Assembly (NCBI GenBank): GCA_963728565.1
Contig: CAVSLC010000019.1
Coordinates: 128,001 to 192,000, forward strand
DNA length: 64,000 nt
Direction: 5' to 3'
Origin: an uncultured delta proteobacterium
Lineage (GTDB): Bacteria > Desulfobacterota > Binatia > UBA9968
The notes beneath the pieces are model-generated. The model was given only the letters and a program-made list of their open reading frames with translations. It did not search any database and was not told the DNA's origin. Below, piece after piece: positions 1 to 64,000 of the stretch. A program made the position numbers and the translations under genes. Numbering within the stretch: position 1 is the first letter of the stretch; every line of letters starts with the position of its first letter.

Positions 1-1776
1 TCGTACCGCTTCGATGATCCCGATGGCCCTCTCAACGAAGCTGACAGCGCTCCCTTCATGCCCAAATCCGTGGTGATCAATCCTTTTTTTGATTGGGGCA
101 ACGATCGCCATCCCCGTACCCGGTGGAGCGAGACAATCATTTACGAAATGCACGTCAAAGGTTTTTCAAAAAAGCTCGAGGACATTCCGGAAGAATTGCG
201 GGGAAGCTATGCCGCCCTCAGTCACCCCAAAGCGATCGATTATCTAACGCGTCTCGGCATTACCGCAGTGGAGCTCATGCCTGTCCATCAGTTTGTTCAC
301 GATTCGCATCTTCTCGAGCGCAACCTGCGCAACTACTGGGGGTACAATTCCATCGGTTTCTTGGCGCCGCACAATGAATACTCCTCGAGCGGTCAAACCG
401 GCCAGCAGGTTCAGGAGTTCAAACAGATGGTCAAGTCGCTTCATGAAGCCGGCATCGAGGTGATTCTCGATGTGGTTTACAACCATACCGCCGAGGGCAA
501 TCATCTGGGGCCGACGATATCTTTTAAAGGACTCGACAACGCAGCCTATTACCGCTTGATGAATGACGATCGCCGTTTCTATATGGACTACACCGGAACC
601 GGCAATACTCTAAACATGCGCCACCCTCACGTGCTGCAGCTGATCATGGATTCGCTGCGCTATTGGGTGCTCGAAATGCATGTCGACGGGTTTCGGTTCG
701 ATCTGGCGTCCACATTGGCGCGGGGCCTCCACGATGTCGACCGGCTTTCGGCTTTCTTTGACATTATTCAACAGGATCCGGTTATCAGCCAAACCAAGCT
801 TATCGCCGAACCGTGGGATGTTGGCGAAGGCGGTTACCAGGTGGGAAACTTTCCGCCCTTGTGGCTGGAATGGAACGGCAAGTACCGCGACTGCGTACGC
901 GATTATTGGCGCGGCCAGGATCAGACGCTGGGTGAGTTCGCTTTCCGCTTCACCGGCAGCTCCGATCTTTACGAGGGGACGGGGCGGCGGCCGTATGCAA
1001 GCGTGAACTTCATTACCGCCCACGACGGCTTTACCCTCAACGATCTGGTCTCGTACAACGATAAGCATAACGAGGCCAATGGCGAAGAAAACCGTGACGG
1101 CGAAAGTCACAATCGTTCGTGGAACTGCGGCGCGGAGGGACCCACCGACGATCCGGCAGTCAATGCGCTGCGTAACCGTCAAAAGCGCAACTTTCTATCG
1201 ACCCTGTTCTTATCCCAAGGCATTCCCATGCTGCTCGGCGGCGACGAGATCGGCCGCACCCAAACGGGCAACAACAACGGCTATTGCCAGGACAACGAGA
1301 TCTCCTGGTTTGATTGGCAGTCCGCTGATCACGATTTGCTTGCATTCACGACTAAATTGATCGAACTGCGCAAACAGCATCCGGTCTTCCGTAGACGCCG
1401 CTGGTTTCAAGGCCGTCCGATTCACGGCGCCGCGGTTACCGACCTCGGCTGGTTTACGCCCGAAGGGGTGGAGATGGCCGAGGAACACTGGGGCGAGGGA
1501 TTTGCAAAAGCGGTCGGAGTTTTTCTCAATGGAGAAGCTATCGGTGATCCGGACCCGCGCGGCGAGCGGATAGTCGATGACAGCTATTACGTTCTCTTCA
1601 ATGCTCACCATGAGCCATTGCCCTTTGTTCTCCCGAAAGAAAACTGGGGCAAAGAATGGACGGTGGTTTTGGACACCGCCGTCACACCAGCGGAGGACGA
1701 ACAGGAGTCGCACAAGGCGGGCGAGGAAGTTGGTGTCGAGGCGCGATCGCTGAAGGTGCTGCGGCGTGTCACCTGA
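1..1776 (+). CDS. glgX: Glycogen debranching enzyme (GH13), 5' end lies upstream of the window
   Basis: Motifs IIYEMHVKGF, NYWGYNSIGF, DVVYNHTAEG, DGFRFDLAS, IAEPWDVG, FITAHDGFTL. The frame is open from position 1. Confidence 0.96.
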   Translation, partial: SYRFDDPDGPLNEADSAPFMPKSVVINPFFDWGNDRHPRTRWSETIIYEMHVKGFSKKLEDIPEELRGSYAALSHPKAIDYLTRLGITAVELMPVHQFVHDSHLLERNLRNYWGYNSIGFLAPHNEYSSSGQTGQQVQEFKQMVKSLHEAGIEVILDVVYNHTAEGNHLGPTISFKGLDNAAYYRLMNDDRRFYMDYTGTGNTLNMRHPHVLQLIMDSLRYWVLEMHVDGFRFDLASTLARGLHDVDRLSAFFDIIQQDPVISQTKLIAEPWDVGEGGYQVGNFPPLWLEWNGKYRDCVRDYWRGQDQTLGEFAFRFTGSSDLYEGTGRRPYASVNFITAHDGFTLNDLVSYNDKHNEANGEENRDGESHNRSWNCGAEGPTDDPAVNALRNRQKRNFLSTLFLSQGIPMLLGGDEIGRTQTGNNNGYCQDNEISWFDWQSADHDLLAFTTKLIELRKQHPVFRRRRWFQGRPIHGAAVTDLGWFTPEGVEMAEEHWGEGFAKAVGVFLNGEAIGDPDPRGERIVDDSYYVLFNAHHEPLPFVLPKENWGKEWTVVLDTAVTPAEDEQESHKAGEEVGVEARSLKVLRRVT

Positions 1777-4420
1777 TCTCCGGGCTACGTACCGCATTCA
1801 GTTGCATCCGGGCTTCGGCTTCACCGATGCCGCCGCGATCGCCGATTACCTGGCTGAACTTGGCATCAGCCATCTTTATTGCTCACCTTACCTGCAAGCA
1901 GCTCCCGGCAGCACGCACGGTTATGACGTGGTTAACCCGCAGCAAGTTAACCGGGAACTCGGCGGTGTCAGCGGCCATGCGCGCTTATGCGCCGCGCTCG
2001 AAGAAAATGGGCTCAAGCAGGTGCTTGATATCGTGCCCAACCACATGGCCATCGGCGGCAGAGAAAATCCCTGGTGGTGGGATGTTCTCGAGAACGGGCC
2101 TTCGAGCCGCTATGCGGCATTTTTTGACGTCGACTGGGATCCGCCCGAAGTCAAGCTGCGTAACACGGTTCTTCTGCCGGTGCTGGGTGATCATTACGGA
2201 CGAGTGCTCGAAAAAGGCGAATTCGCGCTGCAAAGAGAAGGCGGGCAGTTTATTGTCCGTTATCATGATCATGTGTTCCCGGTTTCGCCGCGCTCTCTGG
2301 ATGAGCTAGTCGCCAATGCCGCGCGCCGGTGTGATTCGGACGATTTAGCATTTATCGCGGAGGCATTGCGTCAGCTGCCGCCGTCGACGGCGACCGACTG
2401 GGCCGCGGTGCAGAGGCGGCACCGCAACAAAGAGGTCCTGCGCGGCCAATTGGTGCGGCTCTGTGAAGAGCAGCCGCAAGTCGCCCGGGCTCTGGAACAG
2501 ATCGTCGCTGAGGTGAATTCCGATCCCGATCAGCTGGATGCGCTATTAGAGCGCCAGAACTATCGCCTGGCATTCTGGCGCACGGCAGGACGCGAATTCG
2601 GGTACCGTCGTTTCTTCGACATCAATACACTGGCGGGTTTGCAGGCGGAGCACGAGCAGGTGTTCGAGCAAACCCATGCGCTTATCCTCGATTGGCTTAA
2701 TCGCGGGATGCTGGACGGCGTCCGCGTCGATCACCCGGACGGGCTGCGCGATCCTGAACAGTACTTTGATCGCCTGCATACGGCGTGCCCGCGGGCGTGG
2801 ATCGTAGCGGAAAAAATTCTCGAGCCTGGCGAAAGCCTTCCCGAATCATGGCCGATAGCCGGAACCACAGGCTACGACTTTATCTATCGCCTGAACAATC
2901 TTTTTGTCGATCCCGCTGCAGAGGCGGCGCTAACCGAGTTTTACCGCGAGTTCACCGGCGAGCCCACGGACTTTGCTGCGCTTGTGCATGACAAAAAACA
3001 TTTCGTCTTGCGCGAGGTTCTGGCCAGCGATCTCAACCGTCTGACCGCCTTATTGGTCGATATATGCGAACGCCATCGCCGGCATCGGGACTACACGCGC
3101 CATGAGCTGCACGAGGCGCTCCGCGAATTGATCGCGTGCTTCCCGATTTATCGAACTTACGTGCGCGCTGAAGCGGGAGTTATAAGCGATGAGGATGCGC
3201 GAATCATCAACCGCACCATCGATGATGCCAAGGCGCGCCGCTCCGACCTGGATGGTGAGTTGTTCGACTTCTTTCGCGGCATTCTTCTCATGCGCCACCG
3301 CGGCCAGCTCGAGACCGAGTGGGTGATGCGTTTGCAGCAACTGACCGGGCCGGTGATGGCCAAAGGTCTCGAAGACACCGCTTTTTATTGTTTTAACCGC
3401 CTAGTTTCATTAAACGAAGTGGGCGGCGATCCGGGACACTTCGGCCTCTCCCCGGATGAATTCCACACGGCCTGCACCGCGGCCCAGGGACGCTGGCCGC
3501 GCACAATGCTGGCCTCTTCGACACATGACACCAAGCGCAGCGAGGATGTGCGCGCGCGCATCAATTTGCTTTCGGAGATTCCACAGCATTGGATGGAGGC
3601 GGTGAGAGGATGGGCCGAGCTCAACGGCGGCTATCGCCGCGAGAGTTTTCCCGATCGCAATACCGAGTACCTGCTCTATCAGACCCTGGTCGGCGCCTGG
3701 CCTATCGAGATCGAACGCGTACTTGCCTACATGGAAAAGGCTTCCCGCGAGGCCAAGGCCCAAACCTCCTGGACCGATCCGAATCCGATCTACGACGACG
3801 CTTTGCGAGCTTTCGTCGAAGGCATCATGAATAATTCCGAGTTCACAGAAAGTCTGGAACGTTTCGTTAGACCGCTGATCGAGCCCGGCCGGATCAATTC
3901 ACTGGCGCAGACACTGATCAAACTCACCGCCCCCGGTATTCCCGATTTTTACCAAGGCACTGAACTATGGGATCTAAGTCTGGTCGATCCCGACAACCGA
4001 CGCCCGGTCGACTATCAAGTAAGGCGCCGGTTGCTTGCCGAGATAAAAAGCATGTCACCCGAGCAGATATGGGCAGGGGCGGAGGCGGGTCTGCCCAAAT
4101 TGTGGTTGATCCGGCAAACTCTCAAAGCACGGCACGAGCGGAATCTATTTCAGCCGCAGGATAGTTACCGCGCGTTGACGCCCGCCGGAGCAAAGAGCGT
4201 GCACGTCGTTGCGTTCGCGCGCAACCAGCGCGCAATCACCGTCGTGCCGCGCTTCCCTTTAAAGCTCGCCGGAGACTGGGGCGACAGCGCCATCGAAATC
4301 CCCAGCGGACGTTGGCGCAATCACCTCACCGGCGAAACGTCGGCTGGCGGCGTCGCTCCAGTGGCTAAGCTGTTAAAGCGTTTTCCGGTAGCGCTTCTGT
4401 TACGAGAGGAAGAAATTTGA
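1766..4420 (+). CDS. treY: Malto-oligosyltrehalose synthase
   Basis: ATYRIQL, GSTHGYDVV, DIVPNHM, RVDHPDGL, STHDTKRSEDVRAR, DFYQGTELWDLSLVDPDNRRPVD. Overlaps the glgX stop. Confidence 0.96.
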   Translation: MSPDLRATYRIQLHPGFGFTDAAAIADYLAELGISHLYCSPYLQAAPGSTHGYDVVNPQQVNRELGGVSGHARLCAALEENGLKQVLDIVPNHMAIGGRENPWWWDVLENGPSSRYAAFFDVDWDPPEVKLRNTVLLPVLGDHYGRVLEKGEFALQREGGQFIVRYHDHVFPVSPRSLDELVANAARRCDSDDLAFIAEALRQLPPSTATDWAAVQRRHRNKEVLRGQLVRLCEEQPQVARALEQIVAEVNSDPDQLDALLERQNYRLAFWRTAGREFGYRRFFDINTLAGLQAEHEQVFEQTHALILDWLNRGMLDGVRVDHPDGLRDPEQYFDRLHTACPRAWIVAEKILEPGESLPESWPIAGTTGYDFIYRLNNLFVDPAAEAALTEFYREFTGEPTDFAALVHDKKHFVLREVLASDLNRLTALLVDICERHRRHRDYTRHELHEALRELIACFPIYRTYVRAEAGVISDEDARIINRTIDDAKARRSDLDGELFDFFRGILLMRHRGQLETEWVMRLQQLTGPVMAKGLEDTAFYCFNRLVSLNEVGGDPGHFGLSPDEFHTACTAAQGRWPRTMLASSTHDTKRSEDVRARINLLSEIPQHWMEAVRGWAELNGGYRRESFPDRNTEYLLYQTLVGAWPIEIERVLAYMEKASREAKAQTSWTDPNPIYDDALRAFVEGIMNNSEFTESLERFVRPLIEPGRINSLAQTLIKLTAPGIPDFYQGTELWDLSLVDPDNRRPVDYQVRRRLLAEIKSMSPEQIWAGAEAGLPKLWLIRQTLKARHERNLFQPQDSYRALTPAGAKSVHVVAFARNQRAITVVPRFPLKLAGDWGDSAIEIPSGRWRNHLTGETSAGGVAPVAKLLKRFPVALLLREEEI

Positions 4421-6183
4421 TGATTCCGCTCCGAGTTTGGGCGCCTCATGCGCGACGGGTTGAACTTGATGTTGGCGGCGATCGGCGCCCTATGACTGCC
4501 GCTGATTACGGATGGTGGCACGCCGAGCTCGCAATAGGCGCAAATAGCGTCGACTATGCGTTCGTGCTCGATGGTGGCGAGCCGCTGCCAGACCCACGCT
4601 CGCCCTGGCAACCCCGGGGGATCCACGGCGCCTCCCGCATGGTCGATCACCGAGCATTTTCATGGAGCGATCAGCGCTGGCAGGCCGGGCCACTTGCTGC
4701 GGCCATTATCTATGAGCTCCATGTCGGTACTTTCACGGCGCAAGGAACTTTCGCCGCGGTGATCGATAAGCTCGACTATTTAGTCGAGCTCGGCATCACC
4801 CATGTCGAGTTGATGCCGGTGGCCGAGTTCTCCGGTAGCCGTGGTTGGGGCTATGACGGCGCCGACCTGTACGCGCCGCACCATGCTTACGGCGAGCCGG
4901 ATGAGCTGAAGCGTCTGGTAGATGCCTGTCACGGGCGCGGCTTGGCAGTGATCCTCGATGTGGTTTACAACCACTTGGGACCGGCGGGGAATTATCTGGC
5001 GCGCTTTGCCCCGTATTTCACCGAGCGTTATGCCACGCCCTGGGGGCAGGCGATAAATTTCGACGGACCTGACAGCGATGAAGTTCGGCGTTTTGTATGC
5101 GATAACGCTTTGATGTGGCTGCGCGATTATCATTTTGATGGGCTGCGACTCGATGCGGTGCACGCGCTGATCGACACCTCTGCTACCCATCTGCTTGAAC
5201 AGCTGGCCTGCGAAGTGACCGAATTGGAGGCCCAAAGCGGCCGGCATTTGATCCTGATCGCCGAGAGCGATCTCAACGATCCCAGAATTGTCCGCTCCCA
5301 GGAGATCGGCGGTTACGGCATCCACGCCCAGTGGAGCGATGATTTCCATCATGCGTTGCATACTGTGCTCACCGGCGAGCGCGATGGCTACTATGCCGAT
5401 TTCGGCTCGCTGGCTGATTTGGCCAAGGCAATCGAGCGGGTATTCGTCCACGACGGCAGTTATTCGGCATTTCGCAGGCGCGGACATGGAAGACCTCCCA
5501 CGGGAATTCTCGGCCATTCTTTTCTCGGCTACTCGCAGAATCACGATCAGGTTGGTAATCGCGCCAAAGGAGAACGGAGCAGTCATCTCTTGAGCCTCGG
5601 GAGGCTCAAGATCGCCGCTGCCTTGGTGCTGAGCGCGCCTTTCATCCCGATGTTGTTCCAAGGTGAAGAATGGGCGGCGAGCTCGCCGTTCTTATATTTC
5701 ACCAATCACGAAGATGCCGAACTCGGTCGCTTAGTAACCGAGGGCCGCCGCCGGGAATTTGCCGCCTTCAGCGCGCACTCGGACGATGTACCTGATCCGC
5801 AAGCGCTCGAGACCTTCGAACGTTCCAAGCTCGTGTGGAACGAATGCGGCCGCGCGCCGAATGCTGAGATGCTCGATTGGCACCGCCAACTGATCCGGCT
5901 GCGCCATGAATACGCCGCGCTCTCCGATGGTCGTCTGAACCGTGTCAGTGTGACCTTTGACGAGCAAGCGAAATGGCTGGTCATGGCCCGTGGTCCGATC
6001 GCGGTAGCTTGTAATTTAAGCGAGCGCCGGCAGCAAACGCCGTTAAGCACCGGCAAAAATGCGCACATCCTCCTTGCTTCGGAGAAAGAGATTCAACTCG
6101 TCGGCGAGGGCGTCGAACTGCCGCCGGACTCAGTGGCCATCGTTGAGGCGATCGGCAATCGCGGTTCTGCGATGAGGCAATGA
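4417..6183 (+). CDS. treZ: Malto-oligosyltrehalose trehalohydrolase
   Basis: RVWAP, IYELHVGTFT, WGYDG, GLRLDAVH, QWSDDFHH, QNHDQVGNR, PMLFQGEEW. Follows treY. Confidence 0.95.
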   Translation: MMIPLRVWAPHARRVELDVGGDRRPMTAADYGWWHAELAIGANSVDYAFVLDGGEPLPDPRSPWQPRGIHGASRMVDHRAFSWSDQRWQAGPLAAAIIYELHVGTFTAQGTFAAVIDKLDYLVELGITHVELMPVAEFSGSRGWGYDGADLYAPHHAYGEPDELKRLVDACHGRGLAVILDVVYNHLGPAGNYLARFAPYFTERYATPWGQAINFDGPDSDEVRRFVCDNALMWLRDYHFDGLRLDAVHALIDTSATHLLEQLACEVTELEAQSGRHLILIAESDLNDPRIVRSQEIGGYGIHAQWSDDFHHALHTVLTGERDGYYADFGSLADLAKAIERVFVHDGSYSAFRRRGHGRPPTGILGHSFLGYSQNHDQVGNRAKGERSSHLLSLGRLKIAAALVLSAPFIPMLFQGEEWAASSPFLYFTNHEDAELGRLVTEGRRREFAAFSAHSDDVPDPQALETFERSKLVWNECGRAPNAEMLDWHRQLIRLRHEYAALSDGRLNRVSVTFDEQAKWLVMARGPIAVACNLSERRQQTPLSTGKNAHILLASEKEIQLVGEGVELPPDSVAIVEAIGNRGSAMRQ

Positions 6184-8572
6184 CCATGGCTGAGCGCGGA
6201 CAACTCAGCAGCTATCGTCAAGCGATACCAGGATGCTTTCGGCAACTGGCGTGAAGCCAGTGAAGAGACCTGCGCGGCGATCCTCGCAGCGATGGGGCAA
6301 ACGCCGGAAGAAGAGGACGCGCCGGTCTGGGTTTTTCGGCGCGGCGATCCAAGACATCTGTCCGGGCCGGCGGAAATCACCCTGGAGGACAGCACAGCTC
6401 TGCAAGTGGAAAGTGAGCTGCCGGAGGATCTGCCGCTCGGCTATCACACCTTGCGCTATCTGGATCGTGAGCGCGAAACTAGATTAATCGTCAGCCCGGG
6501 AGTCTGTTATCTGCCCGAGCATCTGCGGATTTGGGGTTGGTCGGCGCAGCTCTATGCGCTTCGATCCGCTGGGAGCTGGGGAATCGGGGATTTTGCCGAT
6601 CTGCGTGAATTGGGCCGCTGGTCGGCACGGGAGCTAGATGCCGGATTGCTTTTAATCAATCCGCTGGGCGCAGCATCGCCCTATGCGCAGCAGGAGCGGA
6701 GTCCTTATTTTCCCAGTAGCCGCCGTTTTCGCAACCCATTGTACCTGCGAATCGAGGAGATCCCGGGCGCCGCTGAGCTTCAGCTTGATCTGGAACGAAT
6801 CGCGGCCGCCGGCAAAGCTCTTAATCGCCAGCAACGCATCGATCGTGATTTGGGGCGAAGCGGAGAAGGGGACGCGCCGGTTGGGTTGTTCGGCGCGGCG
6901 AGCGAAGGCGTCTGACCGGGCCGGCGGAAATAACGCTGGAGGACAGCACAGCTCGCTGCAAGTGGAAAGTGAACTGCCGGAGGATCTGCCGCTCGGCTAT
7001 CACACCCTGCGCTATCTGGATCGTGAGCGCGAAACTAGATTAATCGTCAGTCCGGGAGTCTGTTATCTGCCCGAACATCTGCGCATTTGGGGTTGGTCGG
7101 CGCAGCTCTATGCGCTGCGATCCGCTGGGAGCTGGGGAATCGGCGATTTTGCCGATCTGCGTGCGTTGGGCCGCTGGTCGGCACGGGAGCACGATGCCGG
7201 GTTGCTTTTAATCAATCCGCTGGGCGCAGCATCCCCCTATGCGCAGCAGGAGCGGAGCCCGTATTATCCCAGTAGCCGCCGTTTCCGAAACCCCTTGTAC
7301 CTGCGAATCGAGGAGATCCCGGGGTCCGCCGAGCTTCAGCTCGATCTGGAACGAATCGCGGCCGCCGGCAAAGCTCTTAATCGGCAGCAAAGCATTGATC
7401 GTGATTTGGTATTCAAGCTCAAAAAAGATGCGCTAGACATACTCTGGCAGCATTTTTCAGGCGATTCCCGGTTCGAAAAGTTCTGCCGCGACCAAGGAGA
7501 ACCGCTACAACAATTTGCCGCCTTTTGCGCGCTCGCTGAGCACTATCAAGCGGGCTGGCGCCAGTGGCCCGGCGAGTATCGCACACCGGATTCACCTGCG
7601 GTGAGCCGTTTTGCCGGCGAGCGGTCGGACCGCGTGCGCTATTTTCAGTGGCTGCAGTGGCTGCTCGATGAGCAATTGGCAAAAGCCGCCGTCGAAATTT
7701 CCTTGATGCAAGATCTGCCCATCGGAGTTGATGCCAACGGCGCCGATGCCTGGGCGTGGCAGGAGGTGTTTGCCGAGGGATTCAGCATCGGCAGCCCCCC
7801 GGACGAATACAATATGCAAGGTCAAGATTGGGGGTTGCCGCCGTTTATTCCATCAAAGCTGCGCGCCGCCGGTTATGATCCGTTCATCCAGACGCTAAGG
7901 GGAGCGTTGCGACATGCCGGCGGCCTTCGAATTGATCATGTCATGGGATTGTTCCGTTTGTTCTGGATTGCGCAAGGCGGAGGTCCCACTACCGGGGCTT
8001 ACGTTCGTTATCCTGAGCACGAGTTACTAGCCATACTGGCTTTGGAAAGCGAACGGTCGAAAGCGTATATCGTCGGCGAAGATCTCGGCACGGTGGAAGA
8101 GGGTGTTCGTAAGCAGCTCGCCGAAAGCCGCATCTTGTCTTATCGGCTACTCTGGTTCGAGAGCGAGCCGCCGGCGCGATATCCTGAACTGGCGCTTGCG
8201 GCGGTGACCACCCACGATTTGCCGACGGTTGCCGGTTTGTGGAGCGGCGCTGATCTCAAGGCGCAGCGTGAACTGGGGCTGGAGCCCAACGAAGAAGGGA
8301 CTTTGAAAATCGCCGAACGGCTGAGCGCGATGACGGGGATTACCGACGAGACTCCGGTCGAAGAAGTGATCACCCGGACCTACGAGCTTCTCGCGCAAGC
8401 GCCTTCGGCGATCGTCACGGCGACATTGGAAGATGCTTTGGCCGTGGAAGAGCGACCCAACATCCCGGGCACCACAGAGACATCGTGGTCGCTAGCATTG
8501 CCTGAATCCCTGGAAGCCCTCGAGGCCAGTCCCCTCGCGCGCGCCATCGGTGAACGACTGCGCAATCGCTGA
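6180..8572 (+). CDS. malQ: 4-alpha-glucanotransferase (GH77), broken by an N-terminal frameshift and a ~560-bp internal duplication
   Basis: N-terminus YQDAFGNWRE..AILAAMG reads in the frame upstream of 6292. Core motifs QLYALRS..WGIGDF, SPYYPSSRRF, DLPIG, QDWGLPP, RIDHVMGLFRLFWI, GEDLG, TTHDLPT. Confidence 0.9.
6293..7409 (+). repeat. Tandem duplication of ~560 bp within malQ (copy 1 ~6293-6853, copy 2 ~6851-7409)
   Basis: The block ...ggacagcacagctc..tgcaagtggaaagtga.ctgccggaggatctgccgctcggctatcacacc...gatcgtgatttgg occurs twice. The first ~100 nt of copy 2 are garbled. Confidence 0.95.
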
Positions 8573-8861
8573 GGTCACGATAGAGCCAATCGACGGTACG
8601 ATCAATCAACGCTGTGCGCCGAACAACCTTCGTGTTCCGGAACGTATCGTACTTCCGCTGCCCGTTGCACTTTGCGCTCCTTCATCCTAGCCTACCTGCC
8701 GTAGGGCGAATCCATAAATTCATACGACGGATTGAGCGCCGCACAAAGTTGATCGTGGGTAGACCGCAGAATTTACCGATGGCCGACGGCGAGAATTCGC
8801 CTCGACTTTCGAGATGGCGGAGAGTTGCGCATCCATCGGCCTTTGACATAGTCTCCACTCT

Positions 8862-11259
8862 ATGACCGATCACACAGAACGTTCGCACAGGGTGCGCGGC
8901 TACTGTGCGCTTTGCACGGCTCACTGCGCAACTATCGCAACAGTCGAAGACGGTAAGGTAACTCGCCTCGATGCGGACCATGATCATCCCAACGGGGGCG
9001 TGCTGTGCATCAAAGGCAAAGCGGCGCCTGAGTTGGTTTATCATCCCGATCGACTGAATTATCCGCTCAAGCGCACACGCCCGAAAGGCGATGCCGATCC
9101 CGGCTGGCAACGGGTCAGCTGGGATCAGGCCCTGGACGAAATCGCCGAGCGGCTGATTTCTATTCGCGAGCGCTTCGGTGCGCGCGCAGTCGCCTTGGCC
9201 AAAGGCACACGCGGCGGCACATCCGTTTCCGATGCCGAGCGCTGGCTGGCGCGCTTTCTCAACAGCTTTGGAAGCCCCAACTGGGTTTCCACTACGCATG
9301 TTTGTAACTGGCACAAGGATACCGGTTTTAGCTACACGTTCGGCGTGGAAATTCCCACGCCCGACGTAGCTCAAAGCAACGCCTTTCTTCTCTGGGGTCA
9401 CAACCCGAGCTCGACGTCTTTGATTCTAGCTCATGACATCGTTGCGGCGAAAAAACGCGGCATGAAAATCGTCGCCGTCGATCCACGGCGCATAGGAACT
9501 GCGGCGCAAGCGGACGTTCTGCTGCAAGTTAGGCCCGGCGCGGATGGCGCATTGGCGTTGGCTCTGATCGATGTTGTCATCGAAGAAAAACTCTACGACC
9601 GCAAGTTCGTGAGTCAATGGACTAACGGGCCGCTTCTCGTGCGAACCGATACCGGGACGGCTTTGACGGAAGCCGATCTCATGATCGATGGATCACCGCA
9701 ACGATTTATCGTATGGGACGAAAGCGCCGATGCTCCTGTTATGTATGATGCAAGCTCCGGTAGTTTCGAAAAGTCGTCGGTCCGGCCTGCACTGATGGGT
9801 GAGCGCAGTATCAAAACGAAAACCGGCCAAGAAATTCTCTGCCAGCCGGTGTTCGCCTCGCTTGCGGTCGCTTGCAGCGACTCATAATGCTGCGCGCTCC
9901 CAAGCTATCACTTGGGTGTCCCGTGAGAAAGTCAGGCAGGCGGCGCATCTGCTGGCGGCGAATCGACCGGTCAGCTTGTATATGCACAATGGCGTGGGGC
10001 AGCACACCAATGCGACACAGACCAGTCGGGCGATTGCAACGCTGTACGCGCTTTTAGGGGATTTTGACCGGCCCGGCGGCAACGTAGTTTTCCCTAAGGC
10101 GCCGGTCAACGCTGTCTCGGGTAAAGAATTTCTGCCACAGGAAGTCGCACTCCAGAGAATTGGGCGCGAGCGCAAACCGCTTGGACCACCGGCGAAACCC
10201 GGCAATTGCGCCGCGTACGACATTTTTACCGCCATCCTCGAAGGCATTCCGTATCCGGTCAAGGCAGTTTTGAATTTCGGCTCCAATACCATTATGTCTA
10301 CCGGCGATTCCCAGCGGGCGCGTGAGGCATTTCGCGCTCTCGACTTTGCTGTGGCCACCGAGCTATTCATGACGCCTACAGCGGAACTCTGCGATTATGT
10401 CTTGCCGGCCACAAGCTTTCTTGAGATGGGCAATTTAGCCGCCGGATTTGAGCACCGGCCAAAAGGAAAACTTCATTTACAATATCGCCCGGCAGTGGTT
10501 CCCCCTCTGGCTGAGCGACGTTCGGATACCTGGATGATCTTCGAATTAGCTAAACGCGTGGGTCGCGGCCGTGAGTTCTGGGAAGGCGATATAGAAGCTG
10601 GCTACGAGCACGAGTTGCAGCCGACCGGCGTAACCCTTGCGCAACTCGAAAGGTCTGCCGGAGGAATCAGCGTTGCCGCGACGCCGCGTTATCGAAAATT
10701 CGCCGCAAACAATGAGCACGGCATTGCTCGCGGGTTTAACACGCCGGATAAGAAAGTGGAGATCTACTCGCATACGTTTGCCGCTCATGGCTTTTCGCCT
10801 CTGCCCGAGTATGTGGAACCTTTGATCGGCCCAGTCAGCCGGCGCGATCTGGCCGACGAATACCCGCTGGTGCTGACCAACGCAAAATTTACAACTTACA
10901 TCCATAGCCAGCTGCGCGGTCTCTCCAGTCTGCGTAAGTCATCGCCGGAGCCAACCGCGGATATTCATCCCGATACAGCAGCGCCTTACGGAATCAAGAA
11001 TCGTGACTGGATGATCATCGAAAGCCCTCGTGGCGCGATCACCGCACGGGCGCGTGTCACGGACGCTATAGCGCCGGGTGTCGTCTGTTGCCAGCATGGG
11101 TGGTGGCAGGACTGTAAGCAACTCGACCTTCCCGGCTACGCCTCGGTCGGGATTGGTTCGGCAAACCCGAGCCTGCTAATTGGCTCTGATGTCGCCGATC
11201 CGATCAGCGGCTCGCTGCCGCATCGATCTTATCTCTGTCGTGTGCGACCGGCAGAGTAA
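8862..11259 (+). CDS. Molybdopterin (Mo/W-bisPGD, DMSO reductase superfamily) oxidoreductase; frameshift near 9885
   Basis: N-terminal 4Fe-4S motif CALCTAHC...LCIKG, YHPDRLNYPLKRT, WGHNP, VDPRR, DYVLPA, and C-terminal molydop-binding HSQLR/IHPDTA. No Tat signal. Confidence 0.9.
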
Positions 11260-11407
11260 CACTTGCCAGCTGGCCGTCCGGTTGGCAAAGAGCGACGAAA
11301 AACTTAGAGTTCGTTCATCGTATCTTAAGAGAGGTCTAAATTACGTTTTTCGTAAAAGAGTCAGTGAAAGCGCATCCGACGAAGAGAGCTTAGCGAAATA
11401 AACTTCG

Positions 11408-11441
11408 TTGACATCTGCCGCAGTCCGGGAGAGTATCGTCT
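11408..11441 (+). promoter_or_regulatory. Putative sigma70 promoter giving a leaderless transcript at ATG 11442
   Basis: Perfect TTGACA at 11408-11413, weak -10 (GAGTAT at N17), 28 nt from the -35 box to the ATG, and no SD. Confidence 0.5.
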
Positions 11442-11744
11442 ATGCTCCGAAAACGGCTGGCGCTGTTGCTCGCTCTTTCGTGGGTGATTCTTTCCGGATA
11501 CGACGTCATTGAAGATTTGGATTTCCCGGACCGGATTGGGCTCCACAATTCCGCCGATACTCTTTTCCGCGGCTCCGGATCAGCGGGTCTCCTCGCTGGC
11601 AACATCGTCGAATCTGCGGACCGCCCGCTTCTGCGTTACGCGAGCTTGCCCGAGCATTATCTTGAGTTCACTGCCAGCTATGTCCCCGGCCTCTCTCACA
11701 AAGTCTTCAAGCTTCACAAAGTCAACCAAGTCTATTTGATCTGA
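11442..11744 (+). CDS. 100-aa hypothetical protein with N-terminal signal/TM segment; candidate regulatory leader peptide
   Basis: MLRKRLALLLALSWVILSGYDVIEDLDFP...KLHKVNQVYLI. Paralog remnant at 13680-13956. Confidence 0.7.
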   Translation: MLRKRLALLLALSWVILSGYDVIEDLDFPDRIGLHNSADTLFRGSGSAGLLAGNIVESADRPLLRYASLPEHYLEFTASYVPGLSHKVFKLHKVNQVYLI

Positions 11745-11749
11745 GCGCT

Positions 11750-11859
11750 TCATCTGTCTTTCGTTCTCCCACTCTAGACTCCGCTAAGTTTCGCCCCAGA
11801 GAGCGCGATCGGCTGCGGCTGGTTGGTGCTAAAAGTATCGAGACGCAAGGAGACGATGA
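11750..11859 (+). promoter_or_regulatory. Putative anti-SD/SD pairing occluding the RBS and start of the 34-aa ORF
   Basis: tcatctgtctttcgttctc (11750-11768) can pair by eye with gagacgcaaggagacgatga (11840-11859), about 17 pairs including G-U. Confidence 0.45.
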
Positions 11860-11960
11860 TGGCTGATTTCCCGTTATGGTTGAAAGGTATGGTCTGGTTG
11901 GTCGTAGGTTCTACGGCCTTTTATGCGGCTGCTCAGATTCTATACTCGTTGTTAAATTAA
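11856..11960 (+). CDS. 34-aa single-pass small membrane protein (absent from ORF track)
   Basis: AAGGAG SD, then MMADFPLWLKGMVWLVVGSTAFYAAAQILYSLLN*, with one hydrophobic helix. Confidence 0.7.
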   Translation: MMADFPLWLKGMVWLVVGSTAFYAAAQILYSLLN

Positions 11961-12181
11961 CCGGCGTTTGTAGATAGCGCAGCAGTGTGGCGCGTTTTTC
12001 TACCGTTTGCCTAACTGCTTGCTGCGTTTCATCTTGCATCGGTCACTTGCCGTGGTCGAAAAAATGGCAAGTCCGCCTACGACGATTTTGCCGCCAGTGA
12101 ATAGCGTGCCGCTCTAAAAACACGCTCGTTGGATCCGCTCAAGTCGGACATCATTCTCTACCCGTCAGTCTGTGGATCAAG

Positions 12182-13504
12182 TTAAGCCTCCTCCGGGCTC
12201 TCTTCATTTGTCACGTGTGATACAAGTACTTTATCAATGCGCTTGCCGTCCATATCGACGATCTCAAACCGCAAACCATTCCACTCAAAGAATTCCGATA
12301 CCGACGGCACGCGACCCATCCTGGTAAAGATAAAACCGCCCAGGGTTTGATAGGCGTCTTGCTTTTCTCCTGGGAGGCTGTCGAGATCAAAAATTTCTTT
12401 GAACTCGTCGACCGGGATCATTCCATCCACCAGCCATGAGCCGTCGGGGCGTTGCACAGCCTTCGGCGGCGTTACGGTTTCGCCGAACGGCATATCGCCG
12501 GCGATAGCTTCGAGGACATCGTGATGGGTCAGCAACCCCTCAATGCCCCCATACTCGTCTACTACCAGCACCAGATGGCTGCCTGAGCGTTTGATATAGT
12601 CGAGCACCTGCAACGCGGTCAATGTGCGCGGCACCAGCACCGGTGCCTGTAAAGATGACGATAGGTCTATTGGCTTGCCGTACAGCGCGTTCGACAGAAG
12701 ATCCTTGGCCTGGGTGACGCCGACTAAATTATCGAGGCTGCCGTTGCCGACCGGAAACCGGGAATGTCCGCTCTCGGAGATCCTGCTGCGAATCTCTTCA
12801 ATCGAATCGCTTTGATCCAACCAAACGATCTGGGTGCGCGGCGTCATCAGCGCGCGCGCGCTTTTATCGCCCAGCTCAATAACCGCCTCGATCATATCCT
12901 GCTCGCTCTCTTCGAAAACTCCCGCTGCGGTTCCTTGTTGAATCAATCTTTTGATTTCTTCTTCGGTGACCGGAGGCTCCTGAGAGGGCGGACTGCCGAG
13001 CAACCTGAAGATCACATCCGTTGACGCTGTCAAAAGCCGAACGATGGGCGAAGAGATGGCCGACAACAGTCGCATCGGTCCCGCCATAAAAGTTGCGATT
13101 GTCTCCGCATGACTCAAGGCGATTCGTTTGGGGACCAATTCGCCGAGCACGACGGAGAAGTACGTAATGCAAATGACGACGGCGCCGAGAGCGATTGTCC
13201 TGCTGTAAGGTTCGATGGCGGGAATTCCTGCCAAGAATGCAGCGAGTTCCGAAGCTAGGGTCCGCCCGCCGAAGGCGCCGGCGAGAATACCTACAAGCGT
13301 GATGCCGATCTGAACCGTGGAAAAGAATTGGTTGGGATTCTCGGCTAGCTCTAAAGCTGATCTGGCGCTGGCGCTGCCTTTTTCCGCCCAATCTCGAAGC
13401 CGTGATTTGCGCGCGGCGACGATTGCAAGTTCAGACATGGCGAACAGTCCGTTGGCGATAATCAAGAAGATTATCACGATGGATTCAAATGCGATGGTTG
13501 TCAT
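12182..13504 (-). CDS. Hemolysin-family / CNNM-CorC protein (DUF21 + 2xCBS + CorC_HlyC), probable Mg2+/Co2+ exporter
   Basis: NGLFAMSELAIV, STVQIGIT, LGELVPKRIA, MTPR, HSRFPV, VVDEYGGIEGLLT, TLGGFIF, MDGKRIDKV. Confidence 0.93.
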   Translation of the reverse strand: MTTIAFESIVIIFLIIANGLFAMSELAIVAARKSRLRDWAEKGSASARSALELAENPNQFFSTVQIGITLVGILAGAFGGRTLASELAAFLAGIPAIEPYSRTIALGAVVICITYFSVVLGELVPKRIALSHAETIATFMAGPMRLLSAISSPIVRLLTASTDVIFRLLGSPPSQEPPVTEEEIKRLIQQGTAAGVFEESEQDMIEAVIELGDKSARALMTPRTQIVWLDQSDSIEEIRSRISESGHSRFPVGNGSLDNLVGVTQAKDLLSNALYGKPIDLSSSLQAPVLVPRTLTALQVLDYIKRSGSHLVLVVDEYGGIEGLLTHHDVLEAIAGDMPFGETVTPPKAVQRPDGSWLVDGMIPVDEFKEIFDLDSLPGEKQDAYQTLGGFIFTRMGRVPSVSEFFEWNGLRFEIVDMDGKRIDKVLVSHVTNEESPEEA

Positions 13505-13679
13505 CTATTTCGATCCTGGGTTGGTATGGAAACCGGTTTCCTTGGAGTTTGGCCTTGCCTATGGGAGAAAAAGGGGTGCACGCTGGCGGCTGGAAAGTAG
13601 CCAATGCGGAGTTGCATAAGTTCGACGAGCCGACGATCAATCAACAATCTCTCGAACGACTTGGAATATTGAAGCGATT

Positions 13680-13956
13680 CTATTCAGCCGAGGCCGTCCT
13701 GAGTGAGTGATTCACAAATCGATCACTGCCCAATTCGAAATCTCGAGCGAGTTGACCGGAGATAGATTTGGTCAAGGGCGCGGCGGAGTTGTGAAGCTTT
13801 GATATTTTGCCAAAGTGCCGCAGAGCCAACCGGTAGCTGAGCCGGAAGATAGTGCTCGAACCGCTCGGAAGGTCGGGGTCTCCTATAGATGTCAAAATCG
13901 GCAACGCGGAACCAAGATATTCCCGTCAGTGGAAGCGCCAGAAACTTTCGCGCCAT
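13680..13956 (-). pseudogene. Degenerate or frameshifted paralog of the 11442 leader-like ORF, upstream of the CorC-family gene
   Basis: MARKFLALPLTGISWFRVADFDI/IGDPDLPS...KLHNSAAPL aligns to MLRKRLALLLALSWVILSGYDVIEDLDFPD..GLHNSADTL. Confidence 0.55.
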
Positions 13957-13991
13957 GGCGGCAATATTCATCCGCCAGCGCAGCTTGTCAA
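13957..13991 (-). promoter_or_regulatory. Putative sigma70 promoter giving a leaderless transcript at ATG 13956
   Basis: On the minus strand, TTGACA (13991-13986) N17 AATATT N6 ATG. Confidence 0.5.
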
Positions 13992-14009
13992 ACGGAGGCT
14001 TGGAAATTC

Positions 14010-15539
14010 TTACCCCCGTGTCACTGCTGCGGGAATCGGCACGCCGGATTCGTCGAGCTGATAGGCATAAGCCTCCTTCATCTGCACGTTGCCGCTGTCG
14101 GTATAGACCAGTAGACGTTTACCATCCGTGCGAGTTTGCACGAGTCCGAAAGCGGAGCGGCTAAAGCCGAAAAAGTCACCCCGGGTTTTTGCCTTTTTTA
14201 CATCGGTGAGTCGTGACCATCCTTCTACGTTGAAAAAGGCCACCAGCTCGGTGACGAACACCAGGGGTTCCGGCACACGCGACCAGCGTCCCAGGGCGCC
14301 CATCAACGTGGCCCGCGGATGGATGTATTCCTTGCGCGCATTCTCGTCGCCACTGGAAACGATATTGACCACCGGCGATACGGCCTGAAAGAAACCACCG
14401 GAGAAGTCGGCGGAACCGTGATGGGGAACTTTGAAGACCTCCGATCGCAGGTTGAGCGCGCCGCGGTTGTGCTCGCGCGCGAGAAAGCGGCTGGCTTCCT
14501 CATTGAGATCACCGGCAAACAGGAAACTAAAGCCGCCATAAGAGAGTCGGAAAACGACTGAGTGACCATTGATCGTGTGCCCGGCGGACAAGCCTGTGAA
14601 TCCTTCTTCTGCCACATCAAGAGAGGCGTGTCCCACGCGCGGTCCTTTGGGCGGTGTGCCGAGAAATCTGAGCCCGCGCACGTTGCCGCTCTCGGTTATG
14701 GAGGGGCCGAGAACGTCGATGCGCAGCTTGCCATTGTTGAAGAAGCCGAATGCTTCACTGTCGCCGAATTCAAGCCGCCGAAAAGACACAGCGCCGCGGG
14801 AGCTGTATTCTTTTAGTGCGGCTTTCCACCGACGAAACGGCTGGTTCAACTCATCGTCCGAAACTTGCAGTAAATCATCGACAAGCCCAGTGATGATAAC
14901 GTTCTTGCCGATTTGCTTGGTCGGGCCAAGCAGCTCTCGATCGGCAACCGGTTTATTATTCTTTGTCGCCGGCCGCTTCACCAGCCCGTTGTGGTATATC
15001 CTCTGCGGGTGGATGAAGATCCGCTTGAGCTTGTTTTTGTGGATCTCTGATTTATGAATTTCGACCAGTCCTGAAAAATGGTCGGCATCGCCATGGGTGA
15101 TAAGAATGCAGTCGACGCGTTTAGGTTTGTCGAGGCTGGTGCCGCGAAACCGGGCCGCCAGGTAACGCGCGAATAGTTGGTTGTCGCCGCCATCGACCAA
15201 AATGATCTTTCCATCGGGAGATTCGATGATACTGCCATCGCCTTGCTGGACATCGACGAAGTTTACCTTAAGCACCTGATTTTGTTCTCGCGGCACGATA
15301 ATGTCAGCAGGTTTGATGCGCGATGCTTTTGTCGGTTCGATGAATCCGCCTCGGGTGGAGGGGATTAAGCTCCCGTCGGAACCTGTCTTGAAGCTAGTGA
15401 CCTCAACTTCCAGATGAGTGCTCTTCTGATCAGTGACCGTGATCTCGTCGCCCCATGCCAGGGTGCGGCGCAACGATTTGCGTCCGCGCTTGTCCCAAAC
15501 GTCAGCCAAGTCGAGGTTGATGACACATTGAGTAGACAT
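14010..15539 (-). CDS. Cytoplasmic ComEC/Rec2-type metallo-beta-lactamase-fold hydrolase, 509 aa
   Basis: FVDVQQGDG, LVDGG, ITHGDADH, NGHSVV, FAGD, KVPHHGS, IHP. No signal peptide or TM segment. Confidence 0.85.
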   Translation of the reverse strand: MSTQCVINLDLADVWDKRGRKSLRRTLAWGDEITVTDQKSTHLEVEVTSFKTGSDGSLIPSTRGGFIEPTKASRIKPADIIVPREQNQVLKVNFVDVQQGDGSIIESPDGKIILVDGGDNQLFARYLAARFRGTSLDKPKRVDCILITHGDADHFSGLVEIHKSEIHKNKLKRIFIHPQRIYHNGLVKRPATKNNKPVADRELLGPTKQIGKNVIITGLVDDLLQVSDDELNQPFRRWKAALKEYSSRGAVSFRRLEFGDSEAFGFFNNGKLRIDVLGPSITESGNVRGLRFLGTPPKGPRVGHASLDVAEEGFTGLSAGHTINGHSVVFRLSYGGFSFLFAGDLNEEASRFLAREHNRGALNLRSEVFKVPHHGSADFSGGFFQAVSPVVNIVSSGDENARKEYIHPRATLMGALGRWSRVPEPLVFVTELVAFFNVEGWSRLTDVKKAKTRGDFFGFSRSAFGLVQTRTDGKRLLVYTDSGNVQMKEAYAYQLDESGVPIPAAVTRG

Positions 15540-15845
15540 TTCCGGTCCTTCTTTACGGCAGCCAAGCGCTGGCTCGATGCTGCCCGGTCGACAACAGTGA
15601 CAAGGCCATCATAGATGGGTTCACGGAGTGCGTTGCATGCTTTGTCTGTTCGATTACCGATCTCTACGCGAATCGGTATGAAAAAACAAAAAGCAGGGAT
15701 TTAAAACTCTCTCCGGCATGAGACATTACGACGGCTAAGCGCAATCAAAGCTTGGAACTCACAGCCGCTGCCCTAAATAAATAAACTTGACGTTCGAAAC
15801 CTGCCGTTTTATTGGAGCGGTATCCGATTCGTGAAAGGAGAAGTT

Positions 15846-16794
15846 ATGTGGAAACGTATTCTCATCGCGGCGATCGGTGTGTTTCGCGCTTGTCGATCAA
15901 GCTGCCAGCCAATCGGTTCGCGGCGCTTTTCCTTCGCCCAGCATCCAAATTCTGCCGATGATGGTTGGCGCTGAAAAAGGTTTTTACAAGCGCGAGGGGC
16001 TGGATATGGAGCTGGTCTTCGTGCGCGGCGCTTCCACCGCCGTACAAGCGCTTCTGGCCAATCAGATCCACTTCATTTTTTCGGTTGGACCCCAAATGCC
16101 CGCCGTCTGGGAAGGAAACGATATCATGTTACTGGCGCAACAAGTGGGACGGCCGACTTTCTCGCTCGTGGTTACGCCGGATATCCAAAAAATCGCGGAT
16201 CTCAGAGGCAAGAAAATCGGTGTCACCTTCGGCGGTTCGACAGCAGCGGGCACCAAGGCGCTGCTCGAGCTCAACAAGATCAATCCCGACAAGGAGGTCG
16301 AGTACATAAGCCTTCCCGGGAACGAACCCAAGATTGCGGCGTTGAAGCAGGGAATTATTTCCGCCGCATTGCTGGCGCCTCCGGCAGATTATCTGGCCAT
16401 GAAGGCGGGAATGAAGCGGCTCGTGAGCCTTGCCGACATTTTCAAGGACACGGCGTTTACCGGCCTTGCGGCTACCAGCAGGATGATCAAGGAAAATCCG
16501 CAAACGGTGAAAAAGATGGTCCGCGCCATGGTTCGCTCGGTCATCCACACGCGCGATCATCCTGAAGACGCGCTCCAGGTTTCGATGAAGCGTCTCGGCC
16601 TTGAGCGCGACGCCGCCCAGGACGCCTATCAGATGATTCGGCAAGCCCTGGTACCGGTGCCTACGGAAAATGGCGTGGAGTTGATGGCCCAGTGGCAAGC
16701 CATCGCGTTAAATACAAAGCCGAAACGAAAGCCCAGTGAGTACATGGATTTGCGCTTCGTTAATGAGGTCATGGCTGAGCTGGGGCACAAATAG
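15846..16794 (+). CDS. ABC substrate-binding protein, NMT1/SsuA-like; frameshift in signal peptide
   Basis: AAGGAG SD and MWKRILIAA. Motifs EKGFYKREGLD, DLRGKKIGV, C-terminal MDLRFVNEV. Confidence 0.85.
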
Positions 16795-16839
16795 GGCGCC
16801 GTTCAAAATTGCGCCGCGTTAAATCGCGCTGCCGCTGAG

Positions 16840-17669
16840 TTATGCGCTCTCAGGCTCGCAGCGCTTCGGTCCCCGGTGCCATAACTCGTGGAAAAGCTCC
16901 ACCGAGCCCGGCGCAAAGCCCGCATAGTGATTGCTGAAAAAAACGTACGCTCGCGAAGCTCGCTCGGCGATTTTTTTGAGCTCTTCGATCCAGACTATCA
17001 ATTCAGAGGTTTTGTCCTCAGTCAGATGGTCCCAGCGCTGAGCTTTGGCTTCTTTTCGATCGCCGATGAAGCGAGCATAAAGGAAGTCGCCGCAGAGGAG
17101 ATCGAGCTGCGCGAGCGAGCACATCAATGCTTGGCATCCAAGCCTGGGCGACAACCACGAAAGCCACCGAGTGGTCTCTTAACATTTCGAGAAAGTCCCA
17201 GCTGATCCAATTCTTATTTCGTATCTCCACGGCAAACTTAAATTCCTTTGGCAGCGTTTTCAGAAACGGCTGCAGCAGCTTGTCGAACTGAGCTCGTGAA
17301 GCGAAAGCATTTTGGTTGAAGTAGGGAAATTGAAGCAGCAGCGGGCCCAGGCGGTCGCCTAGAAGATCGAGGCTATTTAAAAACGTCGTGAGCTCGCGCT
17401 GGCAATCCTTCATCACTTTCTGGTGCGTAATGACTCCTGGCACCTGGGCCGCAAAAACAAATCCCGCTGGAGTGTTTTCCTTCCATCCGGCCACGCACTG
17501 CGCGCGCTGGAATGGTAGAGTACGTGGAGTCGAGTTCGACGGCGCGAAAGGCGCGCGCATAATGTTGAATCAAATCCTGAGGCTTTGAGTCCGCCGGATA
17601 AAACGATCCGATCCAATCCGGGTATGTCCAACCGGAAGTTCCAACATAGACATTGGTCGGAAAAGCCAT
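16840..17669 (-). CDS. DUF72 domain protein, spread over three frames
   Basis: YVGTSGWTYPDW..FYP, AVELDSTY, VITHQK, LGPLLLQFP, FAVEIRN, YARFIG, YVFFSNHYAGFAP. Confidence 0.9.
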
Positions 17670-17723
17670 CAATGCTAGTGTTCACCACATGTCGTGGCGA
17701 TGGTCAACGGGAGCACGAATTTG

Positions 17724-17752
17724 TTGACATTGTTGGAGCGGCCGTTTAACGT
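17724..17752 (+). promoter_or_regulatory. Putative sigma70 promoter of MerR-mutS
   Basis: TTGACA-N17-TAACGT, 33 nt before ATG 17786. Confidence 0.55.
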
Positions 17753-17785
17753 GGAAACCACTCTTGTTTTCATTCTTGCTTTGCG

Positions 17786-18367
17786 ATGGAAACCTACAAC
17801 AGCAAGGAAGCCAGCCGGATCGCCGGCGTTTCTCTCCGTCAGATTCAGTATTGGGACGAGCGCGGCTTTATTCGCCCGTCGGTAAAGGCCGCGCAGGGGC
17901 GGGGTAGCAAAAGGCTTTACTCTTTCCACGATCTGCTGTGCCTCAAAGTGATGAAGGATCTGACGCATCGAGGGCTGAGCTTGCGGAAGGTTCGGCGCTG
18001 CTTGCAACCGTTGAGACGTTACAGCGCCGAACACGGGCGAGCTCTGGAATCACTCAGATATCTCACCGATGGCGAAAAGCTTTTCGTCATCACCAGCGAC
18101 CGGGAAAAGATTTTCGATGCAATCGATCGGCAGTTCGTATTTTCCGTCGGCATCGGCAACCTGGTGCGCGAGCTGAATAACTCCCTCAGGCGGGCTGCCG
18201 CCGCAACCGGCCGAGCAAACGCGAGGACAATGCGCCGGTACGTCGAAAAACAGGCCGGGTCGCGCCTGACCAACGATGGAGCCCGCCAAGATCACTCCGA
18301 TGATGCAGCAGTACCTGCAAATCAAGGAGAGGTACCGCGATGCGATTCTGTTTTTCCGGCTCGGTGA
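17786..18367 (+). CDS. MerR-family HTH regulator (Rv1830/McdR-like); true stop probably near 18269
   Basis: EASRIAGVSLRQIQYWDERGFIRPS...GRGSKRLYSFHDLL. The tail overlaps mutS by about 90 nt, probably an indel error. Confidence 0.85.
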   Translation: METYNSKEASRIAGVSLRQIQYWDERGFIRPSVKAAQGRGSKRLYSFHDLLCLKVMKDLTHRGLSLRKVRRCLQPLRRYSAEHGRALESLRYLTDGEKLFVITSDREKIFDAIDRQFVFSVGIGNLVRELNNSLRRAAAATGRANARTMRRYVEKQAGSRLTNDGARQDHSDDAAVPANQGEVPRCDSVFPAR

Positions 18368-20869
18368 TTTCTATGAAATGTTCTTCGAGGACGCGCAAAC
18401 CGCGTCTCGAATCCTCGATATCGCCCTGACCTCGCGGCACAAGAGCGAAGAGTCGCCGGTGCCGCTTTGCGGCGTGCCTTATCATGCAGCCGAACCGTAT
18501 ATCCAGAAATTACTAGACGCAGGACATAAGGTCGCCGTTTGCGAGCAAATTGAAGATCCTAAGACAGCCAAAGGAGTTGTTCAACGTGAAGTTGTCCGGG
18601 TCATCACGCCCGGCACCGTTACCGCCGCGGAAGCGCTCGATGCGCGCGGCAACAACTTCTTGATTGCCGTGTGCCAGGATAATCGGAATTTCGGCTTGGC
18701 GGTAACCGATATCACCACCGGCGAATTTCGTTGCACGCAATTTGCCGAGGAACAGTCGTTTCTCGACGAGATCGGCCGTATCGCACCAAGCGAAATCATT
18801 GCGCCGCGCAACGTCGCCGGGCTCTTGAGATTGCTGCGCAAAGAATTTTCCAGCCTCCATATCACGGCAGCGCCGGAAGAGTTTTTTTCCGGGGACGCGG
18901 CGCGCAAGCTGATGACGGCCGAGGACTCCAACGGACAGAGCCGGCGCCCGGCATCAGGGTGTTTTTGCGGCTTCCGGGATCATCAACTATTTGGCAGTCA
19001 ACGTCGGCGAATTCCTTAAAGTGATCGGCGGCCTGGAGTTCTACGTTGCCTCGCATTATTTGGTCCTTGACGAGAATACCCGGCGCAATCTCGAGCTCGC
19101 CAACGATAACGATGGAACTCGCAAAGGCTCGCTACTCTCGGTGCTCGATCGAACTGAAACTCCCATGGGCGCGCGCCGCCTGCGCCAATGGCTCTTTTAC
19201 CCTCTGCTGGATGTCGCCGCCATTCGCGAGCGACAAGCGGGTGTCCAGGCGCTGGTTGAAAATTACCGGTTGCGCCAGGATTTAAAAAGAGCCTTGCACA
19301 ATGTACAGGACCTCGAGCGCTTGGCCGCGCGCACGGTCGCGGGCACGGCATCGCCAAGGGATCTGGTGGCGATTAAACAGACGCTTCTCGCATTAGCGGA
19401 TTTGCGGAGATTATTGGCGGGGGAGAACACCGACATCTTGTGCGTCCTGCGCGAGCAACTTTCAGAGTTGCCGGAAATCGTCGAAACTCATCAGCACGGC
19501 GGTCGTCGATGATCCGCCTTTTTCACTGAAGGACGGCGGTTACATTCGCCAGGGTTTCGACCCGGAACTCGATGACATTCGCAGCGGCAGAAGCCAAGCC
19601 AAGCAATGGATTGCCGCATTCGAAACGGCTGAACGGCGTCGCACGGGTATCAACTCCCTGAAGGTGCGCTATAATCGTGTATTTGGCTATTACATCGAGG
19701 TAACCAGCTCGAACTTAAAAGCGGTGCCCGAGGATTACATTCGTAAACAGACTCTGGTTAATGGCGAACGCTATATCACGCCGGAACTAAAGGAATACGA
19801 AACCAGAGTTCTTAATTCCCAAAGCCTGTTGGAAAAATTGGAAGCCGAGTTGCTCGGCGGCGTCCGCGGGCAGGTCGCGGGCGCTTATCCCGGGCTGAAA
19901 CAATCCGGAACAGCGCTGGCTTGCATCGATGTTTTGCTGTCGTTTGCTGAAGTCGCCGAGTCCTGCCATTGGGTCGCTCCGTCAGTCGACGACGGCTTGA
20001 TCCTGACTGTCCGTGAAGGCCGCCACCCGGTGGTCGAAGCGGCCATTGGCCGCGGCGCTTTTGTGCCTAATGACTGCGTTATCGATCCCAACGATCAGCA
20101 GATTTTGATGCTGACCGGCCCCAACATGGCAGGCAAGTCGACCTACATGCGCCAGGTCGCCTTGATCACGATTCTGGCCCAGATGGGAAGTTTTGTGCCG
20201 GCCAGCGAAGCTCGGATCGGCCTGGTTGACCGTGTGTTTACTCGAATCGGCGCCAGCGATTCTCTATCGCGCGGTGAATCGACTTTTATGATCGAGATGA
20301 AGGAAACCGCTGCCATTTTGGAGCATGCGACGCAGCGAAGCTTAATACTGTTGGACGAAGTCGGTCGCGGCACCAGCACCTTCGACGGGATCTCCATTGC
20401 CTGGGCTGTCGCAGAATCGCTGCACGAGCGCGCCGAGCGCCCGCGGACGTTATTTGCCACCCATTATCATGAGCTCACCGATCTCGCGCGCACCAAAGAA
20501 CGAATCAAGAATTACAACTTCGCCGTCAAAGAGTGGCAGGGCGATATCATTTTTTTAAGAAACCTGGCGTTGAAGGCGCGGCCAGCCGCAGTTACGGCAT
20601 TCACGTGGCCCGTTTAGCCGGCTTGCCGGCGCCGGTGATTGACCATGCCAAAGCCATTCTCGCGCGACTCGAGGGCGGCGGGGATGAGTGTCGCGGACGC
20701 TTGACATCCATGGGCATCGGCCGCCGGCGACCAGCCCCTGCAGATGACATTATTTACAAGCGCCGGGGATCGGTTTCGGGAGCGACTGCGGAGTATCGAC
20801 GTATCAACGATTACTCCGGTGGAAGCGCTCAATATCCTCTTCAAGCTCACCGAAGATGCTAAGAAATGA
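18276..20869 (+). CDS. mutS: DNA mismatch repair protein MutS, several frameshifts
   Basis: TPMMQQYLQIK, FFRLGDFYEMF, TGPNMAGKSTYMRQ, GESTFMIEM, DEVGRGTST, FATHYHEL, SYGIHVARLAG, C-terminal TPVEALNIL. Confidence 0.96.
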
Positions 20870-20891
20870 TTCCCATCGCATGAGGTATCTG

Positions 20892-22243
20892 ATGACGAGA
20901 AGAAGCTTCCGCTACAGTCGCGACCGCTATTGAGGTGTTGTCGCTTTGCTCGGGATGTCTTTGGCTCATTTCGATTCTTTTGCCGCGGCGCAAAGCAACA
21001 AAAGAACCGGCGCGGTATCGCCGGGTAAGTCAACGAAAGCTGACATGCCGTCGGCACGCGAGCAGGCGCAACCGACCGAGGAACCAAAGCCCGAGCCCTC
21101 GGCTTTCGCCGGGCGCTAGCGGACAAGAGCTTAGTGAGTTCGGTGCGCTTCATCTCCACTTCGCGCTATACTCGCGTGCTGCTCGACTTATCCAAAGAAG
21201 CTAAATATCGAAATTCACCGGCTTGAGGGAGATAAGTCGAAAGGGTTGGCGCCGCGAACTTACATCGACATCTCAGGGGCGCAACTGCTGACGCATTCTA
21301 AAGAACCGCTCGCGGTTGGCGACCGGCTTTTGCGCCAGATACGCGTCGGCCAGTATAGCGATGATGTCGTGCGGGTAGTTTTGGACTTGGCCGATGATCA
21401 GGACCGCTTATGAAATTTCGTTACTTCCCGATTTGTATCGACTGGTCATCCATATCCAGCCTCAACGGACCGGTGAGACGGTTAAATCAGGCGCCGATAA
21501 GGCGGTTATCAGGACAACTGCAAAAACTAAGCAACCGGCGAAGACAACGGTGTCCGGCATCCGTAAAATCGTACTGGATCCGGGCCACGGCGGCAAGGAT
21601 CCGGGCGCCATCGGTGTCGGCGGAGTAGCTGAGAAAGATCTGGTGCTGTCAATCGCCAAGAAACTGGCGATCAAGCTCACACGTGAATTGGGGATCGAAG
21701 TGATCTTGACGCGCAAAGACGATCGCTACATTCCGCTGGAAGACCGCACCGCCACCGCAAATGCCGAAGACGCCGATTTGTTCGTCTCGCTTCACATGAA
21801 CGCCAGTCCGAACCTAGAAGCCAGAGGACTGGAAACCTATTATCTCGACAACACCAGCGATGAAGCCTCGATCCGGCTGGCCGCCCGGGAAAACAGCACG
21901 TCGCGAAAAAATATTTCGGATCTGCAGTTCATCTTGAGCGACATGATGCAGAATGTGAAGCTTGAAGACTCGATCAGTCTGGCGCACCATCTCCAGGGCG
22001 CCGTGGTCAGCGGCATGTCGCGCAAGATGAGCGATGTCAAAGATCTGGGCGTTAAGAAAGCACTGTTTTACGTGCTGGTCGGCGCCCGGATGCCGAGCGT
22101 TTTAGTGGAAATGTTTTTCATCACCAATCGTGTTGAAGGCCGGGCGATGAACGATGAAGGACATCAGGACGCAATGGTCGACGCGCTGCTGGAGGGCATT
22201 CGCAGATACAATCAGGGCACAGTGGCGACTAGAACACTTGTAG
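20892..22243 (+). CDS. amiC: N-acetylmuramoyl-L-alanine amidase (AMIN + Amidase_3, AmiC-type), frameshifted; ends approximate
   Basis: AMIN-like TRVLLDL and IRVGQYSDDVVRVVLDL, then IVLDPGHGGKDPGA, EKDL, FVSLHMNA, PSVLVEMFFITN. Confidence 0.85.
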
Positions 22244-22257
22244 AGGTAAACTTACTC

Positions 22258-24967
22258 GTGGACTCTGTCTCATCGCCTCATTCTTTGCTCCAGGAAACCA
22301 AGGACATCACGGGCCTGACTGGTTTGACCCGCAGCTATGTGCAAAAGGCGCGTACCGCCTTGTTCGAGAAGCACCGCGCCGGCGGCGGCGGGCTCGAAAT
22401 CGCTGCCGCCTATTCAAAAATGATGGACGAGCTGATTTGCCATCTCTTCGCCGCAATCAGCAAGGATTTTTTGCGCCGTTATCCCACCGGCAATCCACAA
22501 TGCGCGATTATTGCTCAGGGAGGCTATGGTCGAAGCGAGCTTAATCCGCACTCGGATATCGATCTCCTGTTTATCTACTCATGGAAAGTTTCGCCGTTCG
22601 TCGAGGCGGTCACCGAGAAACTCCTCTATTCGCTATGGGACGCCGGGCTTCAGGTGGGTCATGCCATTCGTAGCATCAGTGAGTCGATGCGCTTGGCCAG
22701 CACCGATATGAAAGTCAGGACGGCGCTTCTCGATAGCACGATACGTCTGCGGCGACCAAACCCTCTACAACGAATTTGAGAAAGCCGTCCAGAGCCGTTT
22801 GGCCAGAAAAAGGGTCAACGGGTTTGTCGGCGAAAAGCTCGCCGAAAACGACGCACGCCATGCCGGCTACGGCGGTTCGGTTTATCTGTTGGAACCCGAC
22901 GTCAAGGAGAGCGAGGGAGGGTTGCGGGATATCCATACCGCGCGTTGGATGGCGCGTGTCAAAATGCAGGCGAAAGATCTCGATGAGCTGGCGGCCAAGG
23001 GCATCATCAGCGCGGCGGATATCGCGAAACTGAAGGCCTCCCATGATTTTCTCCTGCGAGTCCGCAATGAGCTGCATTTTTCCACCGGCAAACACCAGGA
23101 CCAGTTGACTTTCGAAGAACAGGAGAAGGTGAGTCAGGCGCTGGGTTTTCAAGGCGAAGGCAGCCTCAAAGCGGTCGAAGTATTCATGAGCCATTATTAT
23201 CGGCACGCTTCAGAAATCAGCCGCCTCACCGCCTTGATCACGCATCGCTTGACCGATAGTGGCTGGCCGCTTATCGGCGGGATGGTCGGCCTCGGGCGAA
23301 ATATACGGGAGGGAGTAAGGATCTCCAGAGACCACATCACGATCACCAAACCGGAGATTCTTACGACGGGATCGCGGCAATCTGATGGGCATCTTCGAAG
23401 AGATGCAAAAGCATCGCTGCTCGCTCAGTCACGAAAGCCGAGAGCTGCTGCGCGCCCATCTCCATTTGATCGATGATGCCTTTCGAGCTTCGGCCGCCGC
23501 CAACTTGCCTTTTTTCCGGATTCTCAAATGGAAGGAAGGCGTTTACGACACGCTGTTCGAAATGCATCGGGCCGGAGTTCTCGGCGCCTTCATTCCCGAA
23601 TTCGGCAGGCTTCTTTGCATGGTTTTGCACGATGCCTATCACATCTACACTGTCGACCAACACTCGTTGCGCTTGATTCAGGAAATCGAGCGGCTTAAAG
23701 CCGGGGAGTTCAAGGAATCGCTGCCGTTGCTGACGCAGTTAGCGCGAGAAGCCGAAAAGATCGAGCTGCTCTATCTCGGGCTCATGTTTACACGATATCG
23801 GCAAAGGCTTCGGTGGCGGTCATTCCGAACGGGGCGCCGTGATGGTGCGCCAGATCGCCGATCGCATGCGGCTTAATGTCGACGACGGCGCGCTGGTGGA
23901 ATTCTTGGTTCGGCATCATCTGCTGATGACTAATACCGCTTTTCGCCGCGATCTGGAAGACGAGAAAACCATATGTGACTTCGCTCAAACGATGGGCAGT
24001 GTTAACAATCTCAAGATGCTCTATCTGCTCACCTATGCCGACGTTCGAGGCGTCGGGCCCGACGTTTGGAATCCGTGGAAGGCATCGCTGCTGGGCGAAC
24101 TCTATGTAAAGACGCTGACGGTGTTGGAGGACATGGAGAAAGGCGAGTTTCACCATCAAGACATTCGCGCCGCTCTGGGTCGCATTCAGACTCGCGTGCC
24201 GCGAAGAATTATCGGCGAGTTCCTCATCCGAAGAAGTCGATCGTTTTATCGAGGTAATGCCCGAACGTTACTTTTTATCAGTGGCGGAAGACGAAATTCC
24301 TGCGCATTTCGCTCTGATGCAAGAATTTAAAGGCCGCTGGCGCGGCGGTTTCCATTGAGCACTTTCCGGAAAAAGATTGCAGCACCGTAGCCATCTGCAC
24401 CGCCGATCGTCCCGGGCTGTTTGCTTCAATCGCCGGGGTTATGGCGGCGATGAGATTGGATATTCTCAACGCCCGAATTTTCACCGCCAGCGATGGCCGG
24501 ATTCTCGACATCTTTCGAGTATCGCACGGCGGGCGCTCGGAAATTGCCATGTCCGAGCAGAGCTGGAGCCGTTTCGCTCGACTTTGGAAGCGGTTTTGGA
24601 TGGAAACATCGACGTTGAACGGCTGGTGGAAAAATCACAATCGACGCTTTTTCGAAAGCGCATGCCTAAAGTGATGACCTCCATCCAAGTAGACAATGAA
24701 GCCTCGGCTCTTTACACGGTCGTCGAAGTATATACCGCGGATCGCCTCGGCATCTTGTTTAGGATAACTTATACGCTGCACCAGCTTGGCCTTTCGATTC
24801 ATGTGGCAAAGATATCGACCAATGTCGATCAGGTGGCCGACGTATTTTTTGTCACCACTGAGCGAGGCGGCAAGGTTGAAGACTCCGCGCGCATTGAAGC
24901 GATTCGCCAGACACTCTACGCTAGCCTCGTTCCCGATGATGAAAGAATCGCTGCACCCTTACATTGA
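22258..24967 (+). CDS. glnD: [Protein-PII] uridylyltransferase/uridylyl-removing enzyme, frameshifted
   Basis: AQGGYGRSELNPHSDIDL, EPDVKESEGGLRD, HD domain HIYTVDQH, and two ACT domains (ADRPGLF, DRLGILF..DVFFV). Confidence 0.93.
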
Positions 24968-25877
24968 TTCATTTCTGACGATGATCAGTGTCGAGAAGGG
25001 GCTTGCCAAAAACACCGTGGAGGCCTATAGCCGCGATCTCTCCGGACTGGCGGAGTTTCATGCTCGAACAGAAGATAACCTGCTGGGATGCGGTGGAGCC
25101 GATTCATCTTCGTTCGTTCGTGTCATCTTTGCGCGTCCGCAATCTGAGCAGTCGTTCGATCGCCCGACAGATTGTCACCTTAAGGCGGTTCTATCGTTTT
25201 CTGCAAATGAAGGGTTGGTGGAGTAGTCCTCCGATTCCGGAGTTTCATTTAAGCAGTGCAGCGCGAAAATTGCCGCATGCTCTTAACGGGGACGATGTCC
25301 GCTGCTCTCTTGAATCAACCGGATCCCCAATCAAGTTCTGGGAGCGCGCGACCAGGCGATGTTGGAACTACTCTATGCAACTGGCCTGCGGGTCTCGGAG
25401 TTGGTGCTGATCAAGCTCCAACAGGTCGATTTCCAAGGCGATTACCTAACCGTCAGCGGCAAAGGATCCAAGATGCGGGCTGTGCCGTTTGGCAAATGGG
25501 CGCGGGAAAAACTACTGCGGTACATTCAAGAAACTAGGCCGCGTCTGCTGAAGGGCAAATCCAGCGCATTTCTATTCCTCAACCGTTCCGGTCAAGCGCT
25601 CACCCGGCAGGGATTCTGGAAGATCATTCGGGGTTACGCCCGGGCTGCCGGCATCGATAAAAAGGTTTCGCCCCATACGTTGCGCCATTCTTTCGCCACC
25701 CATTTGCTGGCAGGCGGCGCTGATCTTCGCTCGGTGCAAACGATGCTCGGCCATGCGGATATTTCGACGACACAGATCTATACTCACGTCGATGCCAATC
25801 GCCTGAAACAGGCCCACCAACGCTATCACCCGCGCGAAAGCGGCGCGCAACGTAAGCCAAAACTGGCGATCGAGTAG
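24939..25877 (+). CDS. xerD: Tyrosine recombinase XerD, frameshifted
   Basis: EKGLAKNTVEAYSRDL, LELLYATGLRVSEL, GKGSK, TRQGFWK, SPHTLRHSFATHLL.GGADLRSVQ.MLGHADISTTQIYTHV. Confidence 0.92.
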
Positions 25878-25980
25878 CGCAAGTCCTGCGTATATCGGAC
25901 ATTGAAGTGTTCTCGTTTCATCTTGTGTTTTAATAAGCTTTACCGTACGTTTTTAAACTATTTCTCGAAAGATATAAACT

Positions 25981-26654
25981 TTGGAAGAAACCATAAGACA
26001 GATTGCGATCTGGGCCCTTCCGGTATTGCTGGCGATTGTGTTTCATGAGGTGGCGCATGGCTGGGTGGCTTACCACCTGGGCGATTCGACTGCCGCACAA
26101 ATGGGCCGCCTTACCTTGAATCCCATTGCCCATGTCGATCTGTTCGGGACTATTCTGATTCCTCTGCTGCTGATCATTTCAAATGCGCCGTTTCTGTTCG
26201 GCTACGCCAAGCCGGTGCCGGTGAATTTTCAAAACCTGCGAAACCCCAAACGAGACATGATCTGGGTGGCGTTGGCCGGCCCGGCGACCAATTTTCTACT
26301 GGCGTTGATGTGCGTCTTGTTGCTCAAGTTTCTCGTCCCGATGATCGGCAAAAGCTCTCCGGCTTGGACATGTCCGCGTCGCTTGTTGATTTTTTTGTGC
26401 CGATCATTTTCATGCTCGAGAGAGGAATTTTGATCAATATCGTGTTGGCCGTCTTTAACCTGCTGCCGCTGCCGCCGCTCGACGGCGGGCGCGTGTTGGT
26501 GGGTTTGCTGCCCGAGCCTTTTTCTACGCTGCTGGCGCGTATCGAACCGTTTGGCTTTCTCATTCTGCTGGTGCTGCTCATGACCCGGTCCTTGAGCTGG
26601 ATCATCGGACCGCCGCTCGATTTTTTGCTAAAAGTTTTCCTCGAATTGATTTAG
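25981..26654 (+). CDS. Site-2 protease family (peptidase M50), frameshifted
   Basis: HEVAH, GRLTLNP, GYAKPVPVN, ALAGP, FNLLPLPPLDGG. Confidence 0.92.
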
Positions 26655-26666
26655 GATTGGACTATT

Positions 26667-27645
26667 ATGGAAATCATCGTTAGCGGCGCCAGACCCACCG
26701 GGCGCTTGCACCTCGGACACCTGCACGGCGCGCTCAAGAACTGGATTCGTTTGCAGGAAAATTATCGGTGCTATTTCTTTGTCGCCGACTGGCATGCGCT
26801 CACCACCGATTACGCCGACTCCCCAAGGAATCAGGCAAAGCACGATTGAAATGGTCATGGACTGGCTTAGCGTCGGCCTTGATCCGGCGCGCTCCGTGCT
26901 GTTTCGCCAATCCCGGGTGAAAGAACACGCCGAGTTGCATTTGATTTACTCGATGATTACCCCGGTGCCGTGGCTCGAGCGCAACCCCACCTATAAAGAG
27001 CAGATCAAGGAGCTCACCGGCAAAGACCTTTCGACCTACGGGTTTCTTGGCTATCCGGTGCTGCAGGCGGCCGACATCACCATTTATAAAGCGAACAAGG
27101 TTCCCGTCGGCGTGGATCAGGCGCCGCACGTGGAGTTGACCCGGGAAATTGTCCGGCGTTTTAATCAACTCTATCGTTCGATATTTCCCGAACCCGAAGT
27201 GTTGCTCACCGAGACGCAGAAATTGCCCGGTTTGGATGGCCGCAAAATGAGCAAGAGTTACGGCAACGCAGTTTTTCTCTCCGATCCTGCGGAGGAAATC
27301 GACCGCAAGCTCAGCCGGATGATGACCGACCCGGCGCGGGTCAAGCGCACCGATCCGGGGGAGCCGGAGAAGTGCCCGGCATTTCAGCTGCACAAAATCT
27401 ACTGCACGCCTGAAGAGATCGAATTTGTCAGCACGGGCTGCCGCACCGCGGGCATCGGTTGTCTCGAATGCAAAAAGGTTATGATCAAGCATGTGATCGA
27501 AGATCTTGCGCCATTCAGAGAAAAGCGAGCGCAGCTGGAAAAAACCCCTGAAGTGGTCGAAGAAGTCTTGCAGGCCGGCCATGAAGCCGCGCAGAAGAAG
27601 GCGAGTGAAACCATGAGCGAAGTGCGGGAAACATTGGGACTGTGA
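26667..27645 (+). CDS. trpS: Tryptophanyl-tRNA synthetase, frameshift near 26820
   Basis: SGARPTGRLHLGH, ADWHALT, GYPVLQAADI, VPVGVDQ, KMSKS. Confidence 0.96.
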
Positions 27646-28413
27646 GCACCCGAGTTCAATTAGAGATATTCGAGGGTCCTCTGGATCTGCTGCTTCATTT
27701 GATCAAAAAAAATGAGGTGAGCATCACCGACATTCCCATTGCCAGCATCACCGAGCAGTATTTGGCCACCCTGGAGCTGATGGAGACGCTCAGTCTCGGA
27801 TGTCGCCGGAGAATTTCTGGTGATGGCCGCCACCTTGATTCATATCAAATCGCGAATGCTTCTCCCGGCAGGCGCTGACGAGGCGGAGGAGGACGAGGGC
27901 AATGACCCGCGCGACGAGCTGGTGCGCCGACTGTTGGATTACCAGCGCTTCAAGGATGCCGCGAATCAGCTCGAACAGAGAGAAATGTTGAGCCGCGACG
28001 TGTTTGTCCGTTCGGCGACGCCGGTTGAAGAAGCCGCTGCGCCGACGTTCCGCGAGTTGTCGGTTTTCGAGCTGTTAAATGCTCTGCGGCGAGTCATCGA
28101 TCGTTTGCCGAAGGATGTGTTCCATCAGGTGGAACTCGAGAAGGTCACGGTGCGCGAGAAGATGACTCTGCTTCTGGATAAATTGCGCGCCCAGGGCCGG
28201 GTATTATTTGAGGAACTGTTCAACGAGGCCAAGACGCGCATGGATGTGGTGGTGACGTTTCTGGCGATGTTGGAGCTGGTGAAAGTGCGCGCGGTAAGAA
28301 TTTTCCAGGAAGAATTGACGGGACCGATCATTATCGAAGCTGCCGCCTCCATGGAACAAGCCGCGGAACTGGCGAATGCTGAGGAGCCCGAGGAAGAGCA
28401 ACATGGAACGTGA
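27642..28413 (+). CDS. scpA: Segregation and condensation protein A, frameshifted
   Basis: FEGPLDLLLHLI, IKSRMLLP, DPRDELVRRL, VVTFLAMLEL. Confidence 0.94.
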
Positions 28414-29014
28414 AGATGTGAAGTCGATACTCGAGAGCCTGCTGTTTGTCGCCGATGGCCCGTTGACGGTGCAACGTTTGACCGAAGTCATCGACGGCGC
28501 CGGCAAAGACGACATCCGCTCTATTCTCGAAGAGCTGGATAACGAGCTGCAAGACAACCGCCGCGGCATTCGTTTGGTCGAGGTCGCCGGCGGCTACCAG
28601 TTGCGTACCGCCAAGGCGAATGCGGAATGGGTTAAAAAACTTCTCGGCGGCCGGCCGGCGCGAATGGGCCGGGCAACGCTGGAGACATTGGCAATCGTCG
28701 CCTATCGCCAGCCCATCACCAAGGCTGAGATCGAGGCGATCCGCGGCGTCGACGTCGACGGCGTGATTACAACACTGCTGGAGCGCAATCTGGTCCGCGC
28801 CGTTGCGCGCAAGGATGTGCCGGGCAGGCCCTTTCTATATGGGACGACGCCGGAGTTTTTGGAGCTGTTCAATCTCAAGGATCTGGCGCAACTGCCGACC
28901 TTGAAGGAGATGGAAGAGATGACGTTGCCGGAAATTCCGGACGACCAGGTAGCCATTGAACAGCTTGAAGACGCGGAGCAGCCCCAAGAAGCCGAACAGG
29001 AGAAGCGGGATTAA
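28403..29014 (+). CDS. scpB: SMC-Scp complex subunit ScpB
   Basis: LESLLF, VAGGYQLRT, LETLAIVAYRQPITKAEIEAIRGV, PGRPFLYGTT. Confidence 0.95.
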   Translation: MEREDVKSILESLLFVADGPLTVQRLTEVIDGAGKDDIRSILEELDNELQDNRRGIRLVEVAGGYQLRTAKANAEWVKKLLGGRPARMGRATLETLAIVAYRQPITKAEIEAIRGVDVDGVITTLLERNLVRAVARKDVPGRPFLYGTTPEFLELFNLKDLAQLPTLKEMEEMTLPEIPDDQVAIEQLEDAEQPQEAEQEKRD

Positions 29015-29020
29015 GCGGTC

Positions 29021-29806
29021 ATGGAACGCTTGCAGAAAATTCTCGCGCGCGCGGGTCTGGCCTCGCGGCGCGAAGCGGAGCGTTGGATTCTAGAGGGGCG
29101 GGTCAGTGTCAACGGCACCGTGGTGCGCAAATTGGGCACTCAAGCCGAACCATCCAGAGATAGCATCCGCGTCGACGGCAAACGAATCAAACTAGCCGCG
29201 GAACCGGTTTATCTGGCGCTGAACAAACCCGCCGGCGTTATTACCACCCTCAACGATCCGCAACAGCGGCCCGATATCACTCAGTTCTTGGAACCGCTCG
29301 GGGAAAAGCAAAGAGTCTTTCCGGTCGGACGCCTGGATTTCAATTCCTCGGGCCTGATTCTGCTGACCAACGATGGCGAGCTGGCGCAGCGCCTGATGCA
29401 TCCGCGCTTTGGCGTCAAGAAACTCTATCATGTCAAGCTCAGCGCGTGCCCGACCGAAATAGAGCTGGGCCGGCTGCGCAAAGGCATTCGCCTGGAAGAT
29501 GGCATGACCGCGCCGGCGCGCGTGCGCGTGCTGGAGAAACTAAAGAAGAACGCCTGGGTGGAAATTGAAATTCACGAAGGCCGCAACCGCGAAGTCCGCC
29601 GCATGTTCGAAGCGCTGGGCTATTTCGTCGAAAAGTTGATCCGCGTGCGCATCGGCAATGTCGAGCTGGGGCCGCTCGCCCCGGGCGAAATCCGCCCGTT
29701 GATGCGCACAGAAATCATCAAGCTTAAGCGCGCCGTCGGGCTACAAGATAGCCGGTCAGAGCCCGAGAGGCCTGAGAGAAGAAGGCGCGCCGGCTCTCGC
29801 CGTTGA
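29021..29806 (+). CDS. rluB: rRNA pseudouridine synthase (S4 + RsuA/RluB family)
   Basis: ERLQKILARAGLASRR, NKPAG, PVGRLD, LLTNDG, EGRNREVRRM. Canonical position after scpAB. Confidence 0.88.
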   Translation: MERLQKILARAGLASRREAERWILEGRVSVNGTVVRKLGTQAEPSRDSIRVDGKRIKLAAEPVYLALNKPAGVITTLNDPQQRPDITQFLEPLGEKQRVFPVGRLDFNSSGLILLTNDGELAQRLMHPRFGVKKLYHVKLSACPTEIELGRLRKGIRLEDGMTAPARVRVLEKLKKNAWVEIEIHEGRNREVRRMFEALGYFVEKLIRVRIGNVELGPLAPGEIRPLMRTEIIKLKRAVGLQDSRSEPERPERRRRAGSRR

Positions 29807-30329
29807 GTTTTGCCGTCACGGTACAGACAACCCTGTGCGGCTCTTTCCTGTTCTTCCCACGATTGACAACTTCAGTTTCGAACCTACGTATCGTCCAATC
29901 AAACGCGGGAAACTGCTCTGAGACACTGGGTTGCCGAACCAGCCATCGCAGTGGACCGGTCAGCTACGGGATTGCGCTAACACCTTCACGAAGAATTTAG
30001 TTGACGTGATCCAAGGCTGTGATAAATCGGCGATAGAAAAATCACTTTTTACTCGTGGCTGCTGTGTGTGCTGTTTCTGTCGTGGTCGTTGATGACTGGT
30101 CGCACGATGAAAGGCATGCCGATGAAGCCATCGCTCATTCTCCGGCTCGATTGCTGTCGGGGTGCATGTAATATTCCCGTCAGAATCTACTCTCTCCCTA
30201 TACAGCAACTCAGTAGCCGCGCCCGAGGTCCTCCCCGATGTGCGCAAGTGTTACGAACTCCTAGTTCAAGGACAATCGCGGGTAGCAGGTTACTGGTCGG
30301 CTGTACTGCAAAAAATGGAGAGAGAAAAT

Positions 30330-31250
30330 ATGGAAGCAAAAGCAAAAATAAAAGTACTTCTCTTGTCAACGCTAGGATTACTCTTGACCGTTTCAATCAG
30401 CGAGTCAGCGAGCGACCAGCTGGCATGCGGTAGCCAACGAACAATTAGCGAGGCACTGCGGCAGTTGAAACCAGGCGACACACTTCTTGTCAGCGGCGCC
30501 TGTAATGAAAACCTGGTGATACCGGAGGAGGTAGTCAACGTCATATTGGACGGTCAGGGAACGGCAACGATTAATGCCCGAGATCCAAGTGATCCGACTA
30601 TCAATGTACGAGGTAACGGGATTACGATAAGGAATTTTGTTTCGATTGCAGGCGGCGAAACTGGAATCCTGGTGACAAGGGGAGGTGCAGCCACCATCGA
30701 TCGGAATATCATCCACAACGCGGGGAATAATGGCGTCGTTGTAAATCTGAATAGTTCAGCCCGCATCGTTGACAACACCATCCAGGGCAACCCTCAAACT
30801 GGAATTCTTATCACTGATAGCTCATCCGCCCGTATTGGATTTCTGATGACGGGTGACACGGTGGCGCGTCCTAATGTCATTCAAAACAATGGCGAGAACG
30901 GAATCGCCATTGCGCGCAGTTCTCATGCCCGGATTGTAGGGAATACGATAAGCGGCAACGGAGACAATGGAGTCATCGTCAACCGTGTAGCCCATGCCGA
31001 TGTATCGTCTAACACAATTGACAGTAACGGCGGTGATGGCGTGTTCGTGTTTCGAAATTCCGGTGTCAATCTCGGCGAGGATACAGGGAGCGGGATCTTT
31101 GATTCAGCAAATACAACGAACGCTAATAATATGGGCTTTGGGATCAGGTGCGCCATCAACTCCTATGGTGACGGACGCATAGGCACTCTAAATGGCGTCA
31201 GTGGGACGGTTTCCTTTTCGCCCAACTGTGTCAATGCGACGGCGCCTTGA
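30330..31250 (+). CDS. Secreted right-handed parallel beta-helix (pectin-lyase/NosD-like) protein
   Basis: Signal peptide, then TISEAL..PGDTLLVSG and repeated I..N.I.(G/N)N...GI units. Visibly more AT-rich than its neighbours. Confidence 0.85.
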   Translation: MEAKAKIKVLLLSTLGLLLTVSISESASDQLACGSQRTISEALRQLKPGDTLLVSGACNENLVIPEEVVNVILDGQGTATINARDPSDPTINVRGNGITIRNFVSIAGGETGILVTRGGAATIDRNIIHNAGNNGVVVNLNSSARIVDNTIQGNPQTGILITDSSSARIGFLMTGDTVARPNVIQNNGENGIAIARSSHARIVGNTISGNGDNGVIVNRVAHADVSSNTIDSNGGDGVFVFRNSGVNLGEDTGSGIFDSANTTNANNMGFGIRCAINSYGDGRIGTLNGVSGTVSFSPNCVNATAP

Positions 31251-31440
31251 GTCAGCTCTGCTATCTCGAGCACCGTTGCGACCAAAATACTGAAACGCGT
31301 CGTTAAGGACGCGGAGTTCTCAAACAAATTATTGGGGAAAGTGCGATATGAGGCATCCAACAGGAACGAAACTAATTAATTAGTTAGTTAAAGCGCGAAG
31401 CAGATAGCTCAAGTCTGGCAGGACAGCCATTCTTCTAGCC

Positions 31441-31645
31441 TACTTTGTCGAGAAGTTAAGCCGCGGGTGAATCGGCAATCGAGCTGGGGAGGCTTGCGCC
31501 GAAATAAATTCGCTCTTTGATGCCGAAGTTCTTAAACTTAAACGCGCTGTCGGTATTCCGGACAGCCCGTCCGAACGCGAAAAAGAAAGCGCGCCGGCTC
31601 TCGTTGAGTCTCGCCTTCGCAATGCAATAACAACGCTTTGCGGTG
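31441..31645 (+). pseudogene. Decayed duplicate of the rluB 3' end plus about 40 nt of its downstream sequence (matches 29621-29845)
   Basis: YFVEKLSRG*IGN..ELG.LAP..EVLKLKRAVG versus YFVEKLIRVRIGNVELGPLAP..EIIKLKRAVG. Both share gcgcgccggctctcg..ttga. Confidence 0.85.
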
Positions 31646-32075
31646 TTTTGCATTTAGAAGAGGCCAATCATGTCGACTTTTAATGGCAGTCAAACCGACC
31701 GACGAACAGGCTCGTTCATGGGCAACATGGCTTTGTCATGCGGCTCGATTTAACAGCCGGTCCGAGCGCTTTCGTTTTCGCCTATGATGTAGGTGAGCTT
31801 AAAGGCTCCTGGTAGCTTTCTCAGGAGTCAATCATTGTGTGTCCTTGACAGCTCTGCGCATTGAGGGTCGCATCTTGCTTTTTGACATTGACCATTGAAC
31901 CTAGATCGTTCCGGATACCTGCGTACGGTTAGACACCACAATCTTTCGCGAACCACAAACCGTGAATAGGTCGATTTCGTCATCGTCGATTTTTTATTGT
32001 GTGCGAACTCCAACTCAGTGCGGCATAGCTAACGATGCGACAAAAAATCAAACCTTCTTATCGGGACCTGAGCGG

Positions 32076-32320
32076 TCACTTTCTCAGCTCCGCGGCTTTC
32101 GCCGCCATATACGGTTCCTTACTCGCCAAGATAATTTCCGTGAGGTAGTTGACGTAGTTGATCTCCGCCCAGCGCCGGGTCGGTTTACACCGCGCTCAAC
32201 GATCCGTTATCGACCCGCAATCTTCTGTATTCATTCAGCGGCAATTTCATATAGTGGCACAAAATCACCCGGATAACTTCGCCAGGCGAAAAGAAATCGG
32301 CCGCCCGGCACTGTTCGTCG
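32076..32320 (-). pseudogene. Decayed duplicate of the histidine phosphatase 3' end (matches ~33898-34156)
   Basis: GRFLF..VIRVILCHYMKLPLNEYRRLRVDNGSLSAV*..RWAEINYVNYLTEIILASKEPYMAAKAAELRK*. Confidence 0.92.
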
Positions 32321-32430
32321 TTTTGAACAAGTCAGACATCGTGGCGGGCGGCCGAGGCTTTTTTACTTGTCATCTCGGCAGTCAGATCCGATCCTGATAT
32401 TCGATTCGGCCCTGGGGAATCAGTTACGAG

Positions 32431-32988
32431 CTACTTGCCGGAGTTGTTGATCTTAGCGAACTCCTCAACGAAGGATTTCGCTTTGAAGCTGTCGTTGATC
32501 TTAGGTTTATCGCCCTTGTAGATGATATTCAGTTCTCCCAGATATTCCTGCAGCGGTAGCGGTTTGATGGCAAATGCCATGGCAGGTTCGTCGCTGGTGA
32601 TATGATGCTGATGCCACACGCCTTGACCGACATAGAGAGTATCGCCTGGTTTCCAATCGATCCGCTCGCCATCCAGAATGCTATACCCGGTGCCACGAAG
32701 GATAATAATAATCGCTTCGTTGTGTTTGTGCGTAACCGAGTTGGAATGAGGCGGATAGATGTGACAGTCGACCTCGATGATGCGGTTGTCGAAGCCCAGC
32801 TCCTGGGTGCAAAGGCTGCCAAACCAAACGCCGTTGGTTGGTTCCCATTCCATTTTGACGTCTTCCGCCTTGAGCGCCTTGCGCCCGGCTTTGCGTTTGG
32901 CTGCATCTGCCTTGCGGCGATCCATCCGCGCCTTGAAAAGCGAACACTCGCCCTGCTCCCATAGTTCCTTATTTTCGGTATCTGCCAT
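32431..32988 (-). CDS. Cupin domain protein
   Basis: HKHNEAIIIILRGTG...WKPGDTLYVGQGVWHQH metal motifs. AGGAGG SD. Confidence 0.88.
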   Translation of the reverse strand: MADTENKELWEQGECSLFKARMDRRKADAAKRKAGRKALKAEDVKMEWEPTNGVWFGSLCTQELGFDNRIIEVDCHIYPPHSNSVTHKHNEAIIIILRGTGYSILDGERIDWKPGDTLYVGQGVWHQHHITSDEPAMAFAIKPLPLQEYLGELNIIYKGDKPKINDSFKAKSFVEEFAKINNSGK

Positions 32989-33093
32989 TTGTAAATGCCT
33001 CCTTGAATATTGTCGATCCTGATTCTTGCACTATAGCAACGTCCAGCACTGAGATCTCGCTTGGCGGAATAACGATTGCCCATCCTTACGTCG

Positions 33094-33510
33094 TCATTCA
33101 ACGGGGAGAATCGTAATTCGAAGCTCCGATCGAAGCAATTCAAAGTCCGAATGATTGGCAGTAACAACGGTTGCTCCATAGCGCCGTGCGGTGAGTGCAA
33201 TTAAAGCGTCGTTCTGAAAATCCCGACGCTTGTGTATGTCCCAATTCTGCTTATCGCCGAGTTTTCTGATAAGCCTCCCTGCCTCCCACCAGTCAGCTAC
33301 CGAAGGCTCCCAGCGCACCGTGGCCAGTTCAAATAGGGCGAGCACGAGTCGCTCGGGCTCACTCCCACGAGCACCGCGCCGAAGCTCGGACAACACCACT
33401 GCTGAATGGCGAATAATGTAGGCTCGCCTGAGACTCTCCATAGTTTCCTGATACAACCCGCGCTCCCAATGATCGATGTAGATACTGGTGTCCAGAATCG
33501 CTACAGCCAT
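33094..33510 (-). CDS. vapC: PIN-domain toxin (VapC family)
   Basis: ILDTSIYI, VLSEL, NDALIALTA, VVTANHSDF. Confidence 0.9.
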   Translation of the reverse strand: MAVAILDTSIYIDHWERGLYQETMESLRRAYIIRHSAVVLSELRRGARGSEPERLVLALFELATVRWEPSVADWWEAGRLIRKLGDKQNWDIHKRRDFQNDALIALTARRYGATVVTANHSDFELLRSELRITILPVE

Positions 33511-33511
33511 G

Positions 33512-33715
33512 TCAGGACTTTTCCACGCTGCCCGGTCTGAGAGAACGGCGCGTTTTTATCATAAACTCCCAAAACTCCTCCATTTCTGCGACGCGCTCAA
33601 CGGACAATCGAATGACTTCCGCCTCCGTCTTTACCCCAAGGGCTTTTTTGGCGCGCTTAAGCGCGCGTTCATCGACAAAATAAGATTTGCGTTTTAGTTT
33701 CGCTCTCGGTGCCAT
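33512..33715 (-). CDS. Putative antitoxin (VapB-like, ribbon-helix-helix)
   Basis: 67 aa, KRKSYFVDERALKRAKKALGVKTEAEVIR, ending 1 nt before vapC. GGAGG SD. Confidence 0.8.
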   Translation of the reverse strand: MAPRAKLKRKSYFVDERALKRAKKALGVKTEAEVIRLSVERVAEMEEFWEFMIKTRRSLRPGSVEKS

Positions 33716-33897
33716 TTGACCTCCAGATTATTTCAGGTGGTGTGCATACATCATAGAAGAGATAGGCATATCCATCAAGCCGCTGGTTGGCTCACCACGG
33801 TGTTTGAGCAGTTGCGTTGGTTCGCAGAGGTGCCCCAAAGTTCTTGTTTTTGGTGAAGAAGGAAGAATTAGCCGAGGCTTGACCGAATCATCGGCGA

Positions 33898-34548
33898 TTA
33901 CTTTCTCAATGCCGTGGCTTTCGCTGCCATATAGGGTTCTTTACTCGCCAAGATGATTTCGTGGAGATAATTGACATATTTGATTTCCGCCCACCGTCCG
34001 TTTGTTTGCAGAGCGCTCAACGATCCGTTGTCGACCCGTAGTCTTCTATATTCATTGAGCGGCAATTTCATGTAGTGGCAAAGAATCGCCCGGATGACGT
34101 CGCCATGGGAAACGAAAAGAAATCGGCCGTCCGGGACTTTGTGCGCGGCTTCGTCGATCACCTTCAAGCCGCGCCTCTGCACGTCGGAGATGGTTTCTCC
34201 CCCCAGCAGGAGAGTCTTTGCCGGCGACTTGATGAAGCGGCGATAAAGCTCGTCATCGATCAGATCTTCGAAATACCGGCCCGCCCATTCGCCGTAGGCG
34301 ATCTCGTTCAATCCTTCGCTCTTGCAAATTGGTAACTTCGTTTCCGCCGCGACGACTTTGGCGGTTTGCACCGCCCGCCGTAGCGGACTGCTGTAGATGC
34401 CATCGAGCTCCAGCGTTGCAACCAGCGGCGCAATCTTTTGTATCTGTTGGACTCCATCGGCACCGAGTGGCACCTGGGTGCGCCCCATGACTCGTCCTAA
34501 CTTGTTCCAGGCAGTTTCACCGTGACGCAGTAAAAAGACAGTTACCAT
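33898..34548 (-). CDS. Histidine phosphatase family protein (GpmB/CobC-like)
   Basis: LLRHGET.WN, YSSPLRRA, EIAYGEW, GETI, VSHGD. Confidence 0.92.
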   Translation of the reverse strand: MVTVFLLRHGETAWNKLGRVMGRTQVPLGADGVQQIQKIAPLVATLELDGIYSSPLRRAVQTAKVVAAETKLPICKSEGLNEIAYGEWAGRYFEDLIDDELYRRFIKSPAKTLLLGGETISDVQRRGLKVIDEAAHKVPDGRFLFVSHGDVIRAILCHYMKLPLNEYRRLRVDNGSLSALQTNGRWAEIKYVNYLHEIILASKEPYMAAKATALRK

Positions 34549-34562
34549 TTACACGAAGCTCC

Positions 34563-34592
34563 AAAAAAAAGGGCCGGCTTCGCGCCGGCCCT
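34563..34592 (-). terminator. Rho-independent terminator after moeB
   Basis: Minus strand GGGCCGGC-gcgaa-GCCGGCCC followed by T8. Confidence 0.85.
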
Positions 34593-34621
34593 GCATGTAC
34601 CGATTGATTTAAGACCTAGAC

Positions 34622-35791
34622 TCAGTGTCGCAAACTGCAGAACTCTTCGTAATCGATCAATTCCTTGATCGTCGGGTTATCGCCGCACATCGGGCACTTC
34701 GGATCGCGGCGCAACTTCAAGGTATTGATTTCCATCGTCAAGGTGTTGAAGCACAGCAGCCGGCCGATCAAGCTGTCGCCTTTGTCGAGAATGAGCTTGA
34801 TGGCTTCCAACGCTTCAATGACGCCGATCAATCCCGGCAGGACGCCCAATACCCCGGCTTCCGCGCAACTCGGCGCCATCTCGGCCGGTGGCGGTTCCGG
34901 GTACAAGCAGCGATAGCAGGGGCCTTTGCCCGGATAAAAAACCGTTGCCTGCCCTTCGAACTGAAAAATGCTGCCATGAACGTTTGGCTTGCCCATCAAA
35001 ACGCAAGCATCGTTGACCAGATATCGGGTGGGGAAATTATCGCAACCGTCGACGACGAAATCGTAATCTTTAAGGATCTCCATGATGTTTTCGGAGGTGA
35101 GCTTTGCCTGATAGGGGATCACCTTCACGTCGGGATTGAGACCTTCCAGAGTTTTTTTCGCCGACTCGACCTTGGGTGTGCCGACCCGATCGTTTGCATG
35201 GAGTATCTGGCGCTGCAAATTGGAAATATCGACGACGTCGTTGTCGATGATACCCAAAGTGCCGACTCCGGCGGCTGCCAGATAATACGCCGCCGGTGAA
35301 CCTAGACCGCCGGCGCCGACCATTAGAATTTTTGCTCCGAGGAGTTTGGCTTGCCCTTCCTCACCGACTTCCGGCAGCAGGAAATGCCGGCTGTAGCGAA
35401 CCAGTTGCTCGGGCGTGTATTGAAAATCTTGCACCCATTTGTAACCGGCGTTCTTCCAGGCGGCGTATCCTCCGGACATCGACGTAACGTTTTGATAACC
35501 CATCTCTTTTAAAATTTTGCCTGCCAGAAGCGATCGGGTTCCGCCGGCGCAGTACGCAATGATCGGCGTGTTCTTTTCCGGCACTGCGGTTTCAACTTTA
35601 ATCTCGAGGAAACCGCGTGGCAGTGAAAGCGCTCCCTCGAGATGCCCCTCACGCCATTCATCTTTTTCTCGAACATCGAGCAGAACGTGGCCTTTGCCGT
35701 TGTTGGTCAAAAGGTCGTTTACCTGTTGCGCCGTGACCTCCGGAATTTCCTTGCGCGCGTCGGCCATAATCTCTTGGAACGTCTTGGCCAT
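34622..35791 (-). CDS. moeB: Rhodanese-ThiF fusion, molybdopterin-synthase adenylyltransferase (MoeB/MoeZ-type)
   Basis: N-terminal rhodanese (DVRE, YCAGGTRS), then RYSRH, VGAGGLGSP, SNLQRQ, GPCYRC, SCAEAGVLG, CPMC. Confidence 0.92.
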   Translation of the reverse strand: MAKTFQEIMADARKEIPEVTAQQVNDLLTNNGKGHVLLDVREKDEWREGHLEGALSLPRGFLEIKVETAVPEKNTPIIAYCAGGTRSLLAGKILKEMGYQNVTSMSGGYAAWKNAGYKWVQDFQYTPEQLVRYSRHFLLPEVGEEGQAKLLGAKILMVGAGGLGSPAAYYLAAAGVGTLGIIDNDVVDISNLQRQILHANDRVGTPKVESAKKTLEGLNPDVKVIPYQAKLTSENIMEILKDYDFVVDGCDNFPTRYLVNDACVLMGKPNVHGSIFQFEGQATVFYPGKGPCYRCLYPEPPPAEMAPSCAEAGVLGVLPGLIGVIEALEAIKLILDKGDSLIGRLLCFNTLTMEINTLKLRRDPKCPMCGDNPTIKELIDYEEFCSLRH

Positions 35792-35820
35792 GATTCCTCC
35801 TTCTTGGACCTAGAAGGTCT

Positions 35821-35849
35821 AAGTTAAGCCTCGCCAAAAACAATGTCAA
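35821..35849 (-). promoter_or_regulatory. Putative sigma70 promoter of moeB
   Basis: Minus strand TTGACA-N17-TAACTT, then GGAGG SD. Confidence 0.6.
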
Positions 35850-35910
35850 GGAAGGGAAGACACAACTGAACCGCCCATCACAAACTATAACTGTTCAAAG
35901 CCGCCAGTGT

Positions 35911-36762
35911 TCATCTTGTCCTCGGATCGAGCAGATCGCGCAATGCATTACCGACCGTGTTGAACGCCAGTATGGTCAGAACAATGGCGGCGGCGGGGAA
36001 AAAAATAATGTGCGGGTACGCGCGCATCGCGCGCCAGCCGTCCTGCGCCAGCGTTCCCCAGCTGGTGCCCCAGCCGCTGTACGGATCGTTGATTCCCAAG
36101 CCGATAAAGCTAAGCGTCGATTCGGCCAGAATCGCCGCCGGGATGCTGAAGGTCAAGGTGACCAGGATCGGACCGAGAATGTTGGGCAGAATGTGGCGCA
36201 TCAATATCCTGCGCCGGGGCGCGCCCATGGCGCGCGCGCCCTCAACGTAGACAAATTCCTTGGCCTGCAAAACTTGCCCCCGGGTGATGCGCGCGAAGCG
36301 CACCCAGGTTACCAAACCCAAGGCAACCAAGAGGCCGCCGATGCTCTTGCCGAACAGCAGCGACAATAGAATAAAGATCAACAGGTCGGGCAATCCATAG
36401 AAGATGTCGACAAGCCGCATCATGAAGTCGTCGATGTGGCCGCCTTTGAATCCCGAGACCAGTCCATAGGTTGTGCCGATGATTAAGGCGATCAACGCGG
36501 TTCCGATTCCCACGGTCATCGACACTCTCGCACCATATAAGACGCGGGTTAACAGGTCGCGACCGAGCGCGTCCGTGCCCATCGGATGAGTCCATGACGG
36601 TCCCGCGAGAAGATTGTCTTCTCGCAGCTCGCCTGAACCGTACGGCGAGATCCAGGGCACGGCAAATCCGCTAAGCAAAACGATCATGATAAAAACAGCG
36701 CTGGCGCCGGCCAACGCATCAAAGCGGCGGAAGTTGCGAATCTGGGTGGTTGCTGTCGTCAT
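35911..36762 (-). CDS. oppC: Peptide ABC transporter permease, OppC/DppC-like
   Basis: HPMGTDALGRDLLTR, EFVYVEGARAMGA, ESTLSFIGLG. Confidence 0.9.
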   Translation of the reverse strand: MTTATTQIRNFRRFDALAGASAVFIMIVLLSGFAVPWISPYGSGELREDNLLAGPSWTHPMGTDALGRDLLTRVLYGARVSMTVGIGTALIALIIGTTYGLVSGFKGGHIDDFMMRLVDIFYGLPDLLIFILLSLLFGKSIGGLLVALGLVTWVRFARITRGQVLQAKEFVYVEGARAMGAPRRRILMRHILPNILGPILVTLTFSIPAAILAESTLSFIGLGINDPYSGWGTSWGTLAQDGWRAMRAYPHIIFFPAAAIVLTILAFNTVGNALRDLLDPRTR

Positions 36763-36769
36763 GCGCCGC

Positions 36770-37687
36770 TCATTGGCTGCGGATTCGCGGATCGACAATT
36801 CCATAAAGCAGGTCGACGATAAGATTCGCGCTGACCAGGAGAGCCGTATAGATAAGCGTCACACCCATGATCAACGGATAATCCCGATCGGTCACCGCGG
36901 TGATGAAGAAACGCCCCATGCCGGGAATCGCAAAGACGTATTCGACCACGAAAGACCCGGTGAGGAGCGTCGCGGTCAGCGGTCCCATGACCGTGAGCAT
37001 GGGAATCAGCGACTGACTAAGGGCGTGCTTGAACAGCACACCGGCTTCGGTGATGCCCTTGGCGCGGGCGGTACGGATAAAATCTTCGCCCAAGGTTTCG
37101 ATCAATGACGAACGCAGCAGCGCCGAGAGATACGCAGCCGGCGCGGCGCCCAACGTAATAGTCGGTAGGACCGCGCTGCTGAGAGCGTCCCAACGAGCTG
37201 CGTGAAACCAATTGAGCTGGAGAGCCAGCGCCCATATCAATACTGCGCCGAGAATAAAATGAGGCACGGATATTCCGATGGATGCCGAGATCATCAACCA
37301 TCGATCAATCCATGAGCCGCGGCAATAGGCGGCGAACAGGCCGACGGGAATCGAGACTGCAAGCGCGAAGCCGATCGCGAGCGCTCCCAGGAGCGCCGAG
37401 GTCGGCAAGGTATCGCGGACAATATCATTGACGCCCCGATCCAAATACTTATACGAAGGTCCGAGGTCGCCGCGGAGGACGCCGGCGAGATAGCGGAGAT
37501 ACTGCTTGAAGAAAGATTCGTCGAGATGATACTTGGCTTCGAGATTGGCAACGACTTGCGGCGGAAGTTTGCGCTCGCGGTCAAAAGGCCCGCCCGGGGT
37601 CAAGCGCAAAAGCACGAATGTCAAGCTGGCGACGACCCAGAGAACGGCAACGCCGTGGCAAATTCGTTTCAGCAGAAACGGCGCCAT
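36770..37687 (-). CDS. oppB: Peptide ABC transporter permease, OppB-like
   Basis: PGGPF, GDLGPSY, DFIRTARAKG, GSFVVEYVFAIPGMG, RDYPLIMG. Confidence 0.92.
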   Translation of the reverse strand: MAPFLLKRICHGVAVLWVVASLTFVLLRLTPGGPFDRERKLPPQVVANLEAKYHLDESFFKQYLRYLAGVLRGDLGPSYKYLDRGVNDIVRDTLPTSALLGALAIGFALAVSIPVGLFAAYCRGSWIDRWLMISASIGISVPHFILGAVLIWALALQLNWFHAARWDALSSAVLPTITLGAAPAAYLSALLRSSLIETLGEDFIRTARAKGITEAGVLFKHALSQSLIPMLTVMGPLTATLLTGSFVVEYVFAIPGMGRFFITAVTDRDYPLIMGVTLIYTALLVSANLIVDLLYGIVDPRIRSQ

Positions 37688-39212
37688 GAATATTCGATCA
37701 GTTCGGTTACCGAAAGACCGCCCGTCTTAGGCGTAAAGATTACCGCGGGCGCGGCCGCTCTTTTTTCAAGCGCCAAGGTCATTCCTTTGGTTTGGACATA
37801 GATCTGACTGCATTCGCGCCGGGTAAGTTGTTGCAGCAGCATCAGCAGAGGCGTTCTTGCGCTGATGTACTCTTTCGGAGCGCCGGCATCGCGCAGCGCA
37901 TCGACATCGTCTTTGCCGACGACATAATACATCAGCAACTGGTCGTCGTTGACAGAGGAGCCGCCAAATTTGTCTCGAACCTCTTCGAGGGTCGGTTGCG
38001 GCGGCACCCAAGCGGCAAACTCTTTGGCGCGCGGACCGCTTAGCAACTTGTCTTTGATATTGGGATCGACTTCGGATGCTGCTTCTTCGCCCCATAAGCC
38101 GGTTGCATATTGAATCACTTGATCGGTGACTTGGCCGTATCGTTCTCCCTTGATCACGTTGATGGCAGCCTGGCTGCCGACGAACTGCGAAAAAGGCGTG
38201 ACCATGATCGGATAACCGAGATCGGCGCGGACTTGCACCGCCTCCTCGAGGATCTTCGGCAGTAAATGGATCAATCCCAAATTGCGCAGCTGATGATGAA
38301 AGTTAGAGATCATGCCGCCGGGGACCTGGTGGACATACTGGGCATAGTCGTATTCCACGGGCGCGCCGAGAGGCAACTCTTCCTGCTTGGCGAAAACCGT
38401 GAGATCACGGGCTACCGATCCGAGCTCTTGCTCGTCGATGACCGGTGAGTAACCCAAAGCCCGGGCATTCTGGGCGACGTTGAAAATCGATGGATTCGAA
38501 GAAGCGTTGGCCAGGGGCGGAACCGATGTGTCTATTACCTGGACGCCCAGTTTCACCGCTTCCAGCGCGCACAGCGGACCTAAGCCGGTGGTGCAGTGAA
38601 CATGGAGCTCGATAGGAAAACCGGGCGCTTGTTCTTGAATCACTTTGATCAGGGCAGCCGTGCGCTCGGGAGTCAGCAGTCCGCCGGGATCTTTTAAGCA
38701 GATGTAGTCCGGTTTGAGCGCCGGCGGCTTCGCCTGCCTTACGCCGGTAGTAATCCATCGGTGTGTTTGGGCGAAACTGAAAAGATTAGATTCAGCACCG
38801 TGCCGAGGCCGTTGCGCTTGGCCCGGCTGACGGATTTACGCCAACCCGCGGGATCGTTGGCGGGATCGGAGATTCGTAGCTGCTTGATGCCATTGGCGAC
38901 CAGGCGCTCAAACCAGAGCTCGACAACCGAATCCGGGGTCAACTCGAATGCGCTGATGCGTTCGGCGCCGATTGCGCGCAGCGGAGTTTTCCTGATTTTA
39001 TCGGCAACCAGGCGAATGCGCTCAAAGGGATCTTCCTTGAGCTCGCGCACGCATTTTTTGATGTGACTGGAAGCGATCAGCTCGATGGCTTGAAAGCCGG
39101 CATTGTCGATGCGTTCCGCTACCGCCAACATCATGCCAGTGCGCATATTCTCCGCCCACAGGCTGGCTTGCCCATCGCGCAGGGTTGTATCGACGAATCT
39201 TACTTCACTCAT
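37669..39212 (-). CDS. Pyruvate carboxylase subunit B / OadA-like carboxyltransferase (DRE-TIM) lacking a biotinyl domain; frameshift near 38740, true stop may be near 37740
   Basis: DTTLRDGQASL, EDPFERIR, CLKDPGGLL, LHVHCTTG, HQVPGGMISN, LGYPIMVTPFSQFVGSQA. Confidence 0.88.
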
Positions 39213-39225
39213 GTTCTATCCTTGG

Positions 39226-39351
39226 CAGGCTGTTGAAAAAGGCTCACCTGCGTCGTTGCGCTTGCTCGACTCGCTTCAACGTACTGCAAGCGTACGTTCC
39301 GCTCGTCGATTTATCGCGCGCCTCGCATCTGAGACCTTTTTGAACAGCCTG
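39226..39351. mobile_element. 126-bp palindromic MITE/REP-like element
   Basis: Terminal inverted repeats CAGGCTGTTGAAAAAGG and CCTTTTTGAACAGCCTG, extending into ctcacctgcg/cgcatctgag. No ORF. Confidence 0.75.
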
Positions 39352-39409
39352 TAATTTCAGCTTGGATGATACGGTGCCGCAAAAGAGTTATTCCCATCTT
39401 TTAAAATCG

Positions 39410-39487
39410 CGTCATTCCCGAATGCTTTAGCGGGAGTCCACGCCGGACCGGAACTGGACCCAGCGATTAAACTAGTCGGCAGTGACG
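39410..39487. repeat. Degenerate REP-like palindrome
   Basis: CGTCATTCCCG..CGGGAGTCCA..TGGACCC..GTGACG. Confidence 0.5.
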
Positions 39488-39552
39488 TCCTGAAGTAAAT
39501 TCTATCATTATACTCTAATAACTCTGCAGCTTTCACGTATAATTCATTGCAT

Positions 39553-40913
39553 TCAAGCCGGTGAGTATTCCTCCAGCTTCTTTTCGAGCCAGCGGGTATT
39601 CACATGACCGCTCTGATAGTCCTGGTCATCGATGACGGTTTGCAGAAACGGAATTCCGGTGTCGATGCCGGCGACATGGAAGGAAGCCAGGGCTTGCCGC
39701 GTTTTGTTGATTGCCTCGATCGCGATTGGCGCCATGGACGATCAGCTTGGCCAATAACGAATCATAATAGGGCGGCACGAAGTAACCGGAGTAGCAGTGG
39801 CTGTCGACGCGAACGCCCGCGCCATCTGGAGCCTGCCAGTTGGAGATCCGACCGGGGCAGGGGCGGAAACCGTGTTGCGGCGATTCGGCGTTGATGCGGC
39901 ATTCGATAGCATGGCCGGTGAAAGTGATATCCGACTGCTCCAACGACAGCGGTTGGCCGCCGGCGATCAAGTAGTTGTTGCGCGACCAGATCGACGCCGG
40001 TAATCATTTCAGTGACCGGATGCTCGACCTGAATTCTGGTATTCATCTCGAGAAAGAAAAATTCCTGCGTTTCGTTATCGTAAATGAATTCGATGGTGCC
40101 GGCGTTGCGATAGCCGATGCTGCGAGCCAAAGTCGCCGCGGCATCACAAATCTTTGCCCGCACGTCGGCGGCGAGGGCATAGGCGGGCGCCTCTTCGATA
40201 ATTTTTTGATGACGGCGCTGCAGCGAGCAGTCACGTTCGCCCAGGTGAACGACCTTGCCGAAATGATCGCCCAATATCTGAACTTCGATATGCCGCGCAT
40301 CGCCGACGTAGCGTTCCATGTAAAGCGTGTTGTTGCCAAATGCCGCTTGCGCCTCTGCGGCTGCCGTTTTGAAGGTCATTTCCATTTCCGCGGCGTTCGA
40401 GACCAGCTTGATGCCCCGGCCTCCGCCGCCGGCCGATGCTTTGAGCAAGATGGGATAGCCGACGTTCTCGGCCAGCTGAGCAGCTTCCTCTGGAGTCCTG
40501 GCGTGGTCGGATCCCGGCACCGTAGGAACACCGGAGGAGCCGGCGATTTGCCTGGCTTGAAGCTTGTCGCCCATGACGGTGATGTTTTCGACACTGGGCC
40601 CGACAAATGTCAGTTTGTTATCGGCGCAAGCTTGCGCGAGCTCGGCTCGCTCGGAGAGAAAGCCGTAGCCTGGATGAAGCGCGTCGCAACCGGTAGCCTG
40701 GGCGGCGGCGACCAAGGTTGCCGTTCTCAAATAGCTGTCGGTCGACCGCGGCGGGCCGATGCATACCGATCGGCTGGCTAATTTTGCCGCGAGACTTTCG
40801 CGATCCGCTTCGGAAACGGCGGCAACGGTTTCGATCCCCAAAGACTGGCAGGCCTTGATAATACGGACGGCGATTTCGCCGCGATTGGCAACGAGAACTC
40901 GGTTAACGCTCAT
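39553..40913 (-). CDS. accC: Biotin carboxylase, frameshifts near 39970 and 39735
   Basis: [70 protein letters not shown]. Confidence 0.93.
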
Positions 40914-41420
40914 GGTTTAACGAGAAAGAGCGTCTGACCGTATTCGACGAATTGACCATTTTGAGCGACAGCTTCAACGATGGTTCCTTTGACGCCGGCG
41001 CGAACGCTATTGAAAACCTTCATCACTTCGATGAGTCCGACGGTTGTGTCTTCGGTGACATTGGCGCCGACGTGAGTGAACGGCGGGGCGCCGGGCTCCG
41101 GGGCTACATAAAACGTCCCGAGAAGCGGGGCCGTGACCGTGAGCAGTCCTTCGGCGGCGGCGCGGGCTTCCACGCTGGCGGGCGCGGTTGTGCGCAGGCG
41201 CAGCGGCGGCCGCTGCCGGTGCAGCTGCCGGTTTCGCGCTCACAGGCGCGGGTGGCGCGGTGGTCGCCGTAGCGACCTGCTGCGGCGAGGAGTTGAGCGG
41301 GATCGGCTCCCCTTTGCTAACGGTAATTTTGAGCTCGCCTACTTCAAGCTGGAAGTAATCGAATTTGGATTCATCGATCAGTTTCAATATATGCAGCACA
41401 TCATCTTCGCTGAGTTCCAT
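40910..41420 (-). CDS. accB: Biotin carboxyl carrier protein, frameshifted in the Ala/Pro linker
   Basis: N-terminal ILKLIDESKFDYFQLE, linker, then APLLGTFY..P, IEVMKVFN, VEYGQTLF. Confidence 0.9.
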
Positions 41421-41534
41421 ACCGTCTACCTTTCTCGTGATGTTTGTTGCACTGCGGAAGGATTCCGGAAGCGCTGGGTTCTAATGGCACCTACATGATT
41501 TTATGCGCCATGGCAACAATAGTCGCTGGCTCCG

Positions 41535-41668
41535 GTTCCAATCATTCCAGACGTTCCAGTCGCTGCGCTCGTTCGATACGTGCGACTGATGAGATACTTG
41601 CTACGCTTCGGTTTTAGACGCGTCAGCATAACGATTTGAACGATTTGAGCTGCTTGAACGTTTTGAAC
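41535..41668. repeat. Two short arrays of 9-bp units (GTTC(C/A)ANNN) in opposite orientation
   Basis: gttccaatc-attccagac-gttccagtc-gctgcgctc-gttcgatac (41535-41579) and ttgaacgat-ttgagctgc-ttgaacgtt-ttgaac (~41628-41668). Confidence 0.7.
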
Positions 41669-41681
41669 CTCGCCGTTTTTC

Positions 41682-43287
41682 CTAATCCGCTGGCCGGACA
41701 TTTCTGAGATCGATGCGCGCCATTGAGTTGAACTCGAGGCCGGTGAAGCGGGGATTGAGCAGGGTGCTTTCGCTGGTCCAGAAAAGAGGCACGATCGGCA
41801 GATCGGTTTCAACAAGGATTTTTTGCGCCTCGTCGTAAAGTTTTACCCGTTTTTTACCATCGAGCTCCCGGGCAGCGAGATCGAGCAGTTGATCATAACG
41901 AGGATTCTTCCAGCGGGTATTGTTGTTGCCGCTGCCGGCGGTAAAGAGTTTCATGAAATTGTCCGGGTCCGGATAATCGGCACCCCAGCCCAAACGGAAA
42001 ATATGCGGCGGATCGTTTTGCAGATTTTTTAAATAAACTTTCCACTCCTGATTATCGAGCCTGACGATCACGCCGAGATTGCGCTGCCACATGCTCTGCA
42101 CCGCCTCGGCCACGAGTTTGTGATCTTCTTCCGTATTGTATGCCAACACGACTTGAGGAAATCCTTTGCCATCCGGATAGCCGGCTTCGCGCAGCAGGCG
42201 GCGCGCTTCCGGCGGATTGAAATGCACGCCGATCTTTGAGTTGTGCGCCAGCATCCCCGGCGGAATCCAAGAGGAAGCCGGTTTCTCCCCGCCCTGAAGA
42301 ATTTTCGGGAAAGTGTCGCGATCGATGGCCATCGCGAAGGCTTTCCTCACGCGCGGATCGTTAAACGGTTTTCGATGGGTCGCAAAGCCATAGTAGTAGC
42401 CGCGCAGTTGCGGCACGTGATGAAAACCGCGTTGTTTGGCGATGCGCTTTTTTTCCAATGTCGGGATGCTGCGATTGTCGATGAAATCCAACTGTCCCTG
42501 CTCATACATCGCTAGGGCAGTGGTCTTCTCGCTCACCATCAACATGGTAATTCGATCCATGACCGGCTTGCCGAGGAAATATTTGGGATTGGCGCGCAGC
42601 TGAATCTCGTTCTCATGTTTCCAAGCCGCCAGCGTGAACGGTCCGTTGGTGACGATGTGTTCCGGATCGGTCCAACGCGATGCGAATTTTTCAACGATGT
42701 CTTGCCGCTGAGGAAAAGTGACTTCGAAAGTGGTGAGCGAGAGAAAGTAGGAAGCGGAATGGCGTAATTTCACCTCAAGAGTGACGTCATCGAGCGCTCG
42801 AACGCCGACCTCTCCGGCATCGGCAAGTTTGCCCTCGTGATACTCCTGCGCATTGACGATGTCGAAAAGAATATAGGCGTATTCCGATGCGGTTTTGGGA
42901 TCGAGAAGCCTCTTCCAAGAGTACTCGAAATCCCGAGCGCGGACTTTTATGACCGTCACTCCACAAGGCATCATCACGCAGATGGAAAATGATCCGCTTG
43001 CCGCCATCGGCTATATCCCAAGACCTGGCGATCACCGGCGCCGGCTTGAGATCTCGGGTAAATTCGGTCAGCCCGACCATCAAGTTGGCGATGACATTAA
43101 ACGAAACACCATCGGTGGCTAGCGACCAATCCAGGCTCGGTGGTTCGGTGCCGAGATTAACGCGAAAATGGGTGGCGGAGGGACTCGAATCGGAGTCCGG
43201 CGCCGTCTTGCAGGAAACGAAACTCAGCAGCAGCGCCAGAGTGACGGCGGAATAGAGCAATCGTGGTTTTCTGATACCTAAAGTCAA
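41682..43287 (-). CDS. oppA: Peptide ABC substrate-binding lipoprotein, OppA-like; frameshift near 42960, start approximate
   Basis: Lipobox FVSC, EPPSLD, GLTEF, DFEYSWKRLLDP, TNGPF, RLGWGADYPDP. Confidence 0.92.
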
Positions 43288-43295
43288 AGGATGGC

Positions 43296-43324
43296 TTGCT
43301 AATGAATAATGCAACTATTACTAT
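43296..43324 (+). promoter_or_regulatory. Putative sigma70 promoter of the M19-Xdh-M20 operon
   Basis: TTGCTA-N17-TACTAT in an AT-rich divergent region. Confidence 0.5.
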
Positions 43325-43364
43325 CCGAAGGCGCGCAGATCTTCAAGAAAAGATGGGAGAATCT

Positions 43365-44396
43365 ATGGACGCCAAAGAGCTTCTGCAAACCCATGTCGTG
43401 GTCGAAGGACATCGGGACGTTTATGAGCAGCTCTACAGGACCTCGATCGGCGAATCGATGCCAATCCGCGATGCGATTGCGCCGCGATTGATTCGTGACG
43501 GCATCAATCTCTCCGTCTACGCTATCAGCGGCGATTCTTATTCTCATTCGCAAAATACCGGCCGCTACCTGGAGACCGCGCTCGAAAACATCGACCAGTT
43601 TCTGCAGGAAGCGCCCAAATCCGAGGGCATGATCTCGATGGTCAGAACCCGCGGCGATCTGCCGGAAAAAGTCGAGCCCGGGACGATAAAATTTTTGCTC
43701 CACTTCGAAGGCTGCATGCCTTTGCGCGGCAGCATCCAAAATCTCAGAAACTTCTATCGCCTGGGGCTGCGCTCGTTGCAGCCGGTTTGGAATTTTCGCA
43801 ACGAGCTCGGCGACGGCGTCTGGGAGAATCGAACCGGGGGAGGGCTCACGAACTTTGGCGTCGAAGTGATTAAGGAGGCCAATCGCCTGGGCATGATCGT
43901 CGATTTGTCGCACATGAATCGGGAAGGTTTTTTCCAGAGCCTCGACGTCGCCACCGCGCCGCTCATCGTCAGTCACGCCAACGCCTGCGGCATGCTCGAC
44001 AGCGTGAGAAATCTCGCCGACGATCAAATCAAAGCGATTGCCGAGCAGGGCGGCCTGGTAGGCATTCTCGCCTTGCCGGAGCGGGTCGGCCAAGGCGAAG
44101 TCGTTATCGAGGATATGCTGAGGCACATGGACTACATGATCAAACTAGTGGGCGTCGAGCATCTGGCTCTGGGCATGGATTTCGTCAAATATGACGGGCC
44201 GCGCACGCTTAAAGATCGTCATCATCCGTTGCACAAAGACCCGTTGATCAAGGGATTCGAAGAGATCGAAGATTTGCCCAATCTGATTGACGGCCTGCAG
44301 AAGCACGGTTATCACGAAAACGAAATTGCTCTGATCCTGGGCGGCAACTATCTGCGGGTGTTGAAGACGATCCTCCCGGAACAGTCCATCATCTAA
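43365..44396 (+). CDS. Membrane/renal dipeptidase-like amidohydrolase (M19)
   Basis: EGHRD, FEG, YRLGLR, GLTNFG, VDLSH, SHAN, RNLAD, GMDF, ILGGNYLRV. Confidence 0.9.
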   Translation: MDAKELLQTHVVVEGHRDVYEQLYRTSIGESMPIRDAIAPRLIRDGINLSVYAISGDSYSHSQNTGRYLETALENIDQFLQEAPKSEGMISMVRTRGDLPEKVEPGTIKFLLHFEGCMPLRGSIQNLRNFYRLGLRSLQPVWNFRNELGDGVWENRTGGGLTNFGVEVIKEANRLGMIVDLSHMNREGFFQSLDVATAPLIVSHANACGMLDSVRNLADDQIKAIAEQGGLVGILALPERVGQGEVVIEDMLRHMDYMIKLVGVEHLALGMDFVKYDGPRTLKDRHHPLHKDPLIKGFEEIEDLPNLIDGLQKHGYHENEIALILGGNYLRVLKTILPEQSII

Positions 44397-44411
44397 TCAA
44401 CCATTGTTGGT

Positions 44412-46677
44412 ATGATAGGCGGTCAGAAGGCTTCTCGCGTCGACGGTTTCGAGAAAGTTACCGGCGAGGCGAAATATACCGGCGATCTGAATCTGCCCGG
44501 TCTGCTGGAGGCAAAAGTCCTGCGCAGCCCCTTTCCCCATGCGCGCATCGAATCGATTAATACCGAGAAGGCTGCTGCTCTTTCCGGAGTGGTGGCGATA
44601 CTGACCCGCGACGACCTCAAAGACATCAATCCCTTTTATGGTAATTGTCTGCGCGATCGCCCGCTGGTGGCGTTGGACAAAGTTCGGTTTGTCGGCGAGC
44701 CGGTGGCGGTGGTCGCTGCTGAAGATCCATTGATTGCCGAGGAAGCGCTGGCTCTGATCGACGTGCGCTATCAGGAGCTGCCGTGCCTTGGGACGGTTGA
44801 AGACGCGCTCGCCGCCGGCGCCCCGCTTGTGCACGAAAGCATCGCCGGCACCGGCGAATTCCACGACATCGCCACCGTCGGCGCGGTGATGAAGCCCAAC
44901 GTCTGTCATTTTGAATTCTTTGAAAGAGGAGATGTGACCCGCGGCTTTGCCCAAGCCGACCAGATTCTCGAGGAAGCTTTCCAGTTCCCGATGATCTATC
45001 AGTACGCCATGGAGCCGCACACTTCAGTGGCGCGGGTCACCGACGGCGGCATTACCCTGTGGAGCTCTTCGGCTCATCCGTTTCTGGTTCGCTCCGAACT
45101 GGCGCACATGTTCGGCTTGCCACATGCAAAAGTCGAGGTCATTGTGCCGTACGTCGGCGGCGCTTACGGCAGCAAATCTTATTTCAAGATCGAACCGTTG
45201 ATCGTCGCCATGGCGCGCAAGACCGCCGGTCGACCGGTGCGCCTTGCGCAAAGCGTGCCGGAGGCGATGCTGACGACGCGGCGCCACTCCGCCAATGTGC
45301 GCATCAAGACCGGCTTTAACCGCGACGGGACCCTGGTGGCGCGGGAGGCCGAAGTGGTGCTGGATACCGGCGCGTATGCCGATAACGGACCGCGCGTGGC
45401 CAAGCGCGCGATCAGCCGCATGATCGGCCCCTACAAATTGGGCGATTGCAAAGTCGAGGTCTCAGCGGTTTACACCAACACGGTTCCGGCCGGTTCGATG
45501 CGTTCCATTGGCGGGCCGCAGACGATCTGGGCCTTGGAATCGCACATGGACAGTATCGCTCATCGACTCAACTTGGACCCGCTGCAATTTCGCATGCGCA
45601 ATTTACTCAAGCGCGGCGAAGAGCTAAAAAGCGGCGCCACGCCGGTCGACGCCGATCTGCGGCAAGGAACCAAAGTCGCCGCCGATTATGTCTGCTGGAG
45701 CGAGCGACCCAGTCGAATAGGCAAGGGCCGGGGTGTTGCCGTTGGGGTTTCCGACTCCGAAGCGATGCCGGTTTCGGTGGCCCTGCTCAGGCTTCTTGCC
45801 GACGGCAGCGTTCTCTTGCTAGCCGGCACCACTGAAGTGGGTCAGGGCGCGCGCACGATCCTCAGCCAAATCGTCGCGCGGGAACTGGATGTTCCGATTC
45901 AATCCGTGATCATGCGCGGCACCGATACCTTGGCGACCCCTTTCGACCGTTCTACCGGCGCTAGCCGCTCAACCACAGTGATGGGAAGCGCAGTCCAACT
46001 CGCCGCGCGCGATTTGCGCAAGCAGTTGATCGCCGCCGCCGCCGAAGCGCTCGGCGTCAACACTAGCTCGATTACCTTGCGCAACGGCACCGCCAGTTGC
46101 GGCGATCGTTGTCTGACTTATAGCGATGTGGTCAGCAGGTATTTTGGCATGCCCGGCGGCGAACTCATCGGCCGTGGCACCATGCGCCCGGGACAGGGCC
46201 TGGGTCCGAAGTTACCCCTATTCTGGGAAACCGGCATGGGCGCCGCGGAAATTTCACTGGATATCGAAACCGGGGCGATCCGAGTCGATCGCTACATCAC
46301 AGTTGCCGACGTCGGCAAGGCTATCAATCTTGTGCAAGCCGAAGGTCAGGATGAAGGCGCCGCCATTCAGGGATTGGGGCACACGTCTGTTTGAGTCACT
46401 GTACTACGAGAACGGCCAGCCGGTGAACGCCAATCTGGTCGACTACCGCGTGCCGCGGTTCACCGATATGCCCGAGCACTTCGATTCAGCATTGATCGAA
46501 AATGAAGACGGCCCAGGGCCCTATGGCGCCAAAGGAATGGGTGAATCGGGGATCGTCTCGATAGCGCCGGCAATCGGCAACGCGATCTTCCAAGCGACCG
46601 GAGTGCGGATTCGCACTTTGCCGTTGACTCCGGAACGAATCTGGCGCGCGCTTAACGACGCAAAGCGCGGCATGTGA
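44412..46677 (+). CDS. Xanthine dehydrogenase-family molybdenum-binding large subunit; frameshift near 46385
   Basis: KVTGEAKY, LRSPFPHARI, VGEPVAVV, MEPH, VGGAYGSK, MRSIGGPQ, EVGQG, GPYGAKGMGE. Confidence 0.92.
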
Positions 46678-46700
46678 AGCCAAAGGATAGGCAAAACGAT

Positions 46701-47969
46701 ATGGAACAGAATCCGGCATTCGATAGGGTCAGCGCAATCATTGAGCGAGCGCGTGCCGAACTGATCGATCTTTGTTTGCAGTTGGGGAATATCCCGAGTC
46801 CCCATGGCCAGGAGCGCGATGTCGGAGAGGCAGTGCTCGATTGGTTGAAGCAGTATCAAATCCACGGCCAACTGCAGTTTATCACCCAACGAAGCGTTAA
46901 CGCGGTAGCGACTATCCTGGGCAGCGGTCGAGGACCCAGTCTTATCTTCAACGCGCACATGGATACCGGTCCGGAACTGCCGGCAGACGCAAGCGCGGAT
47001 GCCAGAAAGCTCGAGACCGCTTGGGTTGAAGGCGAGATGCTTTTTGGCAAAGGAATGATCAATGACAAGGCGCAGCTATGCGCCTTCATGATCGCCATGA
47101 GCGCGCTCAGACGCGCCGGAGTTCAGCTCAAAGGAGATTTGACCCTGACGGCGGTGGCATCCGAAACCGGCAATCCCTCGATCGATGAGTTTCAGGGCAT
47201 CGATTTTCCCGGTGAGGGATTCGGCACCAAATGGCTCGTCGACCGCGGCGCCATTGCCGATTATGCGCTGGTCGGCGAGACCTCAGGTTTCGGCATCGTT
47301 CAGGCCGAATGTGGCGCGGCGTGGTTCAAGATTCGGGTCAAAGGCAGAGAGGTCTATACCCCGCGTTATGAGCGGGGCGCATCGATTCAGGAAAATCCCA
47401 ACGCATTTGCCAAGGCTGCCCATGTAATTCAGGCCTTCGAAGAGTGGGCGATCCAGTATGAAAAGAGAGAAACCATCGAGTTTGCCGGCGGAACGATCAT
47501 ACCCAAAGCACAAATCGTCGAGGTGCGAGGCGGCGCCGGAGTGGGGCGGCCAAATGCCACCTGTGATATTTTCACCGACGTAAGAATTGCGCCTGGCCGA
47601 AATCCACTTACGGTTCAAAGGGAGCTTGTCGCTGCCATCCGGAAGGTGAATCTAGATTGTGATATTTCCTTGTTCCAGTATTCTCGCGGCCACATCGCCG
47701 AAAATGCCGAGCCTTTGATCGACGCCGTTAGATCCGCGCACCGCTATCTCTTCGGTGCTGAGCCGCCGCAACCGCCATCGGCGGAAACCAGCATGTGGCG
47801 CGACCTGAACGTTTTTAACGAAATCGGCATTCCGTCCATCTGCTATGGGCCGCCCCGGCAAAGAGAGCGCCTGAGTGGCGCCCAGAACCGCGCGATGAAG
47901 ATCGACGATCTAGTACAAGCGACCAAGGTCTACGCGCTCAGCGCGATGATTCTGTGTGGCATCGAATGA
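46701..47969 (+). CDS. M20/ArgE-DapE-like metallohydrolase with atypical ligands
   Basis: FNAHMDT, GKGMINDKA, GET, GIPSICYGP. VASET replaces the usual xEE motif. Confidence 0.85.
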   Translation: MEQNPAFDRVSAIIERARAELIDLCLQLGNIPSPHGQERDVGEAVLDWLKQYQIHGQLQFITQRSVNAVATILGSGRGPSLIFNAHMDTGPELPADASADARKLETAWVEGEMLFGKGMINDKAQLCAFMIAMSALRRAGVQLKGDLTLTAVASETGNPSIDEFQGIDFPGEGFGTKWLVDRGAIADYALVGETSGFGIVQAECGAAWFKIRVKGREVYTPRYERGASIQENPNAFAKAAHVIQAFEEWAIQYEKRETIEFAGGTIIPKAQIVEVRGGAGVGRPNATCDIFTDVRIAPGRNPLTVQRELVAAIRKVNLDCDISLFQYSRGHIAENAEPLIDAVRSAHRYLFGAEPPQPPSAETSMWRDLNVFNEIGIPSICYGPPRQRERLSGAQNRAMKIDDLVQATKVYALSAMILCGIE

Positions 47970-47994
47970 CCAAACTTTATTGCCGGAGGTGCGT

Positions 47995-48987
47995 GTGAAG
48001 CGACTCGTCTGCTTGCTCTCTTGCTGCATCATGCTCGGTTTAGCTCATCCCTATCAGGCACCGGCTGAAGCTCTCAGGGTCGGCGTCTCCGGTTTGAGCG
48101 CTGAATTCACTCCCGTTTGGGCCGCCAACGAGCGCGGCATATTCAAAAAGTATGGTTTCGAAAGCGAAGTCATCGCGATGCAGGGCGGCACTCAATTGGC
48201 GCAAGCTATTATCGGCGGCACCATTCCTATCGGTGTCATGGGTGGGGCCTACTTGACCGCTGCCGTGCGCGGTGCTGATCTGGTAATGATCGCCACCCAT
48301 ATGGACAAGTTTCCGTATTCGCTCATCGTCAAGCCGGCGATCAAAAGAACCGAAGATCTGAAAGGAACCAAGCTTGCCATCAGCCGCTTTGGCTCTGCCA
48401 GCGATGCCGGATTGCGCGTCTCACTGCAGCGACTCGGGCTCAATCCTGATAAGGATGTAACCATTTTGCAGGTGGGAGGGCAGACATCACGCTTCGCCGC
48501 GCTCAAAGCCGGCACGGTAGATGGCACAGTGGTGATTCCGCCGCTTAGCGGAGCGGCGCAGCGTCTGGGATTCAATGCAATCATCAACATGACCAAGCTG
48601 GGCATTCCATATCCGCAAGAGGGTGTGGTGGTGACCCGGCAGCTACTGGCGAGCCGTCGCGATACGGTCATGAGATTTCTCAAAGCTTATCTGGAAGGGG
48701 TCAGAGAGCTCAAGGTCGACAAAGAGTTCGCCGTTTTCGTGATCGCCAAGTATCTGCGCATGGATCCGAAAAAAGACCGTGAGGCGCTGGAGGACAGCTT
48801 CCAAGAGGTCATCATCGAACAGATGCTTAAAGTTCCGCACATCAATCTGGAAGCCACCAAAGTGGCGCTGGATTTGCTCGGAAAAGAACGACCGGCGAAT
48901 GCCTCGACCGATCCCAGAGATTATGTCGATGGAAGCCTGATGCAGGAGCTTATCAAGAGCGGCTTCATCGACAACCTCTATAGGTAA
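47995..48987 (+). CDS. ABC substrate-binding protein, NMT1/SsuA-like
   Basis: GGAGGT SD and GTG start, signal peptide, DLKGTKLAISRFGS, DVTILQVG, ELIKSGFI. Confidence 0.88.
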   Translation: MKRLVCLLSCCIMLGLAHPYQAPAEALRVGVSGLSAEFTPVWAANERGIFKKYGFESEVIAMQGGTQLAQAIIGGTIPIGVMGGAYLTAAVRGADLVMIATHMDKFPYSLIVKPAIKRTEDLKGTKLAISRFGSASDAGLRVSLQRLGLNPDKDVTILQVGGQTSRFAALKAGTVDGTVVIPPLSGAAQRLGFNAIINMTKLGIPYPQEGVVVTRQLLASRRDTVMRFLKAYLEGVRELKVDKEFAVFVIAKYLRMDPKKDREALEDSFQEVIIEQMLKVPHINLEATKVALDLLGKERPANASTDPRDYVDGSLMQELIKSGFIDNLYR

Positions 48988-49000
48988 GCTTGCTGGAGAA

Positions 49001-50011
49001 GTGATGAAATTCTGCGTGCAATTAAACCCTCAAGTATCGATCGACAAGCCCGGCGCGCAACTGATGCCCACATTGATTGAGCAGGTCCGCATAGCTGACG
49101 CCGTAGGTTTTGACGCTTTTTCCATGGGCGATCATTACAACATCCCCGGCTTGCAGCGACTTAATCAAGTCCCTGCCTTGGCGCGGCTCTGCGCCGAAGC
49201 CAAGCGTTGCGCCGTCGGCACCGCCGTGATGCTATTGGGCTTGCGTCATCCGGTCACCGTCGCCAGCGAGTTGGCGAGTCTCGACGTCCTCAACGATGGC
49301 AAATCTTTCTTTGCTTTCGGCCTGGGCTACCGTGATGATGAACTGAATGCTTTTAATCTCACCAAGGCGCAGCGGTTTCATCGGTTCGTCGAGGGAGTTG
49401 AGATCATCAAGCGACTCTGGACCGAGAATAATGTGAATTATGACGGCACAGCATTCAAGCTCAAGAATGTCAGCGTCGATCCCAAACCGCTGCAAAAACC
49501 GCGGCCGCCGATTTGGATCGCCGCCAATTCCGATGCCGCGGTTGCTCGTGCCGCCACCATCGGTGACGGCTGGATGATCGGGCCGCATTCCGCCATCGAT
49601 GAATTGGTACATCAGGTGGAGCTCTGCCGCCAAACTTGGAGCGCTGCCGGGAAGCCAGGTTCGCCCGACATACCGATAATTCGTGAGACGTTTGTCGCTA
49701 AGACAAGAAAAGAAGCAACGGAAAAGGCGCGTCCCTGTTTGGAACAGCTCTACCGGACGATATACGTCAAATGGAAGCAGAACGAAGCCATGAGCGATTC
49801 GAGCGAATTGAGCTGGGCCTTCGATCGTCTAAGTAAGGGGCGGTTCATCCTCGGCTCGCCCGAGGAGTGCGCCGAGCAGATCAAAGAATACCAAAATCGG
49901 TTGGGAACCGATTACATCTTACCGCGCTTCGACTGGACGCCGGGATTGCCGCAGGAGGAGATTTTGAATTCAATGCGGCTGTTCGGCGAAAAGGTAATTC
50001 AAAAATTGTAG
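49001..50011 (+). CDS. LLM-class flavin-dependent oxidoreductase (luciferase-like)
   Basis: GFDAFSMGDH, HPVTVASELASLD, GLGYR, PKPLQKPRPPIWIAA, GSPEEC. Confidence 0.92.
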   Translation: MMKFCVQLNPQVSIDKPGAQLMPTLIEQVRIADAVGFDAFSMGDHYNIPGLQRLNQVPALARLCAEAKRCAVGTAVMLLGLRHPVTVASELASLDVLNDGKSFFAFGLGYRDDELNAFNLTKAQRFHRFVEGVEIIKRLWTENNVNYDGTAFKLKNVSVDPKPLQKPRPPIWIAANSDAAVARAATIGDGWMIGPHSAIDELVHQVELCRQTWSAAGKPGSPDIPIIRETFVAKTRKEATEKARPCLEQLYRTIYVKWKQNEAMSDSSELSWAFDRLSKGRFILGSPEECAEQIKEYQNRLGTDYILPRFDWTPGLPQEEILNSMRLFGEKVIQKL

Positions 50012-50036
50012 GCAACAGGTTCCAAGGAGGAGATAT

Positions 50037-50993
50037 ATGAAACGAAGCATGCTTGCATTCGTGGCATTTGCGGCGCTGCTCTCGATGCTCAGCTTGCCGC
50101 AGCTGAGCTCGGCCAAAATCGTCGTCGGTCTGTCATCGGTCAACGTGGCATTCTTGCCGGTGTACGTGGCTCAGGAAAAAGGGTTTTTCAAAGACGCCGG
50201 GGTAGAAGTCGTGTTCGTTATGTTTAATGCCGGTTCGACTAACCTACAGGCGCTTGCCGGCGGCGACATCCAGATCATGGGCAGCGCTTTCGTCGAAACC
50301 ATCGGCGGTCGCGCTGCGGGCATGGATATCAAAAACTTTTGGGGAATTTGTAATCTTATGCCGTTCCAGCTTTATTCACAGCCCGATTTTAAATCGATGA
50401 AGGCGGCCAAAGGCAAGCGCTTCGCCATCAGTCGTTTCGGGTCTCTCACCGATTATTTGACCCGGGCGACTTTGCAGCATTTCAACCTCGATTCCAAAGA
50501 CGTGACTATCCTGCAGATCGGCAGCACGCCGGCGCGTTACGCGGCATTGACGGCCAAGGCGGTGGATGCCTCGATTGTCTGGTTCCCCGTGACCGAAATC
50601 GCCAAATCACAAGGTTACACCAAGTTGCTTGATCTCAAGGAGGTGTTTCCGGAATGGCCCTACGAGACTTTTGCCGCGCGTGAGTCTTGGCTCAAAACAG
50701 AAAAAGACCAAGTCACAAAGTTTCTCCAGGCATACCAGAAGGGTGTGAAATACACGCGCGACAACAAAATCGATTCAGTAAAGATCATGCAGAAATACGT
50801 AAAAATGGATCCTGCCTACGCTCCGGCGGGGTATGACGAATACCGCGATTCGTTCCCAATCAACGGCCAGATCGCCGAGAAGGTGATCCCCCAGGTTATC
50901 GCGGAGGAAGCCGCTACCGGTCGGATCAAGAGAAAGATCTCCCTCGATGAGCTGATCGACCGTTCCTATATCCAGGCAATTGGAGGTAAATAG
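50037..50993 (+). CDS. ABC substrate-binding protein, NMT1/SsuA-like
   Basis: AAGGAGG SD, signal peptide, PVYVAQEKGFFK, GKRFAISRFGSLTD, DVTILQIG. Confidence 0.9.
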   Translation: MKRSMLAFVAFAALLSMLSLPQLSSAKIVVGLSSVNVAFLPVYVAQEKGFFKDAGVEVVFVMFNAGSTNLQALAGGDIQIMGSAFVETIGGRAAGMDIKNFWGICNLMPFQLYSQPDFKSMKAAKGKRFAISRFGSLTDYLTRATLQHFNLDSKDVTILQIGSTPARYAALTAKAVDASIVWFPVTEIAKSQGYTKLLDLKEVFPEWPYETFAARESWLKTEKDQVTKFLQAYQKGVKYTRDNKIDSVKIMQKYVKMDPAYAPAGYDEYRDSFPINGQIAEKVIPQVIAEEAATGRIKRKISLDELIDRSYIQAIGGK

Positions 50994-51105
50994 TCACTTC
51001 GACTGAGCGCATTTTCCTGGCATGCGGCAAAAGGCAAGATCGGCCCGGTGAAGCTGCTCAATCTATGATCGCCGCCGCGGAACTTAAGTTAAATGAAATT
51101 GAAGC

Positions 51106-51136
51106 GCCGGTTGGGAAGAGAGTCTTCCCGACCGGC
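51106..51136. terminator. Strong hairpin, possible terminator
   Basis: GCCGGTTGGGAAGA-gag-TCTTCCCGACCGGC (14-bp stem) without a clean U-tract. Confidence 0.45.
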
Positions 51137-51292
51137 CCGTTACCAGCCTCTTGTGCACGGCTTCTTGCATCATCGAGTAGTAAAAGCGAAACGGCAATCA
51201 GAAAATGCGAAATTACCCACCCTGGACGGTGGTTCAGAGGGTGAACCTGTCCCCTTTCGATAATTAACGCACCAGCTCTAAAAGGGTGACAC

Positions 51293-51961
51293 ATGATCAA
51301 AAATGACGAGGCCGGCGCCGATAAAAAATTCAGTGATCGAATGGAGCCTTTGGGACGCGTCATCGGCCGCACGCGATATGTGGTGCTGTTGGCGGTTATC
51401 GCCGTGCTCCTCGTCGCGCTCTCACTGTTTCTGCTTGGAACGATTTTGGCGATCATCGGCATATGGGAGGCATGGGCGGCTTTGCTTCAAGGCCGGATCG
51501 AAGCCACGGATTTAACCGTAGAATTTCTGGAGATCGTCAGCCTGATGCTGAAGGCGGTCTTCTTTTACTTAATCGGTGTGGGATTTTACAGCCTGTTCAT
51601 TGCACCGCTGAACATTGCAACCTCGTTAGGAGTAGAAACTCTCAACGACCTGGAAACCAAAATTATCAGCGTCGTAGTCGTGATCCTGGCGGTGAGATTT
51701 CTGGAGGAATTCATTAGCGGAAAGCAGGCATTGGAAATATTGCAGTACGGCGGCGCGCTGGCGGTGACCGTGGGCGCGCTGGTTTTTTTTCAGTTCTATA
51801 ATCACCGCGCCAAAGAAGATCAGCAGGAACACGGGACGACTGAACAGTCGAAAAAAGATTTGTTCGAACGTGACCAAGAACAGGACCAAAGCAGACCGGG
51901 CGAAAGGCAGACGGACAAGACAGGCGAGGCAGGTAGCGTTTCACTCAAGCGATCCGATTAG
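51293..51961 (+). CDS. YqhA / UPF0114 family membrane protein
   Basis: TRYVVLLAV, LEIVSLML..FYLIGVGFYSLFI, TLNDLETKIISVVVVILAV.FLE. Confidence 0.8.
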   Translation: MIKNDEAGADKKFSDRMEPLGRVIGRTRYVVLLAVIAVLLVALSLFLLGTILAIIGIWEAWAALLQGRIEATDLTVEFLEIVSLMLKAVFFYLIGVGFYSLFIAPLNIATSLGVETLNDLETKIISVVVVILAVRFLEEFISGKQALEILQYGGALAVTVGALVFFQFYNHRAKEDQQEHGTTEQSKKDLFERDQEQDQSRPGERQTDKTGEAGSVSLKRSD

Positions 51962-52234
51962 CGCCATGCTCGGCGGGCGAGCCCCCGCGTCGTGAAAGCC
52001 GTGATTTACTGTCGAGGCGATGCGCAACCGTTGGAAGTATCTCTAACCCGATTCTAGACGCCGTTCCTGGGGATCAACCAGGTCATGACCTGCGCCGACT
52101 TCCCGGTGTTTCACCCGTCCGATTAATAAATTGGTTTAAGAAACGGTGCATGCGAGCAGAAAGCTCTCGACCAAGCTCAGTCTGCGCACAACATGACCGT
52201 ACGAGCTATAAACCCGAAACGCGAACGGCACTGC

Positions 52235-52465
52235 TCAGGGGGCGACTTTTTCGGCGGGCTTAGGTTCTTCCAGTATCACGGCATCGCTTAGAAGCCATTT
52301 ACGCAGAGCGGGATTGGGTTTAAAAGTGTTTAACCTCGCTGCGCCAGACAACAACAAGAAGAGAACGTGGTTAGTAAAAGCGATGACCAGGGCTACCACG
52401 GACATCGCGAGCAAGATGAAAATCAAGCTCAGCGCGACTGCCAGCAGGATGTTCGCGATGAGCAC
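52235..52465 (-). CDS. Small hypothetical membrane protein
   Basis: 76 aa with a long hydrophobic N-terminus. Purine-rich upstream (AAGGAGGG, GAAGG). Confidence 0.5.
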   Translation of the reverse strand: MLIANILLAVALSLIFILLAMSVVALVIAFTNHVLFLLLSGAARLNTFKPNPALRKWLLSDAVILEEPKPAEKVAP

Positions 52466-52595
52466 CTTCCGAAACCCTCCTTATCCTTTATCGATCTCGC
52501 GCACGGAACATAATCACCGCCGAGCGTTCTGTCAATAATGGCAATCCGTGCATCGGTGCCGGACGGAGACATCTGTTGAGCTTTGCGGCAAAGCC

Positions 52596-53796
52596 ATGGG
52601 GGATTTCCTGCGCTCGAACCCGCTGACAAGATTTATCCTGCTCTATGCCGCAATGTATGCCGCGTTCGGCGTGGCTTCTCCCTTCCTGCCTTCTTTCTTG
52701 AGCGCGCGAGGCTTGCCGCCCGAGCAGCTTGGTCTCGTGCTCGGCGCCGGCACCGCCGTCCGGTTGCTCACGGCGCCCCTGGCGGGCCGGATCGGTGATC
52801 TAATCCAGGCTCTCCGCGTGGTGCTTGTCGTATGCACCGCGCTGGCCGCCTCAGCGACGTTGGGCTATCTCGCGGCCCATGAAATATGGATTCTGCTTGG
52901 GGTAGGCTTGCTGCATGCCGCATCGCTAGCGCCGATTACTATTTTGGCAGACGCACTGGCGGTAGGATCTGCCACTCCGCCAGCGCATACTACGGCGCCG
53001 GGGATTCGAATATGGATGGGTCCGGGGCACCGGCTCGGCTGCCTTCATCATCGGCACCTTGCTTTCCGGGCAGGCGGTCAGCGTATTTGGTCTCGACATC
53101 ATTATCCGGCTCCAGGCCTTGCTACTCGGCATGGCAGCTTGCGCCGGGATTCTGGTGCCGGAACTGATTCACCCTCGCACAGCCGATGTCGTGCGGTCAC
53201 CGGCGGGCGGTGTTCGTGTTCTGCTCCGGATTGCGCAGTTTCGGAATCTTGTCATCGTAGCAGCGATGATCCTCGGCAGCCACGCCATGCACGATGCATT
53301 TGCCGTGATCCGCTGGAGTGCCGCTGGCATCAGCCCGGCTACCGCAAGCTTACTCTGGTCAGAGTCGGTGGCGGCAGAGGTGTTCGTGTTCTTCGTTGTT
53401 GGCCCAGGGCTGGTCAACCGGCTGACCCCCGCCGGCGCGCTGGCCACAGCCGCACTGGCTGGCATGCTGCGTTGGGCAGTGGCGGCGCAGACGACCGATG
53501 TGATTGCGCTTGGATTAGTACAGCCGCTGCACGGCATCACTTTCGCGCTGCTGCATCTCGCTTGCATGCGTCTAATTTCCCGCATCGTGCCGCAAGGTCT
53601 CGAGGGTACGGCGCAGGCGATCTACGGTACCGTCGGCATCGGCGCGGCCACGGCGTTGCTCACCTTCGTGTCCGGCGCGCTGTACGAGCGCCTGGGCGCG
53701 CAAGGCTTTTGGGTTATGGCGGCGCTGTGCGCGCTTGCGTTGCCGGTGACCTGGAAGCTCAGAGAACCAGTGCTCGGCGAAAGTCGCACTCGATAA
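52596..53796 (+). CDS. MFS transporter (HcaT/MFS_1_like); frameshift near 52990
   Basis: PFLPSFL..RGL, YGWVRGTGSAAFI in the shifted frame, GSHAMHDAFAVIRW, SVAAEV, QPLHGITF. Confidence 0.88.
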
Positions 53797-54067
53797 CCGC
53801 CTTAAACACTCAACATTCGCATTGTCACTGAACTTTGCGCGGCTCCGATGCCGGGTTACCTGCACTGCATCTACCTACGAAATTCCGCTGGTCGCGTTAT
53901 CGTTCTGCTCAGCCCACGTAAGCTTGAAGCCAGCGGCTTTTTGGCCGAGGCCGGAAGAAATTGATGATACAGATATCAAGTGTGGCACTGAACGTCGCGA
54001 TCGAATAAAAGCTGACATGTTCCAGGGGTACGCATTTCGTAGACTGCTAAATCGAGAAGGAGAATTT

Positions 54068-55069
54068 ATGTTGAACCTAAAGATGATCGTGACGCTATTG
54101 ATCGCTGCCGGTCATTGTCTGATAGCGCCAAGGCTCGACGCGGCCGATGCGGCGCTTAAGAAGCTCCGGATCGGCTATCCATCGCATAGCGCCAGCATGT
54201 ATCCGATCTATGTTACCAAGGAAGCTAAGCTGTTGGAAAAGCATGGGCTAGACGGTGAGTCTGATTTACGTTCAAGGGGTGCAGATGGTGCAAGTCCATG
54301 TTGCCGGGCAATTGGATGTGACGACGACATCCGGCTTGGTTACCTTGCAATCGTCGGTTTCGGGAGCGGATCTGATATTGCTGGCAAATTCTATTGACAT
54401 GCATCTAATGAAGCTCACCGCACATCCCGGCATCAACGCCCTGCAGACCTCAAGGGTAAATCTATTGCCGTGACACGCTTCGGCTCTTTGACCGACCTGA
54501 TCGTGCGCCCGCTGTTGGTGAGCTGGGGATTGGATCCGAAAAAGGACGTGACACTTTTGCAGATCGGCAGCCAGCGCGATATTGCCGCGGCGATAGCGCT
54601 CAAGAAAGTTGACGCCGGCGTGCTTTCCTTTCCCACGTCTTACTACGCCGAGAGAACCGGTCTCAAGACGCTCTACGACTTTACTGAATCAGGCAGCGAA
54701 ATACCGACGACTACTGTGGCAATCAGCCGAGAATATGGCAGAAAGAACCGGGACTCGGTACTGAGATTTTTACGAGCCTACCTCGAGGGACACAAGAAAT
54801 TACTCACCGATCGCGCCTTAAGCATACGCGCTCTCCGGCAATACGGCGGCATCGCCGATGAGGAAACTCTGGCTTACACTTACGATCTTTTCAGCACGAG
54901 AATCGTGCGCAAAATCCCGACGATCACCATGCAGAGCGTCGACAATGCGCTGAAATTACTCGCTGAGACCATGCCTAAAGCAAAAGAACGCAAAGCCAGC
55001 GAATTCATCGATTCCAGTTACATGGAAGAGCTGGAGCGCACGGGTTTCATCAAGTCCCTATGGCCGTGA
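54068..55069 (+). CDS. ABC substrate-binding protein, NMT1/SsuA-like; two frameshifts
   Basis: AAGGAG SD, signal peptide, KLRIGYP, TRFGSLTD, DVTLLQIG, ELERTGFI. Confidence 0.88.
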
Positions 55070-56157
55070 CGGATTGGCGGTTCCGCATTCTAAGTTGATT
55101 TTTTCGCCGCCCGTCCGCCTCTGTTGTCGCGCCTCCGGGCAGAGGCACCTAACTCTTCTCCGGACAATGGAGGCTGCGCAAACATTCTTCCCTGTGCACG
55201 TTCTAGTTGGTTGCTGTTACGACGTTACGGTTCGCGGCCGGCGGATAGAGAAAATCATGAATTTCCTCTCCTGATGGGCCGACCAGATGAACGGTGTCAG
55301 GCGTATTGTCTGGTTCCATCGGCGGTTCGCTTGTTTTGATATTTCTATCTTTGGCTTCAACGACTGGTTTATCGGTTTTGCCCCTCGTCAGCGTATAGCT
55401 GCGGGAATTCGCTAGCAGCAGAGCTAGAAAACCCGCTGCAAACCAATAGAGTGCGGCGCATTTGGTTGTATTTTGTTTTCATTTTCTCCACATTCCCGAA
55501 TGCGATAGAAGTAATCCCCACGAGAGGGATTCCATTCATGCTAGAGAGCTAAGCGCAATTTCAGTACCAGGAACTCGGAACAGAGGTATCCCAATAGGGA
55601 TGCTCGAAAAGACACGACTCCATCAATAATGAATTCCCGAAGATGCGTGGGTCTAAAATTGAGTTGACGGCACTGTCTACTCAGTTCACGCAGAAATGAT
55701 GCTATTGGAACTGAAACCCGGATTCTCCAGTAGAGTTGGATACATGTGTATCGACCAAGCGGCGCGCCTGAAGGAGCGAAGGCATGGAAGCGAACAATTT
55801 CAAATGCCTTTTATGGCTCTTGTCTCAGGGCTGGGAATTTTTCTCCGGGAGTCCGCGGCCATCGGAGATTGCATCCGCTGCAGGCGGCTGGCCAATTGCC
55901 TTGGATCAGGAGGGCTTGCCGCTGGATCAAGGTGTCAGTTTGAATTGCGAAATCCAGCTGTAAGGCATGATTGGCGAGTTCAACGGATAGTTACTGCTTA
56001 GCCATCCGAGTCACTTGCTCGGGTCGTTCATACAACGCCGCGGTTGGTCCGGTAAGAGATTCCGCCGTTTTTCCCACGGGTGATCTACCAGGCCGGCTGT
56101 GCTAAGTTATTTTGTTTCTCGAGCAAGCTTTAGCTACAGGAGAACCTAGGTCGTCGA

Positions 56158-59100
56158 ATGCCTGAAAAAACCTCCGTTCGAGATACTGATGCTGGTTCTA
56201 CTGTCACTGCGGTTCAGTCCGGTTCGGCAGCGGTTCGTTTGCGCGAGGCGCGCCGTTTCCTGGACCAGTTCGAACCGGGCGCAGAGGTGCTTCTCCTCGG
56301 CGCATCCCGCGGTTCGGTCGACGATCTCGCGCGCGCGATTACGAACGAAAGAGGGGCGACATTTGGACTGCATCGACTCTCGTTCACGCAGCTCGCGGCC
56401 CGGCTGGCTGCCCTAGAACTTGCTTCTCGCGAGCGGGCTCCCACGACTGCTCTGGGGCACGAAGCGGTTGCGACCCGGGCGGCGTTCGAGGCCGGCACCG
56501 ACGACGCGTTGGAATATTTCTCGCCCGTCTCCCAGACGCCGGGTTTTCCCAAGGCGCTGGCGCGTACCTTACTCGACTTAAGACTTGCTTCTGTAGACGG
56601 CGGTGATCTGGTCCGGCTGCCACGCAGCGGAACTGATTTAGCCGCCTTGCTGGATCGAGTCGAAGACCTTCTGAACGAGGCTGGGGCCAGCGACCGGGCC
56701 GCATTGTTCGAGATCGCGACCATGGCGTTGGGCTCGCCTGTGATTGGCTGGCCGCCGATGCCGCTGCTGCTGCTCGATGTTCCGTTCCAATCTGAAATCG
56801 AAGCTCGGTTTCTCTGGGCTCTAATCCAGCAATCGCCACGCGTGATTGATTACCGTCCCGATGGGGGACGCGTCTGCCGTCACTCAACTGGAGAAACGCG
56901 GCGCCCGGCTCCAGAACATGGAGGAAGCCGGGGAGACCGATCTGACCCAGCTTGCGCGTTATCTTTTTTCCAAAGATCCACCGCCAGAGCGAGCCCGTTC
57001 CGGTGAACTGGTGTGGTTTTCCGCGCCCGGCGAAGGGCGCGAATGTGTGGAGATTGCGCGCCGTATTCTGAAAGAAGCCGATCGCGGTGTACGCTTCGAT
57101 GAAATGGCAATCGTCATCCGCCCGGCGCAGCACTACATCGGACTACTGGAGCATGCTCTCACCCGGGCCGGGATTCCCGCGTATTTCGAGCGTGGCACGC
57201 GACGTCCCGATCCCGCAGGGCGGGCCTTACTGGCGATTCTCAGTTGTGCAACCGAAAATTTCTCAGCCAAACGCTTTGCCGAGTATCTTTCGTTGGCTCA
57301 AGTGCCATCCCTGGACGATTTCGGCAAGGTTCCGGTGCGATCCGGTGATTCGACGTGGGTGGCCTCTCGCGATGACGTCTTCGGAATCCTCTCCGAAGCT
57401 GCATTCGATCAAGCCGATCATGGCGACATCGAAGACGATGAAGACTCGCTGACGGCCGGCAGCTGCAATGACGATCACGCCGTTATGGCCGGAACGCTCA
57501 GAGCGCCTTGGAAGTGGGAAAGTCTCCTCGTTGAATCGGCTGTTATCGGTGGCAGTGACCGCTGGGCGCGGCGGCTAAACGGCTTGGCTGCGGAATACGA
57601 AGTGAAAATTCGCGAGCTAACATCCGAGCAGCCAGACTCACCCCGTATTGCTCACCTGGAGCGCGAGCGGCAGAACCTTGCGCATCTGCGGAACTTTGCC
57701 CTGCCGCTCATCGAAACCATGTCTGCCTGGCCGCAACAGGCCGCGTGGGGCGATTGGATCAAGCGCCTTGAAGAGTTTGCGCCGCAGGTGTTGCGGCGCG
57801 CCGAGTTCGTGTTGCGCGTGTTAGCCGATCTGCGACCGATGGCTGCAGTGGGTCCGGTGACCCTGGCCGAGGTGCGCGCGGTGCTGGCCGATCGCCTGGC
57901 AACGCTGGAACTGGAACCGCCCCTGCATCGTTACGGCCGGGTATTCGTCTGCAGCGCCGATCAGGCGCGCGGCCGCGCCTTTCGAGTGGCGTTTGTGCCG
58001 GGATTGGCCGAGCGGCTTTTTCCCCAAAAGCTGCATGAAGATCCACTATTGCTGGATGATCTTCGACGTGAAATCGGCATCGCGCTAGCTCTGCAAGAGG
58101 ATCGCGCCGAGCATGAGCGGCTCTTGCTGCGCCTGGCCGTCGGTGCCGCGGCTGAACGCTTGTATGTCTCGTTCCCGCGCATCGAAACCGTCGACGCTCG
58201 CGCGCGGGTGCCGTCGTTTTACGCGCTCGAAGTTATGCGCGCCGTGACCGGACGCATCCCGGACCATCAGACGCTCGAATCTGAAGCTTCAGAAGAGGCC
58301 AACGCGAGCCTCGGATGGCCGGCGCCGCAGCGCCCGGAAGACGCCATTGACGATTTCGAGCATGATCTCTCGGTGCTGCGCCTATTGATGCGCAGCGAAA
58401 AGGATGTGAAAGGTCATGCCCATTACATGCTCCGCCTCAACGACTGCGTTCGGCGCTCGGCCAGCGAGCGTTGGGCGCGCGCACGGCAGCCATGGTCCTC
58501 CTATGATGGTCTCGTCCGGGTCACGGACGCCACCAAGCCGTTTCTCCAGTCGCAACGGTTGACAGCGCGCCCGTACTCCGTCTCTGCGCTGCAGAATTAC
58601 GCGTACTGTCCTTATCGATTCCTGTTATCGGCGATGTACCGCTTCGAACCACTCGAGGAGCCTGAGCCGCTCGAGCGCATGGATCCGCTCACGAAGGGGA
58701 GCTTGTTTCACGAGGTGCTGGCTGAATTCTTTCGCGCCTTACAGCAGCGGCAAATGGCAATGGCAACGACCTCGATGGATGCGGTGCTCGAACTCCTGGA
58801 CGCGACTCTCACACGGGTTGCGGCAAACTATGCAGAGCGGCTCGCGCCGGCGGTGGACCGCGTATGGCAGGACGAGATTGCAAGCATCCGCACCGATCTG
58901 CATATCTGGGCCCGCGATCTCGCTCACAACACCGGCTGGGAGCCGTGGCTATTCGAATTTGGCTTCGGCCTGCCTGATTCGCCCGAGCGTGATCCAAATA
59001 GCCGGCGTGAGCCGGTTATAATTGACGGGCGATTTATCCTGCGCGGGGCGATTGATTTGATCGAACGAAAGCCGGAGACGAATCTTCTTAGAGTAACCGA

Positions 59101-59482
59101 TCACAAGACATCGAAGAACCGGTCCGAGCGCGGTTCAATCATCGGCCAAGGACGGCAACTTCAGCCGGTGATCTATAGCCTCGCGGTTGAGGCGGCAACC
59201 GGTTTTACCGTGGAAAGCGCGCGCTTCTCATACTGCACGACTGCGGGCGGATTTACTGAACATAGTGTTGCCATCAATGAGCGGACTCGCAGGATGGGCA
59301 TCGAAGCGCTGGAGATCATCGACCGAGCCGTCGAGCTTGGCATGCTGCCGCCGGCGCCGGCCGAGAAGGCATGCGCCTATTGCGACTTCTTATCCGTATG
59401 CGGTCCGAACCAGGAGCGCCGCTCGCGCCGAAAATCGCGCAAGGAGATCGCCGATCTGATCGAGCTGAGGGGACGACAATGA
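56158..59482 (+). CDS. addB: AddB/RexB-like subunit (inactive helicase + PD-(D/E)XK nuclease with Fe-S cysteines); frameshift near 56845
   Basis: APGEGRECVEIARRI, VPGLAERLFP, CPYRF, GAIDLIE..TDHKT, QPVIY, CAYCDFLSVC. No Walker A. Overlaps the addA start. Confidence 0.85.
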
Positions 59483-62400
59483 CGCTGCCGGGTCTCGCTG
59501 ATCAAGCCGATCGTGATCAGATTGCTACAGCGTTGGACGATACCCTGATCGTCGAGGCCGCCGCCGGCACCGGCAAAACCACCGAGCTGGTGCGGCGCAT
59601 TGTGCGCGTCATCGAAACAGGCCGCGCCGAAATGACCGGGATCGTCGCCGTTACTTTCACGGAAAAGGCCGCCGGCGAGCTCAAGCTGCGCCTGCGCGAA
59701 GCGCTCGAAGAGGCAAGAGGAGGATCCGCCAACGATTCCGCAGAGCGCCGCCGGCTCGACGCGGCGGTCGGCAGGCTCGAGGAAGCGCAAATCAGCACTA
59801 TTCACGGATTCTGCGCCGATCTTTTGAGAGAGCGTCCGATCGAAGCGCGGATCGATCCGTTATTTAGAGTACTCACCGAGGCCCAGGCGGCGAGCATGTA
59901 TGATGAAGGATTTCACCGCTGGATCGAGACTCAGCTCGCAAATCCATCGGAAGGTGTCAAGCGCTCGCTGCGCCGCGCGGTGTTCGGCGGTTTCGGGATT
60001 CAGACCGACGGTGGTGACGGTCCCATCGAGAGGCTGCGGCGCGCAGGCTGGGAGCTAATCCAATGGCGTGATTTCGAGGGCGACTGGCAGCGACCGAGTT
60101 TGGACCGCTTGTCTCGCATCGACGGGCTGGTTCAGCTCTTAGATGGGTTCAGCGAATTGCTCGAACCCCCCGGTGATGCCCGAGACTCACTGTACGCCGA
60201 CACTTGGGCGGCGAGGAAACTCGCAGAAGAGATCCGGCGAACCGAATCGGTGGCGCCGCGGGATTACGACCGGCTCGAAGCCGGCCTTATCGAGCTTAGC
60301 CGGAATCGTAACTTTAAGGATGCGCGAAAAGGGAGCGGTAAAAGCTATCGCACCGGAGTCCTGCGCGAGAATGTTTGCCGGGCGCTTGAAAACCTGTATC
60401 AAGCTCTGACCGAGTTCAAAGATGACGCCGATGCCGATCTTGCCGCGGCACTGCGCGACGAACTGCGTGGCTGCGTTGGCGCCTATGAAGCCGCAAAAGC
60501 CAAGGCGGGCGCCCTGGATTTTCTCGATCTCCTGCTCAAGGCGCGAGATCTCATCCGGGATACCGCGGAGGTGCGTTCCACCTTTCAATTGCGCTTCAAG
60601 CGCATCTTTGTGGATGAGTTCCAGGATACCGATCCGCTGCAGGCTGAGATCCTTTTGCTTCTGGCTGCCGATGATCCGGCTGCGACCCACTGGCGTCTAA
60701 CTCACCCGGTTTCCGGCAAGCTCTTTCTAGTCGGTGACCCGAAACAGTCGATCTATCGCTTCCGCCGCGCCGATGTCGGGATTTATCGCAGCGTGTACGA
60801 GATGCTTCAGGCGGCGGGCGCCAGAAGGGTAACGTTGCGGACCAGTTTTCGCGCACGTCCAAATATGCAGCGTGCCATCAACGCCGCCTTCGAGCCGGTG
60901 ATGACCGGCGATGGCGACGTGCTGCAGCCGGCTTATGTGCCGCTCGAGCCGTTTCGTCCGGAATCCCAGGAACAGCCGTCCATGGTCGTGCTTCCCGTGC
61001 CTGAGCCGTACGGCTATCGGAGACTTTCCAATGCCGCGATCGAGAAGTCGCTTCCGGATGCGGTTGGCGGTTTTATCGACTGGCTGATTAACGACAGCGG
61101 CTGGAAAGTCGCCGAACGGCCGACCACGGCGAAATCGTCTCTGGCGCCAACTACGGCGCGGGGTTTTCGGCCGGGCGAAACCGAGCATCTCGTGCGGATC
61201 CAGCCGCGCCATATCTGCCTGCTGTTTCGCCGCTTCACCAGCTTTGGCGAGGACATGACGCGCCCTTACGTGGAAGCTCTCGAAGCGCGCGGGATTGCCC
61301 ATCTGTTGGTCGGCGGCCGCTCGTTTCACAATCGCGCGGAGATCGAGACGTTGCGCGCCGCGCTGGCCGCCATCGAGTGGCCTGAAGATGAGTTATCGGT
61401 ATTTGCAACTTTGCGCGGTTCGCTGTTTGCGATCAGCGACGAGGAACTGCTGGAATACCGCCATCGCATCGGCCGTCTCCATCCATTTCGCATCCCGACC
61501 GAGTTTCCGGCAAATCTTGCCGTTATCGTCGAGGGTCTCAAATTGTTGCAAGCGCTCCACCGCCATCGCAATCGGGTATCAGTGGCGACAACGATTGCCT
61601 CGCTGCTCGAGGCTACACGGGCGCATGTCGGCTTTGCGCTGGAGCACGGCGGTGAACAGGTGCTTGCGAATGTTGCGCACGTCATCGACTTGGCGCGCCG
61701 CTACGAGACCGAAGGCGGCATCTCATTTCGCGGCTTCATCGAGGCGCTACGCGAGCAGGCCGAAAGCGGCGAGGCCGGGGAAGCTCCGATTCTCGAGGAA
61801 GGCAGCGACGGCGTGCGGTTGATGACGGTGCATAAAGCCAAAGGGCTGGAATTCCCGGTGGTGATCCTCGCCGACATGACTGCGAAGCTGCGCCCGTCCG
61901 TCGCTAGCCGGTATCTCGATTCCGAGCGCAACGTGTGCGCGATCAGACTCGGCGGATGCGCGCCGGCCGATTTGCTCGATCACGAAGACGAAGAATTGCT
62001 GCGCGATGAGGCCGAGGGTATCCGCGTGGCGTACGTAGCGGCAACTCGCGCGCGCGATCTTCTGGTGATTCCGGCCGTTGGCGATGAGGAGAGAGAAGGC
62101 TGGATCCAGCCGCTCAACACAGCGGTTTATCCTGCGAAGGAGGCGCGTCGTCAGCAGGTTCAAGCGCCCGGATGTGTGGAGTTCCAATCCAAAGATTCCG
62201 TATGGGTCCGGCCCGGCGGCAGCGCGGCCAGCGCGAGCACGGTGTGTCCTGGCCTGCACGTTTGTAGGGGAAGAGGCCCTTCACAGATAAGCGAGTTTTC
62301 GGTGGTCTGGTGGGATCCACGCACGCTGAAGCTTGGCGCTGAGGCGCCGCTCGGTCTTCGCCGGCCGGAGCTGATCGTAAGAGACGTCGCGCCCGCGATT

Positions 62401-63050
62401 GTCGATTCAGGTCTTGCCGCTTACAATTCTTGGCGCGAGCGACACCAGCAAGCCATTGCCGCCGGCAGTCATAGCTCGGTGGCACCGAGGACTGTCACCC
62501 AGGCGGCGAAGAGCGGCGACGAATCAGCGCCCGACTTGAAGCTCGCGGCGTGTAGAAATTGTCGAGCTGCCGCGCGCCAGCCAACCGGCCGTCGGGACGA
62601 CGTTTCGGCACCCTGGTACACGCCGTTCTTGCGAGCGTCCCGCTCGATGGCGATCTGAACATCATCCAACGTCTCGCAACCATTCACGGCCGCATCCTGG
62701 GTGCACCTCAGGACGAAGTCGATGCTGCCAGTGAGAGTGTGCGGGTTGCGCTGGCGCATCGAGTCTTCGAGCATGCGCGCCAAGCTGCTCAACAAGGCCG
62801 TTGTCGCCGTGAAGTGCCGATCGCTTGGCGCGATCCTGACGGCTTGCTCATTGAAGGTGTAATCGATCTTGCCTTTGAGCATGCCGGCGGCTGGACAGTG
62901 ATCGATTATAAGACTGACGAAGAGTTTCGTGGGGATGAACCCGCCTATCGGCGGCAAGTGGGAATGTACGCAGCCGCGATCAACGCGGCCAATGGTGCGC
63001 CAGTTGCGGCGCTTGCTAATGCGAGTGTAACAAATGCCAAGCCAATGTAG
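59479..63050 (+). CDS. addA: AddA/RexA-like UvrD helicase-nuclease; frameshift near 62550, true stop possibly 63030
   Basis: EAAAGTGKT, FTEKAA, VDEFQD, VGDPKQSIYRFR, MTVHKAKGLEF, YVAATRAR, GVIDLAF..IDYKTD. Confidence 0.9.
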
Positions 63051-63160
63051 TGCAGGCAAGATTCAAATCAACTGGCTGAGATGGCGGTAGGCTGCGAGAT
63101 TGATGTAGATTTTTTTCCACGTCGCCGTCCTTGATGTTTTCCCGAGTAGCAAGCTGACTA

Positions 63161-63736
63161 CTAATGCGGTGACCGGGTCCAAGTTGTGCCATTCTGCCAT
63201 TCGATCCGGTCGCGCTTGACATCGCCTCTCAATCCGCCTTCCCAATCGAGAGCGCGAATATCGCCATCACGAACTGTTTGTATTCGGCTCGTCTGACCGC
63301 GTTCGTTTCTCGCTTGAAGACCGTCCCGCGAAGACACAATTTCGACTCGTTTGTCATGGGCGCCATTTAAATACCAGGTTCCGGTCAAATTCCGTCGATG
63401 AGACGGCGCGCGCGTCCACGTTGACCCATTCGCCCATTCGATAGTATCCCGTCTGATATGCCCGCGCAGTCCACCTTCCCAATCCAAAGCCCGGACATTG
63501 TTGCCGCGCGTTTCCAATCGACTTGTTGCGCCATGTTCGTTTCTAGCTTGAAGGCCCCGGCGCGAGGTGCGGATCTCCACAGGCTTATCGCGCTCGCCGT
63601 TTGAGTACCATTTGCCGAGAAGGTTTGCCTCACGCCTGTCGGGTCCACCTCTTTCGTACGGCTGTGCAGAAACCAGAACGGGAGCGGCGAGAAGAGCTGT
63701 GAGCAGACCGGCATAGAGTAATTTCAAGTGTCTCAT
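63161..63736 (-). CDS. Secreted hypothetical protein with two ~75-aa internal repeats
   Basis: AGGAGG SD and signal peptide. The unit G.WY.NG..DK.VEI..SR.GLQARNE.G.TSR...RALDWEGGLRG...RD.IEW.NG.TWTR occurs twice. Confidence 0.85.
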   Translation of the reverse strand: MRHLKLLYAGLLTALLAAPVLVSAQPYERGGPDRREANLLGKWYSNGERDKPVEIRTSRRGLQARNEHGATSRLETRGNNVRALDWEGGLRGHIRRDTIEWANGSTWTRAPSHRRNLTGTWYLNGAHDKRVEIVSSRDGLQARNERGQTSRIQTVRDGDIRALDWEGGLRGDVKRDRIEWQNGTTWTRSPH

Positions 63737-64000
63737 CTAGACCTCCTTCAGAGATAAAGCCGCATACTCTGACTATTCTCTAGAAAACATTCGGCCAAGT
63801 TTGGTTCTGCACGGCGACGTCCGTCATACGGATAATGGCGGATTGGTTGGTGATCCGAACAATAGTTTTGGGGTTGAAATCGTGCTCATTTACGCTCCGC
63901 GCCGATTTGGCTTGGTAACTCCGATGAGCGGTGAGCCGGATGAATGACGGAGCGGTGGATTACGTGTGCCGTACCGAAGTCAACAGCAGTTCCACCCAGG

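Follow-up and report, generated by a model that had tools for sequence, protein, structure and literature searches.

A candidate translation switch in Binatia soil bacteria: a leader peptide that may gate a micro-gene

Can the end of one short reading frame determine whether the next frame is translated? This question is raised by a two-gene unit of Binatia soil bacteria, located in a window of 64,000 nucleotides (the whole stretch of DNA that was analysed), which looks like a candidate new built-in translation switch wherein a leader peptide, encoded by ORF1, gates a micro-gene, ORF2. The argument that the module is more than a chance arrangement comes from conservation across loci, and not from the window sequence alone. 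The relevant features, with their positions in the window, are as follows:

11408..11413, + strand: -35 hexamer TTGACA of the module's own promoter, read in the sequence and kept across loci
11431..11436, + strand: -10-like hexamer GAGTAT, 17 nt past the -35 hexamer and followed by 5 nt and then ATG 11442
11442..11744, + strand: ORF1, 100-aa predicted exported leader peptide, with its stop TGA at 11742-11744
11442..11522, + strand: ORF1 codons 1-27, comprising the n-region MLRKR, a hydrophobic core, an invariant LSG and the acidic YDVIEDLD; conserved in alignments A1, A3 (27 diverse sequences, mean column identity 43%) and A5
11601..11618, + strand: mid motif NIVESA, ORF1 residues 54-59, conserved in distant homologs in the family form NNIxESA
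11709..11741, + strand: C-terminal motif KLHKVNQVYLI, running straight into the stop and defined by family conservation
11738..11768, + strand: 5′ arm (anti-SD) of a helix in the RNAalifold consensus, comprising the last two ORF1 codons, the stop and a pyrimidine-rich tract
11788..11825, + strand: two small spacer hairpins, 11788-11804 and 11806-11825 (RNAalifold columns 60-76 and 78-97)
11840..11868, + strand: 3′ arm of the helix in the RNAalifold consensus, comprising the Shine-Dalgarno (SD) sequence AAGGAGA (11847-11853), ATG ATG (11856-11861) and ORF2 codons 3-5
11856..11960, + strand: ORF2, 33/34-aa membrane peptide starting at ATG 11856 or 11859, with AAGGAGA as its SD
12182..13504, - strand: convergent CNNM/CorC-type transporter gene (Pfam CNNM, CBS and CorC_HlyC)

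Promoter and leader peptide

A preliminary description of the window had placed a TTGACA 28 nt ahead of ATG 11442 with no SD, and reading the sequence confirms this, as no purine-rich SD is present between GAGTAT and the ATG. The promoter is a shared property of the family. Of 41 non-redundant loci, 39 have a TTGACA element (at least five of six positions) whose end is 27-34 nt upstream of the ORF1 ATG, most often 29-30 nt; the hexamer is perfect in 35 loci. Relatives feature GATAnT, GATGAT or GATTAT at the place of the -10, followed by 5-8 nt and then the ATG. The window promoter was missed by a promoter scan because GAGTAT fits at only three of six positions. Since GAGTAT lies only 5 nt from the ATG, a leaderless transcript, or one with a leader of at most 3 nt, is predicted; promoter geometry, the sole basis for this placement, puts the likely transcription start at the ATG itself or up to 3 nt ahead of it. 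RNA-library contigs from four studies span 11362-11811, none of them placed on ORF2, and two of eight pieces start upstream of ATG 11442 (at 11362 and 11410); these are short contigs from relatives, with DNA carry-over possible, and starts, ends and expression level are not readable from them.

The 100-aa frame with a KLHKVNQVYLI end, also proposed in that description, is real. ORF1 (MLRKRLALLLALSWVILSGYDVIEDLD...KLHKVNQVYLI) has 41 close homologs and approximately 210 representative clusters at E<=1e-3, mainly from Binatia, but belongs to no Pfam family (E<=1) and has no NCBIfam match. Its own clusters in the Protein Atlas are unnamed, and its named neighbours there (a cluster named DUF2946, the SecM family and CzcI) score 0.90-0.91, which is at chance level. 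Two Neobacillus matches (L006 and L007) were judged spurious as homologs, with 45% identity over 33 residues. The expectation of several copies per genome holds for relatives, in which up to five are found, but not for the window's genome, which carries a single ORF1 plus one divergent relative sharing the C-terminal motif.

Selection on ORF1 is unevenly distributed. Against an overall pN/pS of 0.38, the predicted conservation at the N-terminal TM/DxxEDLD region and at the C-terminal KLH...LI-stop is indeed found, while the linkers are variable and contain indels (pN/pS 0.74 and 0.50). The N-terminal block (codons 1-27; pN/pS 0.22) is predicted to combine a Sec-type targeting sequence (signal peptide or anchor) with an acidic patch; in the family, the conserved stretch extends through LSGxDxxEDLD. 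It had been proposed as a signal anchor; a targeting function remains the prediction for the N-terminus, but with its invariant LSG and the acidic residue that follows, it resembles a cleavable Sec signal peptide more than an anchor. The mid motif has a pN/pS of 0.18. Although the sequence behind it varies, 64 of 84 representative proteins place the NNIxESA Glu at exactly 43 residues from the C-terminus, a distance that would correspond to roughly one exit-tunnel length.

At the C-terminal motif, pN/pS is 0.17 with a pS of 0.47, and therefore the constraint acts on amino acids. The family consensus here is [KR]xx[KR][LI][HY]KLx[R]V[FY]LI-stop (short form LHKLxRVFLI-stop). Most of the 149 matches listed, of 210 clusters, are end-to-end, the last position of the profile being the last residue of the protein; among these 149, the last three residues are hydrophobic-[LIR]-[ILMV] in 118, and the other 31 mostly finish with VYLI or VFQI. 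Approximately 70 residues separate the N-terminal signal (residue 19) from the C-terminal motif (residue 90). An AF2 model contains a helix at residues 2-30 (block-mean pLDDT 95, 97 and 79), with pLDDT around 50 elsewhere and a pTM of 0.29, suggesting that ORF1 lacks a globular fold and has a predicted helix at the N-terminus only.

These properties bear on a simpler explanation, in which ORF1 is an ordinary small exported or anchored protein that acts after its release, together with ORF2 and/or CNNM-type transporters. Its -VFLI-COOH tail would then either be recognised as a ligand (e.g., by a PDZ domain or tail-specific protease) or form a helix that binds a partner, and the RNA helix described below would be plain translational coupling. 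Purifying selection on both ORF1 and ORF2 as proteins is in keeping with this account, but outside its three short motifs ORF1 is near-neutral, tolerates indels and has no predicted fold. Overall, the explanation is considered somewhat unlikely, and further evidence on either side of it comes from the RNA and from the neighbouring genes.

Complementarity between the ORF1 end and the ORF2 ribosome-binding site

The complementarity first noticed between 11750-11768 and 11840-11859 is real and extends further, with 25 of 25 proposed pairs between 11738-11768 and 11840-11868 being standard. The RNAalifold consensus of 13 loci contains this 25-bp anti-SD:SD helix, wherein 96.9% of cells are paired, compared with 25-53% when the partners are slid. 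Double-sided (compensatory) changes occur at three pairs, which was matched by 0 of 500 shuffles. In the spacer hairpins (11788-11825), one-sided changes leave the pairs intact.

Thermodynamically, the anti-SD/SD duplex of the window reaches -20.0 kcal/mol, compared with -15.2 kcal/mol for composition-preserving shuffles (z = -1.5). The minimum free energy (MFE) structure of 11720-11880 does not contain the helix, and this region folds no better than shuffles (z = +1.09). Forcing the helix costs 0.5 kcal/mol in a 161-nt context, 1.6 kcal/mol in 201 nt and 3.1 kcal/mol in the 559-nt mRNA, and its mean pair probability in these contexts is 0.48, 0.13 and 0.02, respectively; the SD-to-start stretch of ORF2 has a mean unpaired probability of 0.23-0.34 in all three. 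What stands of the proposed hairpin is a conserved SD-sequestering helix with a few compensatory changes, which is a near-optimal alternative rather than the MFE structure.

Comparisons among loci point to specific pairing. Cognate arm/SD duplexes are stronger than non-cognate ones across 16 diverse loci (permutation p = 0.00075), and at least 12 expected arm-arm pairs are present in 22 of 37 loci (Wilcoxon p = 0.013 versus a shuffled arm), with fewer than 12 in the other 15, although these p-values overstate independence because the compared loci are kin. L031 is among the four strongest cognate arm/SD pairs; this locus, like L020, L038, L074 and L096, comes from genomes flagged unpublished (G341, G393 and G413).

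The tract itself is also distinctive in composition. Over the first 30 nt past the ORF1 stop, the mean pyrimidine fraction is 0.73 in 46 family loci, versus 0.49 ± 0.10 after 3,850 long ORFs of the window's genome, and a fraction of at least 0.70 follows the stop in 74% of family loci but only 2.9% of genome ORFs. From -60 to +30 around the stop, the G fraction is 0.12-0.17 and the C fraction 0.29-0.37 in the same 46 loci. Searches of Rfam gave no match at E<=1 in 10800-12600, and none at gathering score in 10 related loci, the TerC locus discussed below included.

The frame under the helix, ORF2, encodes MMADFPLWLKGMVWLVVGSTAFYAAAQILYSLLN, in which (M)MADFPLWLK precedes a single hydrophobic helix. 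It lies 74-212 nt past ORF1 in 30 of 43 loci, and ORF2 profile matches occur in 37 of 63 family-f1 genomes, usually as a single copy per genome. Its overall pN/pS of 0.23 drops to 0.05 in residues 1-11. No Pfam or NCBIfam family contains it, and its Protein Atlas matches score at most 0.85. A 45-aa TTG-extended ORF2 query against a 5.8-billion-protein database retrieved one cluster only, of 33 aa, which tells little because small ORFs are rarely called. A predicted ORF1+ORF2 complex scored 0.00, which is no verdict and counts neither way.

A 33-aa hydrophobic peptide with a sequestered SD also brings to mind a type-I-toxin-like membrane peptide, kept off by fold-back pairing and coupled to an upstream frame as in hok/mok, in which case the module would be a selfish or stress-response cassette. 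The module has its own promoter and varied upstream contexts, and some genomes carry several copies, as such a cassette might. However, the ORF2 N-terminus is strongly conserved and ORF2 is usually single-copy, the extra copies are of ORF1 rather than ORF2, and the neighbours are housekeeping transporters instead of mobile elements. A toxin cassette is regarded as highly improbable.

Neighbouring genes and related leaders

In 10 Pfam-checked loci, the module has a CNNM gene next to it, which is co-oriented and downstream in six and convergent in four (the window and three others). The convergent arrangement points to a functional rather than a cis-regulatory link, and an ordinary exported protein accounts better for the occurrence of both orientations than cis control does. 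In L039 and L078, ORF1 is followed by HtrA-like Trypsin_2+PDZ genes, as would suit a tail that serves as a ligand, but these are only two loci, and related ones.

The persistence of ORF1 copies without ORF2 likewise favors the ordinary-protein explanation. The position of these copies is less easily reconciled with that explanation. A location upstream of co-oriented membrane or transport genes had been predicted, and the data are consistent with it: 23 of 24 ORF1 copies without ORF2 head a co-oriented ORF that starts 43-431 nt downstream. The genes that follow ORF1-only copies include, by Pfam, CNNM, TctA, Trypsin_2+PDZ, PMT_2, UppS, PAP2 and FA_desaturase, among others. An ordinary protein leaves this strict head-of-operon position unexplained, and the same is true of the pyrimidine tract, which the ORF2-less copies keep despite having no match to the SD of the next gene. 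In 16 such copies, no complementarity of the tract to the next gene's SD was found (mean z = +0.09), which indicates that the tract does something else there, or that these copies work differently.

One function that the tract could have in these copies is the loading of Rho. In a Rho-based leader, as in TnaC and CruR, the C-rich, G-poor end of ORF1 and the next 30 nt would be a Rho loading site that is masked by a ribosome held at the stop; otherwise, Rho would terminate transcription in the 100-430-nt spacer. The base composition around the stop, the retention of the tract where the next SD is not matched, and the long spacers all agree with such a design. The genome encodes Rho (PF07497, E = 4e-35), and CruR provides a precedent in which arrest by a C-terminal motif is reported to be coupled to Rho-dependent termination (PMC9426467). 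On the other hand, the G-poor stretch covers only about 90 nt and is partly coding, and the tracts linked to ORF2 and TerC match the SD specifically, a complementarity for which Rho control has no need. Furthermore, some ORF2-less spacers bear intrinsic-terminator-like hairpins instead: a simple terminator scan detected a hairpin with a T-rich tail in nine of 20, a mixed result. Rho-based control is considered quite improbable.

A second, sequence-distinct leader family features the same layout. Its members are approximately 100-110 aa long, carry a signal peptide, end in LLQVFRI-stop and, in most loci, precede TerC by 63-99 nt. The C-terminal tail of ORF1 matches this family in hhalign at E = 5e-5. 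In L091, L094, L095, L097 and L098, the tract right past the stop pairs with GGAGAAUGGAA upstream of TerC, and the outer pairs of this tract/SD pairing covary. The cognate-pair permutation test gives p = 0.052 over eight loci, being weak here because the SD core is common to the loci. The recurrence of tail and anti-SD together in a second family is a further observation that an ordinary exported protein leaves unexplained.

Relation to known leader systems and a proposed mechanism

CutF and CruR, each of fewer than 150 aa, start with a Sec signal, carry a motif for extracytoplasmic sensing and have a conserved stalling motif at the C-terminus; both head operons of envelope or metal-homeostasis genes (PMC9973294; PMC9426467; bioRxiv 10.1101/2025.02.05.636593). 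CutF is described as an exported nascent protein that senses extracytoplasmic metal and whose output melts a stem-loop shielding the next ribosome-binding site (RBS) (PMC9973294), and CruR as a second exported nascent-chain sensor (PMC9426467). ORF1 resembles them in having fewer than 150 aa, a putative signal peptide and a same-strand downstream gene within 1000 nt. Unlike CutF and CruR (DUF2946), ORF1 has no Pfam match at E<=1, and the Atlas neighbour named DUF2946 (Pfam family PF20558/DUF6769) scores a chance-level 0.91. It also differs from them in having no Cys/His metal motif (no conserved Cys and no His cluster in A3 or A5), with acidic DxxEDLD and NNIxESA instead, and in a C-terminal consensus free of proline (no PP or RAPP), with LHKLxRVFLI leading into the stop. 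Its mRNA is predicted to be leaderless, its spacer is about 110 nt, and the family's putative targets are a 33-aa peptide and CNNM, TctA, TerC and PMT_2 rather than copper genes.

Fujiwara 2024 gives criteria for monitoring-substrate uORFs and describes ribosomes arrested at NSP-stop, NAP-stop and DGMK-stop, the stop codon occupying the A site (PMC10987492). By these criteria, ORF1 is similar in its N-terminal secretion signal or TM segment (predicted from sequence and AF2), in a C-terminus conserved among homologs, and in a spacer of more than 30 residues between signal and motif. RNA that sequesters the SD and overlaps the putative stall site, also among the criteria, is seen at the ORF2- and TerC-linked loci but not at the ORF2-less copies. 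The C-terminal motif of ORF1 is unrelated to those of the Fujiwara clusters and of SecM, MifM and VemP, and no sec or yidC gene lies downstream of ORF1 in any locus examined. ORF1 has no match to the SecM profile (Pfam SecM_small PF10818), SecM being only a feature-space neighbour in the Atlas (0.90). MifM, at approximately 95 aa, is similar in size to ORF1.

In TnaC and SpeFL, a short cytoplasmic peptide detects a small molecule in the ribosomal tunnel. Like them, ORF1 has conserved C-terminal residues that end at the stop, with a C-rich, G-poor tract directly after, but it differs in its length of 100 aa and its predicted export signal. In classical translational coupling, as in the phage MS2 coat-replicase pair, translation of the first frame frees the next RBS from a long-range helix, and translation of the upstream frame would open the helix over the ORF2 RBS in the same way. 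Any terminating ribosome would open part of the 5′ arm, so that a special pause would not be strictly needed, as an ordinary exported protein with plain coupling would have it. However, coupling of the MS2 type needs no conserved C-terminal peptide, export signal or pyrimidine tract kept among paralogs, all of which the ORF1 family has.

Judged by its sequence, ORF1 is not a member of the SecM, MifM, CutF or CruR families, and its C-terminal motif is unlike any validated arrest motif (no RAPP, PP or Pro-stop). The module is probably a new variant of this class, and its leaders are candidate regulatory exported nascent peptides. The preliminary description had read the locus as an unrecognised leader family that couples export or ligand state to downstream translation. 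A distinct family without RxPP and with SD pairing is borne out, but the ORF2-less copies lack the anti-SD match.

For a bicistronic switch as a whole, with an exported leader, a stop-proximal pause and a helix gating ORF2, confidence stops a little short of even. In this mechanism, a leaderless mRNA would arise from a sigma-70-type promoter, its 5′ end being the ORF1 ATG or lying within 3 nt of it. The ORF1 end, its stop and the next 25 nt would pair with the ORF2 SD, start and first codons, and ORF2 would be silent in translation unless a ribosome occupied the ORF1 end, because the anti-SD arm pairs with the SD and start. The conserved C-terminal residues would delay the ribosome at the stop codon, as a pause or arrest close to termination, for a duration set by co-translational export of the N-terminus and possibly tuned by what the acidic motifs meet outside. 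Envelope or ion state may thereby be coupled to ORF2 synthesis, and paralogous leaders would likewise control CNNM, TctA, PMT_2 and TerC genes. The evidence covers anatomy and conservation, amino-acid-level selection on the motifs, a conserved helix, and leaders that stand at the head of co-oriented genes; from the sequence, we infer the transcription start, the export of ORF1, a pause or arrest at its stop and the kind of signal sensed.

In other bacteria, yybP-ykoY riboswitches are found upstream of TerC. A more far-reaching proposal, which we think unlikely, is that the Binatia "VF[LR]I-stop" leaders form a hitherto unrecognised leaderless, Sec-targeted class that takes the place of such TerC riboswitches. 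These leaders would hold the ribosome at the stop, sense the extracytoplasmic state, with divalent cations as a plausible signal perceived through the acidic DxxEDLD and ESAD patches at the membrane surface, and switch on the 33-aa peptide as well as CNNM, TerC and TctA transporters.

Exported nascent peptides with a regulatory role have been described for the Sec/YidC machinery and, in more recent work, for copper (CutF and CruR). If confirmed, the module described here would add a new arrest motif that is proline-free and ends at the stop codon, and would extend the principle to leaderless mRNAs and to an uncultured soil lineage. It would also widen the range of targets to ion transporters of the CNNM/CorB and TerC types, to TctA and to a 33-aa membrane peptide, and would offer natural variants (two leader families, approximately 210 clusters and a 43-residue ruler) with which to study how a nascent chain blocks termination. 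Ultimately, it would assign a role to ORF2, a conserved micro-protein that gene callers miss and that is almost never annotated.

Module anatomy and the ORF1 family

The module in the window joins ORF1, a candidate exported leader peptide, to the membrane peptide ORF2, with the following features.

11408–11413 (+): -35-like TTGACA, read in the sequence
11431–11436 (+): -10-like GAGTAT, 17 nt past TTGACA and 5 nt ahead of ATG 11442
11442–11744 (+): ORF1, 100 aa, beginning MLRKRLALLLALSWVILSGYDVIEDLD and ending KLHKVNQVYLI-TGA
11738–11768 and 11840–11868 (+): arms of the anti-SD helix, 25 pairs, all standard
11847–11853 (+): ORF2 Shine-Dalgarno (SD) AAGGAGA, ahead of ATGATG
11856–11960 (+): ORF2, 33/34 codons, MMADFPLWLKGMVWLVVGSTAFYAAAQILYSLLN, starting at ATGATG 11856–11861, read in the sequence

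The TTGACA ahead of an SD-less ATG 11442 and the 100-aa frame ending KLHKVNQVYLI-stop, both pointed out in the preliminary description, are present in the window, and the complementarity it described between the post-stop tract and the SD and start of the next frame is longer than claimed, with 25/25 standard pairs. No SD lies between the GAGTAT promoter region and ATG 11442 in the window sequence, and a consensus promoter scan of the window did not call the TTGACA/GAGTAT promoter. Among 41 non-redundant loci with an ATG start, 39 have a TTGACA match of at least 5/6 (35 perfect) ending 27–34 nt before the ATG (mode 29–30), followed by 17 nt, a GATAnT-like hexamer, 5–8 nt and the ATG. This geometry supports a leaderless mRNA with a predicted start. 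Short contigs from four metatranscriptome studies span 11362–11811, and two of the eight pieces begin upstream of ATG 11442; they lend no support to an exclusive start at the ATG, yet cannot refute one. At one locus (L041/L036, G363:C181), two tandem ORF1 paralogs each have their own TTGAC(A/G) promoter-like site and are followed by a co-oriented CNNM gene.

A word-indexed search returned 41 ORF1 homologs, nearly all of about 100 aa and without names or Pfam domains, and Pfam and NCBIfam assigned ORF1 to no family. An ORF1 profile matched 210 clusters at E<=1e-3 among 1.84 billion representatives; among the matches listed, almost all are end-to-end, the last profile position being the last residue of the protein. 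By record titles the family belongs to Binatia ('delta proteobacterium' MAGs). A close-homolog profile matched 18 of 401 sampled genomes of the class, 16 of them within one family (63 genomes scored), and a broader profile matched 33/90 genomes of that family. The expected multiple copies per genome occur in relatives (up to five), the window's genome having a single copy.

Only three blocks are conserved in diverse members, namely residues 1–27 (MxRKxLAxLLxxSWxxLSGxDxxEDLD), NNIxESA and the extreme C-terminus ([KR]xx[KR][LI][HY]KLx[R]V[FY]LI-stop), separated by variable linkers with indels; conservation is thus focused, as anticipated, on the N-terminal DxxEDxD region and the KLH...LI-stop tail. 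Codon analysis of 11 close sequences gave pN/pS of 0.22, 0.18 and 0.17 for the blocks and 0.74 and 0.50 for the linkers. Since pS is 0.47 over the last 14 codons, the tail is kept as amino acids and not as RNA. In 64/84 representatives, exactly 43 residues separate the NNIxESA Glu from the C-terminus, and the spacing between the N-terminal motif and this Glu ranges over 33–36. AlphaFold2 (106-row alignment) predicted one confident helix at residues 2–30 and nothing folded beyond (pLDDT ~50; pTM 0.29). By these sequence comparisons ORF1 represents a genuine protein family, narrow in distribution and unusual in how its conservation is arranged. In one otherwise intact copy (L018, G359:C629, 405–704), TGA stands in frame in place of the conserved Trp14 codon, which could reflect a pseudogene, a sequencing error or read-through.

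Upstream of the module, a molybdopterin oxidoreductase is split into two overlapping frames (8862–9887 and 9799–11259, +). Its counterpart in the syntenic locus L002 is a single 798-aa ORF, which suggests a frameshift in the window (8862–11259), due to pseudogenization or to misassembly. Directly past ORF2, 11977–11999 (+) reads GCGC-N9-GCGC then G and T5, a weak terminator-like element uncalled by the scan; at the matching site, a strong hairpin rich in GC occurs in many relatives. About 130 nt past ORF2 are conserved (window 11961–12181 against L002, L003, L004, L010, L013 and L066), after which several relatives carry a PMT_2 (ArnT-like) glycosyltransferase gene (588 aa in L003). The corresponding frame in L002 is only 112 aa, and in the window the gene is absent and a convergent CNNM gene adjoins directly.

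The predicted anti-SD helix and ORF2

In RNAalifold analysis of 13 close loci, the long-range helix is the predicted consensus structure and encloses two small hairpins. Its 5′ arm spans the final two codons of ORF1, its stop and another 25 nt, and its 3′ arm the ORF2 SD, start and codons 3–5. Of the helix cells, 96.9% are paired, against 25–53% with partners slid; 12/25 pairs are invariant, and three show double-sided changes, a count reached by 0/500 shuffles. As a single sequence the helix is not compelling: it is absent from the minimum free energy structure of 11720–11880, a region no better folded than shuffles (z = +1.09), and enforcing it costs 0.5, 1.6 and 3.1 kcal/mol in 161-, 201- and 559-nt contexts. 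The proposed SD-sequestering hairpin is a conserved consensus and not the minimum-energy fold of the window's own sequence there.

When post-stop tracts and SD regions of 16 diverse loci were exchanged, cognate combinations paired better than non-cognate ones (permutation p = 0.00075), an effect that stems from the window group together with L044, L031 and L040. Ensemble folds gave at least 12 expected arm–arm pairs in 22/37 loci (p = 0.013 by Wilcoxon test, with a shuffled arm as control). Because the related loci lack independence, both p-values give at best a ceiling for how strong the evidence is. Several loci come from genomes flagged as unpublished (L020 and L038 from G341, L031 from G393, L074 and L096 from G413), and although no conclusion is based on these alone, L031 ranks among the top four cognate pairings of the permutation test. 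Plain coupling, with ORF1 as a mature envelope protein, is a rather unlikely but serious reading of this arrangement.

An ORF2-type frame (M[EA]DFPxWLK plus one hydrophobic helix) lies 74–212 nt past ORF1 in 30/43 loci, and a profile also detects ORF2 at L029. Profile matches occur in 37/63 genomes of the family. Of 20 ORF2 loci beyond reach of the first ORF1 profile, 18 were re-found by pattern, and 17 of these 18 have an upstream frame of ~100 aa with an N-terminal hydrophobic segment and an acidic mid motif, ending 108–179 nt before ORF2 in VFLI, VLLI, SLLI, TLLI, VWRI, VLRI, KLRI, TFRI or YLL. ORF2 has a pN/pS of 0.23 (0.05 for residues 1–11) and is represented by just one cluster among 5.8 billion proteins. 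These comparisons mark ORF2 as a conserved micro-protein linked to ORF1; that the pair forms a hok/mok-like toxin cassette is highly improbable.

Downstream genes and a second leader family

Homologs were expected upstream of co-oriented genes, and 23/24 orphan copies (ORF1 without ORF2) indeed have a co-oriented ORF starting 43–431 nt downstream, the exception being L075.

Genes following ORF1 copies, by Pfam
Next gene after orphan copies, co-oriented:
CNNM: L019, L036, L068
TctA: L023, L042, L045, L079
Trypsin_2+PDZ: L039, L078
PMT_2: L081
Undecaprenyl-diphosphate synthase: L082
PAP2: L077
Fatty-acid desaturase: L085
Kdo/WaaP kinase: L024
ABC substrate-binding protein: L025
Methyltransferases: L038, L083
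Gene after ORF2:
CNNM, co-oriented: L027, L031, L070
CNNM, convergent: window, L021, L074, L080
TctA: L030, L069
PMT_2: L003 group

Directly after the ORF1 stop, pyrimidine content is 78% over 15 nt, then 68% over the next 15 and ~50% beyond; for the 30 nt as a whole, 46 family loci average 0.73, compared with 0.49 +/- 0.10 in the 30 nt that follow 3,850 long ORFs of the window's genome. This tract is kept in orphan copies, where, in 16 loci, it does not complement the SD of the following gene (mean z = +0.09). Because the tract is kept without an SD match, the region from -60 to +30 around the stop is G-poor and C-rich (G 0.12–0.17, C 0.29–0.37) and Rho is encoded in the window's genome, Rho loading is a live alternative for the orphan copies. 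A mainly Rho-based attenuator is improbable as an account of the module. Two TctA-linked copies (L023, L079) have a strong hairpin (-17.8 and -17.9 kcal/mol) and a T-rich tail 33–36 nt past the ORF1 stop, which may be an intrinsic attenuator.

In a six-frame motif scan of the window's genome, a loose tail pattern ended only 2/46,926 frames, ORF1 and a 106-aa frame outside the window (G000 C25:54880–55200, minus strand; L090/L091) ending NLHRLLRVFRI-stop. Only its last 13 residues match the ORF1 profile (hhalign, E = 5e-5). The frame opens with a signal-like segment ending LSGMD, carries an AESADE motif and is followed by TerC 67–79 nt downstream. Homologs occur in 14/90 family genomes. The next co-oriented frame has a TerC N-terminus in 11/11 loci examined, confirmed by Pfam in 6/6 tested loci plus the window genome's own copy. 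The post-stop sequence is 80% pyrimidine in the close relatives L092 and L093. At the 106-aa frame itself (L090/L091), the post-stop pyrimidine tract complements the SD of TerC. In L091, L094, L095, L097 and L098, a tract starting 0–3 nt post-stop forms a 13–15-bp duplex with GGAGAAUGGAA upstream of TerC, the outer pairs of which covary (ACUUC/GAAGU, ACUUUCC/GGAAAGU, CGCUUCC/GGAAGCG). Rfam, including known riboswitches, gave no match on these leaders. The TerC leader is probably a second, sequence-distinct leader family of the same design as ORF1.

Known systems and proposed function

The features used to recognize candidate arrest peptides are a position upstream of sec/yidC, an N-terminal signal or TM, a conserved C-terminus and a spacer of >30 aa, and some clusters stall with a stop codon in the A site (Fujiwara et al., 2024; PMC10987492). 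Of these features, ORF1 shows the last three features and lacks the first. CutF and CruR (DUF2946), both encoded by uORFs and exported, sense copper in the periplasm and act via a C-terminal PPP or RAPP motif, with a stem-loop shielding the next RBS or Rho termination as output (PMC9973294; PMC9426467), and CutF-like genes head metal-homeostasis operons (PMC9973294; PMC9426467; bioRxiv 10.1101/2025.02.05.636593). ORF1 resembles them in architecture without having any of the family-defining residues or a Pfam match; by analogy it would work like CutF/CruR on paper, and it is not a member. Full-text searches outside subscription journals, on Binatia/Binatota leader peptides and on TerC/CorB/CNNM uORFs or stalling, returned no paper on the ORF1 family among the top-ranked results.

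In anatomy the module fits the class of exported nascent peptides with a regulatory role, and a pause model is therefore favored, tentatively and at somewhat under an even chance: the conserved ORF1 tail would set a termination-proximal pause, export would modulate it, and the pause at the end of ORF1 would open the ORF2 SD. Speculatively, the sensed signal may be divalent cations, given the acidic patches and the repeated occurrence of CNNM and TerC genes as neighbors.
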